Assembly (NCBI RefSeq): GCF_000006765.1
Contig: NC_002516.2
Direction: 5' to 3' (one strand)
DNA length: 64,000 bases
Source of the DNA: Pseudomonas aeruginosa PAO1
GTDB taxonomy: Bacteria; Pseudomonadota; Gammaproteobacteria; Pseudomonadales; Pseudomonadaceae
Below the pieces are notes generated by a model. It did not search any database, had not been told where the DNA came from, and saw only the letters and a list, made by a program, of their open reading frames with translations. The position numbers and the translations under genes were made by a program. Positions 1 to 64,000 of the stretch are shown piece by piece (within the stretch, counting starts at the first letter, position 1; every line of letters begins with the position of its first letter).

Positions 1-536
1 ACGCAGAAGAAAAAGCCGATGCCGAGCAGGATGGCCACCCCGCCGGGCAGGATGAACGCCGCACGCCAACCGAAGTGCGCGGTGAGAAAGCCGGTAAGCA
101 GCGCGGCGAAGGCGACCCCGAGGTTACCCCACATGCCGTTGATGCCGATCTCGCGGCCGCGGTTCTCCGCGTGTGCCACCAGCATCGCGGTGCCGACCGG
201 GTGGTAGATCGCGGCGAATACCCCGATCAGGGTCAGCCCGGTCACCAGCATCGGTACGCTGCCGGCCAGCCCGGTGAGCAGTGCGGCGGCGCCGATACCG
301 AAGAAGAACAGCAGCATCATCCGCCGCCGGCTCCAGGTATCGCCCAGCCAGCCGGCCGGCAGCGAACAGGCGCCGAAGGCGATGAAACCGCCCAGCGACA
401 GGCCGATCAGACCGGCGTAGTCGAGGTCGAAGCTGCCGGCCATGCCGAGCACGGCGGCGGGGAAGATCAGCATGAACATGTGGTCGATGACATGCGCGGC
501 GTTGATGAAGCGGATAACGGTTCGAGGTCGGTTCAT
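1..536 (-). CDS. MFS transporter, 5' part (runs off window start)
   Basis: Minus-strand frame from ATG at 536 reads MNRPRTVIRFINAAHVIDHMFMLIFP...GWLGDTWSRRR, with hydrophobic helices and an MFS motif-A-like loop. No stop before base 1. Confidence 0.85.
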   Translation of the reverse strand, partial: MNRPRTVIRFINAAHVIDHMFMLIFPAAVLGMAGSFDLDYAGLIGLSLGGFIAFGACSLPAGWLGDTWSRRRMMLLFFFGIGAAALLTGLAGSVPMLVTGLTLIGVFAAIYHPVGTAMLVAHAENRGREIGINGMWGNLGVAFAALLTGFLTAHFGWRAAFILPGGVAILLGIGFFFC

Positions 537-592
537 GGCGTGCGGCCTGAATGGTCGGTGAGGAATGGGCGTCATGACCCGGGCATGATAGG

Positions 593-1426
593 TTGACCGA
601 AAAGCGCAGACAGGACAGCGAGGTCATCGAAACGGACATGCTGATCGAGCACCGCCCGGACGGCCTGCTGGCCGCCATCTCCCTCGACTTCCCCGACGGC
701 CATCACCTGGGGCGGCATTTCCACCCGCAGGCGCAGTTCCTCTACGCCGCTCGCGGCCTGATGCGCCTGGCCACCCACCACGGCGCCTGGGTGATCCCGC
801 CGACCCGCGCGGTATGGATTCCGCCCCGGGTGGAGCACGAGATATTCATGTCCGGCGAGGTGCACATGCGCACCCTGTTCATCGAGCAACCCGAAACGCC
901 GACACCGCTAAGCGACTGTTGCGTACTGGCGGTGACGCCGCTGCTGCGGGAAATGATCCTGCGCGCCATCCACCTCGAGAGCCAGCCGCGCCTGGACGAC
1001 TTCTGCCAGCGCCTGCAAGGGCTGATCCTCAGCGAGATCGCCAACCTCGAACGGATGCCGCTGTACCTGCCGATGCCCCGCGACCGCCGCTTGCAGGCGA
1101 TCTGCCAGGCATTGCTGAAACAGCCGGAACTGGGGCTGACCCTCGATGACTGGGGCCTGCGGGTCGGCGCCAGCTCGCGCACCCTGGCGCGGCTGTTCGC
1201 CCAGGAACTGCAGATGAGCTTCCATGAGTGGCGCCAGCAACTGCGCCTGACCGAAGCCCTGCCGCGCCTGCTGGCCGGCGACAGCGTGCAGGTGGTCGCC
1301 CGCGACCTCGGCTACGGCAGTACGCGGGCCTTCAGCAGCATGTTCCGCCGCCTGCTCGGCGAAACCCCGCGCGACTACCTGGGGCGACTGGAGCAACTGG
1401 CACGGGTCAGGGGCCGCGAGGACTGA
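593..1426 (+). CDS. AraC-family transcriptional regulator with cupin sensor domain (start may be ATG 638)
   Basis: HFHPQAQFLYA cupin motif; C-terminal SSRTLARLF...LGYGSTRAFSSMFRR double HTH; divergent from the MFS gene. Confidence 0.9.
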   Translation: MTEKRRQDSEVIETDMLIEHRPDGLLAAISLDFPDGHHLGRHFHPQAQFLYAARGLMRLATHHGAWVIPPTRAVWIPPRVEHEIFMSGEVHMRTLFIEQPETPTPLSDCCVLAVTPLLREMILRAIHLESQPRLDDFCQRLQGLILSEIANLERMPLYLPMPRDRRLQAICQALLKQPELGLTLDDWGLRVGASSRTLARLFAQELQMSFHEWRQQLRLTEALPRLLAGDSVQVVARDLGYGSTRAFSSMFRRLLGETPRDYLGRLEQLARVRGRED

Positions 1427-1460
1427 TGCCCCACGGCGCAACGCCAAGCAATGGCGAATC

Positions 1461-1560
1461 GGCGGATAACGCCTGCGTCGTTATTCGCCCTACCAAGGCT
1501 TCAGTAGGGCGCATCCGCCGCTCCCGTAGGGCGGATAACCGCAGCGCGGCTATCCGCCGA
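1461..1560. repeat. REP (GTAG-family) palindrome cluster
   Basis: 1461-1493 is the reverse complement of GTAGGGCGAATAAC...GTTATCCGCC; 1526-1560 is GTAGGGCGGATAACCGCAGCGCGGCTATCCGCCGA; truncated copy GTAGGGCGCATCCGCC at 1504. Lies between convergent genes. Confidence 0.8.
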
Positions 1561-1640
1561 ACCGGCCTGGATGGTGCAAGGCGGGAACGCGAGGATTGAC
1601 GCCCTAGGGCGCAACACCGAGCACTGGCGGATCGGCGGAC

Positions 1641-1691
1641 AAAAAGAAGCCCTCCAGCGGAGGGCTCTCGGAAAAGGGCGCCGGAGCGCCC
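1641..1691 (-). terminator. Tandem intrinsic terminators of the cioAB operon
   Basis: Hairpins AGCCCTCC-agc-GGAGGGCT and GGGCGC-cgga-GCGCCC, each preceded by an A-run on + (U-tract on -). Confidence 0.7.
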
Positions 1692-1706
1692 GGATGGGAT
1701 CGTCGA

Positions 1707-1877
1707 TCAGTGCGGGACGCCCAGCCCCGCCGCGCTCATGAACAGGCGCATCAGCCAGGCGGCGACGCCCAGGGCCAGCACGCTGGCGGTCCAGATACCC
1801 GCCAGCCAGGCCAGGCGTCGCCAGAGCGGTGGCTTGGCCGCGCTATCTCGTTCGGGATGACTCGGCGTACGGACCAT
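1707..1877 (-). CDS. Small membrane protein (DUF2474-type) of the cio operon
   Basis: 56 aa, LWRRLAWLAGIWTASVLALG; GAGGAGG RBS upstream of ATG 1877; directly follows cioB. Confidence 0.85.
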   Translation of the reverse strand: MVRTPSHPERDSAAKPPLWRRLAWLAGIWTASVLALGVAAWLMRLFMSAAGLGVPH

Positions 1878-1890
1878 ATGCGGCGCCTCC

Positions 1891-2898
1891 TCAGTGATAG
1901 CCATCGCCGTGCTTCACCTTGCCGCGGAACACGTAGTAGCTCCAGGCGGTGTAGCCGAGGATGAAGGGAATGATGAACAGCGCGCCGACCAGCATGAAGC
2001 CCTGGCTCTGCGGCGGCGCCGAGGCCTCCCAGATGCTCACCGCCGGCGGGATGATGTTCGGCCACAGGCTGATCCCCAGGCCGCTGTAGCCGAGGAAGAT
2101 CAACACCAGGGTGAGCACGAACGGCTTCACGTGGTCGTTGTTGGCCACCGAGCGCAGCAGCGCATAGAAGGTCACCAGGACCAGGATCGGCACCGGCAGG
2201 AACCAGAACAGGTTCGGCAGGCTGAACCAGCGTGCGGCGATCTCGGCATGGGCCAGCGGCGTCCACAGGCTGACCACCCCGATGATCGCCAGCAGCACCA
2301 ACGCCAGCGGGCGCGCCAGGTCGTGCATGCGCTCCTGCAGGCGGCCTTCGGTCTTCATGATCAGCCAGGTGCAGCCGAGCAGGGTGTAGGCGACGATCAG
2401 GGCCAGGCCGCAGAACAGCGGGAACGGCGCGATCCAGTCCAGCGAACCGCCGGCGAAGCTGCGGTTCTCCACCGGGATGCCTTCGATGAAGGCGCCCAGC
2501 GCCACGCCCTGGAAGAAGGTCGCCACCAGCGAACCGCCGATGAACGCCTTGTCCCAGATGTGCTGCTTGGCCGGCTTGGCCTTGAAGCGGAACTCGAAGG
2601 CGACGCCGCGGAAGATCAGCCCGACGAGCATGAAGATCAACGGCAGGTAGAGCGCCGACAGGACCACCGCGTAGGCCAGCGGGAAGGCCCCGAACAACGC
2701 CGCGCCGCCCAGCACCAGCCAGGTCTCGTTGCCGTCCCAGACCGGCGCCACGGTGTTCATCATCACATCGCGGTCGCCGCTGTCCTTGAAGAACGGATAG
2801 AGCATGCCGATGCCCAGGTCGAAGCCGTCCATCACCACGTACATCATGATGCCGAAGATGATGATGACCGCCCAGATGAGGGGAAGATCGATACCCAT
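1891..2898 (-). CDS. cioB: Cyanide-insensitive (bd-type) quinol oxidase subunit II
   Basis: MYVVMDGFDLGIG and PVWDGNETWLVLGG are CydB motifs. Confidence 0.97.
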   Translation of the reverse strand: MGIDLPLIWAVIIIFGIMMYVVMDGFDLGIGMLYPFFKDSGDRDVMMNTVAPVWDGNETWLVLGGAALFGAFPLAYAVVLSALYLPLIFMLVGLIFRGVAFEFRFKAKPAKQHIWDKAFIGGSLVATFFQGVALGAFIEGIPVENRSFAGGSLDWIAPFPLFCGLALIVAYTLLGCTWLIMKTEGRLQERMHDLARPLALVLLAIIGVVSLWTPLAHAEIAARWFSLPNLFWFLPVPILVLVTFYALLRSVANNDHVKPFVLTLVLIFLGYSGLGISLWPNIIPPAVSIWEASAPPQSQGFMLVGALFIIPFILGYTAWSYYVFRGKVKHGDGYH

Positions 2899-2901
2899 GT
2901 C

Positions 2902-4368
2902 TCAGTTCCTCTTGTCCTGGTCGCGGTCGGCCGCTTGCGCGTGGCCGTCGTGCTCTTCGTCGAAACCTTCGCCGGCGGCCGACAACGGCCGTGCCGGCGT
3001 GCGCTTCTGCCCGGCGCCTCCCGGGTTGGTCTCGCGTCCCTCATGGGTGACCGGGCCCTTGCGCACCAGGCGCATCATGTAGCCGATACCGACGCCGAAC
3101 AGCGAGAAGTACACCACCACGAAGGTCAGCAGGGTCAGGCTCATCTGCGTCACGCTCTGCGCCGAGGAGGCGTCGGCGGTGCGCATCAGTCCGTAGACCA
3201 CCCAGGGCTGGCGGCCCATCTCGGTGGTGAACCAGCCGGCGAGGATCGCGATCAGGCCGGACGGTCCCATCAGCAGGGTCAGGCGCAGGAAGGCCTTCGA
3301 GTTGAACAGCTTGTCCTGGCCGCGCCAGCGCAGCCACAGGCTCCAGACGCCGACCAGGATCATCAGCATGCCGAGGCCGGCCATGATCCGGAACGACCAG
3401 AACACCACGGTGGAGTTCGGCCGGTCTTCCGGCGGGAAGTCCTTCAGCGCCGGGATCGGCTCGGTCAGGCTGTGCTTGAGGATCAGGCTGCCGAGCACCG
3501 GGATCTCCACCTTGAAGCGGGTTTCCTCGCGCTGCATGTCCGGCCAGCCGAACAGGATCAGCGGGGTCGGCTCGCCGCTGCTGTTGTCCCAGTGGCCTTC
3601 CATCGCGGCGATCTTCGCCGGCTGGTGCTCCAGGGTATTGAGGCCATGGGCGTCGCCGATCAGCGCCTGTACCGGGGCGACGATCAGCGCCATCCACATG
3701 GCCATCGAGAGCATCTTGCGGATCGCCGGGTTGTCGCGCCCGCGCAGCAGGTGCCAGGCGGCCGAGGCGCCGACGAAGAAGGCGGTGGCGAGGAACGCGG
3801 CGACCGACATGTGCAGCAGGCGGTAGGGGAACGACGGGTTGAAGATCACCGCCAGCCAGTCCACCGGGATCACCCGGCCGTCGACGATCTCGAAACCCTG
3901 CGGGGTCTGCATCCAGCTGTTGGAAGCGAGGATCCAGAACGTCGAGATCAGCGTGCCGATCGCCACCATCACCGTGGCGAAGAAATGCAGGCCCGGTCCC
4001 ACGCGGTTCCAGCCGAACAGCATGACCCCGAGGAAACCGGCCTCGAGGAAGAACGCGGTGAGCACCTCGTAGGTCAGCAGCGGACCGGTGATGGACCCGG
4101 CGAAGTCGGAGAAATGGCTCCAGTTGGTGCCGAACTGGTACGCCATGACCAGCCCGGACACCACGCCCATGCCGAAGTTGACCGCGAAAATCTTCGACCA
4201 GAAATGATAGAGGTCGCGGTAGACCTCTTCGTTCGTTTTCAGCCAGAGGCCTTCCAGTACGGCCAGGTAGCTGGCCAACCCGATGGTGATCGCCGGGAAG
4301 ATGATGTGGAAGGACACGGTGAACGCGAACTGGATGCGGGCAAGGTCGATAGCCTCCAATCCGAACAT
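2902..4368 (-). CDS. cioA: Cyanide-insensitive (bd-type) quinol oxidase subunit I
   Basis: LARIQFAFTVSFHIIFP, QPAKIAAMEG and GWFTTEMGRQPW are CydA motifs. Confidence 0.97.
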   Translation of the reverse strand: MFGLEAIDLARIQFAFTVSFHIIFPAITIGLASYLAVLEGLWLKTNEEVYRDLYHFWSKIFAVNFGMGVVSGLVMAYQFGTNWSHFSDFAGSITGPLLTYEVLTAFFLEAGFLGVMLFGWNRVGPGLHFFATVMVAIGTLISTFWILASNSWMQTPQGFEIVDGRVIPVDWLAVIFNPSFPYRLLHMSVAAFLATAFFVGASAAWHLLRGRDNPAIRKMLSMAMWMALIVAPVQALIGDAHGLNTLEHQPAKIAAMEGHWDNSSGEPTPLILFGWPDMQREETRFKVEIPVLGSLILKHSLTEPIPALKDFPPEDRPNSTVVFWSFRIMAGLGMLMILVGVWSLWLRWRGQDKLFNSKAFLRLTLLMGPSGLIAILAGWFTTEMGRQPWVVYGLMRTADASSAQSVTQMSLTLLTFVVVYFSLFGVGIGYMMRLVRKGPVTHEGRETNPGGAGQKRTPARPLSAAGEGFDEEHDGHAQAADRDQDKRN

Positions 4369-4557
4369 GGCAACTCCTCTTCAGGTTCTCGGCCCTTCCG
4401 GCTTACGTGCGGATTCGGCCGTGCTTCCTCACGCGCAACGCTACGCAAGGTTTTGGAACACATCCTTCAGCTATCGTTCTTGTCATTGGAAAGCGACCGC
4501 AGCCCTGGATGGCAGGAATGCGGGAAGGGTCGCAAGCAGATTCCCGGACCGCCCGCC

Positions 4558-4571
4558 TTGATGCAGAGCAA
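4558..4571. promoter_or_regulatory. Putative ANR/FNR box upstream of cioA
   Basis: TTGAT-GCAG-AGCAA, one mismatch to TTGAT-N4-ATCAA. Confidence 0.5.
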
Positions 4572-4744
4572 TTCGGTACGAAAATCTTACCCGTTAGCCT
4601 AGACCGTCCTGCTGTGGTCGGTTGTCGCGAGACAAATTGCCTCAGCTCTCTCATATTCATTAATAGAATATAAAAATAAACAAATAATATTTTTATGGAA
4701 TAAAAAGAGTCGCTACTCTCCCCTTCAAGCCGCCCCTCGCGTGT

Positions 4745-4760
4745 TGGCGCCCCTCCTTCA
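4745..4760 (+). promoter_or_regulatory. Putative non-canonical sigma54 (-24/-12) promoter
   Basis: TGGCGC-CCCT-CCTTCA: GG-N10-TC instead of GG-N10-GC, 45 nt before the CDS. Same form as at 32096. Confidence 0.5.
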
Positions 4761-4805
4761 CCGCCCTGCGCGCAGCGGCGGACATCGCCCTACAAGGATC
4801 GAAGA

Positions 4806-5585
4806 ATGAAAAAACTGCTCCTGCTGACTGCCCTGGCCTCCGTCATCAGCGTTTCCGCCAGCGCCGCGGAAAAGCTCATCGTCGCCGCCACGCCGATCCC
4901 CCATGCGGAAATCCTCGAACTCATCAAGCCGACCCTGGCGAAGGAAGGCGTCGACCTGCAGATCAAGGTGTTCACCGACTACGTGCAGCCCAACGTGCAG
5001 GTCGCCGAGAAGCGCCTGGACGCCAACTACTTCCAGACCCTGCCGTACCTGGAGAACTTCAACAAAGGCAAGGGCACCAACCTGGTCACCGTGGTCGGCG
5101 TACACGTCGAGCCCTTCGGTGGTTATTCGAGGAAATACAAGTCGCTGGCCGAGTTGCCCGACGGCGCCACCGTCGCCATTCCCAACGAAGGCAGCAACAG
5201 CGGGCGCGCCCTGCTGCTGTTGCAGAAGGCCGGCCTGCTCAAGTTGAAGGATCCGAACAACGCCCTGGCCACGCCCAAGGACATCGCCGAGAACCCGAAG
5301 AACCTGAAATTCAAGGAACTCGAATCGGCCCTGCTGCCGCGCGTGCTGGACCAGGTCGACCTGGACCTGATCAACACCAACTACGCGCTGGAGGCCAAGC
5401 TCAACCCGGCCAAGGACGCGCTGGTCCTGGAAGACCGCGACTCGCCCTATGTGAACTACCTGGTGGCGCGTCCGGACAACAAGGACAGCGACGCCCTGAA
5501 GAAGCTTTCCGCCGCGCTGACCAGCCCGGAAGTGAAAGCCTTCATCGAGAAGAAATATGCCGGCGCGGTGGTCCCGGCCTTCTGA
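4806..5585 (+). CDS. MetQ/NlpA-family ABC substrate-binding protein (methionine/organosulfur type)
   Basis: VFTDYVQPN, ANYFQTLPYL, VAIPNEGSNSGRALLLL, INTNYAL; signal peptide with no lipobox Cys. Confidence 0.92.
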   Translation: MKKLLLLTALASVISVSASAAEKLIVAATPIPHAEILELIKPTLAKEGVDLQIKVFTDYVQPNVQVAEKRLDANYFQTLPYLENFNKGKGTNLVTVVGVHVEPFGGYSRKYKSLAELPDGATVAIPNEGSNSGRALLLLQKAGLLKLKDPNNALATPKDIAENPKNLKFKELESALLPRVLDQVDLDLINTNYALEAKLNPAKDALVLEDRDSPYVNYLVARPDNKDSDALKKLSAALTSPEVKAFIEKKYAGAVVPAF

Positions 5586-5637
5586 CCCCAGCCCGTCCCG
5601 ACTCCCACGCTGGGCGCCGTTGCAGCGCCCCTTGTTC

Positions 5638-5675
5638 ACGCCGGTGTCGCATGGCTTGCACCGGCGTTTCTTTTT
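5638..5675 (+). terminator. Intrinsic terminator after the MetQ-like gene
   Basis: 9-bp stem ACGCCGGTG/CACCGGCGT followed by TTCTTTTT. Confidence 0.7.
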
Positions 5676-5759
5676 CCGCAACGGCCCCCGCCCGCAGCCG
5701 TTCCGGCCGTCGTCGCGGCGCAGGCGCTGGAGGCGCCCCGTGCCGCCAAGGAGTTACCC

Positions 5760-6734
5760 ATGAGCGAGAAACCACGCCCCGCGCCGCTGACCTTCCCCGA
5801 CGCCGACCGCAGTCCGCTGAGCATCCGCGCCAAGGCCCTGGTGTTCTTCGACCCACGCTCGCACCGGGTCCGCGAAGAACTCGAGCGCCTCGCGCCACAG
5901 GGCCAGCCGGTGCTGATCGAAGGCGAGACCGGCACCGGCAAGGAGTTGCTCGCCCGGCAGATCCACCGCCACAGCGAACGCGCCGGTCTGTTCGTCGCGG
6001 TCAGTTGCAGCGCCCTCAGTCGCAACCACGCCGAAGCCGAGCTGTTCGGCTATGCCCCCGGTACCCACAACGGCCCGGTCGGCAGCCGCGCCGGCTGGTT
6101 CGGTTCGGCCAATGGCGGCACCCTGTACCTGGACGAGATCGCCGACCTGCCGCTGACGCTGCAGGCCAGGCTGCTACAGACGCTGGAGGAACGCGAGGTG
6201 CTGCGGGTCGGCGCGCAGCAGCCGATTCCCCATGACGTGCGCCTGGTCACCGCCACCAGCGTCGACCTGGACCAGGCGGTGCGCGCCGGCAAGTTCCTGG
6301 CCGGCCTGCAACAATACCTGCACGACGGCCGCCTGAGCCTGCCGCCATTGCGCGAACGTCCGGGAGACATCCTGCCGCTGGCGGAATACTTCATCGGCGT
6401 CTATGCCCAGCGCCTGGACCTGCCGGTGCCGGCCATCGGCGTGGAAACCCAGCGGGTCCTCGAGAGCTATCCCTGGCCAGGCAACATCCGCGAGCTGGAA
6501 AACGTCGTCCACTTCGCCCTGCTGGTCAGCGACAAGGAAGAAATCCTGCCGCAGCATCTGAATTTTGGCGGAACAACGCCAGACCCATCGCTGGCCGGTC
6601 TGCGGCGCCTGCTCGGCCAAGCCGGAGCGCCGTCGCTGGAGCAGGTACAGGCCCTGCTCCTGCAACTGGCCACCGAGCAGGCAGGCGGCGACGAGGAGGC
6701 GGGAAGGCGGCGCCTGGGACTGGCGGCGAACTGA
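5760..6734 (+). CDS. Sigma54-interaction-domain (bEBP-like) regulator with degenerate motifs
   Basis: Walker A GETGTGKE, Walker B LYLDEI and WPGNIRELEN are present. The GAFTGA position reads GTHNGP. No N-terminal sensor domain. Confidence 0.88.
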   Translation: MSEKPRPAPLTFPDADRSPLSIRAKALVFFDPRSHRVREELERLAPQGQPVLIEGETGTGKELLARQIHRHSERAGLFVAVSCSALSRNHAEAELFGYAPGTHNGPVGSRAGWFGSANGGTLYLDEIADLPLTLQARLLQTLEEREVLRVGAQQPIPHDVRLVTATSVDLDQAVRAGKFLAGLQQYLHDGRLSLPPLRERPGDILPLAEYFIGVYAQRLDLPVPAIGVETQRVLESYPWPGNIRELENVVHFALLVSDKEEILPQHLNFGGTTPDPSLAGLRRLLGQAGAPSLEQVQALLLQLATEQAGGDEEAGRRRLGLAAN

Positions 6735-6822
6735 AGGAATCCTTCGGCGAACGTGCGGGAAAAGCGCGGCGCCGAAGGCTTCCATACGTCCGAAGGATTG
6801 GCTCCCGGGCCCTTGATCGTGT

Positions 6823-6844
6823 TTATATTGAACGCTTGATCAAA
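6823..6844. promoter_or_regulatory. BetI operator upstream of betT3
   Basis: TTATATTGAACG-CTTG-ATCAAA closely matches the recalled E. coli BetI operator TTATATTGAACG-TCCA-ATCAAT and precedes a choline BCCT gene. Confidence 0.7.
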
Positions 6845-6923
6845 TTAAGGACGAGGAGACCAGCCTGTTTTGACTGACGCACAATCGCCCTCCGCCACCC
6901 CCTCCACCCCCACGCCCATCCGC

Positions 6924-8885
6924 ATGAATCCCCCGGTGTTCTACGGTGCGGCGATCCTGATCCTGCTGTTCGCCGCAGTGGTCATCGGCTTCCCCCAGCG
7001 CGCCGGCGAATGGCTGCTGGCCGCGCAGACCTGGGCCTCGCAGACCGTCGGCTGGTACTACCTGCTGGCGATGACGCTGTACCTGATCTTCGTGGTGGTC
7101 ACCGCGCTTTCCGGCTACGGCAAGATCAAGCTCGGTGCCGACCACGACGAGCCGGAATTCAGCTACCTGTCCTGGGCCGGCATGCTGTTCGCCGCCGGCA
7201 TCAGCATCACCCTGTTCTTCTTCTGCGTATCCGAACCGCTGACCCACTTCCTCCAGCCGCCGCAAGGCGAGGCCGGTACCCAGGAAGCCGCGCGGCAGGC
7301 CATGGAACTGCTGTTCCTGCACTGGGGCCTGCACGGCTGGGGCGTATTCGCCCTGGTGGCGATGGCGCTGGCCTACTTCGCCTACCGCCACAACCTGCCG
7401 CTGGCCCTGCGCTCGGCGCTCTACCCGTTGATCGGCAAGCGCATCAACGGGCCGATCGGCTACACGGTGGACTGCTTCGGCATCATCGCCACGGTGTTCG
7501 GCCTCGGCGCCGACATGGGCTTCGGCGTGCTCCAGCTCAACTCCGGGCTGGACTACCTGTACGCCATCCCGCATACCCACCCGGTGCAGATGGCGCTCAT
7601 CGTGTTGATGATGGGCGCGGCGATCTCGGTGGCGGTCTCCGGGGTCGACAAGGGCATCCGCATCCTCTCCGACATCAACATGCTGCTGGCCTGCAGCCTG
7701 CTGCTGTTCGTGCTGTTCGCCGGTCCGACCCAGCACCTGCTCAACACCCTGGTGCAGAACGTCGGCGACTACCTCGGCCACCTGCCGGGCAAGAGCTTCG
7801 ACCTCTACGCCTACGGCGGCCCCAGCGACTGGCTGGGCTCGTGGACGGTGTTCTACTGGGCCTGGTGGATCGCCTGGGCGCCCTTCGTCGGCCTGTTCAT
7901 CGCGCGCATCTCGCGCGGCCGGACGATCCGCGAATTCGTCTTCGGCGTGCTGTTCATCCCGCTCGGCTTCACCCTGGCGTGGATGTCGATCTTCGGCAAC
8001 AGCGCCCTGGAGCAGGCCCTCGGCGGCGCCAGCGAACTCGGCCGGGTGGCCATCGAGCAGCCGTCGATGGCCCTCTACCAGATGCTTCAGAACTACCCTT
8101 GGAGCCGCGCGGTGATCACCGTCACGGTGCTGGTCAGCTTCGTCTTCTTCGTCACCTCGGCGGACTCCGGCACCGTGGTCCTCTCCACCCTCTCCGCCCA
8201 CGGCGGCAGCGCCGACGACGACGGGCCGAAGTGGCTGCGGGTGTTCTGGGGCTCGGTCACCGCGCTGGTCACCGGCGGGCTGCTGTTCGCCGGCAGCATC
8301 GACGCGCTGAAGTCGGCGGTGGTGCTGACCTCCCTGCCCTTCTCGCTGATCCTGCTATTGATGATGTGGGGCCTGCACAAGGCCTTCTACATGGAGTCGC
8401 AGCGCCAGCGGGCGCGGAGCCACTCCCTGGCGCCGCTGATGAGCGGCAACGGCAAGCGCTCCGGCGGCTGGAAGCGACGCCTGTCGCAGGCCGTGCACTT
8501 CCCCTCGCGGGACGAGGTGTACCGCTTCATGAACGACGTGGTGCGCCCGGCGATCAGCGAGGTTTCCGAGGTGTTCCGCGAGAAGGGCCTGGCGGTGGAC
8601 GCCCAGCTCGACCCGGGCAACGCCTCGCTGAGCCTGGAGATCGGTCATGGCGAGCAGCATCGGTTCCTCTACCAGGTGCTGATGCGCGGCTACTTCACGC
8701 CGTCCTTCGCGCGTGCCGGCATGGGCGGCCTGCACCTGAAGAACCGCCGCTACTTCCGTGCCGAGGTGCATCTCGCCGAAGGTAGCCAGGACTACGATCT
8801 GATGGGCTACACCAAGGAGCAGATCATCAACGACATGCTCGACCAGTACGAGCGGCACCTCCAGTTCCTGCACCTGGTGCGTTGA
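6924..8885 (+). CDS. betT3: BCCT-family choline transporter
   Basis: SWAGMLFAAG, LFLHWGLHGW and WTVFYWAWWIAWAPFVGLFIARISRGRT motifs; long C-terminal cytoplasmic domain. Confidence 0.92.
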   Translation: MNPPVFYGAAILILLFAAVVIGFPQRAGEWLLAAQTWASQTVGWYYLLAMTLYLIFVVVTALSGYGKIKLGADHDEPEFSYLSWAGMLFAAGISITLFFFCVSEPLTHFLQPPQGEAGTQEAARQAMELLFLHWGLHGWGVFALVAMALAYFAYRHNLPLALRSALYPLIGKRINGPIGYTVDCFGIIATVFGLGADMGFGVLQLNSGLDYLYAIPHTHPVQMALIVLMMGAAISVAVSGVDKGIRILSDINMLLACSLLLFVLFAGPTQHLLNTLVQNVGDYLGHLPGKSFDLYAYGGPSDWLGSWTVFYWAWWIAWAPFVGLFIARISRGRTIREFVFGVLFIPLGFTLAWMSIFGNSALEQALGGASELGRVAIEQPSMALYQMLQNYPWSRAVITVTVLVSFVFFVTSADSGTVVLSTLSAHGGSADDDGPKWLRVFWGSVTALVTGGLLFAGSIDALKSAVVLTSLPFSLILLLMMWGLHKAFYMESQRQRARSHSLAPLMSGNGKRSGGWKRRLSQAVHFPSRDEVYRFMNDVVRPAISEVSEVFREKGLAVDAQLDPGNASLSLEIGHGEQHRFLYQVLMRGYFTPSFARAGMGGLHLKNRRYFRAEVHLAEGSQDYDLMGYTKEQIINDMLDQYERHLQFLHLVR

Positions 8886-8992
8886 GCGCAGGAAAAGGGG
8901 GCGCGCAGGGCGCCCCTTCCCTCATCCTCCGTCCCTGACCGCGGGGAATGACGCTAGCGGCAACATCCCATCCCCGTGCAGCTGCGAATCCC

Positions 8993-11029
8993 TCAGCGCG
9001 CCAGCACTCGCCGGTAGAACAGCACGCAGATCGCGACGAATACCACCAGTCCCAGCCACTGGGCGATGCCCGCGAAGCCGGCGCCGGCCAGCGCCAACGG
9101 CGCGTCCTCGCCGGTGGCGCCGATCACCCCGGCGAGCAGGATGCCCATCAGGCTCTCGCCGACGATCAGCCCCGAAGCCAGCAGCACGCCGCGTCGCTTC
9201 GGCTCTTCGGCATAAGCCTCTTCGTCGACCCCGGCCGCCGCCGCACGCTTCTTCAGGGCATTTTCCAGCAGCCAGGAAATCAGCGCACCGACCACCAGGG
9301 TCATGCCGATGGTCGGCGGCAGGTAGATCCCCAGGCCCACCGCCAGCACCGGCAGGCAGGCCTTGCCGGTACGGCGCAGGAGCAGGTCGACGAGGATCAG
9401 GGCGATGCCCAGGGCGACGCCGATGAGGATCATGTTCCAGTTCAGCGCGTCGTGGAAAATCCCGCTGGCGATCGCCGTCATCAGGGTCGCCTGCGGCGCG
9501 GCCAGGGCCTGGCCGGGGTCCATTCCCTCGCGCGGCAGGGCCCCGGTGAAGCCGTAGGCGCTGTAGAGCAGTTCCAGCACCGGGGGGATCACCAGCGCGC
9601 CGACGATGCAGCCGACGATCAGCGCGACCTGCTGGCGCCAGGGCGTGGCGCCGACCAGGTAGCCGGTCTTGAGGTCCTGCAGGTTGTCGTTGGAGATCGC
9701 CGCGATGGCCAGCACCACCGAGGTGGTAAACAGCGCCAGGGCGATCGCCAGCTTGCCGTTCTGGCGGTCCAGCAGGCCGCCCTCGATGCTGCCGAAGCCG
9801 AGTATCAGCAACGACACCAGGATGACCGCGATGATTCCGATCCCCGAGATCGGACTGCTCGACGAACCGACCAGGCCGGCCATGTAGCCGCAGGCGGCGG
9901 CGATCAGGAAGCCGAAGAAGAAGGCGAACACCACGCATACCGCCACCAGACTCCAGAACTGCGGGCTGGCCATGTCCGGCGCGGCGGCACCGAGGAAGTG
10001 GCTGAAGACCACGAACAGCGAGACCAGCAGTATCCCGGCGATCAGCAGGATCCACTTGGCCGGCATGTCCAGCTCGGTGCGCAGGCTGTTCGCCTGGCTA
10101 TTGCCGCGCACTGCCCCGAGGGAGGCCCAGACGCCCCGCACCATCGGCTTGAACAGGGTCGCCAGGGTCCACAGCGCGGCCACGCCGATGGTGCCGGCGC
10201 CGAGGAAGCGCACCTGCGAACTCCACAGTTGGGTGGCCAGGTCCGACAGGCTCTGGCCGTCGGCCGGCACGCTGTTGACGGTCAGCAGCGGCACCGCGAC
10301 GCCCCAGGAGATCACCACGCCGATGAGGATCGCGATGCCGGCGGTGATGCCCATCAGGTAGCCGGCACCGACCAGCGCCAGGGAAAAACCGGTGGAAAGG
10401 CGGAACGCCGCCTGCCCGGCACTGAGCCAGACGCTGAAGCCTTCGGCGAGAACCTTGAAGCCGCTGCTCCAGAGGCTGAACAGCGCCGCCACCAGGCCGC
10501 CGCCGAGGATGTCGTAGAGCCCCGGCGCGTTACCGGCGGCACGCGGCGCGCGGGCGTCTTCCTCGTCCTCGGCGCCGTCGCTGCCGACCCGGAGGATTTC
10601 CGCCGCCGCCACCCCTTCCGGATACGGCAGTTCGCTCTGCACCACCATCACCCGGCGCAGCGGAATGGTATAGAGCACCCCGAGAATGCCGCCGATGGAG
10701 CAGATCGCCGCGGTCTGCCAGAACGGGAAGCCACTCCAGTAGCCGATCATCAGCAGGCCGGGAAGGATGAAGATGATCGAGGACAGAGTGCCGGCCGCCG
10801 AGGCCTGGGTCTGCACCATGTTGTTCTCGAGGATGTTGGCGCCGGAGAAGTAGCGCAGGACGGCCATCGAGATCACCGCCGCCGGGATCGACGAGGCGAA
10901 GGTCAGGCCGACCTTCAGACCGAGGTAGACGTTGGAGGCGGTGAAGACCACGGTGATCAGCGCACCGAGGATCAGGCCACGCAGGGTGAGCTCTGGCAGG
11001 GTCAGCTCATCCGGGATGCGTTCTTGCAT
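8993..11029 (-). CDS. OPT-family oligopeptide transporter
   Basis: ELTLRGLILG, NVYLGLKVGLTFASSIPAAVIS, ENNMVQTQASAAG and SNDNLQDLKTGYLVGATPWRQQ motifs. Confidence 0.93.
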   Translation of the reverse strand: MQERIPDELTLPELTLRGLILGALITVVFTASNVYLGLKVGLTFASSIPAAVISMAVLRYFSGANILENNMVQTQASAAGTLSSIIFILPGLLMIGYWSGFPFWQTAAICSIGGILGVLYTIPLRRVMVVQSELPYPEGVAAAEILRVGSDGAEDEEDARAPRAAGNAPGLYDILGGGLVAALFSLWSSGFKVLAEGFSVWLSAGQAAFRLSTGFSLALVGAGYLMGITAGIAILIGVVISWGVAVPLLTVNSVPADGQSLSDLATQLWSSQVRFLGAGTIGVAALWTLATLFKPMVRGVWASLGAVRGNSQANSLRTELDMPAKWILLIAGILLVSLFVVFSHFLGAAAPDMASPQFWSLVAVCVVFAFFFGFLIAAACGYMAGLVGSSSSPISGIGIIAVILVSLLILGFGSIEGGLLDRQNGKLAIALALFTTSVVLAIAAISNDNLQDLKTGYLVGATPWRQQVALIVGCIVGALVIPPVLELLYSAYGFTGALPREGMDPGQALAAPQATLMTAIASGIFHDALNWNMILIGVALGIALILVDLLLRRTGKACLPVLAVGLGIYLPPTIGMTLVVGALISWLLENALKKRAAAAGVDEEAYAEEPKRRGVLLASGLIVGESLMGILLAGVIGATGEDAPLALAGAGFAGIAQWLGLVVFVAICVLFYRRVLAR

Positions 11030-11191
11030 GGATGAAAACTCTCGAAACAATTGGACCCGCCAAGCTTAGGCGAGAGCGGCACGCCGGGACACGACAGCGA
11101 ATGTCGCAGAGGCGACCTTTTCGAGAGCAAAAGCTGGCGGAACGGACAGTTGCCGGCGCGGGCCGCCGGAGGAAGCCGGCGCGCGGCGTCG

Positions 11192-12025
11192 TCAGAAGGG
11201 CTTGTCGCCGAGGATGGTGGCGCGATGCATGACCCGCCGCTGTGGCCGGTAATCGTCCACCGCGTAGTGCTGCGTCACGCGGTTGTCCCAGAACGCCACG
11301 TCGTTTTCCTGCCAGCGCCAGCGCACGGTGAATTCAGGTCGCGTGGCATGGGCGAAGAGGAACTTCAGCAGCGCATCGCTCTCGGCCGGCTCCAGTTCGT
11401 TGATGCGGGTGGTGAAGCCATCGCTGACGAACAGGCCCTTGCGCCCGGTGACCGGATGGGTGCGCACCACCGGATGCGAGCGCGGCGGATTCTTCAGGCG
11501 GGCCTCCTCCAGGCGCGCCAGGTCGGCCTCGGTGACGCCGAAGCGCTCGCGGGGGAAGGACTTGCCGATGTCGTGGGTCGCCGTGAGGCCGTCCAGCAGA
11601 CGCCGCAGCGGCGCCGACAGCGCCTCGTAGGCCGCCGTGCTGCTCGCCCAGAGGGTGTCGCCGCCGTACGGCGGCAATTGCTTGGCGGCGAGCACGGCTC
11701 CCAGCGCCGGGGTCTCGAGGAAGGTCACGTCGGTGTGCCAGATGGCATTGTCGCGCACGTCGGTGACCGCGGTGTCGAGGACGATGACCTCCGGCTGCTC
11801 CGGCACGCTGGGGTAGATAGGATGGATGTGCAGGTCGCCGAAGCGGGCGGCGAAGCGCGCCTGGCTCCTGGGTTCCAGCGACTGGTCGCGGAAGAACAGC
11901 ACCTGGTGTTCGAGCAGGGCCTGCTCGATGGCCCGCTGGCCGGTGTCGTCCAGCGGCGCGCCGAGGTCGATGCCGGAAACGATGGCGCCCAGGGCCGGGC
12001 TGATGGGTTGGATGGTCAGGCTCAT
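11192..12025 (-). CDS. tauD: Taurine dioxygenase (alpha-ketoglutarate dependent)
   Basis: WHTDVTF facial triad; WDNRVTQH and RVMHRATI motifs. Confidence 0.97.
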
Positions 12026-12131
12026 GTCGTGCTACTCGTCGGGCAGGTTGCGGGCGCGCCCTGCGCGCCCTCGCTCCGGCCTTCGCCGCGTGAGTGAAGG
12101 CCGGTTCGGAAATGACTCGGGACTCTCGCGC

Positions 12132-12950
12132 TCAACCCCAGGCGGCGAAGCGCCGCTGGACCCAGCGCAGCCCCAGTTCGAAGGCCAGGGCGATGGCGGC
12201 GATCAGCAGGATGCCGACCACCACCACGTCGGTGGCGAGGAATTGCGCGGCGGACTGGACCATGAAGCCGAGGCCTCGGTTGGCCGCGATCAGCTCGGCG
12301 GCGACCAGGGTCGACCAGCCGACGCCGAGGGCGATGCGCAGGCCGGTGAGGACCTCCGGCAAGGCACTCGGCAGGATCACGTAGCGCACCACCTGCCAGC
12401 GGCTGGCCCCCAGGCAGCGCACCGCCTGCACCCGCGATCGGTCGACGCGACGCACGCCGGCGGCGGTAGCGATCAGCAGCGGCGCGAACAGCGCCAGGTA
12501 GATCAGCAGCACCTTGCTCAGCTCGCCGATGCCGAACCAGATGACGATCAACGGCAGGTAGGCCAACGGCGGGATCGGCCGGTAGAACTCCACCAGCGGA
12601 TCGAGGGCCGCTCCGGCCAAGGGATTGAGGCCCATCAGCACGCCCAGCGGGATCGCCGTCAGCACCGCCGCGCCGAGCGCCAGGAGCACCCGCAGCAGAC
12701 TGGTGCCGACGTGTTGCAGCAGGCTGGCATCGAGGTAGCCCTCCTGCCATAGCCGTTGCAGGGCTTCGAAGAGCTGTTCGGGCGCCGGCAGGAACAGCAC
12801 GTCGACCCAGCCGAAACGGGTCGCCGCCCACCACAGCAGGGCCAGGGCCAGCACGCTGGCACCGGCGGCCCAGCGCCGACGGTCGCCGGGCAGACGGCGC
12901 TTGCGCGGGACAGGATTGGCAACGGCGAGTCCGAGGGTATCAGTGGGCAT
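12132..12950 (-). CDS. tauC: Taurine ABC transporter permease
   Basis: EFYRPIPPLAYLPL; EAA-like loop with ILPSALPE; position in operon. Confidence 0.93.
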   Translation of the reverse strand: MPTDTLGLAVANPVPRKRRLPGDRRRWAAGASVLALALLWWAATRFGWVDVLFLPAPEQLFEALQRLWQEGYLDASLLQHVGTSLLRVLLALGAAVLTAIPLGVLMGLNPLAGAALDPLVEFYRPIPPLAYLPLIVIWFGIGELSKVLLIYLALFAPLLIATAAGVRRVDRSRVQAVRCLGASRWQVVRYVILPSALPEVLTGLRIALGVGWSTLVAAELIAANRGLGFMVQSAAQFLATDVVVVGILLIAAIALAFELGLRWVQRRFAAWG

Positions 12951-13731
12951 GTTCGGCCTCCGCGACATCGAGGAATTCGTCCAGCAACGCCTGGCGCAAA
13001 CGGCCGAACTCGGGATCAGCCTTGATCGAACGCACCGTTTCGCCGGCGGCGTAACGCCGCGCGAAGTCCACCGGCAGGCGCTTGACGATGCGCGCCGGCG
13101 GGCCGTCCATCACCACCAGGTCGGTAGCCAGGAACAGGGCTTCGTCGACGCTGTGGGTGATCAGGAAGAGGCCCTTGCCGGTCTGCTTCCACAGGTCCAG
13201 CAGGAGCACCTGCATGCGCTCGCGGGTCAGCGCGTCGAGCGCGCCGAACGGCTCGTCGAGCAGCAGGAAGTCCGGCTCGACCGCCAGCGCGCGTGCCAGC
13301 CCGAGGCGTTGCCGCTGGCCGCCGGAGAGCTGAGCGACGGACTGCTCGGCGTACTCCTGGAGGCCCACCAGTTGCAGGACCTGGCGCGCCCGCGCGGTGC
13401 GCTCGGCCTTGCCCAGGCCACGGATGCGCAGGCCCAGGGCGACGTTGTCGAGGGCGTTGAGCCAGGGCATCAGGGCGTCGTCCTGGAATACCACGCCGCG
13501 CTCGCCGCCAGGCCCTTCGAGTGTCCGGCCGTCGATCTGCACGCGTCCCTGGTCCGGCTTCTGGAAACCGGCAAGGATGTTCAGCAGTGTCGACTTGCCG
13601 CAGCCCGAAGGACCCAGCACCACCAGCGACTCGCCCTTGGCCAGGCCCAGGCTGAGATCGCGGAGGATGGCGCGGCGCTGGCCGCGCTGTTCGAATGAGA
13701 GGCTGATCGCCTCGGCCGTCAGACGGCTCAT
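12940..13731 (-). CDS. tauB: Taurine ABC transporter ATP-binding protein
   Basis: GPSGCGKS, LSGGQRQR and LLLDEPFGALD motifs. Confidence 0.95.
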   Translation of the reverse strand: MSRLTAEAISLSFEQRGQRRAILRDLSLGLAKGESLVVLGPSGCGKSTLLNILAGFQKPDQGRVQIDGRTLEGPGGERGVVFQDDALMPWLNALDNVALGLRIRGLGKAERTARARQVLQLVGLQEYAEQSVAQLSGGQRQRLGLARALAVEPDFLLLDEPFGALDALTRERMQVLLLDLWKQTGKGLFLITHSVDEALFLATDLVVMDGPPARIVKRLPVDFARRYAAGETVRSIKADPEFGRLRQALLDEFLDVAEAEHAH

Positions 13732-13752
13732 GTGTTCTGCCCTCCGTAGGGT

Positions 13753-13788
13753 AAGAAAGCCTCCGCTCCGACAGGCCGGAGCGGAGGC
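13753..13788 (-). terminator. Intra-operon stem-loop/terminator between tauA and tauB
   Basis: 12-bp stem GCCTCCGCTCCG/CGGAGCGGAGGC with AAGAAA on + (UUUCUU on -). Confidence 0.6.
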
Positions 13789-13795
13789 GCGGAAT

Positions 13796-14809
13796 TCAGC
13801 GCTGGCCGACCTGGACCTGCTCCGCCTGGCGCACGAAGTCGGCGCTGACGTAGGGCGAGTAGTCGCCGAGGACGGCCGGCACGCGCTTCTGTTCCTTGAG
13901 GAATTCGGCAGTGCCGGCGATAGCCTTGGCGGTGCCGCCGCCGAGCAGGTCGGCGGACAGTTGCGCCTGGCTTTCCGGGAAGGTCGAGCCGGCCAGCAGT
14001 TCGGGGACGTCCCTGGGATCGGCGCCGGTCAGCCGGGCGATCTTCTTCACCGGCTCGGAGTCGGCGGTCCATTCGGCCTTGTGCGCGTTGTAGTCGGCGA
14101 AGGAATCGAGGCTGACGCGGGCGAAGCGGGCGACGATTTCAGGATGCTTCTCGGCGAAGTCCTTGCGCGCCACCCACACCTCGAAGGTCGGCGCACCCCA
14201 CTGGCCGACTTCGGCGGCGTCGGTGAGGACCTTGCCGCTTTTCTTGATCTCGCCCAGCGCCGGCGACCAGACGAAGGCCCCGTCGATGTCGCCGCGACGC
14301 CAGGCGGCAGCGATCTCGGCCGGGTTGAGGTTGACGATCTTCACCTTGGACGGATCGATCTGCCAGTGCTTGAGGGCGCCGAGCAGGCTGTAGTGGGAGG
14401 TTGAAACGAACGGGGTAGCGATGGTCTTGCCGACCAGGTCCTCGGGTTTCCCGATCCCGCTTCCATTGCGCACCACCAGCGCCTCGGCGGCGTTGATCTG
14501 CGCGGAAACGATGAAGGCGACGATCGGCAGCTTCCGCGAGGTCGCCGCTGCCAGCGGGCTGGACCCGATGTTGCCGAGTTGCAGGTCTCCGGAGGCGAGC
14601 GCGGCGATCACTTCCGGACCGCTGTTGAAGCGGCGCCAGTCGATCTTCTCGCCGATGGCTTTCTCGTACAGGCCATCGGCCTGGGGCACCTTGGTCGGGT
14701 CGATGCCGGTCTGGTAGCCGACCGTGATGTCGGCGGCCTGGGCGGCGACAGAAAGGCTGGCAAAGGCCAGGGCTGCCACCAGGCGGTGCAGGGAATTCGG
14801 GCGTTTCAT
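13796..14809 (-). CDS. tauA: Taurine ABC transporter periplasmic binding protein
   Basis: Signal peptide; VGYQTGIDP, WRRFNSG and TPFVSTSHYSL motifs; first gene of the tau operon. Confidence 0.95.
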   Translation of the reverse strand: MKRPNSLHRLVAALAFASLSVAAQAADITVGYQTGIDPTKVPQADGLYEKAIGEKIDWRRFNSGPEVIAALASGDLQLGNIGSSPLAAATSRKLPIVAFIVSAQINAAEALVVRNGSGIGKPEDLVGKTIATPFVSTSHYSLLGALKHWQIDPSKVKIVNLNPAEIAAAWRRGDIDGAFVWSPALGEIKKSGKVLTDAAEVGQWGAPTFEVWVARKDFAEKHPEIVARFARVSLDSFADYNAHKAEWTADSEPVKKIARLTGADPRDVPELLAGSTFPESQAQLSADLLGGGTAKAIAGTAEFLKEQKRVPAVLGDYSPYVSADFVRQAEQVQVGQR

Positions 14810-15013
14810 CGGGCGAACCTCGGAGGCAACGGTGCCGCGCTCCGGAGGAGAACGGACCAGGGACGGGCAATGGGTGGCGACAGCGAGTCCGGTGGTCCGG
14901 TGCGATGCAGATTACAGATATAAAAAACGCGATATAAATAATATTTTGGAATTAGTTTATGAGCGCGAATGCGCCCCCGGATGCCCTTCCGCCCTTGCTC
15001 CATGCCCCCGTCC

Positions 15014-15934
15014 CTACAGGGCCGCGCCCAGCAGACGGGCTTCCAGGGCCTGTCGGCGCAGGCAGGCGAGCAGCCCGGCGCGGGCCACCGCCTCCGCCTC
15101 GCTCGCCAGCAGCGACGCCGCCGCGCTTTCGCGGAATGTCAGCGCGCCGCCGCGGGCGAATGCCGCCTGGAAGGACTCCGCCGCCAGTTCGACAAGACGC
15201 AGCGCGAGGGCGAGGAGACGCGGCGCCTCTCCCTGCCCCGCCACGTCGCCCGGCACCCGCGCAGCCTGGCCCAGGTCGAGGTTGGCCTGGGCCAATCGGG
15301 TCAAGCCTTCGCGCAGTTGCCCGCACGGGGTCGGCGGCAGGCCGGGCGGCACCAGGATGTCCTCGGGATGCAGCCGCAGCCGCTGGTAATGCAGCCGCTG
15401 CCCGGCGGGCAAGAACAGCCCCGAGCCATCGGCGAGGCCGGAGATGTCGATGCCTGCCCGCCCCGTTTCGGCGACAGCGATCAGGTGAGCGCGGGAGGGC
15501 GCGTGCCAGGCTGAGATCAGCAAGCGATCCACGTCTTCCACGGCGAAGCAATCGCTACCCCGTCCACCCACCAGGAAACCGCCCCGCCAGTGCTCCTGCG
15601 CTTCGGGCTGGGCGCGCCGCAGATCGACCGCCTCGCTCCACAGCCAGCGGCGCTCGACGCTGGCCGGCAACAGGCGGCGCTGCTGTTCAGGACTACCCAG
15701 CAGGCGAATGGAAGCGATCTGCAGATGATGCAGGGCCAGGCGCCGTGCCAGCTCGAGTTCCTGCTCGGCCAGGTGGCGGACGCCAGCGAAGATTTCCCCC
15801 CAGTCCCGCTCCATGCCGGCGAACACGCGCGGCACTGCCAGCGCCAGCAGTCCACTGTCGCGCAGGCTTGCCGCCCAACCGGCCATGGGTCGCGGTGTCC
15901 TGGGGTCGGGCGAGTGGAGCCGGGCTTCGCTCAT
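15014..15934 (-). CDS. Divergent acyl-CoA dehydrogenase-fold protein (SfnB/DszC-like), possibly non-catalytic
   Basis: LRDSGLLALAVP...HHLQIASIRLLGSPEQQRR resembles the N-terminus of sulfur-acquisition monooxygenases; only 306 aa. Confidence 0.7.
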   Translation of the reverse strand: MSEARLHSPDPRTPRPMAGWAASLRDSGLLALAVPRVFAGMERDWGEIFAGVRHLAEQELELARRLALHHLQIASIRLLGSPEQQRRLLPASVERRWLWSEAVDLRRAQPEAQEHWRGGFLVGGRGSDCFAVEDVDRLLISAWHAPSRAHLIAVAETGRAGIDISGLADGSGLFLPAGQRLHYQRLRLHPEDILVPPGLPPTPCGQLREGLTRLAQANLDLGQAARVPGDVAGQGEAPRLLALALRLVELAAESFQAAFARGGALTFRESAAASLLASEAEAVARAGLLACLRRQALEARLLGAAL

Positions 15935-16302
15935 GCGGCACCTCGAACGGGGAGCGAGGGCCAGGCGTTGGCGCGAGGTAAGCAGGCTCCGGTGATGGAA
16001 AGGGACGGGATGTCCTGCTTATAACCCTAATGGATGAAACCCTAATCTATAAATAACCAATAATCCTTAACTAAGAACCGGAGGCATGCGCCCTGGCAGA
16101 ACCATGAGGATGCGTCGGGCAACCGACGCCGGCATCATTCCGGACAGCCGCGAAAACCTCTGTAACGGCTCTGTCATGCGCGTCGTGCGAGGAAACAAAT
16201 AAGCGGAGAAAAGGGAACCTTATTCGCGCCAAGCTGTTTAAAATCACGCCCGTTTCTGTGCGAGGCCCCTCGCGCAGTCTTTTACCAAGGAGCTACACCA
16301 CC

Positions 16303-16584
16303 ATGGCACTGACCAAAGACCAACTGATCCAGGACATCGCCGAAGCCATCGACGCGCAGAAGACCACCGTTCGCAGCGCGCTCGACCAGCTCGCCGAGAT
16401 CGTCAAGGACGCCCTGGAGAACGATGGCGAAATCACCCTGCCGGGTATCGGCAAGCTGAAGGTCTCCGAGCGTCCCGCGCGCACCGGCCGCAACCCGCAG
16501 ACCGGCAAGGCGATCGAGATCGCTGCCAAGCGTGTAGCCAAGTTCGTTCCGGCCAAGGCGCTGACCGACGCGATCAACGGCTGA
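16303..16584 (+). CDS. HU-family DNA-binding protein
   Basis: MALTKDQLIQDIA...RPARTGRNPQTGKAIEIAAKRVAKFVPAKAL; AAGGAG RBS. Confidence 0.95.
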   Translation: MALTKDQLIQDIAEAIDAQKTTVRSALDQLAEIVKDALENDGEITLPGIGKLKVSERPARTGRNPQTGKAIEIAAKRVAKFVPAKALTDAING

Positions 16585-16617
16585 TAACGGCCGCCGCATC
16601 CCGCACGGATGCGCAGG

Positions 16618-16653
16618 AAAAAAGCGCAGGAGCCTGGCCTCCTGCGCTTTTTT
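16618..16653. terminator. Bidirectional intrinsic terminator
   Basis: AAAAAAGCGCAGGAG-cctggc-CTCCTGCGCTTTTTT between the convergent HU and HAD genes. Confidence 0.9.
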
Positions 16654-16707
16654 CGTTTTCGGGGAGCCGCTGGCGCTGCCGCCCTCGAGGTTTTCCGCCG
16701 GATATTC

Positions 16708-17304
16708 CTACGGCGTTTGCAGTTGCTCGAGCAACGCATGGCAATCGGCAGCGTGCCAGTCGGCCAGCTCCGGCCAGGGGTTTTCCGGCAGGTTGACCAG
16801 CACCGTGCGACTACCCGCGGCGCGTCCGCAGTCGAGGTCGAAACGGTAGTCGCCGACCATCACCAGCTCCGCCGGCGTCACGTTCCAGCGTCGGGCGATG
16901 CGCAGCAAGCCATCAGGGTCCGGCTTGGGCCGCGCCTCGCCGCGCCCGAGGATGTGCTCGCTGGGGAAGCAGCCGCCCAGGCCGATCGCTTCGAGGGTGA
17001 TCAGCGCCAACTGGTGGTCGTTGCGGGTCAGGATGCCCAGGCGCACGCCGCGCCGCTGCAACTCGCGCACCAGTTCCAGTGCGCCCGGCGCCGGCCGCGC
17101 GGCCTCGGCCAGGGCGCGCTCGTGTTCGAGCAGCCAGGCGTGCTTGGCCGCCGCCTCGGCCTCGGGCAGGGCGGCGAGGTGCAGCAGGATGTCGTCCTGC
17201 TCGGGGATGTCCAGCGCTCGGCGGATCGCCGGGAAGTCGTGCACGGCCCGGGTCAGGGTGCCGTCCATGTCGAACACCCAGTGGCGGATGTCGGCCAGCC
17301 TCAC
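16708..17304 (-). CDS. HAD-superfamily hydrolase
   Basis: WVFDMDGTL, ILTRN, KPDPD and VMVGDYRFD motifs; GTGA overlap with the tesB stop. Confidence 0.93.
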   Translation of the reverse strand: MRLADIRHWVFDMDGTLTRAVHDFPAIRRALDIPEQDDILLHLAALPEAEAAAKHAWLLEHERALAEAARPAPGALELVRELQRRGVRLGILTRNDHQLALITLEAIGLGGCFPSEHILGRGEARPKPDPDGLLRIARRWNVTPAELVMVGDYRFDLDCGRAAGSRTVLVNLPENPWPELADWHAADCHALLEQLQTP

Positions 17305-18170
17305 GCCCAGTCCTCACGCTTGCGGATCAGGCCTTCCTGGCTCGACGAGGCGACCAGCTGGCCGCTCTGGTTGAAGATGCTGCCGCGCACGAAACCGCGT
17401 GCGTTGCCGGCCCAGGGGCTGTCGATGGCGTAGAGCAGCCACTCGTCCGCGCGCAGGTCGCGGTGGAACCACAGGGCGTGGTCGAGGCTGGCGACCTGCA
17501 TGGTCTTCTGCCACACCGAAACGGCATGGGGCTGCATCGAGGTGGTAAGGAAACCGAAGTCCGAGGCGTAGGCCAGCAGGTACTTGTGCAGCGCCGGGAC
17601 GTCCGGCAGCTTGCCGTCGGCACGGAACCAGAGGTACTTCACCGGTTCGTCGGGCTGCGGGTCGTAGGGGTCGTGCTGGGTGACCGGACGAATCTCGATG
17701 GGCTTCGGATACAGCAGCTTGTCGCGGATGCGCTCGGGAATCCGCTCGGCGCGCTGGCGGGTCAGCTCCAGTTCCGAAGGCAGATTATCCGGGCCAACCA
17801 CCTCGGGCATCTCGATCTGGTGGTGGAAACCTTCCTCGTCGTACTGGAAGGAGCTGCTCAGGGTGAAGATCGGCTGGCCTTTCTGGATCGCGGTGACCCG
17901 GCGGGTGCTGAAGCTGCCGCCGTCGCGCACCCGGTCCACCTGGTAGACCACCGGCATGCTGGCGTCACCGGGACGCAGGAAGTAGCCGTGCATGGAGTGT
18001 ACGTGGCGATCGTCCTCCACCGTCTGGCTGGCCGCCGACAGCGCCTGCCCCAGGACCTGGCCGCCATAGAGCTGGCGGAAGCCGAGATCCTGGCTCATGC
18101 CCCGGAACAGGTTCTCCTCGATGGGTTCCAGGCTCAGCAAAGCCACCAGGTTGTCCAGTATCTGGGTCAT
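17301..18170 (-). CDS. tesB: Acyl-CoA thioesterase II
   Basis: LYGGQVLGQAL, HSMHGYFLRPG, LAYASDF and ASLDHALWFH motifs. Confidence 0.96.
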   Translation of the reverse strand: MTQILDNLVALLSLEPIEENLFRGMSQDLGFRQLYGGQVLGQALSAASQTVEDDRHVHSMHGYFLRPGDASMPVVYQVDRVRDGGSFSTRRVTAIQKGQPIFTLSSSFQYDEEGFHHQIEMPEVVGPDNLPSELELTRQRAERIPERIRDKLLYPKPIEIRPVTQHDPYDPQPDEPVKYLWFRADGKLPDVPALHKYLLAYASDFGFLTTSMQPHAVSVWQKTMQVASLDHALWFHRDLRADEWLLYAIDSPWAGNARGFVRGSIFNQSGQLVASSSQEGLIRKREDWA

Positions 18171-18203
18171 GGGGTGTTTCCTCGAATTCGGGCTGTCGAC
18201 GGG

Positions 18204-21181
<2,978 letters not shown>

Positions 21182-21211
21182 TTACCGCCCGGGCAACGGG
21201 CGCGGGCCGCG

Positions 21212-24850
<3,639 letters not shown>

Positions 24851-24951
24851 GAAAGGTCTGTGCGGCAGGGCCGGCAGTTGTATGGAAAGGAAACGCGTCC
24901 GGCGCGAGGCCCGGCGTTCGGCTAGAGGCAGCCGAGGCCAGGGCGGCGGCG

Positions 24952-26130
24952 TCAGGATCCGGAGCAATAGTCGAGAAAGTGCTGTTCCGGCATCGGCCGG
25001 GCGAACAGATAGCCCTGGGCTATGGAGCAACCGAGTTCGATCAGGCGTACCCGTTGTTCGTCGCTCTCCACCCCTTCCACCACCAGGGAAATTCCCAGCG
25101 CCTGCGCCAACGCCACGACACTGCTGATGACGGCGCAACTCCTGGGCTGGGTCTTCATCTTCTGGACGAAGGTTCTGTCCAGCTTGATCTGGCTGAAGGG
25201 AAACTCGCAGAGCCGGTCGAGGGACGAATAGCCGGCGCCGAAATCGTCCATCGCCAGGCCGCAGCCCATGATCCGCAGACGCACGAGGTTCTCCAGGCTG
25301 CTGGCAGGAGCGCTGATCAACCCGGTCTCGGTGATCTCGAACATCACCGAACTGGGCGGCAGGTGGAACTCGGTCAGCAACGCCGAGATGTTCTCGGCCA
25401 GGGCACGCGAACCCAGTTGCGAAGGATGGACGTTGAACGCCAGGTTGATCGGCTGCCCCAACTGCGCCAGCTTCCTGCGCGTCGCCAGCCCCTGGCTGAA
25501 CAGTTGCCAGAACAGCTTGTCGACCAGGTTGTAGGTTTCCATCACATAGAGGAAATGCGACGGCGGCAATACGCCGAGATGCGGGTGGTTCCAGCGTGCC
25601 AGGACCTCGGCGCCGATCAGGCCGCCGCCATCCAGGGCCACCTTGGGCTGGTAGTAGGCTTCGAACTCGCCATTGTCGAGGCCGCGCACCACGTCCGCCA
25701 CGGAGGGCAGCTCGGCGACTTCGATCTGTCGCGGAAGGTCCTGGCGACGAGCGTTGTAGCGGGTCAACAGGGCGGTGATCCGCTCCAGGCTGAATGGCTT
25801 GCCGAGGTCGCCGAGAAAATTGAGGCCCAGGCACTCGATCATCGAAATGGTGGCCTGGCGCAGGATGGGATCCACCTCGCTGCTGAGGATCACCGAATGG
25901 ACCTTGCCGCTCAGGCTTGCGTGGCGAAGGAACGCCAGGCCGTCCATGCCGCTCATCTGCAGGTCGCAGATGGCGATGTCGACGTGTCCGCAGGACTCCA
26001 GGATCGCCACCGCCTCCTTGCCGTCCGCCGCCTCGAGGATCGATCCGGGCACCACTTTCTTCAGGGCTGTGACGGCTACCAGGCGCTGAAAAGGCTCATC
26101 CTCCAACACCAGAACATTCAAATCATTCAT
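24952..26130 (-). CDS. rocR: Response regulator with REC plus EAL c-di-GMP phosphodiesterase domain
   Basis: VLEDEP..DLQM receiver; AEVLARW and MDDFGAGYSSL; 392 aa. Confidence 0.95.
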   Translation of the reverse strand: MNDLNVLVLEDEPFQRLVAVTALKKVVPGSILEAADGKEAVAILESCGHVDIAICDLQMSGMDGLAFLRHASLSGKVHSVILSSEVDPILRQATISMIECLGLNFLGDLGKPFSLERITALLTRYNARRQDLPRQIEVAELPSVADVVRGLDNGEFEAYYQPKVALDGGGLIGAEVLARWNHPHLGVLPPSHFLYVMETYNLVDKLFWQLFSQGLATRRKLAQLGQPINLAFNVHPSQLGSRALAENISALLTEFHLPPSSVMFEITETGLISAPASSLENLVRLRIMGCGLAMDDFGAGYSSLDRLCEFPFSQIKLDRTFVQKMKTQPRSCAVISSVVALAQALGISLVVEGVESDEQRVRLIELGCSIAQGYLFARPMPEQHFLDYCSGS

Positions 26131-26411
26131 CACGGTCCACACAGGGTTTCCAGGAAATACCGGCGATATACTGCTGTGTTTCCCTTACTAGACCTATGGG
26201 ACAAGTCCCCATGTTTTGTGGGAATTTTCCTACTGATTTGGAGGTTCGGTTGGATTAGCATGGTTCCACATGAAAAACCGAGTCGCCCCGCCTTAACAGG
26301 CTATTCTGGACGGCGATCTCGGCCTAGCGCCCAACATGGATGACCACCGGCGGCAGCGCCCGGGAAATCGAATCCCGACCCTGTCCCGGTCCCTCAAGGT
26401 AAATCGAATTT

Positions 26412-27041
26412 ATGCATACCGTCCTGATCGTCGACGACCACCCCGTCATCCGTCTCGCCGTGCGCGTCCTGCTGGAAAAGCATGGTCTGCAGGTGGTCGC
26501 CGAGACGGACAATGGCGTGGATGCCATCCAGTTGGTCCGGGAGCACGAACCGGACGTGGTGATTCTCGACATCGGCATTCCCAAACTCGATGGCCTGACC
26601 GTGATCTCGCGGATCAAGTCCCTGGGACTGCGCAGCCAGGTGCTGGTACTCACTTCGCAATCCGCAGAGGCGTTCTGCAAGCGCTGCATCCAGGTCGGTG
26701 CCCGTGGGTTCGTCAACAAGGAAGAAGACCTGAACAACCTGATCAACGCCCTGAACGCGGTGACCGCTGGCTACACGTTCTTTCCTTCGCTCACGTTCGA
26801 TACCCTCGGCACCCCGCCGGAACGCATTTCCGAAAGCGAGCTTATCGGCCTGCTCTCCGACCGCGAGATGATCGTCCTCCAGCATCTCGCCATGGGCTAT
26901 TCGAACAAGGCCATCGGCGAGAAGCTGTTCCTCAGCAACAAGACCGTCAGCACCTACAAGACCCGCCTGCTGCAGAAGCTCGGCCTGGGTTCGCTGGTCG
27001 ACCTCGCAGAGTTCGCCAAGCGCAATTCGCTGATCCACTGA
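26412..27041 (+). CDS. rocA1: NarL/LuxR-type response regulator
   Basis: IVDDHP, ILDIGIP; HTH region LSDREM..YSNKAIGEKLFLSNKTVSTY; divergent from rocR. Confidence 0.93.
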   Translation: MHTVLIVDDHPVIRLAVRVLLEKHGLQVVAETDNGVDAIQLVREHEPDVVILDIGIPKLDGLTVISRIKSLGLRSQVLVLTSQSAEAFCKRCIQVGARGFVNKEEDLNNLINALNAVTAGYTFFPSLTFDTLGTPPERISESELIGLLSDREMIVLQHLAMGYSNKAIGEKLFLSNKTVSTYKTRLLQKLGLGSLVDLAEFAKRNSLIH

Positions 27042-27131
27042 CCTGGCGCTTGGCTGTCGAAGCCAAGGCCTAGCGCACCTTCGGGCAAGCGCGACCGGAA
27101 GCCGTTCCTGCCACGCGACGAGCGTCGGCGG

Positions 27132-27166
27132 ATTTCCACAAAGCGTGTGGAACCGCCTGTGGATAA
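27132..27166. promoter_or_regulatory. Cluster of three DnaA-box-like 9-mers
   Basis: ATTTCCACA (8/9), TGTGGAACC (reverse, 7/9) and TGTGGATAA (reverse, perfect TTATCCACA), spaced 5 and 3 nt. Confidence 0.6.
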
Positions 27167-27334
27167 GGTGCGAAAAACGCTTCGCGCAGCGCATCGTGCC
27201 TGGCCTTGCGACGGTTGATCAGTTCCTGACCAGGCGCACGGCGAGCGGACCAGGTGGCATCGACAAGGCTCGGAGGCGGTCTTCGCCTCGGTTACACTGC
27301 ACGCCGGTTTCCCCAGGTCTCGCTCGTCGTCCAC

Positions 27335-28576
27335 ATGCCCAGTCAAGCATCCTCCCCTTCCCCCCAGGTCGCCATCGTCGGCGGCGGTCCCGCAGGCCTG
27401 ATGGCCGCGGAGGTCCTGAGCCAGGCGGGCGTACGCACGGAAGTGTTCGACGCCATGCCCTCGGTCGGCCGGAAATTCCTCCTCGCGGGCGTCGGCGGCA
27501 TGAACATCACCCATGCCGAGGCCAGGGAACAATTCCTCGGCCGCTATGGCAGGCGCCAGAAGGAAATCGCCGCACTGCTCGGCGAATTCGACGCGGATGC
27601 GTTGCGCGCCTGGATCCACGGCCTGGGTATCGACACCTTCGTCGGCAGTTCCGGCCGGGTGTTCCCCTCCGACATGAAGGCCGCGCCGTTGCTCCGTGCC
27701 TGGCTCAAGCGCCTGCGCGAGCAAGGCGTGCTCATCCACACCCGCTGCCGTTGGCTGGGCTGGAACGCGGACGGTACGCTGGACATCCAGAGCGCCGCCG
27801 AGCGCCTGTCGATACGCGCCGACGCCGTGATCCTGGCGCTCGGTGGCGGCAGTTGGCAGCGCCTGGGCTCCGACGGCGCCTGGGTGCCCCTGCTGCGCGC
27901 CCGTGGCATCGAGGTCGAGCCCCTGCGGCCAAGCAATTGCGGTTTCGAGATCGACGGCTGGAGCGAGCTGTTTCGCGACAAGTTCTCCGGCGCTCCGGTC
28001 AAACCGGTGGCCATGGGACTGGCGGGCGAAACGCCGCGCCAGGGCGAATTCGTCGTGACCCGCGACGGTATCGAGGGCAGCCTGGTCTATGCCCTCTCCG
28101 CCGCCATCCGCGAACGGATCGAGGCACGGGGCTCGGCCGAAGTATGGCTGGACCTGTTGCCGAACAGGCGTCGCGAGCAGATCGAGGCAGCCCTGGCTCG
28201 CCCGCGCGGTTCCAGGTCGATGGCCAATCACCTGCGCAGCCAGTTGGGCATCGATGGGGTTCGGGCCGGCCTCCTGCGTGAACTCACCCCCGCCGCCACC
28301 TATACCGAGCCGGCCCGCCTGGCGGCGGCGATCAAGCGCCTGCCGCTGACGCTGCTGCGCCCGCGTCCGCTGGACGAAGCGATCAGCAGCGCCGGCGGCG
28401 TACGCTTCGAGGCGCTCGACCGCAACCTGATGCTCGATGGCCTGCCCGGCGTGTTCTGCGCTGGGGAAATGCTCGACTGGGAGGCGCCCACCGGCGGCTA
28501 CCTGTTGACCGCCTGCTTCGCCAGCGGGCGCGTGGCCGGACTCGGCGCGCTGGCCTGGTTGCGCGGCAGGCGCTAG
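27335..28576 (+). CDS. HI0933/BaiN-like flavoprotein (TIGR03862 type)
   Basis: VGGGPAGLMAA, GRKFLLAGVGGMNITH, AISSAGGV and GEMLDWEAPTGGYLL motifs. Confidence 0.9.
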   Translation: MPSQASSPSPQVAIVGGGPAGLMAAEVLSQAGVRTEVFDAMPSVGRKFLLAGVGGMNITHAEAREQFLGRYGRRQKEIAALLGEFDADALRAWIHGLGIDTFVGSSGRVFPSDMKAAPLLRAWLKRLREQGVLIHTRCRWLGWNADGTLDIQSAAERLSIRADAVILALGGGSWQRLGSDGAWVPLLRARGIEVEPLRPSNCGFEIDGWSELFRDKFSGAPVKPVAMGLAGETPRQGEFVVTRDGIEGSLVYALSAAIRERIEARGSAEVWLDLLPNRRREQIEAALARPRGSRSMANHLRSQLGIDGVRAGLLRELTPAATYTEPARLAAAIKRLPLTLLRPRPLDEAISSAGGVRFEALDRNLMLDGLPGVFCAGEMLDWEAPTGGYLLTACFASGRVAGLGALAWLRGRR

Positions 28577-28598
28577 AGACCGGTACGCCAGCGCCTCG

Positions 28599-29948
28599 CT
28601 ATTTGCCGGACGGCCGCTTCTTCGGCTTGCCCGCCGCACCCGCGCCGAAGCCCGGTGCCTTGCGCACCGCCTTGACCGTCGGCGCGCTGCTGTCGAACCA
28701 ACTGCCCAAGTGGATCTTGCCGGGCTTGCCGACGCTCTCCGCGGCCTTGGGTTTCTTCGGCTTCTTCGGTTTCTTCAGCACCACGCCGCCCGGTGCGGTC
28801 TGCGGCACCCGGTGCTCCGGCTCGAAGTCGGGCTCCTCGCGGCGTTGCAGGGTCTGCCCGATCAGTGTTTCGATCGCCGCCAGCAGCTCCACTTCGTCGG
28901 CGCAGACCAGCGACACCGCCTGGCCGGAGGCACCGGCACGGCCGGTACGGCCGATGCGATGCACGTAGTCCTCGGCGACGATCGGCAGGTCGAAGTTGAC
29001 CACCAGCGGCATTTCCTCGATATCCAGGCCACGCGCGGCCACGTCGGTGGCTACCAGCAGGTCTACCTCGCCGGCCTTGAACCGCTGCAAGGCGCGCAGC
29101 CGCGCCGGCTGCGGCTTGTCGCCATGGATCGAGTCGGCGGCGATACCCTGCCGCTGCAACAGTCCGACCAGTTCCTCGACGCTCTTGCGGGTCTTGGCGA
29201 AGACCAGCGCCTGGCGCCAGCGATTGGCCTGCAACAGGTGGCAGAACAGCTCGGCCTTGCGCTTCTTGTCCACCGGCACCAGCCATTGCCTGACGCTCTT
29301 CGCCGCGGTATTGCGCGGACTGACCTCGATGGACAGCGGGTCGCGCAGCAGTTCACGGGCCAGCGTGCGGATGGCGTCGGAGAAGGTCGCGGAAAACAGC
29401 AGGGTCTGGCGCTTGCGCGGCAGCGCGGCGAACAGTTCGTCCAGCTCGCGGGCGAAACCGAGGTCGAGCATGCGATCGGCTTCGTCCAGCACCAACGCCT
29501 GGAGCTGGGCGAACTTCACCGCGTTCTGCCGATACAGGTCGAGCAGCCGCCCGGGAGTGGCGACGAGGATATCCACTCCCTTGCGCAGCTTCATCATCTG
29601 CGGGTTGATGCTGACCCCACCGTAGGCCACCGCGGTACGCAGCGGCAGGTGCTGGCCGTAGTCGCGGACGCTGGCGTGGACCTGCTCGGCCAGTTCGCGG
29701 GTCGGGACCAGGACCAGTGCACGCACCGAGTTCGCAGCGACCTGCGGCCCCTCCAGGGTCAGCCGCTGCAGCAACGGCAGGGCGAAACCGGCGGTCTTGC
29801 CGGTGCCGGTCTGTGCTGCGGCGAGCAGGTCGCGGCCCTTGAGCGCCGGGGGTATGGCTTGGGCCTGGATCGGCGTAGGCGTGCCGTGGCCGAGCCCTTC
29901 GAGGGCCTTGAGCAGGGGGTCGAGCAGACCGAGGGAAGCGAACGTCAT
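28599..29948 (-). CDS. rhlE1: DEAD-box RNA helicase, RhlE type
   Basis: AQTGTGKT, PTRELA, DEAD, SAT and HRIGRTGRAG motifs; Lys-rich C-terminal tail. Confidence 0.9.
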   Translation of the reverse strand: MTFASLGLLDPLLKALEGLGHGTPTPIQAQAIPPALKGRDLLAAAQTGTGKTAGFALPLLQRLTLEGPQVAANSVRALVLVPTRELAEQVHASVRDYGQHLPLRTAVAYGGVSINPQMMKLRKGVDILVATPGRLLDLYRQNAVKFAQLQALVLDEADRMLDLGFARELDELFAALPRKRQTLLFSATFSDAIRTLARELLRDPLSIEVSPRNTAAKSVRQWLVPVDKKRKAELFCHLLQANRWRQALVFAKTRKSVEELVGLLQRQGIAADSIHGDKPQPARLRALQRFKAGEVDLLVATDVAARGLDIEEMPLVVNFDLPIVAEDYVHRIGRTGRAGASGQAVSLVCADEVELLAAIETLIGQTLQRREEPDFEPEHRVPQTAPGGVVLKKPKKPKKPKAAESVGKPGKIHLGSWFDSSAPTVKAVRKAPGFGAGAAGKPKKRPSGK

Positions 29949-30025
29949 GAGCGACTCGGAAAAAAGGAAACGGACGGCATTCTAGCGGATTCGCCGTCTC
30001 CCATCGTCCTCTGGAGCGCGGCCGG

Positions 30026-30529
30026 TCAGCCCTTGAGCAGCAGTCCGCCCTCGATCGGCACGTAGCGCGACGCCGCTCGGATCAGCGCGTTGGCGGTCAG
30101 GCCAGGCACCCCGTAGGCCGTAGCCACGACGCCGTGGGCGCGGATGACCTTCTCCAGCAGCAGATCGAAGTCGCCGTCACCGGACAGCAGCACCACTTCG
30201 TCCACCCGTGGCGCGGCATCCAGTACGTCGATGGTGATGCCGACATCCCAGTCACCCTTGGCCGAGCCGTCGGCACGCTGGATGTAGGGCTTCAGCTTCA
30301 CCGTGAAACCGAGGTTGCGCAGAATCTGCTGGAACTGCTGCTGACGCGGGTCGCCGCGGTCGATGGCGTAGGCATAGGCCTCGACGATGCTCCCGCCGCG
30401 AGCGATGTCTGCCCACAGGGCGGCGTAGTTGAGATGGCAGCCGTAGGCCTGGCGCACGGTGTAGTAGAGGTTCTGCACATCGGCGAAGACAGCGATCTTC
30501 TTCGCCGCGGGCGACTCGGGACGACTCAA
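30026..30529 (-). CDS. NYN (LabA/DUF88, PIN-like) domain protein
   Basis: FADVQN, KGDWDVGITID and LSGDGDF acidic motifs; TTG start. Confidence 0.88.
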   Translation of the reverse strand: MSRPESPAAKKIAVFADVQNLYYTVRQAYGCHLNYAALWADIARGGSIVEAYAYAIDRGDPRQQQFQQILRNLGFTVKLKPYIQRADGSAKGDWDVGITIDVLDAAPRVDEVVLLSGDGDFDLLLEKVIRAHGVVATAYGVPGLTANALIRAASRYVPIEGGLLLKG

Positions 30530-30594
30530 GGGGAACTCCGGAACGACGGCAGTGGGCCACCATTATCGCAGCCCACGGCCCGCAACCCTAACGG

Positions 30595-31311
30595 TCAGGT
30601 GAACAAATCGTCGTCGCCGAGGAAGCTGGAGTCGTCGTTGAAGTCGCTGTCGCTGAAATCGCCATCGGCGAAACCGCCGTCGGCGGGATAGTCGCTATCG
30701 GCGAAGCGCTCGGTCGCCGGCTCGGGATCGGCAAACTGGCTGGCGTCGAGGTTATCCACCGGGACGTCCTGGATCACCTCGACGATTTCCTGCGGCTGGC
30801 TGTGGCGGAACATGCCGGTGAGCAGGTCGGCCACCAGCATCCCGCCAGCGACCCCAGCGGCCGTCTGCAGCGCACCGCCGAGAAAGCCGCTGGCCCGCGA
30901 AGGCGCGGCCGCCGCGGCGGGCGCCATACCCGGACGCATGTCGCCGGCCGCCGCCGCCGGATTGGAGAAACGCGTCTCGCCCCAGCCCGCCGGGCGCCCC
31001 GATTGGCTCGGCGCCGGCTCGTCGCGCGCGCCGCCGCCGAACAGGCCGGAGAGGAAGCCGCCGCTGCTCGGACGGCTCTGCTGCAACTGGGCGACCTGCG
31101 CCTCGAGCTCCTTCACCCGTTGGTCGAGGCGCTTCAGCGCGGCTTCCTGGATCAGCACCACCTGCGCCATGTAGTACGGCGCCGCCGGCTGCCGCACCAG
31201 GTGCTGGTTGATCTGCGCCTCGGCCTCGGCGTCACGCGGAGCGGACTGCCCCTCGGCCTCGCGCAGGCGGCTGAACAGGCCGTCGATCAGGGTTTTCTCA
31301 TCGGATTTCAT
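30595..31311 (-). CDS. DUF2076-type protein
   Basis: LIDGLFSRL..PRDAEA..QPAAPYYMAQ, FLGGALQTAAGVAGG; acidic low-complexity tail. Confidence 0.85.
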   Translation of the reverse strand: MKSDEKTLIDGLFSRLREAEGQSAPRDAEAEAQINQHLVRQPAAPYYMAQVVLIQEAALKRLDQRVKELEAQVAQLQQSRPSSGGFLSGLFGGGARDEPAPSQSGRPAGWGETRFSNPAAAAGDMRPGMAPAAAAAPSRASGFLGGALQTAAGVAGGMLVADLLTGMFRHSQPQEIVEVIQDVPVDNLDASQFADPEPATERFADSDYPADGGFADGDFSDSDFNDDSSFLGDDDLFT

Positions 31312-31410
31312 CGCACGCCTCGACTGCATTTCGAGAAGGAAGGATGGATTGCACCAAAGGGAAATATTGGAGCACCCTGCACGATCTCAAGTTCCTCCGG
31401 TGAATTCCCG

Positions 31411-31992
31411 ATGAATGACGATGCCCAGCGCTCCGCACGGTCCCAGGTCGCCCTGCTGATCGTCGACCTGCAACGCGGCATGCAGCGCCACGACCTGCCG
31501 CCGCGCAACAATCCCGGCGCCGAGGCGCGCATCGTCGAACTGCTTGCCGCCTGGCGCGCCGCCGGCTGGCCGGTGGTGCACGTCCGGCACGTATCCCGGC
31601 AGCCCGGCTCGCCCTTCGCGCCCGGCCAGCCTGGCGTGGAGTTCCAGCCAGCGCTGGCGCCGCGCGACGACGAGGCGGTGTTCGAGAAGAACGTTCCCGA
31701 CGCCTTCATCAACAGCGGCCTGCAACGCTGGCTCCATGTCCGCGACATCCGCCAGGTGGCGCTCGTCGGGGTAGCCACGGAGAACTCGGTGGAAGCCAGC
31801 GCACGCAGCGCCGGCAACCTCGGCTTCCAGACCTGGGTAGTGGCCGACGCCTGCTTCACCTTCGCCAAGCCCGATTTCCACGGCACCCCGCGCAGCGCCG
31901 ACGAGGTGCATGCGATGGCGTTGGCCAACCTGCACGGCGAGTACGCCGTGGTACTGCGCGCCGCCGAACTGTTGCAGCGCTTGCCGGCCTGA
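31411..31992 (+). CDS. Isochorismatase/cysteine-hydrolase family protein
   Basis: LLIVDLQ, FEKNVPDAF and GVATENSVEASAR motifs. Confidence 0.9.
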   Translation: MNDDAQRSARSQVALLIVDLQRGMQRHDLPPRNNPGAEARIVELLAAWRAAGWPVVHVRHVSRQPGSPFAPGQPGVEFQPALAPRDDEAVFEKNVPDAFINSGLQRWLHVRDIRQVALVGVATENSVEASARSAGNLGFQTWVVADACFTFAKPDFHGTPRSADEVHAMALANLHGEYAVVLRAAELLQRLPA

Positions 31993-32041
31993 CTGTCTGC
32001 CGGGCAACAGCGGGACAACAGGGCTGTCCGGCAGAAGACAG
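31993..32041. promoter_or_regulatory. Two CTGT-N10-ACAG inverted repeats (putative bEBP upstream activator sites)
   Basis: 31993-32010 and 32024-32041 are both perfect, 31 bp apart, and lie 55-100 bp upstream of the -24 element of sfnG. Confidence 0.7.
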
Positions 32042-32095
32042 GCCGGTTCCGCCATATCCCCCATAAGCCATTGATTCGAAAACATGAATCCGGGA

Positions 32096-32111
32096 TGGCA
32101 CGGTTCCTTCA
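32096..32111 (+). promoter_or_regulatory. Putative sigma54 promoter of sfnG (non-canonical -12)
   Basis: TGGCAC-GGTT-CCTTCA, ending 38 nt before the ATG. Confidence 0.6.
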
Positions 32112-32149
32112 TAGACACCGGACCACGCCCCTACCCGGAGATACCCCCG

Positions 32150-33244
32150 ATGAGCCAAGAGCAACAGCCGATCCGCTTCGCCTACTGGGTCCCCAACGTC
32201 AGCGGCGGCCTGGTGGTGAGCAAGATCGAGCAACGCACCAGCTGGGACATCGACTACAACCGCAAGCTGGCCCAGTTGGCGGAACGCAACGGCTTCGACT
32301 ACGCCCTCTCGCAGATCCGCTTCACCGCCGGCTACGGCGCCGAGTACCAGCACGAGTCGGTGGCCATCAGCCACGCCCTGCTGGCGGCCACCGAGAAGCT
32401 CAAGGTGATCGCGGCGATCCTGCCTGGCCCCTGGCATCCGGCGGTGGTGGCCAAGCAACTGGCGACGATCGACCAACTGACCAATGGCCGGGTCGCGGTG
32501 AACATCGTCAGCGGCTGGTTCAAGGGAGAGTTCACCGGCATCGGCGAACCCTGGCTGGAGCACGACGAACGCTATCGGCGCTCCGAGGAGTTCATCCGCG
32601 TGCTGAAAGGCATCTGGACCGAGGAAAACTTCACCTTCAAGGGCGATTTCTATCGTTTCCACGACTACACCCTGAAACCCAAGCCGATCCAGCAGCCGCA
32701 CCCGGAAATCTTCCAGGGCGGCAGCTCGCGGGCGGCGCGGGACATGGCCTCGCGCGTGTCCGACTGGTACTTCACCAACGGCAACAGCATCGACGGCATC
32801 CGCGCCCAGGTCGAGGACATCCGCGCCAAGGCGGCGGCCAACGGCCATTCGGTCAAGGTCGGAGTGAACGCCTTCATCATTGCCCGCGACACCGAGGAGG
32901 AAGCGCGGGCGGTGCTCGACGAGATCATCGCCAAGGCCGACTACGAGGCGGTGAACGCCTTCGGCGACGCGGTGAAACAGGCCGGCAAGGCCTCGCCGGA
33001 GGGCGATGGCAACTGGGCCAAATCCACCTTCGAAGACCTGGTGCAATACAACGACGGCTTCAAGACCAACCTGATCGGCACGCCACGGCAGATCGCCGAG
33101 CGCATCGTCGCGCTGAAGGCGGCCGGGGTCGACCTGGTGCTGTCGGCCTTCCTGCACTTCCACGAAGAAGTGGAGTATTTCGGCAAGCACGTGTTGCCGC
33201 TGGTCCGCGAACTGGAGCAGGCCCAGGCTCGCGAAGCGGCCTGA
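32150..33244 (+). CDS. sfnG: Dimethylsulfone monooxygenase (luciferase-like, FMNH2 dependent)
   Basis: FAYWVPNVSGGLVVSKIEQRT, YALSQIRFTAGYGAEYQHES and YNDGFKTNLIGTP motifs; 364 aa. Confidence 0.92.
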   Translation: MSQEQQPIRFAYWVPNVSGGLVVSKIEQRTSWDIDYNRKLAQLAERNGFDYALSQIRFTAGYGAEYQHESVAISHALLAATEKLKVIAAILPGPWHPAVVAKQLATIDQLTNGRVAVNIVSGWFKGEFTGIGEPWLEHDERYRRSEEFIRVLKGIWTEENFTFKGDFYRFHDYTLKPKPIQQPHPEIFQGGSSRAARDMASRVSDWYFTNGNSIDGIRAQVEDIRAKAAANGHSVKVGVNAFIIARDTEEEARAVLDEIIAKADYEAVNAFGDAVKQAGKASPEGDGNWAKSTFEDLVQYNDGFKTNLIGTPRQIAERIVALKAAGVDLVLSAFLHFHEEVEYFGKHVLPLVRELEQAQAREAA

Positions 33245-33327
33245 ACGGCAACGGCGGCCGCCAGGCGTTGGCCTCGGCGGCCGGCTGGGTTAGAGTCGCG
33301 GGCTCGTATCCGATCTGCCGACCCGCG

Positions 33328-33984
33328 ATGAATCCTCTGCTGCCGCTGCGTGACGCCTGGTTCTTCTTCACCCGCCACCTGACCACCCTGGTGCCGCTCT
33401 GCCTGCCCTGGATATTCCTCGAAAGCCTGCTCCAGCAGCAGATCGACGAAGCCGTCGGCCCCCAGCAGATGGGCGCCTGGAGCCTGGTCGCCGGACTGCT
33501 CTTCTACCCGCTCTACACCGCAGCCCTGATCCTGTTCATGGACGCGCGCGGGCGCGACGAGCGGCCTCGCGTCGGCCAGCTGTGGAGCGCCGCGCTGCGC
33601 CTGTGGCCGGCCTTCGCGCTACTCGCGGCGCTGACTTCGCTGCTGATCGTGCTCGGCCTGTCGCTGCTGATCCTGCCGGGCATCTTCGTCATGGTGAAGC
33701 TGTCCTTCGCCGAATTCTGCCTGGTGCTGCGCGGCCGTAGTCCGCTGCAGGCGCTGCGGGAAAGCTTCGAGTTCACCCGTGGGCGATTCTTCCTGATCCT
33801 CGCCTGTTCGCTGGTGATCCTGCTGCCGGTCTGGAGCCTGGAAGCCTGGCTCGCCGATTCGGCCGGCGACGCCGTCGTGCTGCGGGTCGCCCTGCATGCG
33901 CTCAGCGGGTTCTTCCAGCTGCTGTTGACCATCGTCGCCTTCCGCATCTACAGCCTCGGTCCGGCGCCACGCAACGGGATGTGA
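33328..33984 (+). CDS. Hypothetical inner-membrane protein (YciC-like)
   Basis: 218 aa with several hydrophobic helices; ALRESFEFTRG motif. Confidence 0.75.
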   Translation: MNPLLPLRDAWFFFTRHLTTLVPLCLPWIFLESLLQQQIDEAVGPQQMGAWSLVAGLLFYPLYTAALILFMDARGRDERPRVGQLWSAALRLWPAFALLAALTSLLIVLGLSLLILPGIFVMVKLSFAEFCLVLRGRSPLQALRESFEFTRGRFFLILACSLVILLPVWSLEAWLADSAGDAVVLRVALHALSGFFQLLLTIVAFRIYSLGPAPRNGM

Positions 33985-34050
33985 ACGGCGCCGCGCGCCG
34001 ATTCGCCGCGCTGGCCTATGCTTGACGAGCCCTGCCTCGAGGAACGGACC

Positions 34051-34485
34051 ATGAGCGACGAATCGGCCAACCCCAGCTGCATTTCCCACCTGTCCATCGG
34101 CACCAACGACTTTCCCCGTGCCCGAGCCTTCTACGACGCGGTGATGGCCGCCCTCGGCTGCAAGGTGATCCTCGAATACCCCGGCGCCGTAGCCTACGGC
34201 AAGCTCTATCCGGAGTTCTGGGTGCAGGCGCCGATCGACGGCCGTCCCGCCAGCGTCGGCAACGGCAGCCACGTCGGCTTCTTCGCCGACAGCAAGGCCC
34301 AGGTCGACGCCTTCCACGCCGCGGCCCTGGCCGCCGGCGCACGCGACGAGGGCGCGCCGGGCCCGCGTCCGCTGTACGGCGAGCCCTACTACGGGTGTTT
34401 CATCCGCGACCTCGACGGGCACAAGGTCGAGGCCTCCTACTGGGACATGAGCCAGGGCTTCGACGCCCACGACCACGCCCACTGA
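34051..34485 (+). CDS. VOC/glyoxalase-family protein
   Basis: ISHLSIGTND..ARAFYD, HVGF and FIRDLDGHKVE motifs. Confidence 0.9.
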   Translation: MSDESANPSCISHLSIGTNDFPRARAFYDAVMAALGCKVILEYPGAVAYGKLYPEFWVQAPIDGRPASVGNGSHVGFFADSKAQVDAFHAAALAAGARDEGAPGPRPLYGEPYYGCFIRDLDGHKVEASYWDMSQGFDAHDHAH

Positions 34486-34491
34486 GCACCG

Positions 34492-35328
34492 TCAGGGTTG
34501 CGGCTTGAGTCCCGACAGGCGCGGCACCAGCAGCTTTTCGAAGAGACGCGGAAAGAAGCGCGCCAGCAGCCGCGCCCGCCAGTTGACGTTGGACAGCACC
34601 AGCAGGCGCCGGCGCCGCGCGGCGCCCTGGAAGATCGCCTCGGCGACCTCCACCGGCGATGCCACCTGGCTGCCCAGCACTTGCACCGGCTGGCGAGTCA
34701 CCGAGCCATCGCCGACCAGCGCGTTCTTGCGCAGGTCGGTGGCGGTGAATCCCGGGCAGGCCAGGGTCACGCTGACGCCGGTGCCTTCCAGCTCCATCCG
34801 CAGGGTATCGAACAGACCGTGCAAGGCATGCTTGCTGGCGTTGTAGGCGCTGCGGTAGAGCAACGGGGCGAAGCCGGTCAGCGAACCGAGCACGACGATC
34901 TGCCCGCGCCGTTCGAGCAGGCTCGGCAGCGCCGCGCGGGTGCAATGCACGGCGCCGAAGAAGTTCACCGCCATGACCTTGCGGAAAACCCCCAGGCCGG
35001 TTTCGGCGAAGGTACCGCGGTGGGTGATGCCGGCGTTGTTGACCAGCACGTCGATGCCGCCGAAGCGCTCCACCGCCAGCGCCACGGCACGCTCCACCGC
35101 ATCGGCGTCGGCGACGTCGCAGCGCAGGCCGAGCGCCTCGCCGCCGAGATGGTCGCGCAGGTGCTGGACCAAACTGTCCAGCGCCGCCTGGTCGAGGTCG
35201 AGGATCGCCAGTCGCGCACCGGCCCGGGCGAAACGCAGCGCCAGCGCGCGACCGATGCCGGAACAGCCGCCGCTGACCAGCACCACCTTGTGGCGGTAGG
35301 CCTGGCTGCTGAATACCTTGCGCGGCAT
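34492..35328 (-). CDS. Short-chain dehydrogenase/reductase
   Basis: SGGCSGIG, LVNNAG and YNASK motifs. Confidence 0.93.
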   Translation of the reverse strand: MPRKVFSSQAYRHKVVLVSGGCSGIGRALALRFARAGARLAILDLDQAALDSLVQHLRDHLGGEALGLRCDVADADAVERAVALAVERFGGIDVLVNNAGITHRGTFAETGLGVFRKVMAVNFFGAVHCTRAALPSLLERRGQIVVLGSLTGFAPLLYRSAYNASKHALHGLFDTLRMELEGTGVSVTLACPGFTATDLRKNALVGDGSVTRQPVQVLGSQVASPVEVAEAIFQGAARRRRLLVLSNVNWRARLLARFFPRLFEKLLVPRLSGLKPQP

Positions 35329-35443
35329 GCGGTACCCTCCCGCTCGAAAAAACGCGAACCCTTGCGTCAATTCGACCTGCAAGGGTGAAATGCGCGGCGG
35401 CAAGCTCTATGCTCTGGTCCTTTCCAGCATAGTCTCGATTGCG

Positions 35444-36529
35444 ATGTCACTGCCCCGTCTACGCAACCTGCTGTTCGTCGGCCTGCTCCTGCTGGTCGGC
35501 GGTGCCCTGCTCGCCAGCTACCTGCTGAGCTGGCAACCCGCCGATCGCGAAGCCGCGCCCCTGCATTGCCAGGGCGCCGCGCCGGCGCTGAAGCCGGGGC
35601 AGGCCCTGAAGGTGATGACCTGGAACATCCAGTACCTGGCCGGCAAGCGCTACGTCTTCTGGGACGACCTGCCGGATGCCACCGGCCCGGACCAGCGCCC
35701 CACCGCCGAAGACCTGGCGTTCACCCTCGACGAGGTGGTCCGGGTGATCCGCGACGAGCAGCCGGACCTGGTCCTGCTCCAGGAGATCGACGATGGCTCC
35801 AGCGCCACCGACGATCAGGACCAACTGGCGCTGATCCAGGAGCGCATCAACGATCTCTACCATTGCAGCGCCCAGGCCTACGAGTGGAAGTCGGCCTTCG
35901 TGCCGACGCCGCACATCTTCGGCAGCGTCGGCCGCAAGCAGGCCACCCTGAGCCGCTATCGCATCGATAGCGCCGAGCGGCGCCAGTTGCCGCCACGCGA
36001 TGGCGGGCTGTTCGACCGCCTGTTCGGGCCGCGCCCGGCGATCCTGGTCAGCCACCTGCCGATCGACGGCGGCGGCGAGCTGGCCGTGCTCAACGCCCGC
36101 TTCGACCGCCCGCAGGCGAACGACGACACCCTCGAGCGCCAGGTCGAGACCACCCGTACGCTGCTCGACGAACTGCAGGCCAGGCGCACGCCCTGGCTGC
36201 TCGGCGGCGACCTCAACCTGCTGCCGCCCGGCCAGTATCCCTACCTGCTGGCGCCGCTGCGCGCGCCCTACCGGGAAGACAGCGAACTGGCCATCCTGAG
36301 CGGGCGCTTCCCGATGGTGCCGTCGCTGGAAGAGGCCAGTGGCGTCGACCAGGTTCGCTGGTACACGCACTTCCCCAACGACCCACGGGTCCAGGGGCCG
36401 GATCGGACCCTCGACTACCTGTTCCACAGCCCCTCGCTGACCCGTCTCGATGCCCGGGTCCGGCGCAGCGATACGCTGCAGATCTCCAACCACCTGCCGC
36501 TCGCCGCGCGCTTCCTGCTGCCCCATTGA
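35444..36529 (+). CDS. Membrane-anchored endonuclease/exonuclease/phosphatase (EEP) family protein
   Basis: N-terminal TM segment; MTWNIQ, LLQEID, GGDLN, LDYLF and SNHLP motifs. Confidence 0.85.
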   Translation: MSLPRLRNLLFVGLLLLVGGALLASYLLSWQPADREAAPLHCQGAAPALKPGQALKVMTWNIQYLAGKRYVFWDDLPDATGPDQRPTAEDLAFTLDEVVRVIRDEQPDLVLLQEIDDGSSATDDQDQLALIQERINDLYHCSAQAYEWKSAFVPTPHIFGSVGRKQATLSRYRIDSAERRQLPPRDGGLFDRLFGPRPAILVSHLPIDGGGELAVLNARFDRPQANDDTLERQVETTRTLLDELQARRTPWLLGGDLNLLPPGQYPYLLAPLRAPYREDSELAILSGRFPMVPSLEEASGVDQVRWYTHFPNDPRVQGPDRTLDYLFHSPSLTRLDARVRRSDTLQISNHLPLAARFLLPH

Positions 36530-36589
36530 CCGGGCGCGCGCCGGGCTGGACAAGCGGCCCGGCGCGCCGCATGCTTCGCCCCCATTCAT

Positions 36590-36597
36590 AACAACAA
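36590..36597 (+). promoter_or_regulatory. Catabolite-activity (Hfq/Crc) motif AANAANAA
   Basis: ATAACAACAAAAA about 20 nt before ATG 36619. Confidence 0.55.
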
Positions 36598-36618
36598 AAA
36601 ACGGCAAGGCCGCACACC

Positions 36619-37353
36619 ATGCCCCTACGCACCACAACGCCCCTGCTCGCGCTGCTGGCGTTCGCCCTGCTGGCCGCCCCGCAGCTCCATGCGCAGGACG
36701 CAAGGCCGTCGTTGAACGTCGGCTACTACGAATTCCCCCCCTACATCTATACCGCCCGGGATGGCCACGCCGCCGGTTCCGGCGCCCGCCTGGTCCGCCT
36801 GCTGCTGGAGCGGGCCGGCTATCGTCCGGCGTTCCGCGCCCTGCCCAGCGCGCGCCTGTACCTGGGGCTGCAGGATGGCAGCGTGGCGCTGTGGGCCGGC
36901 GCGGCCAAGCCGGAGCTGGCCGCCGACACCCTCCAGGCGCGGCGCGTGCTCGGCCACGTCAGCCTGAACCTGTACTACCCGGCGCACCAGCCGGCACCGC
37001 GGGTTCCCCAGGACCTGGCCGGACGCCGGCTGATCCTGATCAGCGGCTACAGCTACTGGAAACCGGTCACCAACTTCATCCAGGACCCCAACCTGCACCT
37101 GCGCCTGTACCGCACCGGCACCCACCACGCCGCCTTGCGCATGCTCGAACTCGGGCGCGGCGACTACCTGCTCGACTACCAGGCGCCGGTGGAAGCGGCC
37201 AGCCGCCAGGCGTTGGCAAGCCAGGAACTGTACCGCCTGCCGCTGCGGATGATCGTCTCGCGCCACATTCCCGGCGCCGAAGCGCTGCGCGACCGCCTGG
37301 ACCAGGCCTACGACCAGTTGCGGAGCGACGGCGCCGACCTGTCCCTGCTGTGA
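36619..37353 (+). CDS. Orphan periplasmic substrate-binding protein (family 3-like)
   Basis: Signal peptide ending LHA-QD; VGYYEFPPY, LPSARL and MLELGRGDYLLDY motifs. Confidence 0.8.
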   Translation: MPLRTTTPLLALLAFALLAAPQLHAQDARPSLNVGYYEFPPYIYTARDGHAAGSGARLVRLLLERAGYRPAFRALPSARLYLGLQDGSVALWAGAAKPELAADTLQARRVLGHVSLNLYYPAHQPAPRVPQDLAGRRLILISGYSYWKPVTNFIQDPNLHLRLYRTGTHHAALRMLELGRGDYLLDYQAPVEAASRQALASQELYRLPLRMIVSRHIPGAEALRDRLDQAYDQLRSDGADLSLL

Positions 37354-37376
37354 ACCGACCCCGGAGGAGGAGCCCG

Positions 37377-37784
37377 ATGCATACCGCCATCCCCTGCTGC
37401 ACGATCAACGGCGAACAGCCCGCCCTGCGCGGACAGGTCTGCCAGTCGCTGCTGATCCAGGAATGGTGGTGGGAAGGCCGTCCGGCCGATCCGGTGAACG
37501 TGGTCTACCTGCAGTTCGAGCAACGCTGGTATCGCCTCTACTTCGAGGGCGAGACGGTGTTCTGGCGCAGCGGCGAAGCGCCGCGGCCCTGCGAGAACGA
37601 CGAAGGCCCGGGCGAGTACCGCCTGCACGACCTCGGCCGGCAGCGCGGCCTGGTCGGTGTGCGCCTGCTGGCCCTGGAGTTCGTCCTCAACGGCCCGACC
37701 CTGGACAGCCACTTCGACTTCGCCGACGGCCAGCGCCTGAGTTTCCGGCACTTCCTCGACGACGACCTGACCCGGGTGCTCTGA
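37377..37784 (+). CDS. Hypothetical protein (135 aa)
   Basis: GGAGGAG RBS; typical codon usage; fills the gap before the hrpB 3' end. Confidence 0.7.
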   Translation: MHTAIPCCTINGEQPALRGQVCQSLLIQEWWWEGRPADPVNVVYLQFEQRWYRLYFEGETVFWRSGEAPRPCENDEGPGEYRLHDLGRQRGLVGVRLLALEFVLNGPTLDSHFDFADGQRLSFRHFLDDDLTRVL

Positions 37785-37794
37785 GCGCCGTCGA

Positions 37795-40311
37795 CTACTT
37801 GCGTGGCTTGGCCCGGGCAGTGGCCTCGGCCACCAGCGGGTCGTCCGGCCAATAATGCTTCGGATAGCGTCCCTTCAGGTCCTTCCTGACTTCCGCATAG
37901 GTGCTGCGCCAGAAGTTCGCCAGGTCCTGGGTCACCTGCACCGGGCGATGCGCGGGAGACAGCAGGTGCAGCTTCACTGCCAGGCGGCCCTGGGCGATGC
38001 GCGGAGTGTCGCCGAGGCCGAACAGTTCCTGCAGGCGCACCGCGAGGATCGGCGGGGTTTCGCTGTAGTCCAGGCGGATGCGCGAGCCGGAGGGGACTTC
38101 CAGGGTTTTCGGCGCCCACTCGTCGAGACGCTGCGGTAATGGCCAGGGCAACAGCCCGGCGAGGATCGAAGCCAGGTCGAGGTTGGCGAAGTGAGCCAGG
38201 CGGGTGACCTTGCCGAGATAGGCCGGCAACCATTCCTCCAACCGTTCCAGCAACGCGGCGTCGCTGACGTCCGGCCACTCGCTCTCGCCCTTGTCTTCCA
38301 GGTCCAGCCGGCGCAGCAAGCCGATGCGCGCCTGCCACTGGCGCAGTTCCGGGGTCCAGGGCAACAACTCCAGGCCCTTGCGCCGGACCAGGCCGAGCAG
38401 CGCCTGGCTGCGCGCCGCTTCGTCGAGGCCGGGTAGCGCCTCGCTGGACAGCACCAGTTCGCCGACCCGGCGCTGGCGCTCGGCACGCAGCACGCCTTCG
38501 CGCTCGTCCCACTGCAGCTCGTCGCGCTGGCTGACCTGCTCCGCCAGGACCGTATCGAACAACCTCGGATCGAGTTCGGCGGCCAGGTAGATCCGCTCTT
38601 CGCGCTGGCCCTGGCGGCTGCCCAGATCGGCGATCACCAGCCAGGGCTGCTTCATCAGGCTGTCCGGTTCGCCGAACTGCGCAGCGCGTCCATTGGCCAG
38701 CCGGTAGTCGCCGCCACCGGCGCGGCGCTGGCGAGCGATGCGGTCGGGATAGGCGAAGGCCAGCAGGCAACCCAGCCAACGCGGATGACCGGGATCGACG
38801 ACCGCCTCGCTGGCGGCGCCGCGCAGGTAACCGCGGAACTGCCGGGCCAGTTGCCGGGCGCGCTGTACCGCGCCGCGCGAGGCGCCAGTGCGGGCCTCGC
38901 CGGCGAGCAGGGCGAGACGGCTGTGCAGGTCGGCACCGCCGCCACGCTGTATGTCACGTTCGCCGAGCAGCGCCGCTACGTCGCAAGCCAGTTCGCCAAG
39001 GCCGAGGGCCTGGCCGCGCAGCAGCAGGTGGGCAATGCGCGGATGGGTCGGCAATTCGGCCATCGCCTGGCCATGGGCACTCAACGCGCCGCTGGCGTTC
39101 AGCGCCCCCAGCCGCCCGAGCAGCTCGCGGGCCTGGGCGTAGGCCGCCGCGGGCGGCGCGTCGAGCCAGGCCAGCTCCTCCGGCGCCACGCCCCAGCGCG
39201 CCAGTTGCAGGGCCAGCCCGGCCAGATCGGCCTGGAGGATTTCCGCCGTGCCGTAGGCAGGCAACTGCTCATGCTGGCTCTCCGACCACAAGCGGTAGCA
39301 TACGCCCGGCTCCAGGCGCCCTGCGCGGCCGGCACGCTGGGTAGCGGAGGCGCGGGAGATGCGCTGGGTCTCCAGGCGGGTCATGCCGCTACCCGGATCG
39401 AAGCGCGGCACCCGCGCCAGGCCGGCGTCGATCACCACCCGTACGCCGTCGATGGTCAGGCTGGTCTCGGCGATGTTGGTCGCCAGCACCACCTTGCGCG
39501 TGCCCCGCGACGCCGGCTCGATGGCGGCGCGCTGGGCGGCGAGGTCGAGCTCGCCATGCAGCGGGCAGAGCAGCACCTCGGGGCGTCCGCCAAGGGCTTC
39601 GCGCAAGCCTTCGTGAACGCGGCGGATCTCGGCCTGGCCGGGAAGAAAGACCAGCACGCTGCCGCTTTCCTCCGCCAGCGCCTGGAGCACCGCCTGCTGC
39701 ACCCGCGGCTCGATGAACTCGCCGGGTTGCGCCGGCCGTCCCCAGCGGATATCCACCGGGAACATGCGGCCCTCGCTGCGCACCACCGGCGCTTCGCCGA
39801 GCAGCGCCGCAAGACGCTCGCCCTCCAGGGTCGCCGACATCACCAGCACTTTCAGCGGCGGCTCGTCGCGCAACAGTTCGCGGCCATTGAGAGTCAGCGC
39901 CAGGGCTAGGTCGGCATCCAGGCTGCGCTCGTGGAATTCGTCGAAGATCACCAGGCCGACACCGTCCAGCGCGGGGTCGTCTTGCAGGCGACGGGCAAGG
40001 ATACCCTCGGTGACCACTTCGATGCGGGTCTTCGGGCCGACCCTGCTCTCCAGGCGGATCCGGTAGCCGACGGTCTCGCCGACCTTTTCGCCCAGCTCGG
40101 CGGCCAGCCGCTCGGCCGCGGCCCGCGCCGCCAGGCGTCGCGGTTCGAGCATGAGGATGCGTTGGCCGGCGAGCCAGGGCTCGTCGAGCAGGGCCAGCGG
40201 CACCCGGGTGGTCTTGCCGGCACCCGGCGGGGCTTCCAGGACGGCCTGGTGTTGTGCACCAAGGGCCTGGCGCAGGGCGGGAACAACGGCGTCGATGGGT
40301 AGGGAAATCAT
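37795..40311 (-). CDS. hrpB: ATP-dependent RNA helicase HrpB
   Basis: APPGAGKTT, DEFHER, ATNIAETSLTI and QRAGRAGR motifs; C-terminal YPKHYWPDDP. Confidence 0.96.
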   Translation of the reverse strand: MISLPIDAVVPALRQALGAQHQAVLEAPPGAGKTTRVPLALLDEPWLAGQRILMLEPRRLAARAAAERLAAELGEKVGETVGYRIRLESRVGPKTRIEVVTEGILARRLQDDPALDGVGLVIFDEFHERSLDADLALALTLNGRELLRDEPPLKVLVMSATLEGERLAALLGEAPVVRSEGRMFPVDIRWGRPAQPGEFIEPRVQQAVLQALAEESGSVLVFLPGQAEIRRVHEGLREALGGRPEVLLCPLHGELDLAAQRAAIEPASRGTRKVVLATNIAETSLTIDGVRVVIDAGLARVPRFDPGSGMTRLETQRISRASATQRAGRAGRLEPGVCYRLWSESQHEQLPAYGTAEILQADLAGLALQLARWGVAPEELAWLDAPPAAAYAQARELLGRLGALNASGALSAHGQAMAELPTHPRIAHLLLRGQALGLGELACDVAALLGERDIQRGGGADLHSRLALLAGEARTGASRGAVQRARQLARQFRGYLRGAASEAVVDPGHPRWLGCLLAFAYPDRIARQRRAGGGDYRLANGRAAQFGEPDSLMKQPWLVIADLGSRQGQREERIYLAAELDPRLFDTVLAEQVSQRDELQWDEREGVLRAERQRRVGELVLSSEALPGLDEAARSQALLGLVRRKGLELLPWTPELRQWQARIGLLRRLDLEDKGESEWPDVSDAALLERLEEWLPAYLGKVTRLAHFANLDLASILAGLLPWPLPQRLDEWAPKTLEVPSGSRIRLDYSETPPILAVRLQELFGLGDTPRIAQGRLAVKLHLLSPAHRPVQVTQDLANFWRSTYAEVRKDLKGRYPKHYWPDDPLVAEATARAKPRK

Positions 40312-40452
40312 GCTGGCTCCGGACTGACCGACGAAGTATACCGGCGAACCGGCAGGCGCTTTCGACGGTCTTATCGTCATCGTCGCGGCAGAAGATTGCC
40401 GAACGCTGGTCGATTGCTATAGTTCGCCGTCATGTTCACCCGGAGGTCATAC

Positions 40453-40869
40453 ATGCGCCTTGCCACCCGCGTTTCCTGTGCCGTTCTCAGTGCAGCCCTG
40501 CTGAGCCAGTTGTCGGCCTGCGGTACGCTGTTCTACCCCGAGCGACGCGGCCAGATCGACGGTCGCATCGATCCGGCCATCGTCGCCTTCGACGCCATCG
40601 GCCTGCTGTTCTATATCATCCCCGGCCTGATCGCCTTCGGCGTCGACTTCGCCACCGGCGCCATCTACCTGCCCGACGCCAAGTACTCGGTCGCCCCGGA
40701 AGTGCTCAAGGATGCCGTCGGCGCGGACGGCAAGGTCGACAACCGCAAGCTCAAGGCCATCCTCGAACGCGAGATCGGCCGTGAACTGCCGCTCGACGAC
40801 CCGCGCCTGATCCGCCACAGCGGCAGCGTCGAGCAACTGGCGGCCTATGGCCTGAAGCCGGCCGCCTGA
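40453..40869 (+). CDS. Putative lipoprotein
   Basis: Lipobox LSAC followed by GTLFYPERRGQ; internal hydrophobic segment. Confidence 0.8.
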   Translation: MRLATRVSCAVLSAALLSQLSACGTLFYPERRGQIDGRIDPAIVAFDAIGLLFYIIPGLIAFGVDFATGAIYLPDAKYSVAPEVLKDAVGADGKVDNRKLKAILEREIGRELPLDDPRLIRHSGSVEQLAAYGLKPAA

Positions 40870-40957
40870 TCCGCCCTCCGAGCGCGACCGTGCGTCAGTG
40901 CCCGGTCGCCGCCCGGTTGGTTTACAGTGGCGCCGTCCCTCCTGACAGAAGCGCCCC

Positions 40958-41854
40958 ATGAGTCCCGATTCCCCCCACGCCCGCCTGCTGCGCCTGGCCA
41001 CCCTGGCCTCGCTCGGTGTCGCCGTCACCCTGGTCATCGGCAAGGCCATTGCCTGGTGGCTGAGCGGTTCGGTGAGCCTGCTCGCCGGCCTCACCGACTC
41101 CCTGCTGGACAGTGCCGCCTCGCTGCTCAACCTGCTGGCGGTGCACTATTCGCTACGCCCGGCCGACGACGACCACCGCTACGGCCACGGCAAGGCCGAG
41201 GCCCTGGCCGGCCTGGCCCAGGCGATGTTCATCGGTGCCAGCGCGGTGCTGGTGGCTATCCAGGCGGTCGAGCAATTGCGCGACCCGCAGCCCCTCGGCG
41301 CGGCCACCTGGGGCATCGCGGTGATGCTGCTGTCGCTGCTGCTCACGGCCCTTCTCCTGGCCTTCCAGACCCACGTCATCCGCCGCACCGGTTCCACCGC
41401 GATACGCGCCGACTCGCTGCACTACCGCTCGGACCTGCTGCTCAACGCCAGCATCCTCGTGGCACTGCTCCTGGCCCGCTACGGCTGGCCACAGAGCGAC
41501 GGCCTGTTCGGCCTGGGCATCGCCCTGTACATCCTCTGGAGCGCCCTGCAGATCGCTCGCGAGTCGGTGTCGATCCTGATGGACCGGGAACTGCCTACCG
41601 ACATCAGCGAGCGCATGCGCGAACTCGCCTGCAGCGTGCCGGGAGTGCTCGGCGCGCACGACGTGCGCACGCGGATTTCCGGCAACCACTGGTTCGTCCA
41701 GTTGCACCTCGAACTGCCCGGCGAGCTGAGCCTGTCGGTGGCCCACGCCCTGACCGACCGCGCAGTGCTGGCGATCAAGCGCGAATACCCGAAGGCCGAG
41801 GTGCTGATCCATGCCGACCCGCAGGAAGTGGTCGGCAAGGAAACCGTCAGTTGA
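40958..41854 (+). CDS. fieF: Cation diffusion facilitator (FieF/YiiP type)
   Basis: DSLLD, HRYGHGKAE, HYRSD and IHADP motifs. Confidence 0.9.
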   Translation: MSPDSPHARLLRLATLASLGVAVTLVIGKAIAWWLSGSVSLLAGLTDSLLDSAASLLNLLAVHYSLRPADDDHRYGHGKAEALAGLAQAMFIGASAVLVAIQAVEQLRDPQPLGAATWGIAVMLLSLLLTALLLAFQTHVIRRTGSTAIRADSLHYRSDLLLNASILVALLLARYGWPQSDGLFGLGIALYILWSALQIARESVSILMDRELPTDISERMRELACSVPGVLGAHDVRTRISGNHWFVQLHLELPGELSLSVAHALTDRAVLAIKREYPKAEVLIHADPQEVVGKETVS

Positions 41855-42551
41855 CGCTGTAGCCGCGCCCGCTCAGGCAGGCGGCCATGGCTCGGCGGTA
41901 GCCATTGGCGACCTCGGCGGCCGGCGCGTAGGTCGCCCCCGCCGGGTCGAAGCCGCTCTCGCCCACCGCCCAGCGGTGGCACTCGTAGCGGTCGCGGCCC
42001 TGCTGGTCGGGCCCCTGGCCGCGCGCGGGGTAGGCCACCACGTCGTAGCTGGCGGCCGGCCCGCTGACCGGATAAACGGGTCCCGCTGCCCGCGGCGGCG
42101 GGCTGACCACTTCGTACTCGCGGGTGTCGGCATGCCACAGGTAGTAAGTGCCGGCGGCAAGGAAGTACAGCACGCTGCCCAGCCAGACCTGCTCCGCATA
42201 GGGCGGCAGGCTGCGGACGCGCACCCCGCGGGGCGGCACGACCAGCACATAGCGCGGGCCGTCGGGTCGGTACCAGTAGCCGTCGTCGAAGAAATACTCG
42301 CCGCCGCGATAGGGCACCCGCAGGTGTCCGCGCGGCAAGGCCTCCACCACCCGGCCCGGACGCCAGTCGGGATGCGGTCCCCAACTGCCGCCATGCGCTT
42401 CGCCGCGGCCAGGTCCCGGTTGTCCGTGGGCAACACCGCGCTCGCCGCCGGCTCCACCGCGTCCCCCTCGGCCGTCGTCGGCCTGCGCCTGGACGCACAG
42501 GCTCAGCGAGAGAGCGCCCACCCCGAGCATTCGCCACCATCCACCGTTCAT
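41847..42551 (-). CDS. Exported Gly/Arg-rich protein (DUF6515-like)
   Basis: Signal peptide; Gly-rich linker; YFFDDGYWY..YVLVVPP; GQGPDQQGRDRYECHRWA. Overlaps the fieF 3' end by 8 nt. Confidence 0.8.
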   Translation of the reverse strand: MNGGWWRMLGVGALSLSLCVQAQADDGRGGRGGAGGERGVAHGQPGPGRGEAHGGSWGPHPDWRPGRVVEALPRGHLRVPYRGGEYFFDDGYWYRPDGPRYVLVVPPRGVRVRSLPPYAEQVWLGSVLYFLAAGTYYLWHADTREYEVVSPPPRAAGPVYPVSGPAASYDVVAYPARGQGPDQQGRDRYECHRWAVGESGFDPAGATYAPAAEVANGYRRAMAACLSGRGYSVN

Positions 42552-42633
42552 CGTCTGCCTCGCCCCGGGCCTGGTCGCCCGGCCACGTTCGAATGATCCC
42601 GGGAACGACTTTCCGCCGTTTTCCGCCAAGGGT

Positions 42634-42662
42634 GGGTAAACGCCGGGTAAAGAATGGGTAAA
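42634..42662. promoter_or_regulatory. Triple direct repeat GGGTAAA with 11-bp period
   Basis: Copies at 42634, 42645 and 42656, upstream of the minus-strand exported-protein gene. Confidence 0.6.
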
Positions 42663-42687
42663 AGCGCGGCACGGGCCGGATCGCGGG

Positions 42688-42915
42688 CAAAGAAAAAGGG
42701 AGGCCCGTCGACCTCCCTTCTGGGGTAACTGTCCTGGCTCGGCGCTGTTGGCGACGGCTCACCTCACTCCACCTTCTGGGCGGTGTGCAACCCGGAGGCC
42801 GGCGCAACCCTGTAGGGTCGGCGGCCACGGCTGGCCTGATTGGGCGAGCTGTGATGGACGAGATGTCCGGGCCGTGAATCTGGGTAAAAGAATACGTCGC
42901 CAGGCGCGACCAATG
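42688..42915 (-). ncRNA. Probable Pseudomonas sRNA P24 (5' end approximate)
   Basis: Gene-free ~230 nt between a hypothetical gene and an AsnC/Lrp gene, which is the described P24 context. Ends in terminator AAGGGAGG/CCTCCCTT plus UUUUUCUUU on -. Identified from synteny, not sequence alignment. Confidence 0.7.
42689..42719 (-). terminator. Intrinsic terminator of the P24-like sRNA
   Basis: 8-bp stem with AAAGAAAAA on the + strand side. Confidence 0.8.
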
Positions 42916-43007
42916 ATTGCTAATATTGCTCACCAGAACCTTGATTGCGCAATAAATCACTCAAATTCACCTTGCCGATGGCAATCAACCTGAAAGAAAT
43001 CCTCGCC

Positions 43008-43487
43008 ATGAACAAACTCGACCGCTACGACCTGCGTATCCTCGAAGAACTCCAGCGCGACGCACGCATCTCCAACCAGGAACTGGCAGAACGGATAGGC
43101 CTGTCGCCATCGCCCTGTTCGCGACGGGTCAAGCAGCTCGAGGACGACGGCTACATCGTCCGCCAGGTAGCCTTGCTGGACCGCAAGAAGCTCGGCCTGA
43201 GCCTCACCGCCTTCGTCCTCATAGGCATGGACCGACACACCCCGGAACGCTTCGAACATTTTCAGGAAGTCATCGGCAAATGCCCGGAAGTGCTGGAGTG
43301 CAGCCTGGTCACCGGGATGGACGCGGACTACCAGTTGAAGGTCGTGGTGCCGGACATGGACCATTACCAGAAACTCCTGCTGGGTACCCTGACGCGCATC
43401 GAGGGGGTCTCCAGCGTGCGCTCCAGCTTCGTCCTCAACCAGGTGCTGGCGAGTACCGAACTGCCGCTGGAGCACCTGCGCGATTGA
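43008..43487 (+). CDS. Lrp/AsnC-family regulator (alternative start 42978)
   Basis: LDRYDLRILEELQRDARISNQELAERIGLSPSPCSRRVKQLE; ECSLVTGMDADYQLKV. Confidence 0.95.
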   Translation: MNKLDRYDLRILEELQRDARISNQELAERIGLSPSPCSRRVKQLEDDGYIVRQVALLDRKKLGLSLTAFVLIGMDRHTPERFEHFQEVIGKCPEVLECSLVTGMDADYQLKVVVPDMDHYQKLLLGTLTRIEGVSSVRSSFVLNQVLASTELPLEHLRD

Positions 43488-43688
43488 TCGTAGCGAGACC
43501 TGGGACATGACACGGAACAGGCGGCATGCCGTATAATCGGCAGCCTGTTTCAGTTGTCATGCCCGCGTGGCCCCCGCATATAAAGAGCAGCCTGCTCGTA
43601 GAACGATAAACGCCTTGCCCGCCCCCCATGGCACGCTCCGTCCGACCGCGAGCCGGACTTCGTTTGCTTGAAAATCCGGAGGTTGCCA

Positions 43689-43898
43689 ATGGATCCCGAA
43701 CTGTTCGAAGAGTGGATGATGACCGGTCTGGTGACCGTGCTTATCCTGTTCATGGCTTTCATCGTGTGGGACCTGGCGAAGAAGTCGAAAGCCGGCAAGT
43801 TCGGAACCCTGATCCTGTTCTTCGCCCTCGGCCTGGGCGTACTGGGCTTCATCATCAAGGGCCTGGTCATCGGCAGCCTCGAAGGCGCGGGCATGTAA
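43689..43898 (+). CDS. Small membrane protein (DUF2788-type)
   Basis: 69 aa with two TM helices; FIVWDLAKKSKAGKFG motif; GGAGG RBS. Confidence 0.85.
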   Translation: MDPELFEEWMMTGLVTVLILFMAFIVWDLAKKSKAGKFGTLILFFALGLGVLGFIIKGLVIGSLEGAGM

Positions 43899-43998
43899 CC
43901 CCGGCGCCACGCGCGTCATCCAACCACTCGTAATCATCCGCCGGCCCCGGCCAACGGGGCCGGCTCGCCTTGCCATTGCCTAGAACAAGGGAGTCGCC

Positions 43999-44391
43999 AT
44001 GAACGCCGCCGACCGCGTCATGCAGAGTTATGGACGCTGCTGTGCCAGCACCGGATTCTTCGATGATTTCTACCGGCATTTCCTTGCCAGTTCCCCGCAG
44101 ATTCGCGCCAAGTTCGCCACCACCGACATGACTGCGCAGAAACACCTGCTGCGTGCCGGAATCATGAACCTGGTGATGTACGCCCGCGGCATGTCCGACA
44201 GCAAGCTGCGCGCACTCGGCGCCAGCCATTCGCGCGCCGCGCTGGATATCCGCCCGGAACTCTACGACCTGTGGCTGGACGCCCTGCTGATGGCGGTCGC
44301 CGAGCACGACCGCGACTGCGACGCCGAGACCCGCGACGCCTGGCGCGACGTGATGGGTCGCGGCATCGCCGTGATCAAGTCGTACTACTGA
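43999..44391 (+). CDS. Single-domain globin-like protein
   Basis: FFDDFYRHFL (B helix), AKF (CD1), AQK (E7), GASHS (F8 His), IRPELYDLW. Confidence 0.8.
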   Translation: MNAADRVMQSYGRCCASTGFFDDFYRHFLASSPQIRAKFATTDMTAQKHLLRAGIMNLVMYARGMSDSKLRALGASHSRAALDIRPELYDLWLDALLMAVAEHDRDCDAETRDAWRDVMGRGIAVIKSYY

Positions 44392-44424
44392 TCGTTCCGC
44401 GCCCGCTGGACGACGCCCCTCTCG

Positions 44425-45051
44425 TCAGTCCAGCCGCGCCGGCACTTCCCGCCATTCCCCGAGGCCCAGGCCGTCCAGGCTCCAGGGGCCGATCCGCACC
44501 CGCACCAGCCGCAGCGTCGGCAAGCCCACCGCCGCCGTCATCCGCCGTACCTGGCGATTGCGCCCCTCGCGAATCACCAGTTCCAGCCAGTGGGTCGGCA
44601 CCGACTTGCGAAAACGCACCGGCGGCACCCGCTCCCACAACGTCGGCTCATCCAGCAGACGCGCCTCGGCGGGCAGCGTCGGGCCGTCGTTGAGCGTCAC
44701 GCCCTCGCGCAGGCGCCGCAATTGCTCCTCGTCCGGCGTGCCTTCGACCTGCACCCAGTAGGTCTTCGGCAGCTTGTGCCGGGGGTCGGCGATGCGCGCC
44801 TGCAGGCGACCGTCGTTGGTCAGCAGCAACAGGCCCTCGCTGTCGCGGTCCAGGCGCCCGGCCGGATACACGCCCGGCACCGGGATGAAGTCCTTGAGGG
44901 TCGAGCGCCCTTGCTCGTCGTTGAACTGGGTCAGTACGTCGAACGGCTTGTTGAACAGCAGCAGCTTCGGCTCGCTCGGCGGCGCCTTGGCCACCCGGCG
45001 TGGCGCAGGGCGGACGGGATGACGCGGGGAAGGACGCGGGGGACGGGACAT
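44425..45051 (-). CDS. rluE: 23S rRNA pseudouridine synthase (RsuA family, no S4 domain)
   Basis: [29 protein letters not shown] and [12 protein letters not shown] motifs. Confidence 0.88.
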
Positions 45052-45132
45052 GACTGGAAACGAGTTGGCTTGATCGGGGTACCGGGCGGCATGCTAGGTT
45101 GTCCGAGAGCCTGACCGCAAGAGCATCCCCTC

Positions 45133-46218
45133 ATGCCCTCCCTGCGTCCCACCTGGCTGATCAGCCTGCTGACCCTGGCCGGCTGCGCTGGCAGCGCCTA
45201 TCAGGGTCCGCCTTCGGACCATTTCGACGGCGAACGTTTCCGCAATATCCAGCCGACCGCGCACAAGAGCCTGCGCGACCTGCTCAAGTGGCAGTGGAAC
45301 CGCCCGCCGCAACGCCCGTGGGTCGCCCTGCCGCCGACGGCAACGCCGCCAAGGGTGAACGAGCGCGCCCGCGGCGAAGAACTGCGGGTCACCTACATCA
45401 ACCACGCCACCCTGCTGATCCAGCACCGCGGCCTGAACATCCTCACCGACCCGGTCTGGTCGCAACGGGTCAGCCCGCTCGCCTTCATCGGCCCGAAGCG
45501 CCACCATCCGCCCGGGTTGACGCTCGACCAGTTGCCACCGATCGACCTGGTGCTAGTGAGCCACAACCACTACGACCACCTCGACCTGGAAACCCTGCGC
45601 CAGCTCCACCGGCGCTGGCCGACGGCCAAGGTGGTCAGCGGCCTGGGCAACGCCGGGCTGATCCGCCAGACAGGTTTCGCCGACGTCGTGGAGATCGACT
45701 GGTGGCAGGCCGTGCCGCTGGGCGCTGGCCTGACGCTGCATGGCGTACCGGTGCAGCACTGGTCGTCGCGCACCCGCAGCGACACCAACCGCACGCTCTG
45801 GCTCGGCTTCGTCATCGACTCGCCGGATGGCCCGCTGCTGTTTCCCGGCGATACCGGGCTCGGCCCGGAGTTCGGGCTGATCAACCAGCGCTTCGGGGCG
45901 ATGCGTTTCGCCGCCCTGCCGATCGGCGCCTACGAGCCGCGCTGGTTCATGCGCGACCACCACATGAATCCCGACGACGCGGTGCAGGCCCATCGCACGC
46001 TGCAGGCGCAGACCAGCATGGCCATCCACTTCGGTACCTTCAATCTCACCGACGAACAGCAGGACGACCCGCCCAAGGCGCTCCAGGCGGCACTGCGCAG
46101 CCAAGGCGTGGACCCGGCGACCTTCGGCACGCCGAAACCCGGCGAGCAGTGGCGCGTCGCACCGCGCAACGTCGCTCAGGAGGCCGAGGCCACCAGGCGG
46201 GAGCAGCAGTTGCGGTAG
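45133..46218 (+). CDS. MBL-fold metallo-hydrolase lipoprotein (RomA/NAPE-PLD-like)
   Basis: Lipobox LAGC; HATLL, LTDPVWS, SHNHYDHLD, GDTG and IHFGTF motifs. Confidence 0.9.
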   Translation: MPSLRPTWLISLLTLAGCAGSAYQGPPSDHFDGERFRNIQPTAHKSLRDLLKWQWNRPPQRPWVALPPTATPPRVNERARGEELRVTYINHATLLIQHRGLNILTDPVWSQRVSPLAFIGPKRHHPPGLTLDQLPPIDLVLVSHNHYDHLDLETLRQLHRRWPTAKVVSGLGNAGLIRQTGFADVVEIDWWQAVPLGAGLTLHGVPVQHWSSRTRSDTNRTLWLGFVIDSPDGPLLFPGDTGLGPEFGLINQRFGAMRFAALPIGAYEPRWFMRDHHMNPDDAVQAHRTLQAQTSMAIHFGTFNLTDEQQDDPPKALQAALRSQGVDPATFGTPKPGEQWRVAPRNVAQEAEATRREQQLR

Positions 46219-46742
46219 CGCTTGCCGCTGCCGCACGGACAAGCCTGGTCGCCACGGCCGCCCAGGGCCAGCCAGCTTTCCAGGCGCGCGGCCATCCCGG
46301 CCAGGCGCTCGCGGGCCTCGTCGTCCAGGCCGGCGCGGGCCAGTTGGCGCCGCAGGCCGAGATAGTCTTCCAGCAGGACATCGCGGCTGAGCGCCTGGTA
46401 CTGGTCGGCCAGCGGCACGCCTTCGTAGCGCCGCTGCGGGTCGGCCAGGAAAGCGATGGCGCCCGCCTGCGGCAGGACATTCCACAGGTTGCCGCGCGGA
46501 TCGCGCCAGCAAGCGCTGAAACGCGCGCGCAGGGCCAAGCCACGCCATTCTTCCAGGATCCAGCCATCGACCCGCTCGCCGCCGAGGGCCTCGACCGCCC
46601 GCCCGACCGAGAACCACGGTTCGCCGGCCAGGCTTTCCGGCATCGGCAACGGCGCTGCCACTTCCGGCGCGGCATCGGGCACCAGGCGGCGGGCGAAGCG
46701 ACGGAGCGGGTTGCTGAGATGAGTGGGGACGCTGAACGGCAT
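46176..46742 (-). CDS. SEC-C motif protein
   Basis: C-terminal CPCGSGKRYRNCC; overlaps the MBL gene 3' end by 43 nt; start uncertain. Confidence 0.7.
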   Translation of the reverse strand: MPFSVPTHLSNPLRRFARRLVPDAAPEVAAPLPMPESLAGEPWFSVGRAVEALGGERVDGWILEEWRGLALRARFSACWRDPRGNLWNVLPQAGAIAFLADPQRRYEGVPLADQYQALSRDVLLEDYLGLRRQLARAGLDDEARERLAGMAARLESWLALGGRGDQACPCGSGKRYRNCCSRLVASAS

Positions 46743-46856
46743 GGGGCTCACATCGATGGCAGGCGTGGTCGTTCCGACCGGCAGAGGGCGCCGCGGTTCC
46801 ACGCAGGGCGAAGGGCCATCATTGTAGGGCCTCGGCGCCGCAAGGCGTAGAAGCCG

Positions 46857-46884
46857 GCCGCGGTTTCCGCACGGAAACCGCGGC
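46857..46884. terminator. 13-bp stem-loop downstream of amn
   Basis: GCCGCGGTTTCCG-ca-CGGAAACCGCGGC; no clear U-tract. Confidence 0.45.
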
Positions 46885-46892
46885 GCGTCCGA

Positions 46893-48368
46893 TCAACGGA
46901 ACGGCGGCTCGTCGAAACTCCGCAGCTTGCGCGAGTGCAGCGAGTTGAGCTGGCTGCGCAACAGGTCGAGGGCGGCGATGCCGATCCGCAGGTGCTGGTT
47001 CACCGCGCGCTCGTAGAAGGCGTTGGCCGAGCCGGGCAGCTTGATCTCGCTGTGCAGCGGCTTGTCCGAGACGCACAGCAACGTGCCGTAGGGCACCCGC
47101 AGGCGGTAGCCCTGGGCGGCGATGGTGCCGCTCTCCATGTCCACCGCGATGGCCCGCGCCAGGTTGATCAGTGGCCGCTCCTGGGCCCAGCGCAGCTCCC
47201 AGTTGCGGTCGTCGTAGGTGAGCACGGTGCCGGTGCGCAAGCGTCGCTTGAGCGACTCGCCGCGCTCGCCGGTGACTTCGGCGGCGGCTTCCTGCAAGGC
47301 GACCTGGACTTCGGCCAGCGCCGGGATCGGGATGTGCGGCGGCAGCGCGCGGTCGAGGATGCCGTCGCGGCGCATGTAGGCGTGCGCCAGTACGTAGTCG
47401 CCGATGGTCTGCGACTGCCGCAGGCCGCCGCAGTGGCCGATCATCAGCCAGCAATGCGGACGCAACACCGCCAGGTGGTCGGTGATGTTCTTCGCGTTGG
47501 ACGGGCCGACCCCGATGTTGACCAGGGTGATGCCGTCGCCATCGGCGGCGATCAGGTGGTAGGCCGGCATCTGGTAGCGGTGCCAGACCACCCCGGCGAC
47601 GATGGCGTTGGCCTCGCCTTCGTCCATCCCGCGTTCGATGATCACGTTGCCCGGCAGGACCATGCGCACGAAGCGCGGGTCCTCGCGCAGGCGGGTCAGG
47701 CCGAGGCGGATGAACTGGTCGACGTAGCGGTGGTAGTTGGTCAGCAGGATCCACGGCTGCACGTGGCGCCAGTCGCTGCCGGTGTAGTGCACCAGGCGGC
47801 GCAGGGAGAAGTCCACCCGCGCGGCGTCGAACAGCGCCAGCGGCAACTGGTCGGCGCGTTCCCATTCGTAGAGGCCGTCGGCGATGTCGTCGGAAGCGGC
47901 GGACAGGTCGGTGCTGGGGAACACCCGCGCCAGCTCGGCGGCGGTCACCCCGGAGCCGGCCAGCTCGTCGCCCTGCTCGACCACGTAGGGATAGGGGATG
48001 TCCTGTTGGCTCGGGCCGACCTGCACCTGCACGGTGAAATCGTCCATCAGCGGACGCAACTGTTCCAGCAGGTACTTGCGGAAGGCGTCGGGGTGGGTGA
48101 CGGTGACGCTGTATTCGCCCGGCACCTGGACCTTGGCGTAGGCGCGGGTGGTGGACGGCACCTCGCCCTGGCAGCGGTAGCCGATGCGCAGTTGCGGGTA
48201 GTGGAAGTTCTGCCGCTCGGCCTCGCTCGGCTCGATGCGCTCCTTGATGTAGCGCTTGAGCGCCTGGCTCAGCGCCGCGGTGGCCTGGCGGTGCAGCTCG
48301 GCAAGACGGTCGACGGCCTCCTCGGCCGTGCGGGCGACGACGAACCCGTCGTCGGAATCGATACTCAT
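46893..48368 (-). CDS. amn: AMP nucleosidase (alternative start 48392)
   Basis: ILLTNYHRY, QMPAYHL, NIGVGPSNAKNITDHLAVLRP, AIAVDMES and LRSFDEPPFR motifs. Confidence 0.96.
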   Translation of the reverse strand: MSIDSDDGFVVARTAEEAVDRLAELHRQATAALSQALKRYIKERIEPSEAERQNFHYPQLRIGYRCQGEVPSTTRAYAKVQVPGEYSVTVTHPDAFRKYLLEQLRPLMDDFTVQVQVGPSQQDIPYPYVVEQGDELAGSGVTAAELARVFPSTDLSAASDDIADGLYEWERADQLPLALFDAARVDFSLRRLVHYTGSDWRHVQPWILLTNYHRYVDQFIRLGLTRLREDPRFVRMVLPGNVIIERGMDEGEANAIVAGVVWHRYQMPAYHLIAADGDGITLVNIGVGPSNAKNITDHLAVLRPHCWLMIGHCGGLRQSQTIGDYVLAHAYMRRDGILDRALPPHIPIPALAEVQVALQEAAAEVTGERGESLKRRLRTGTVLTYDDRNWELRWAQERPLINLARAIAVDMESGTIAAQGYRLRVPYGTLLCVSDKPLHSEIKLPGSANAFYERAVNQHLRIGIAALDLLRSQLNSLHSRKLRSFDEPPFR

Positions 48369-48446
48369 GGTGGGCTTCCTGTCGGTTCGCATGGAAAACA
48401 TCTTGCCTGTACCGACAGGAAAACACAGCGCTTTTCTCCCGTTACC

Positions 48447-48878
48447 TCATTCGGCCAGCGCCACCACCGCCATGGTCACGGTGGCCTTGCTGAACAGGTG
48501 CCGCCGACCGTCCCGCTCGGCGAACACCTCGGCCTCGACCACCGTCACCTGGCGCCCGGCCTTGAGCACCTCGGCGCGACACAACAGGCGCTGGCAAAGC
48601 GCCGGGCGCAACAGGTTGAGCTTGAACTCCAGGGTCAGCACCGTCTGCCCCTCCTCCACCAGGGTCGCGGCGGCGGCCCCGGCGGCATGGTCGGCCAGGG
48701 TCGCCTGGACCCCGGCATGGATGAAGCCGTTCTGCTGGGCGTGGCGGGGCAGGATGTCCAGCCCCGCTTCGACCCAACCCGGCCCGCAGTCCAGCGGACG
48801 GATGCCGAGGTCGCCGACGAAACTGGCCGCGGCGAAGCCCTGCTCGACCAGCTCCCGGTAGCGCGGATGCGCCTGCAT
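48447..48878 (-). CDS. PaaI-family thioesterase
   Basis: QQNGFIHAGVQATLADHAAG and LEFKLNLLRP motifs. Confidence 0.9.
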   Translation of the reverse strand: MQAHPRYRELVEQGFAAASFVGDLGIRPLDCGPGWVEAGLDILPRHAQQNGFIHAGVQATLADHAAGAAAATLVEEGQTVLTLEFKLNLLRPALCQRLLCRAEVLKAGRQVTVVEAEVFAERDGRRHLFSKATVTMAVVALAE

Positions 48879-48889
48879 CGCGACGCGCC

Positions 48890-50539
48890 TCAGGTCAGGT
48901 GCGGGGTGGCGCGAGCCAACAGCGCCTCGACCTCGACGCCGCGCGGGAGGGTGCCGTAGACACGCCCGCCGTCCCCCAGGCGACTGCCGATGAAGGCGTC
49001 GGACACCGCGGAGTTGCCGGCTTCCAGCAACAGCTTGGCCTGCAGGGCGATCGCCACGTCCTCGGTGAGCTGGCGGGCGCGGTACTGGATGTCGGCGGTG
49101 TCGGCGAAGGCCGCCTTGAGGTTGCCGATGTGCGCGGCGAGACGGGCGTCGCCATGGCCGTCGCCCAGTTCGGCGAACAACGCGTCGAGCACCCCCGGCT
49201 CCTTCGACAGGGCACGCAGCACGTCCAGGCACTGCACGTTGCCGGAACCTTCCCAGATCGAGTTCACCGGGGCCTCGCGGTACAGCCGCGGCAGGATGGT
49301 TTCCTCGACGTAGCCGGCACCGCCCATGCATTCGGAGGCTTCGTTGATCATCGCCGGGGCACGCTTGCAGATCCAGTACTTGCCCACCGCGGTGACCAGG
49401 CGGGCGAACTTCTCCTCCTGCTCGTCGTGGGCACGGTCCAGGGCATGCCCCATGCGCAGGGTCAGGGCCAGCGCCGCCTCGCTTTCCAGGGCCAGGTCGG
49501 CGAGCACGTTCTGCATCAGCGGTTGCTCGGCCAGCACCCGCCCGCCGACCTTGCGGTAGGCACAGTGGTGGGCGGCCTGGGTCAACGCCTGACGCATCAG
49601 TGCGCTGGAGCCGATCATGCAGTCGAAGCGGGTCATGGCGACCATCTCGATGATGGTCGGCACGCCACGGCCCTCCTCGCCGACCATCCAGGCCAGGGCG
49701 CCGCGATACTCGATTTCGCTGGAGGCGTTCGACCAGTTGCCCAGCTTGTCCTTCAGGCGCTGGATGTAGAACTGGTTGCGGCTGCCGTCCGGCCGGTGGC
49801 GCGGCAGCAGGAAGCAGGTCAGGCCCTTGTCGGTGTAGGCCAGGGTGAGGAAGGCGTCGCACATCGGCGCCGAGCAGAACCACTTGTGCCCGACCAGTTC
49901 GTAGGCCTGCCCCGGCCCGGGAATCCCCACCGGGTAGGCCCGCGTGGTATTGGCCCGGACGTCGGTGCCGCCCTGCTTCTCGGTCATCGCCATGCCGATG
50001 GTGACGCCCGCCTTCTGCTCCATCGGCACGTTGCGCGGGTCGTACTCGCGGGAGAGGATCTTCGGCAGCCATTTCTCGGCCAGGTCCGCCTGCAGGCGAA
50101 TCGCCGGCACGCTGGCGTAGGTCATGGTCAACGGGCAACCGGTGCCGGCCTCCGCCTGGCTGTGCAGGTAGGACAGCCCGGCCCGCGCCACCTGGGCGCC
50201 GGGGCGCGGGTCGGTCCAGGGCAGCGAGGGCAGTTCGTGCTCGATGGCGGCGCGCATCAGCTCGTGGTAGGCGGGATGGAACTCCACCAGGTCGACGCGG
50301 TTGCCGTAGCGGTCGTGGCTATGGAACTCCGGCTTGTGCTGGTTGGCCAGGAAGCCGGCCGCCATCAGCGGGCCGCCGGCCAGCTCACCGTAGCGCTGCA
50401 GGCGCTCCTCGGCCCAGCCGCCCTGGTAGCGACGCACCCACTCCTGGAGAGGCAGATCGAGGCGGTAGAGGTTGGCGCCATCCAGCGACGGTACCTGGTT
50501 GGTCACTTCGTGGGTTTCGGCGTACTGGTGCAGGTTCAT
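48890..50539 (-). CDS. Acyl-CoA dehydrogenase, AidB-like
   Basis: EVTNQVP, GMAMTEKQGGTDV, GHKWFCSAP and APVNSIWEGSGNVQCLD motifs. Confidence 0.92.
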   Translation of the reverse strand: MNLHQYAETHEVTNQVPSLDGANLYRLDLPLQEWVRRYQGGWAEERLQRYGELAGGPLMAAGFLANQHKPEFHSHDRYGNRVDLVEFHPAYHELMRAAIEHELPSLPWTDPRPGAQVARAGLSYLHSQAEAGTGCPLTMTYASVPAIRLQADLAEKWLPKILSREYDPRNVPMEQKAGVTIGMAMTEKQGGTDVRANTTRAYPVGIPGPGQAYELVGHKWFCSAPMCDAFLTLAYTDKGLTCFLLPRHRPDGSRNQFYIQRLKDKLGNWSNASSEIEYRGALAWMVGEEGRGVPTIIEMVAMTRFDCMIGSSALMRQALTQAAHHCAYRKVGGRVLAEQPLMQNVLADLALESEAALALTLRMGHALDRAHDEQEEKFARLVTAVGKYWICKRAPAMINEASECMGGAGYVEETILPRLYREAPVNSIWEGSGNVQCLDVLRALSKEPGVLDALFAELGDGHGDARLAAHIGNLKAAFADTADIQYRARQLTEDVAIALQAKLLLEAGNSAVSDAFIGSRLGDGGRVYGTLPRGVEVEALLARATPHLT

Positions 50540-51183
50540 GAGGGTTCCTCGCAGACAGGCGCGCCCACCGCGCGCAGGCAGAAGTTCACCAGAGCCGTAC
50601 TCACCGGCTCCAGACTCGGTTCCGGCTGGCCGCTGTCGCGAGCGGCGCGCGCCGGGGGAGACAAGGGGCCGACCAGCGCCTCGGCGATGGCCCCGACCAG
50701 GCAGGCCGCGGCAAGCGGCACCAGGGAAAGCTGGAATGCGCCACTGCGCCGGCCCTCCTCGAGCAGTTCGACGAACAGTGCGGCGTAGGCCTCGCGATAG
50801 CGCAGGCGCTGCTCGTCGACTTCAGGATCCACCGGCTCGGCGATCAGGGCGAAGGCCAGCCGCTGGCTGCTCCAGGCGCGCGCGGCAAAGCGCCGCAAGC
50901 CCTCGGCCAGGCGCCAGGCGGGCGCGCCGGGACCGCGCAGGACCACGGCCAGGGCATCGACCTCACGCTGGCTGGCGCGGCGGAAGATTTCCGCCGCCAG
51001 CTCGCCCTTGCCCCGGAAGTGGCGGTACAGGCTGCCGGTGGCAATCCCCGCGTCGTCGGCCAGGGCCTGCATGGTCAGCGCGGCGAAACCGCCCTCCACG
51101 ACACGCCGCAGGCCTAGCTGGAGGATGCGCTCGCGCAGCGCGGAATCGCGTTGCAGGCGGCGTTCGGTGACACGATAGACCAT
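50536..51183 (-). CDS. TetR-family regulator
   Basis: HTH LTMQALADDAGIATGSLYRHF; 4-nt overlap with the downstream gene. Confidence 0.93.
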   Translation of the reverse strand: MVYRVTERRLQRDSALRERILQLGLRRVVEGGFAALTMQALADDAGIATGSLYRHFRGKGELAAEIFRRASQREVDALAVVLRGPGAPAWRLAEGLRRFAARAWSSQRLAFALIAEPVDPEVDEQRLRYREAYAALFVELLEEGRRSGAFQLSLVPLAAACLVGAIAEALVGPLSPPARAARDSGQPEPSLEPVSTALVNFCLRAVGAPVCEEPS

Positions 51184-51186
51184 GAC

Positions 51187-51225
51187 TGAATCCGGATTCA
51201 CTTTTTCCCAGTGAATCACGCTTCA
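51187..51225. promoter_or_regulatory. Paired TGAA-N6-TTCA operators (probable TetR autorepression)
   Basis: Perfect palindrome TGAATCCGGATTCA at 51187-51200 and near copy TGAATCACGCTTCA at 51212-51225, immediately upstream of the ATG. Confidence 0.7.
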
Positions 51226-51288
51226 GGCTTTGCCTAAAGAGACATACAGGTCGCGCAGGCCGGCATTTCAGCCAGCCGCGGAACGGCT

Positions 51289-53676
51289 TCAGGCGGACTT
51301 GGTGACGATCGGCTGGCACAGCAGCCAATCGTGCAGCAGGGTCTGCAACTCTTCGAACTTGACCGGCTTGGCCATGTAGTCGCTCATGCCCGCCGCCAGG
51401 CAGCGCTCGCGATCGCCGCTGTGGCTGTGGGCGGTCAACGCCAGCACCGGCAGTTCCGCGCAGCCGGGCAGCGCGCGGATCGCCCGACAGGTGGCGAAGC
51501 CGTCCATCACCGGCATCTGGCAGTCGAGCAGTACGCCGTCCGGCCGCTCGCGCGCCAGCAACTCCAGGGCCTCGCTGCCGTTGTCGGCGGTGCGCACCCG
51601 GTAGCCGAGCTTGAGCAGCATGCCGCGAGTCACCAACTGGTTGATGGCGTTGTCCTCCACCACCAGCACCGTGCACTCCTCGGGACGCCGCACCGCCTGC
51701 CCGCCGGCGCGCCGCGGCGGCGGCGCCAGGCCCTGGGCCGGCTGGGTCAGTTGCAGGCGCAGGAGGAAGCGGCTGCCCTGCCCCGGCCGGGACTCGTGGG
51801 TCAGCTCGCCGCCAAGCAGTTCCACCAGCTTGCGGCACAGCGCCAGGCCGATGCCGAGGCCTCCGTAGCCACGGGTCAACGAGCTGTCGGCCTGGACGAA
51901 ACGCTGGTAGAGGTCGCTGCCGGCGGCCATGTCGAAACCGATGCCGGTGTCGATCACTTCCACCCGCAGCGCCACCCCGTCATGGGTACGCCCGGCGGCG
52001 ACGCGCAGGGTCACGCTGCCCCTGGCGGTGAACTTGATCGCGTTGTCGACCAGGTAGCCCAGCGCCTGGGCCAGCTTGCCGGCATCACCTTCGAGGGTGT
52101 CCGGCAGGCTGTCGTCCAGTTGCAGGGCGAAGCGCAGGCCCTTCTCCTCGACGCGCGGCGCGTACTGCGCGCGCAGGCTGTCGAACAGGCCGCGCAGGCT
52201 GAACGGCTCGCGGCGCGGGTAGAGCTTGCCGGCCTGCAGTTCGATGAGGGCGAGGATGTCGTTGACCATCCGCATCATGTCCCGCGCCGAACCGGCGGCG
52301 GTGCGCTGGTACTCGGCGAGTTCGACGTCCATCGGCACCGTCTGCATCAGCTCCAGCGAACCGATCACCCCGCTCATCGGGGTGCGCAGTTCGTGGGTGA
52401 CGGTGGCGAGGAACTCGTCCTTCAGGCGGTTGCTGTTGGCCAGTTCCTGGTTCAGCGCTTCCAGCTTGCGGCTGGACTCCTGGAGGATTCGCGCGCGCTC
52501 CTCCTTCATTGCGTTGATCCGGTCGGCCAGTGCCAGCGACAGCAAGCCCACCTCCAGCGCCGAACCGATCTGGCTGGCATACATGGTGAGGAACATGTTC
52601 GGCAGGTAGCCGAGGACCATCAGGGTGTTGACGATGCCGCCGAGAAGGAAGGCGGTCCAGGCGATGATGAAATAGCGCGCCACGCGCATGCCGCGCAGCC
52701 AGGCGAGGATGCCGGCGGCGAAGATCAGGCCGGTGAAGGCCAGCGCCAGGTAGGTGGCCAGGCGCAGGGCCACGGCGTAGCTCATGGTCAGCGCCATCAG
52801 CATGACCAGCGCGCCGACCGCCATCAGCGCCAGCAGGCCGCGGTCGACCCACACGCTGTGGTCGCGGGTATGCAGGAAGCTGCGCGCGAACTGGCAGCCG
52901 AACAGCGCCGCCGAACCGATCAGGAATGGCGTGGCGGCGTTCGCCCACCAGGGGCTGTCGGGCCAGAAGTACTCGATGCCGGCGCCGTTCACCGAGACCT
53001 GGTAGAGCCCGAACGAAGCGATATAGAGGATGTAGTAGAGATAGCTGGTATCGCGGACGCTGAGGAAGATGAACAGGTTGTAGATCAGCATCACCAGCAG
53101 CACGCCATAGATGATGCCGAGCACATAGATGCGTTCGGGCTGCTCCTCCAGGTAGGCCTTGGGCGACCACAGGGTCAGCGGCGCCTGGATCGACCCCTGG
53201 CTTTCCAGCCGCAGGTAGACACGCTGCGGCTTGTTCGGCTCGAGGCCGAGTTCGAACAGGTAGTTGTTCTGCCGGATCGGCCGACTGGCGAACGGCAATG
53301 TGTCGCCGGTGCGCTGGGCGAGGCGGTAGCCGCCCTGGCCATCGGGCAGGTAGAGGTCGAGCTTGTCCAGCGGCGGATAGGCCAGCTCCAGCAGCCAGGT
53401 GCGCGGATCGCTGGAGGCGACCGGCCGGTAGTCCAGGTCCAGGCGCAACCAGAACACCGAGCGCGAATAGCCGGCATTGAGCACGTCCTTGTCATGGCGG
53501 CGGAAGCTGCTGTCGATGGCCCGCGAGGTGATGTCGTTGATATCGGCGCTACCGCGCACGTCCTCGAACACGTCGATGGACTGCCCCAGCGGCAGGCGCT
53601 CGACCTGCTCGTTGAAGCTCACCGCACCCGCCAGGCACGGCAACGCAAGAAGAAAGAGAATCAGCCAGTGCCGCAT
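51289..53676 (-). CDS. ladS: Hybrid sensor kinase LadS (7TM-DISMED2, 7TM, HisKA/HATPase, REC)
   Basis: 795 aa, intact; GYSRSVFWLRL, FLATVTHELRTP, GLGIGL and VEDNAIN..DCQMP motifs. Confidence 0.95.
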   Translation of the reverse strand: MRHWLILFLLALPCLAGAVSFNEQVERLPLGQSIDVFEDVRGSADINDITSRAIDSSFRRHDKDVLNAGYSRSVFWLRLDLDYRPVASSDPRTWLLELAYPPLDKLDLYLPDGQGGYRLAQRTGDTLPFASRPIRQNNYLFELGLEPNKPQRVYLRLESQGSIQAPLTLWSPKAYLEEQPERIYVLGIIYGVLLVMLIYNLFIFLSVRDTSYLYYILYIASFGLYQVSVNGAGIEYFWPDSPWWANAATPFLIGSAALFGCQFARSFLHTRDHSVWVDRGLLALMAVGALVMLMALTMSYAVALRLATYLALAFTGLIFAAGILAWLRGMRVARYFIIAWTAFLLGGIVNTLMVLGYLPNMFLTMYASQIGSALEVGLLSLALADRINAMKEERARILQESSRKLEALNQELANSNRLKDEFLATVTHELRTPMSGVIGSLELMQTVPMDVELAEYQRTAAGSARDMMRMVNDILALIELQAGKLYPRREPFSLRGLFDSLRAQYAPRVEEKGLRFALQLDDSLPDTLEGDAGKLAQALGYLVDNAIKFTARGSVTLRVAAGRTHDGVALRVEVIDTGIGFDMAAGSDLYQRFVQADSSLTRGYGGLGIGLALCRKLVELLGGELTHESRPGQGSRFLLRLQLTQPAQGLAPPPRRAGGQAVRRPEECTVLVVEDNAINQLVTRGMLLKLGYRVRTADNGSEALELLARERPDGVLLDCQMPVMDGFATCRAIRALPGCAELPVLALTAHSHSGDRERCLAAGMSDYMAKPVKFEELQTLLHDWLLCQPIVTKSA

Positions 53677-53886
53677 GATGCCCCGCAGTGCTCCTCGAAC
53701 GGACCGGGAGCCCCACCTCCCTTGTCATGGTCCGCCCTTGGCGAGCGTTGTATGAATATTCGCCGAACTTTAGCACACGCCACGCCACGTCAGGCCCGGG
53801 ACGTGTCACGCAGGGCCCGGGCGCGGTGCCCGAAAGGTCGTCCGCGCAGCCGCCACGAAGCGCTTTTAGTGGTAAGCTCACGCGCC

Positions 53887-54684
53887 ATGAAAACACCGAC
53901 TTCCCGCCCCGTAGTGCTCTGCCTGTCCGGTCACGACCCCAGTGGTGGCGCCGGACTGCAAGCCGACATCGAAGCCCTGCTCGCCCAGGGCTGCCACGCC
54001 GCCCCGGCGGTCACCGCGCTGACCGTGCAGGACACCGTCAACGTCAGCGACTTCCGCGTCCTCGACCGCGAGTGGGTGCTGGCCCAGGCCAACGCCGTAC
54101 TCGCCGACCTGCCCGTCGCGGCGGTCAAGCTGGGTATGCTCGGTTCGCTGGAGATGGTCGACACGGTGGCCGAGATCCTCGCCGCCCACCCGCACTTGCC
54201 GGTGGTCTGCGATCCGGTGCTGCGCGCCGGCGGCGGCGGTGCGCTGGGCAAGGGCGACGTCGGCTTCGCCATGCGCGAGCGGCTACTGCCGCGCGCCACC
54301 ATCGCCACGCCGAACCTGCCGGAAGCGCGCCTGCTCGCCGACCTGCCCGAGGGCAGCGCCGACCAGTGCGCCGAGCGCCTGCTGGAACACTGCGAGCACC
54401 TGTTGATCACCGGCGGACACGGCGACGAAAGCGAAGTGCACAATCGCCTGTACAGCCGCGACGGCAGCCGCCGCACCTTCACCTGCCAGCGCCTGCCCGG
54501 CAGCTACCATGGCTCCGGCTGCACCCTGGCCAGCGCCCTGGCCGGTCGCATCGCCCTCGGCGAAGCGCTGCACGGCGCCGTGCAGAGCGCCCTCGACTAC
54601 ACCTGGCGGACCCTGCGCGACGCCGAGAGTCCGGGCCACGGCCAATACGTGCCGCGCCGCCTGCCCACCGACTTCTGTCACTGA
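53887..54684 (+). CDS. thiD: HMP/HMP-phosphate kinase
   Basis: [27 protein letters not shown] and [11 protein letters not shown] motifs. Confidence 0.93.
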
Positions 54685-54694
54685 GAGCCAGCCG

Positions 54695-55324
54695 ATGAAA
54701 CTGCGCGGCCTGTACGCCATCACCGATAGCCAGCTACTGGACGACGGCCGCCTGCTGCCCTACGTCGAAGCCGCGCTCCGCGGCGGCGCGCGCCTGCTGC
54801 AATACCGCGACAAATCCAGCGACCAGGCGCGGCGCCTGCGCGAGGCGGAAAGCCTGCGCGAACTCTGCGAACGCCACGGCGCGCAGTTGATCGTCAACGA
54901 CGACGCCGAACTCGCCGCGCGCCTGGGCGTCGGCCTGCACCTCGGCCAGACCGACGGTTCGCTGTCGGCGGCGCGCGCCCTGCTCGGCCGCCAGGCGATC
55001 ATCGGCGCCACCTGCCACGCCCAACTGGAACTGGCCGAGCAGGCGGTGGCCGAGGGCGCCAGCTACGTCGCCTTCGGCCGCTTCTTCAATTCCAGCACCA
55101 AACCCGGCGCCCCCGCCGCCAGCGTCGAACTGCTCGACCAGGCCCGGCCGCGCCTGCACCTGCCGATCACCGCCATCGGCGGCATCAGCCTCGACACCGC
55201 GCCCGGCCTGATCGCCCGCGGCGTCGATCTGGTCGCCGTGATCCATGCGCTGTTCGCCGCCGCGTCCGCCGCCGAGGTGGAACGCCGCGCCCGCGCCTTC
55301 AGCGCCCTGTTCGAACCTGCCTGA
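54695..55324 (+). CDS. thiE: Thiamine-phosphate synthase
   Basis: LYAIT, LQYRDK, IVNDD, HLGQTD, STKP and AIGGI motifs. Confidence 0.95.
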
Positions 55325-55361
55325 CGCCTCCGCGCCTCGCCCGAGAGATAGAGAGCTAGCC

Positions 55362-56645
55362 ATGTCCCGTTCCGAAACGCTGTTCAACAACGCCCAGAAA
55401 CACATTCCCGGCGGGGTCAACTCCCCGGTGCGCGCCTTCAAGAGCGTCGGCGGCACCCCGCTGTTCTTCAAGCACGCCGAAGGCGCCTATGTACTGGACG
55501 AGGACGACAAGCGCTACGTGGACTATGTCGGCTCCTGGGGCCCGATGATCCTCGGCCACAGCCATCCGGACGTGCTCGACGCGGTGCGCCGGCAACTCGA
55601 CCACGGCCTGTCCTATGGCGCGCCGACCGCGCTGGAAGTGGAAATGGCCGACCTGGTCTGCTCCATGGTGCCGTCGATGGAGATGGTGCGCATGGTCAGC
55701 TCCGGCACCGAGGCGACCATGAGCGCCATCCGCCTGGCCCGCGGCTACACCGGGCGCGACAGCATCATCAAGTTCGAAGGCTGCTACCACGGTCACTCCG
55801 ACAGCCTGCTGGTGAAGGCCGGCTCCGGCGCCCTGACCTTCGGCGTGCCGAACTCCCCGGGCGTTCCGGCGGCCTTCGCCAAGCACACCCTGACCCTGCC
55901 GTTCAACGACATCGAGGCGGTGCGCAAGACCCTGGGCGAAGTCGGCAAGGAGGTCGCCTGCATCATCGTCGAGCCGGTTGCCGGCAACATGAACTGTGTG
56001 CCGCCGGCGCCGGGCTTCCTCGAAGGCCTGCGCGAAGCCTGCGACGAACACGGCGTGGTGCTGATCTTCGACGAAGTGATGACCGGCTTCCGTGTCGCCC
56101 TCGGCGGCGCCCAGGCCTACTACGGGGTCACCCCGGACCTGTCGACCTTCGGCAAGATCATCGGCGGCGGCATGCCGGTGGGCGCCTTCGGCGGCAAGCG
56201 CGAGATCATGCAGCAGATTTCCCCGCTGGGCCCGGTCTACCAGGCCGGCACGCTCTCGGGCAACCCGCTGGCAATGGCCGCCGGCCTGACCACCCTGCGC
56301 CTGATCAGCCGCCCCGGTTTCCACGACGAACTGACCGCCTACACCACGCGCATGCTCGACGGCCTGCAACAGCGCGCGGATGCCGCCGGCATCCCCTTCG
56401 TCACCACCCAGGCGGGCGGCATGTTCGGCCTGTACTTCAGCGGCGCCGACGCCATCGTCACCTTCGAGGACGTGATGGCCAGCGACGTCGAACGCTTCAA
56501 GCGCTTCTTCCACCTGATGCTCGACGGTGGCGTGTACCTTGCGCCTAGCGCCTTCGAGGCCGGCTTCACCTCCATCGCCCATGGCGACAAGGAGCTGGAA
56601 ATCACGCTGAACGCCGCCGAAAAAGCCTTCGCCGCGCTGAAATGA
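55362..56645 (+). CDS. hemL: Glutamate-1-semialdehyde 2,1-aminomutase
   Basis: [36 protein letters not shown] and AGTLSGNP motifs. Confidence 0.98.
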
Positions 56646-56754
56646 TCCTCTTCGCGGCGCCCTTCCCGGGCGCCGCCCTCCTCCCCGCCGGAACGCCTTC
56701 CTAGCCGAAATGCATAAACGCGCCGACAAAGTTCCCGAAAAGACAGTAAAGACT

Positions 56755-56784
56755 TTGTAAGGAGGCGTCGGCTTATTTCATAAT
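56755..56784 (+). promoter_or_regulatory. Putative sigma70 promoter
   Basis: TTGTAA-N18-CATAAT upstream of the Sel1 gene. Confidence 0.5.
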
Positions 56785-56853
56785 GTGAGGGTCAGCGCAT
56801 TTCGTTGGCCGGGCAGCCCTTGCCCGCCCCGATCCAGGAGGTGTCTTCCCCTC

Positions 56854-57402
56854 ATGTTCCGTACCGGCCGCACCCTCGCCCTGGGTTGCCTGTTGATCCT
56901 CCAGCCGCTGCTCGCGCAGGCGGGAGGCAACTCGTTGCTGATTCCAGCGACCGGCCGCTGCGCGCTGAACACCGTTCCCGAAGAATTGCAGCAGGCGCTC
57001 GCCGCCTGCCAGCAGGTCGCCAATGGCGGCGACGCCGAGGCGCAATACGAACTGGGCGAATTCTTCTACGACGGCGAGCGCATCCCGCGCGACCTCCAGG
57101 CCGCCCTCAACTGGTTCGAGAAAGCCTCGCTACAGGGCCATGCCCAGGCCCAGTACCACCTCGGCACCATGTTCTTCCGTGGCGAAGGGGTTCCGGCGAA
57201 CAACGTACAGGCCTACATCGTGCTGAAGATGGCAGCGGTGAACGGCGCCGAGGACGCCCTGGACAGCGCCGACCTGGTAGCCGAGCAGATGAACCGCGAC
57301 GAACTGGACATCGCCACCCGGGTGCTGGGGCAGATCTTCCGCAACTACCTGATCGAACTGCAGACTGCCGGCGGCGTCACGCCCTTCGCGCCGCTGCCCT
57401 GA
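56854..57402 (+). CDS. Exported Sel1-like repeat protein
   Basis: Signal peptide; GDAEAQYELG..ALNWFEKASLQGHAQAQYHLG; AGGAGG RBS. Confidence 0.88.
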   Translation: MFRTGRTLALGCLLILQPLLAQAGGNSLLIPATGRCALNTVPEELQQALAACQQVANGGDAEAQYELGEFFYDGERIPRDLQAALNWFEKASLQGHAQAQYHLGTMFFRGEGVPANNVQAYIVLKMAAVNGAEDALDSADLVAEQMNRDELDIATRVLGQIFRNYLIELQTAGGVTPFAPLP

Positions 57403-57417
57403 CGTCCCTTTCGCGAA

Positions 57418-57750
57418 TCAGTCGCTCTTGCCGGGCATCGGCATGGGGAACGGCATGACGTTGCCCGCGCCCTTGGCCTCGCTGATCTTCGGCGTACCCA
57501 GGCGCTCGACCTCGTCGATGCGGACGATCGCGTGCATCGGCACGAAGCTGCGCAGAACGCCTTCGAACTGCGCCTTGAGCTTCTCCTCGCTGGGGTCCAC
57601 CACCACCTGGGTGCGCTCGCCGAAGACGAACTCCTCGATTTCCAGGAAGCCCCACAGATCGCTCTGGTAGATCTGCTTGGCATACATCTCGAAGACCTGG
57701 CCCTGGTTGAGGAAAATCACCTTGTAGATGGGGTTTTCGCGCTTGTTCAT
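57418..57750 (-). CDS. DUF1820-type protein
   Basis: [32 protein letters not shown]. Confidence 0.85.
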
Positions 57751-57786
57751 GGCGGGGAAAGCAATGCCGGAAAATGAAGGGCGCGA

Positions 57787-57845
57787 ATCATAGCACAGCC
57801 TTTCGGCCAGCAACGCTAGGAACCGGGGGCCCCGCCCTCTATAAT
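57787..57845. promoter_or_regulatory. Divergent -10 elements for miaB and the DUF1820 gene
   Basis: TATAAT at 57840-57845 on +; extended TGcTATGAT on - (ATCATAGCA, 57787-57795). Confidence 0.55.
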
Positions 57846-57878
57846 GCGCGGTCCTTTTCGAACTGTCCGACGAAGCGC

Positions 57879-59219
57879 ATGGCCAAGAAGCTTTTCATCG
57901 AAACCCACGGCTGCCAGATGAACGAGTACGACTCGTCGCGAATGGCGGACCTGCTCGGTGAACACCAAGCCCTCGAGGTGACCGAAAACGCCGCCGAGGC
58001 CGACGTCATCCTGCTCAATACCTGCTCGATCCGCGAGAAGGCCCAGGAAAAGGTGTTTTCCAAGCTCGGCATGTGGCGCGAGCTGAAGCAGCAGAATCCC
58101 GACCTGGTGATCGGCGTCGGCGGCTGCGTGGCCAGCCAGGAAGGCGCCGCGATCCGTGAGCGCGCGCCCTATGTCGACGTGGTCTTCGGCCCGCAGACCC
58201 TGCACCGCCTGCCGGAAATGATCGACGCCGCGCGCAGCACGCGCAAGCCGCAGGTCGACGTGTCCTTCCCGGAAATCGAGAAATTCGACCGCCTGCCGGA
58301 ACCGCGGGTCGATGGCCCCACCGCCTTCGTCTCGGTGATGGAAGGCTGCAGCAAGTACTGCAGCTTCTGCGTGGTGCCCTACACCCGCGGCGAGGAAGTC
58401 AGCCGACCATTCGACGACGTGATCGCCGAAGTGATCCACCTGGCCGAGAACGGCGTCCGCGAAGTCACCCTGCTGGGACAGAACGTCAACGGCTTCCGCG
58501 GCCTGACCCACGATGGCCGCCTGGCCGACTTCGCCGAACTGCTGCGGGTGGTCGCCGCCGTCGACGGTATCGAGCGCATCCGCTATACCACCTCGCACCC
58601 GCTGGAATTCTCCGACGCGCTGATCCAGGCCCACGCCGAGGTGCCGGAGCTGGTGAAATTCATCCACCTGCCGGTGCAGTCGGGCTCCGACCGCGTGCTG
58701 GCGGCGATGAAGCGCAACCATACCGTGCTGGAATACAAGTCGCGTATCCGCAAGCTGAAGGCCGCGGTACCGGACATCTGCATCAGCTCCGACTTCATCG
58801 TCGGTTTCCCCGGCGAAACCGAGAAGGACTTCGAGCAGACCATGAAGCTGGTGGAGGACGTCGGCTTCGACTTCTCCTTCTCCTTCATCTACAGCGCGCG
58901 GCCCGGCACGCCCGCCGCCGACCTCGCCGACGACCTGCCGGAAGAAGTGAAGAAACAGCGCCTGCAGATCCTCCAGAGCCGCATCCACCAGCAAGGCTAC
59001 GAGATCAGCCGGCGCATGGTCGGCAGCACCCAGCGGATCCTGGTCACCGACTTCTCGAAGAAGGACCCAGGCATGCTCCAGGGGCGCACCGAGAACAACC
59101 GGATCGTCAACTTCCGCTGCGACAATCCACGCCTGATCGGCCAGTTCGCCCAGGTGCACATCGACGACGCGCTGCCGCACTCGCTGCGCGGTACCCTGAT
59201 CGACAGCACCCTGCATTGA
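57879..59219 (+). CDS. miaB: tRNA i6A37 methylthiotransferase (radical SAM)
   Basis: [16 protein letters not shown] and CSKYCSFC motifs; C-terminal TRAM domain. Confidence 0.98.
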
Positions 59220-59387
59220 GGCCGACGACCGTACGGCGGGCTCGCTGAACCTTCCCGCCGCCACGGTGCACCAACGTTTCAGCGGGAACCGGGAAAGCGC
59301 CGCCGCGATACGGCAACTTTGCGCGACGATATCCAGCGGTTATTCTCTTCCCTATCAATCAGCCACTGGCGAGTACGACAGAACACC

Positions 59388-60410
59388 TTGAACGCCCCCC
59401 AGGAACTTCATCGCTTTATCCTCGAGCCGTTCGACGCCCGCAGCTTCGCGACACTTTGCGGGCAGTTCGACGAGCATCTCCACCAGATCGAGAAACGCCT
59501 CGACATCGAGATCCGCAACCGCGGCAACCAGTTCGAACTGGCCGGCGAACCGCGCCGGACCAAGGTCGCCGAACGCCTGCTGCAGCGTCTCTACCGCGAG
59601 GCGCAGAACGGCACCGATCTCACCCCCGACACCGTGCACCTGTACCTGCAGGAGTCCGGCCTGGAAGACCTCGAGGAATTGCAGAGCGCGCCGCAGGTCA
59701 CCCTGAAGTCGCGCAAGGCGCACATCCGCCCGCGCGGCGCCAACCAGCAGCGCTACGTCAAGGCGATCCTCGACCACGACATCAACTTCGGCATCGGCCC
59801 GGCCGGCACCGGCAAGACCTATCTCGCCGTGGCCTGCGCCGTCGACGCCCTGGAGCGCGAGCAGATCCGCCGCATCCTGCTGGTGCGCCCGGCGGTCGAG
59901 GCCGGCGAGAAGCTCGGTTTCCTTCCCGGCGACCTGTCGCAGAAGATCGACCCCTACCTGCGTCCGCTCTACGACGCGCTCTACGAGATGCTCGGCTTCG
60001 AACACGTGGCCAAGCTGATCGAGCGCAACGTCATCGAGGTCGCGCCGCTGGCCTACATGCGCGGGCGCACGCTGAACAACAGCTTCATCATCCTCGACGA
60101 GAGCCAGAACACCACAGTCGAGCAGATGAAGATGTTCCTCACCCGGATCGGCTTCGGCTCCACCGCGGTGATCACCGGCGACGTCACCCAGGTCGACCTG
60201 CCCCGCGGCACCCGCTCCGGCCTCAAGCACGTGATCGAGGTCCTGCAGGACGTCCCCGGCATCAGCTTCACCCACTTCAAGCCCAAGGATGTGGTCCGCC
60301 ACCCGCTGGTGCAGCGTATCGTCGAAGCCTACGAGCGTCACGAGAGCCGCCAGCAAGGCCAGGTGCGGCCGGTCGAGGGAACGGGCAAGGGCGGTCACGA
60401 TGCCGCTTGA
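59388..60410 (+). CDS. phoH: PhoH-like ATPase (YbeZ)
   Basis: [26 protein letters not shown] and DESQN motifs; TTG start. Confidence 0.95.
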
Positions 60411-60882
60411 GCTCGACCTGCAGGTCGCCAGCGCCGCCCCGGACCTGCCCTCCGAAGCGCAGTTCCGCGCCTGGTGCGAACTGGCCCTGCGCCAGCGTCC
60501 GGAGTCGGAGCTGACCATCCGCCTGGTGGACGAGGCCGAAGGCCTGGAACTGAACAGCACCTACCGGCACAAGGACTACGCGACCAACGTGCTGTCCTTC
60601 CCCGCCGATGTCCCGGACGAGCTTCTCGATATCCCGCTGCTCGGCGACCTGGTGATCTGCGCCCCGGTGGTCGCCCGCGAAGCCCTGGAACAGCGCAAGC
60701 CGTTGCAGGCCCACTGGGCCCACCTGGTGATCCACGGCTGCCTGCACCTGCTCGGCTACGACCACATCGACGACGCCGAAGCGGAAGAAATGGAAACACT
60801 GGAACGTGAATTGCTGGCGGAACTGGGTCATCCCGATCCGTACGCCTGCGACGACGAAGAGCCACCGAGCAAGGAAAAATGA
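60400..60882 (+). CDS. ybeY: rRNA maturation RNase YbeY
   Basis: [17 protein letters not shown] and [11 protein letters not shown] motifs. Confidence 0.97.
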
Positions 60883-61718
60883 GCGAAGACCGATCGAGCA
60901 ACGGGCACAAGTCCTGGCTGGACAAGATCACCCAGGCTTTTGCCCACGAGCCGAGAAACCGCCAGGAGCTCCTCGAGCTGCTGCGCGATGCCCACGACAA
61001 CAAGCTGCTGGACAGCGAGGCGCTGTCCATCGTCGAGGGGGCGATCCAGGTCGCCGACCTGCAGGTGCGCGACATCATGGTGCCGCGCTCGCAGATGATG
61101 AGCATCCGCTCGACCCAGACGCCGAAGGAATTCCTTCCGGCCATCATCGAAGCCGCCCACTCGCGCTACCCGGTGGTCGGCGAAAGCCTCGACGACGTCA
61201 TGGGCGTACTGCTGGCCAAGGACCTCCTGCCACTGATCCTGCACAACGACGAGCGTCCCTTCGACATCAAGGAACTGCTGCGTCCGGCTACCTTCGTCCC
61301 CGAATCCAAGCGCCTCAACGTGCTGCTCCGCGAATTCCGCGCCAACCGCAACCACATGGCCATCGTCATCGACGAATACGGCGGCGTGGCCGGCCTGGTG
61401 ACCATCGAGGACGTGCTGGAACAGATCGTCGGTGATATCGAGGACGAGCACGACGTCGAGGAGGACAGCTACATCAAGCCGCTGCCCAGCGGCGATTTCA
61501 TCGTCAAGGCGCTGACCCCCGTGGACGCCTTCAACGACTTCTTCGGCTCGGAATTCTCTGACGAGGAATTCGATACCGTGGGCGGCCTGGTGATGAGCGC
61601 CTTCGGCCACCTGCCCAAGCGCAACGAAGTGGTCGAGCTGGGCGAGTTCCGTTTCCGCGTACTCAACGCCGACAGCCGCCGCGTCCATCTGCTGCGCCTG
61701 TCTCCCCTGCAGAACTGA
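60879..61718 (+). CDS. corC: CBS/CorC-HlyC transporter-associated protein (YbeX)
   Basis: [40 protein letters not shown] and DTVGGL motifs. Confidence 0.95.
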
Positions 61719-61722
61719 GCGC

Positions 61723-61748
61723 GCCCCCTCCGCCGCGGCGGAGGGGGC
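61723..61748. repeat. Perfect 26-bp palindrome
   Basis: GCCCCCTCCGCCGCGGCGGAGGGGGC, 4 nt after the corC stop. Confidence 0.8.
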
Positions 61749-61903
61749 ATCTTCCCGCGCCGTCCTTCTGGCGTCTCGCCAGCCCCTCCTTTACTCTTGC
61801 GCCTTGCGCCAGACTCCCCTGTCGCCGCGGACGTTGCCGTCCGGCAGCCGAAGGCGGCCCCGGTCTGCGCAGTCGGACATTGAACAGGCTCTAAGGACAT
61901 TCG

Positions 61904-63439
61904 ATGCGTTGGATTTCTCGTCCCGGCTGGCCCGGACACCTGCTGGCACTCGCCGCAGGCGCGCTCACACCCCTGGCCCTGGCGCCCTTCGACTACTGGC
62001 CGCTGGCGATCCTCTCGATCGCCCTGCTCTATCTCGGCTTGCGCGGCCTTCCCGGCAAGTCCGCCCTGTGGCGCGGCTGGTGGTACGGTTTCGGCGCGTT
62101 CGGCGCCGGCACCAGCTGGATCTACGTCAGTATCCATGACTACGGCGCCGCCTCGGTGCCGCTGGCAAGCCTCCTCATGCTCGGCTTCACCGCCGGCGTC
62201 GCCTTCTTCTTCGCCCTGCCGGCCTGGCTGTGGGCGCGCTGCCTGCGCCGCGACAACGCGCCGCTGGGCGACGCCCTGGCGTTCGCCGCCCTGTGGCTGG
62301 CACTGGAGCTGTTCCGCAGTTGGTTCCTTACCGGTTTCCCCTGGCTCTACGCCGGCTATAGCCAGTTGCAGGGACCGCTGGCCGGGCTGGTACCGGTGGG
62401 CGGCGTATGGCTGTCCTCCTTCGTCATCGCCCTCAGCGCGGCCCTGCTGGTGAACCTGCCGCGCCTCTTCCCGCACGGTGCCAGCCTGCTTCTGGGGCTG
62501 GTCCTGCTGCTCGGCCCGTGGGCGGCCGGCCTCTATCTCAAGGGCCACGCCTGGACCCATTCGGCCGGCGAACCGCTGAGGGTAGTGGCGATCCAGGGCA
62601 ACATCGCCCAGGAGCTGAAATGGGACCCGAATCAGGTCCGCGCGCAACTCGACCTCTACCGCGACCTGAGCCTGCCGCAGCAGGACGTCGACCTGATCGT
62701 CTGGCCGGAAACCGCGGTGCCGATTCTCCAGGACATGGCCAGCGGCTACCTCGGCGCCATGGGCCAGGTCGCCGACGAGAAGAACGCCGCGCTGATCACC
62801 GGGGTCCCGGTGCGTGAACGTCTCGCCGACGGCAAGAGTCGCTACTTCAACGGCATCACCGTGGTCGGCGAAGGCGCGGGCACCTACCTCAAGCAGAAGC
62901 TGGTGCCGTTCGGCGAGTACGTGCCGCTGCAGGACCTGCTGCGCGGCCTGATCGCCTTCTTCGACCTGCCGATGTCCGACTTCGCTCGCGGTCCGGCCGA
63001 CCAGCCGCTGCTCAAGGCCAAGGGCTACCAGATCGCCCCGTACATCTGCTACGAAGTGGTCTACCCGGAGTTCGCCGCCGCGCTCGCGGCGCAGAGCCAG
63101 GTGTTGCTGACAGTGAGCAACGACACCTGGTTCGGCACTTCCATAGGCCCTTTGCAGCACCTGCAGATGGCACAGATGCGCGCCCTGGAAAGCGGTCGCT
63201 GGATGATCCGCGCGACCAACAACGGCGTCACCGGCCTGATCGATCCCTATGGCCGGATCGTCCGGCAGATCCCGCAGTTCCAGCAGGGCATCCTGCGCGG
63301 CGAGGTGATTCCCATGCAGGGCCTGACGCCCTATCTGCAATACCGCGTCTGGCCGCTGGCCGGGTTGGCCGGCGTGCTGCTGCTATGGGCTCTGCTCGGC
63401 CGCCAGTTGCGTCCGCAGGAGCGACGCCTGTTCGGCTGA
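61904..63439 (+). CDS. lnt: Apolipoprotein N-acyltransferase
   Basis: WPETA, KQKLVPFGEY, ICYE and SNDTWFG motifs (E-K-C triad). Confidence 0.98.
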   Translation: MRWISRPGWPGHLLALAAGALTPLALAPFDYWPLAILSIALLYLGLRGLPGKSALWRGWWYGFGAFGAGTSWIYVSIHDYGAASVPLASLLMLGFTAGVAFFFALPAWLWARCLRRDNAPLGDALAFAALWLALELFRSWFLTGFPWLYAGYSQLQGPLAGLVPVGGVWLSSFVIALSAALLVNLPRLFPHGASLLLGLVLLLGPWAAGLYLKGHAWTHSAGEPLRVVAIQGNIAQELKWDPNQVRAQLDLYRDLSLPQQDVDLIVWPETAVPILQDMASGYLGAMGQVADEKNAALITGVPVRERLADGKSRYFNGITVVGEGAGTYLKQKLVPFGEYVPLQDLLRGLIAFFDLPMSDFARGPADQPLLKAKGYQIAPYICYEVVYPEFAAALAAQSQVLLTVSNDTWFGTSIGPLQHLQMAQMRALESGRWMIRATNNGVTGLIDPYGRIVRQIPQFQQGILRGEVIPMQGLTPYLQYRVWPLAGLAGVLLLWALLGRQLRPQERRLFG

Positions 63440-63488
63440 AACCAGCCCCTCCTGGAAAGACCGGCGCCCCTGCGGCGCCGGTTGCGTC

Positions 63489-64000
63489 TCAGCGGTAGAA
63501 CAGGCGATAGCCGACCAGGCCGATCGCCTCGTTCAGCAGCATGCCGCTCTGCCAGAAGGCCTGCGCTTCCGGCAGCCAGCCGCCGAAGGGCCGCAGGTTG
63601 GCCCCGCCGAGGAAGCCGACCGGCGCCGGGATCACCTCGAACCCCTGGCGCTCGAAGCTCCAGCGTGCCCGCTGCATGTGCCAGGCCTGGGTCACCAGCA
63701 CCACCCGGCGCACGCCGGCCTCGCGCAACTGCGGGGCGCTCAGGGTGGCGTTTTCCCAGGTGGTACGGCTGAGACCTTCCTGCCAGCGCGTCGGCACGCC
63801 GAAGTCCTGCAACAGGGCATTGGCCATCAGCGCCGCCTCGCTGGGCGGGCGTCCGTAATGCAACCCGCCGCTGATCAGTACCGGCAGCGCCGAGGTCTTG
63901 GCCAGCCGCGCGGCATAGCGCAGCCGCTCGGCCGCCAGCAGGCTCGGCGCATCGTCGCCCCAGGCCGGGTCGTTGGTCTGCCGGCCGGCACCGAGGATGA
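63489..64000 (-). CDS. YdcF/DUF218 (ElyC/SanA-like) protein, 3' part
   Basis: Frame stays open to the window end: ILGAGR..ERLRYAARL..ISGG..SRTTWENA..LVTQAWHMQRA. Confidence 0.88.
   Translation of the reverse strand, partial: ILGAGRQTNDPAWGDDAPSLLAAERLRYAARLAKTSALPVLISGGLHYGRPPSEAALMANALLQDFGVPTRWQEGLSRTTWENATLSAPQLREAGVRRVVLVTQAWHMQRARWSFERQGFEVIPAPVGFLGGANLRPFGGWLPEAQAFWQSGMLLNEAIGLVGYRLFYR

Follow-up and report, generated by a model that had tools for sequence, protein, structure and literature searches.

Bacterial enhancer-binding proteins (bEBPs) are textbook AAA+ motors. To our knowledge, their described relatives lack one element at a time, either the DNA-binding domain or the GAFTGA motif, and every characterized relative keeps the sigma54-contact loop or the DNA-binding domain. 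FleT of Rhodobacter sphaeroides, FlgR of Helicobacter, and CtcC of Chlamydia are bEBPs without a DNA-binding domain, which work from solution or as members of mixed rings, and FleQ/FleT and HrpR/HrpS provide precedents for hetero-oligomers. The arginine fingers of AAA+ proteins act in trans, and engineered PspF mutants in the L1 loop or arginine finger (R-finger), when mixed with other subunits, bind nucleotide but cannot contact sigma54 or stimulate a neighbor's hydrolysis. SfnR, with two copies (SfnR1 and SfnR2) in P. aeruginosa, activates dimethylsulfone and methanesulfonate genes of Pseudomonas in a sigma54-dependent manner and is itself controlled by CysB. A further group, comprising TyrR/PhhR, VpsR, and Caulobacter NtrC, has been reported as bEBP relatives that lack GAFTGA and work with sigma70.

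The gene at 5760-6734 of the window (the whole 64,000-nucleotide stretch of DNA that was analyzed) encodes a protein, here termed the pseudo-EBP, that resembles each of these systems in part. Like FleT, FlgR, CtcC, and HrpR/HrpS, it is an AAA+ activator module without an enhancer-binding domain; unlike it, these proteins are true activators in which GAFTGA and the arginine fingers are preserved. It shares with TyrR/PhhR, VpsR, and Caulobacter NtrC a bEBP-type AAA+ domain that lacks the sigma54-contact motif, whereas these proteins have kept their DNA-binding domain and are conventional DNA-bound regulators, and they additionally retain the FRxDLYxRL helix. Its lesions fall into the same classes as those of the PspF mutants, but the latter were made in the laboratory, whereas those of the pseudo-EBP are natural, ancient, fixed, and under selection. 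In the literature searched, we found no account of a natural, conserved bEBP derivative in which the L1 motif, the arginine fingers, and the DNA-binding domain are all missing.

The open reading frame is a genuine gene, whose features within the coding region are as follows:

5760-6734, plus strand: pseudo-EBP gene, 324 aa, ATG start (Pfam and PDB alignments)
5784-5861, plus strand: N-terminal SfnR-type motif, aa 9-34, PLTFPDADRSPLSIRAKALVFFDPRS (ortholog column conservation)
5922-5945, plus strand: Walker A, GETGTGKE, intact (structure and paralog alignments; conservation 0.97)
6060-6077, plus strand: L1 loop, GTHNGP in place of GAFTGA (structure and paralog alignments)
6123-6140, plus strand: Walker B, LYLDEI, intact (structure and paralog alignments; conservation 1.00)
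6294-6320, plus strand: arginine-finger helix, FLAGLQQYL in place of FRxDLYYRL (structure and paralog alignments)
6480-6500, plus strand: sensor II, GNIRELE, intact (structure and paralog alignments; conservation 0.94)
6546-6731, plus strand: variable C-terminal tail, aa 263-324, without a helix-turn-helix (HTH) (alignments; conservation 0.54)

The product is 98-99% identical to P. aeruginosa proteins and is probably PA3932, because the order cioA (minus strand), PA3931, PA3932 fits published statements. In these, cioA and PA3931 are divergent neighbors, and PA3931, annotated as a putative methionine-binding protein, is followed by PA3932, a "transcriptional regulator." Residues 31-187 match the AAA+ sigma54-interaction domain Sigma54_activat (PF00158, 1e-48), followed by a match to the lid AAA_lid_14 (4e-20), as is characteristic of a bEBP. 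The core aligns with the solved FlrC AAA+ domain (E 1e-54), and AlphaFold2, run on a 22-row alignment, yields an AAA+ monomer model of moderate quality (pLDDT 67). Many bEBP equivalogs in NCBIfam are matched in their central part only, far below each curated cut-off. Only ~35 residues precede the AAA+ core, and an N-terminal sensor domain is absent, as an earlier note on this DNA had stated.

The state of each motif was read residue by residue against the solved AAA+ domains of FlrC, NtrC1, and PspF and against the paralogs in the nearest genome (G001, which shares 95% of its words with the window and contains 23 genes with a bEBP domain, the pseudo-EBP included). Column conservation and residue counts were taken from 81 distinct orthologs. 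The nucleotide-binding motifs of bEBPs (Walker A, Walker B, and sensor II) are intact, with conservation between 0.94 and 1.00 and Walker B invariant in the 81 orthologs; the pseudo-EBP is thus predicted, very probably correctly, to bind nucleotide. The L1 loop has lost GAFTGA: at the position of its Phe, His (56) and Tyr (14) are commonest, with no Phe among the six most frequent residues, and at that of its Thr, Asn (39) and Ser (18), with no Thr among the six. Both Arg residues of the arginine-finger helix, which in bEBPs act in trans from the FRxDLYYRL sequence, are likewise lost. The six residues most often seen at the first finger position do not include Arg, and the second finger position is Tyr in 81/81 orthologs. 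About half of the orthologs carry an Arg two residues past the lost first finger that could conceivably stand in as a finger; it is absent from the window protein. From these motif states, the pseudo-EBP is predicted to be a protein that cannot act as a sigma54 activator nor supply arginine fingers. Among the 23 aligned bEBPs of G001, it is the only one to lack the R-finger Arg, the C-terminal HTH, and GAFTGA together; the PhhR-like paralog reads GAFEGA. The alignments to the three structures and 22 paralogs thus agree with the earlier note on the intact Walker and sensor II motifs, on the change to GTHNGP, and on the loss of both Arg residues in FLAGLQQYL, and its designation as a pseudo-enhancer-binding protein holds for what is plausibly a nucleotide binder without L1 contact, trans Arg, or DNA-binding domain.

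The best-conserved stretch of the pseudo-EBP family lies outside the AAA+ core. The N-terminal motif has a mean conservation of 0.92 across the 81 orthologs, compared with 0.81 for the core, and the AlphaFold2 monomer has a pLDDT below 30 over residues 1-34. The motif is thus predicted to be disordered in the monomer, and this combination with high conservation is a pattern typical of a peptide that may fold on a partner or on a neighboring subunit.

At the opposite end, the C-terminal tail is poorly conserved. Its last ~20 residues are specific to the aeruginosa lineage, and other orthologs end 15-40 residues earlier. Neither HTH_8 nor any other HTH was found in the tail by Pfam, even at E<=10, and the same was true when the tail was translated through the TGA stop, with no alternative code implied. 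The tail also has no significant similarity to the SfnR C-terminus (BLASTP E 3.8). The earlier note had described a Fis-type HTH that breaks off at GGDEEAGRRRLGLAAN. Its conclusion that the HTH is missing stands; reading GGDEEAGRRRLGLAAN as the beginning of such a domain has no statistical support, given the BLASTP value, the lack of an HTH match in Pfam, and the restriction of this segment to the aeruginosa lineage. More cautiously put, the ~100 C-terminal residues of SfnR, among them the HTH, are missing as a whole. The pseudo-EBP therefore has neither the enhancer-binding HTH of a bEBP nor the retained DNA-binding domain of a TyrR/VpsR-type sigma70 regulator and, as far as its sequence allows a prediction, cannot bind DNA through any recognizable domain.

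The comparison with SfnR follows from the ancestry of the protein. In a maximum likelihood tree of the 23 bEBP paralogs of G001, the pseudo-EBP falls inside the SfnR clade on a branch of 1.21 substitutions per site. It groups with two regulators of ~365-375 aa, L005 and L009, with support of 100/99, and as the sister of L009 with 96/81; over the AAA+ core it is 51-55% identical to these two, versus ~40% to the remaining paralogs. L005 and L009 flank genes for MsuE (an FMN reductase) and an alkanesulfonate monooxygenase, both above cut-off, as well as an SfnB/DszC-family oxidoreductase, which is an SfnR-type context. The N-terminal motif, LLTxP...SIRA[KT]A.VF.DP.S, is common to the pseudo-EBP and to full-length SfnR-type proteins of many proteobacteria, including Burkholderiales, Methylococcales, Cellvibrionaceae, and others, which retain GAFTGA, FRxDLYYRL, and a C-terminal "NQV.TA.LLG[IL]SRN" HTH. 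Both tree placement and N-terminal motif thus assign the pseudo-EBP to the SfnR type, and together they identify it as a truncated, remodeled SfnR paralog, so that the link to SfnR drawn in the earlier note was right as to origin. The full activator architecture and the sfn/msu linkage of that type are missing, the neighbors in the window being metQ-like and BCCT genes. The pseudo-EBP and SfnR, its closest paralog, also have in common where their domain starts, without a sensor domain, and a sulfur-related setting. Where SfnR has GAFTGA, two arginine fingers, and ~100 C-terminal residues that include the HTH, the pseudo-EBP has none of these; it also does not lie beside sfn/msu genes and persists in genomes without SfnR.

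Orthologs of 270-325 aa with 60-83% identity occur throughout Pseudomonas and its allies. The gene is present in 34/34 species of the GTDB genus and in 124 of the 251 genomes sampled from Pseudomonadaceae (each at least 95% complete), spread over 12 of 21 genera, almost always as a single copy. Pairwise dN/dS values (NG86) between the window gene and 35 orthologs range from 0.15 to 0.37. Within the genus, the AAA+ core gives 0.23 and the C-terminal tail 0.36, and the lowest values in the protein (about 0.04-0.06) fall on the two altered segments, with 0.055 for the L1 loop and 0.04 for the R-finger. This constraint, together with the fixed residue at the R-finger position, argues that the altered motifs have become fixed and are functional in a new way. 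That the protein might instead be a decaying remnant or a misannotated pseudogene without function is suggested by the loss of three canonical functional elements, but the reading is barely credible, given a frame that is intact in every genome examined, wide single-copy retention, dN/dS well below 1 with its minimum in the altered motifs, and an R-finger position fixed as Tyr. The earlier note had proposed the selection on the degenerate motifs across orthologs as a check of its reading; the outcome is purifying selection (dN/dS 0.04-0.055), not neutral decay. Because it is conserved across Pseudomonas, the pseudo-EBP must, judging from these sequence comparisons, do a different regulatory job from the activator SfnR.

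The gene order in the window is cioA (minus), a MetQ/NlpA lipoprotein gene (plus), the pseudo-EBP gene (plus), a BCCT transporter gene (plus), and an OPT transporter gene (minus). The features that flank the pseudo-EBP gene are the following:

4806-5585, plus strand: MetQ/NlpA-family lipoprotein gene (Pfam Lipoprotein_9, 1e-103; NCBIfam MetQ/NlpA)
5638-5678, plus strand: hairpin with a 10-bp stem, then UUUCUUUUU, in the 174-nt spacer between metQ and the pseudo-EBP frame (RNA fold)
6736-6783, plus strand: long imperfect hairpin directly past the stop codon, with no U-run after it (RNA fold)

The lipoprotein gene is probably PA3931. A metQ-like gene followed by the pseudo-EBP gene, beside cioBA on the minus strand, is found at 30/30 loci of the genus, with the BCCT gene downstream in 28. 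In most species of the genus, a gene for a 396-aa PLP enzyme of Cys/Met metabolism lies between the two and abuts the start of the pseudo-EBP. The aeruginosa lineage does not have this gene between them, and no remnant of it was found in the 174-nt spacer. The hairpin at 5638-5678 looks like a terminator but was not called by a consensus terminator scan; of the terminator placed here by the earlier note, the hairpin and U-run are thus present and the formal call is missing. The 106-nt stretch that contains the hairpin at 6736-6783 folds at -42 kcal/mol (z -2.3). Public RNA libraries yielded contigs across 4400-6900, although these extend over genes on both strands and could include DNA, and raw public RNA reads over the locus reach a depth of 0-5x. 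In a published transcriptome of a ΔPA2504 mutant, PA3932 is lowered along with PA3931 and some 30 genes of sulfur assimilation, and a published expression table lists PA3932 as up during infection. No functional study of PA3932 was found in the literature searched, in which it features in expression tables only. Gene context and this one transcriptome table suggest that the pseudo-EBP has a role in sulfur metabolism; likewise, the sulfur-starvation binding-protein gene that the earlier note had placed upstream does encode a MetQ/NlpA lipoprotein, with a sulfur link that comes from one transcriptome only.

Outside the genus, the surroundings of the gene are different. In other genera, a gene for a PF06821 (YdeN/RBBP9-type) serine hydrolase lies directly upstream on the same strand at 24/24 loci, with gaps of 10-202 nt and with outer flanks unrelated to one another. 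The order in fluorescens/putida-type genomes is TonB-dependent receptor, tonB, exbB, exbD, serine hydrolase, pseudo-EBP, and metQ-like gene, and full-length SfnR loci have no serine hydrolase neighbor. The hydrolase (193 aa) is highly conserved with its triad intact, and it occurs in 198/251 genomes, including genera without the pseudo-EBP. No gene for it was found in the window; in G001 it is located at ~0.23 Mb and the pseudo-EBP at ~1.08 Mb, about 850 kb apart and unlinked. Searches of the literature on the hydrolase family returned nothing useful.

This linkage could mean that the pseudo-EBP is a nucleotide-dependent regulator or scaffold of the YdeN-type hydrolase, in a two-gene module whose members became separated later in the genus of P. 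aeruginosa. The 24 co-oriented pairs with their unrelated outer flanks in many genera, the intact triad and high conservation of the hydrolase, and the genus tallies, in which the hydrolase is found in no fewer genomes than the pseudo-EBP wherever a genus has the latter, are all consistent with such a module. However, the hydrolase occurs without the pseudo-EBP in many genera, and the two genes are far apart in G001. A complex prediction for the adjacent pair from L033 (paired 24-row alignments) scored 0.00 with no verdict and counts neither for nor against. Because the hydrolase is commoner than the pseudo-EBP and unlinked to it in P. aeruginosa, their adjacency may only reflect a shared promoter, and we regard a dedicated hydrolase regulator as distinctly unlikely.

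The descent from SfnR raises another possibility, namely that the pseudo-EBP joins mixed AAA+ rings of SfnR1 or SfnR2 and lowers or shapes their output, as feedback in sulfate starvation. SfnR is its closest paralog (51-55% versus ~40%) and has the same N-terminal motif, genomes of the P. aeruginosa type hold two SfnR paralogs, the pseudo-EBP is co-regulated with sulfur genes, and a subunit without fingers would disable its neighbor's site, since arginine fingers act in trans. The co-occurrence of the two genes, counted below for six genera, does not follow this expectation:

Genus g1: pseudo-EBP in 32 genomes, SfnR-type gene in 28, 32 sampled
Genus g14: pseudo-EBP in 42 genomes, SfnR-type gene in 18, 48 sampled
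Genus g6: pseudo-EBP in 8 genomes, SfnR-type gene in 3, 9 sampled
Genus g4: pseudo-EBP in 2 genomes, SfnR-type gene in 0, 2 sampled
Genus g17: pseudo-EBP in 5 genomes, SfnR-type gene in 1, 47 sampled
Genus g18: pseudo-EBP in 0 genomes, SfnR-type gene in 12, 15 sampled

No SfnR-type gene at all was found in at least 47 of the 124 carriers of the pseudo-EBP, in which the pseudo-EBP gene is nonetheless intact and under constraint. Four species of the genus itself (G006, G015, G017, and G018) carry the pseudo-EBP without an SfnR-type gene, two of which (G006 and G018) are represented by complete single-contig genomes; an SfnR query in these four species retrieves as its top match either the pseudo-EBP itself or a generic bEBP at 46-47%. 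A protein that solely poisons or assists SfnR rings should vanish with SfnR, which is therefore not necessarily its partner, and an obligate role as SfnR partner or anti-activator appears unlikely. The strict co-occurrence with an SfnR-type bEBP that would be expected of a FleT- or HrpR/S-like hetero-oligomer partner is likewise lacking.

Further observations point in the same direction. Without a DNA-binding domain, the pseudo-EBP would not be concentrated at enhancers, the branch of 1.21 substitutions per site puts the compatibility of the ring interface in doubt, and no sigma54 promoter drives the gene or its neighbors: a conserved -24/-12 site was not found near the frame, upstream of metQ, or before the 24 serine-hydrolase operons. 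We consider action through SfnR rings unlikely overall, and the proposal in the earlier note of a dominant-negative subunit or cofactor for SfnR is not supported, in view of the SfnR-free carriers, the two single-contig genomes among them, and the absence of a sigma54 promoter nearby; in addition, the most constant neighbor outside the genus is the serine hydrolase gene, not a sulfur regulator.

Selection in the SfnR-free lineages was also compared. Pairwise dN/dS is 0.20-0.33 for three SfnR-free species, versus a median of 0.04 in a dense clade that contains SfnR. Relaxed selection was not concluded from this contrast, which is confounded by the depth of divergence, because P. aeruginosa has SfnR and yet gives 0.2-0.25 against all others.

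The pseudo-EBP could also act more generally, by entering the rings of unrelated bEBPs or by occupying sigma54-RNA polymerase in a nonproductive manner. About 20 other bEBPs are available in every genome that carries it, and its AAA+ core is ~40% identical to theirs. Such a role is nevertheless very unlikely, with the L1 residues for sigma54 contact gone in all 81 orthologs, known hetero-oligomeric bEBPs being coevolved pairs, and a gene context that points to no other bEBP.

The reading that we tentatively favor, at close to even chances but short of them, is that the pseudo-EBP is a nucleotide-binding, non-activating SfnR derivative that acts via protein contacts in sulfur scavenging, with a core function independent of SfnR. 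This proposal builds on the observed domain anatomy and motif states of the protein, on its ancestry and the purifying selection acting on it, and on its distribution and gene linkage, whereas ATP binding without turnover, action by protein contact, and the sulfur role are predicted. SfnR would have been duplicated in an ancestor of Pseudomonadaceae, and one copy would then have lost the C-terminal DNA-binding region, the GAFTGA loop for sigma54 contact, and both arginine fingers, while the nucleotide pocket with Walker A, Walker B, and sensor II was retained, as were the lid and the SfnR-specific N-terminal peptide. Without arginine fingers, ATP would be bound but poorly hydrolyzed, so that the pseudo-EBP would work not as a motor but as a nucleotide-gated binding protein. 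Rather than activating sigma54 or binding DNA, it would act by a protein-protein contact that involves three surfaces, all strictly conserved: the N-terminal peptide, the remodeled L1 loop, and the remodeled R-finger helix. Through the partners in its operons, it may serve the scavenging of organosulfur compounds, methionine, and cysteine; these partners are the MetQ-like lipoprotein and the Cys/Met PLP enzyme in this genus and the YdeN-type serine hydrolase beside tonB-exbBD elsewhere. The main function would be independent of SfnR, although the protein may in addition insert itself into SfnR rings in species that have SfnR. A more specific version, in which the protein represents a hitherto unrecognized, SfnR-born class of bEBP-derived pseudo-ATPases, nucleotide-gated adaptors independent of sigma54 and DNA, that works with the YdeN/RBBP9-type hydrolase and sulfur-scavenging proteins via the N-terminal peptide and the L1/R-finger face, is possible but doubtful.

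Strong purifying selection on a bEBP with a disabled motor in a major bacterial family suggests that the fold has been recruited for something else, and the pseudo-EBP offers a tractable case of pseudo-enzyme evolution in the transcription machinery. Hundreds of orthologs bear the database label "sigma-54 interacting transcriptional regulator" (or "SfnR"), which these results correct. For the biology of Pseudomonas, the pseudo-EBP would add an unstudied player to the sulfate-starvation response, together with a conserved link to an uncharacterized serine hydrolase.

In most species of the GTDB genus to which P. aeruginosa belongs, the metQ-like gene, which encodes a MetQ/NlpA-family lipoprotein, and the pseudo-EBP gene are separated by a gene for a 396-aa Cys/Met-metabolism PLP enzyme, which abuts the start of the pseudo-EBP gene (for example L141:4002-5192, a locus from another genome, compared with window 5586-5759). 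No remnant of this enzyme gene is detectable in the 174-nt spacer of the window, and the arrangement is, judged by sequence comparison, that of a clean loss of the Cys/Met PLP enzyme gene in the aeruginosa lineage. The noncoding features around the two genes are as follows.

4640-4710: AT-rich island in the divergent cioA/metQ-like intergenic region
5586-5759: spacer of 174 nt that separates the metQ-like and pseudo-EBP genes, holding a terminator-like hairpin
6736-6783: long imperfect hairpin immediately 3' of the pseudo-EBP stop codon (z -2.3 vs shuffles)

The first of these is strongly AT-rich against the GC-rich remainder of the region, and contains the sole sigma70-like promoter match found within 4300-7000. 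A conserved Anr box has been reported for the cioA/PA3931 intergenic region (PMC6588701). At the other end, the hairpin behind the pseudo-EBP stop codon is not followed by a U-run, and contigs from two RNA-seq runs stop at ~6902-6932, between the pseudo-EBP gene and the BCCT gene.

Outside the genus, in other Pseudomonadaceae, the gene directly upstream of pseudo-EBP encodes a YdeN/RBBP9-type serine hydrolase (PF06821, 193 aa, mean identity 77%) at all 24 of 24 loci (L154-L172 and L031-L035), with a Ser-Asp-His triad that is intact. This enzyme appears not to have been characterised in bacteria. In one genome there is an additional copy of pseudo-EBP (L173, G117:C1:2471069-2471866), which is 67% identical to the query and has no adjoining serine hydrolase gene.

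Within the protein itself, 41 of the 81 aligned orthologues carry an arginine at query position 182 (F-x-E-R-L), two residues past the lost first arginine finger, where it might conceivably serve as a substitute finger; the aeruginosa clade lacks it. The nearest genome has 23 bEBP paralogues, one of which (L006, G001:C1:3694389-3697892) shows, in a stop-to-stop reading, an Arg/Ser/Cys-rich tail in place of the usual HTH, an ending that may reflect a frameshift or a misreading of the sequence.

At two P. putida-type loci (L049 and L050, ~7075-7843), the opposite strand carries, ~1 kb downstream of full-length SfnR, a MetQ-like paralogue that is ~61% identical to the MetQ-like protein of the window. 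SfnR and its degenerate paralogue therefore share a MetQ-type gene as a recurring neighbour.
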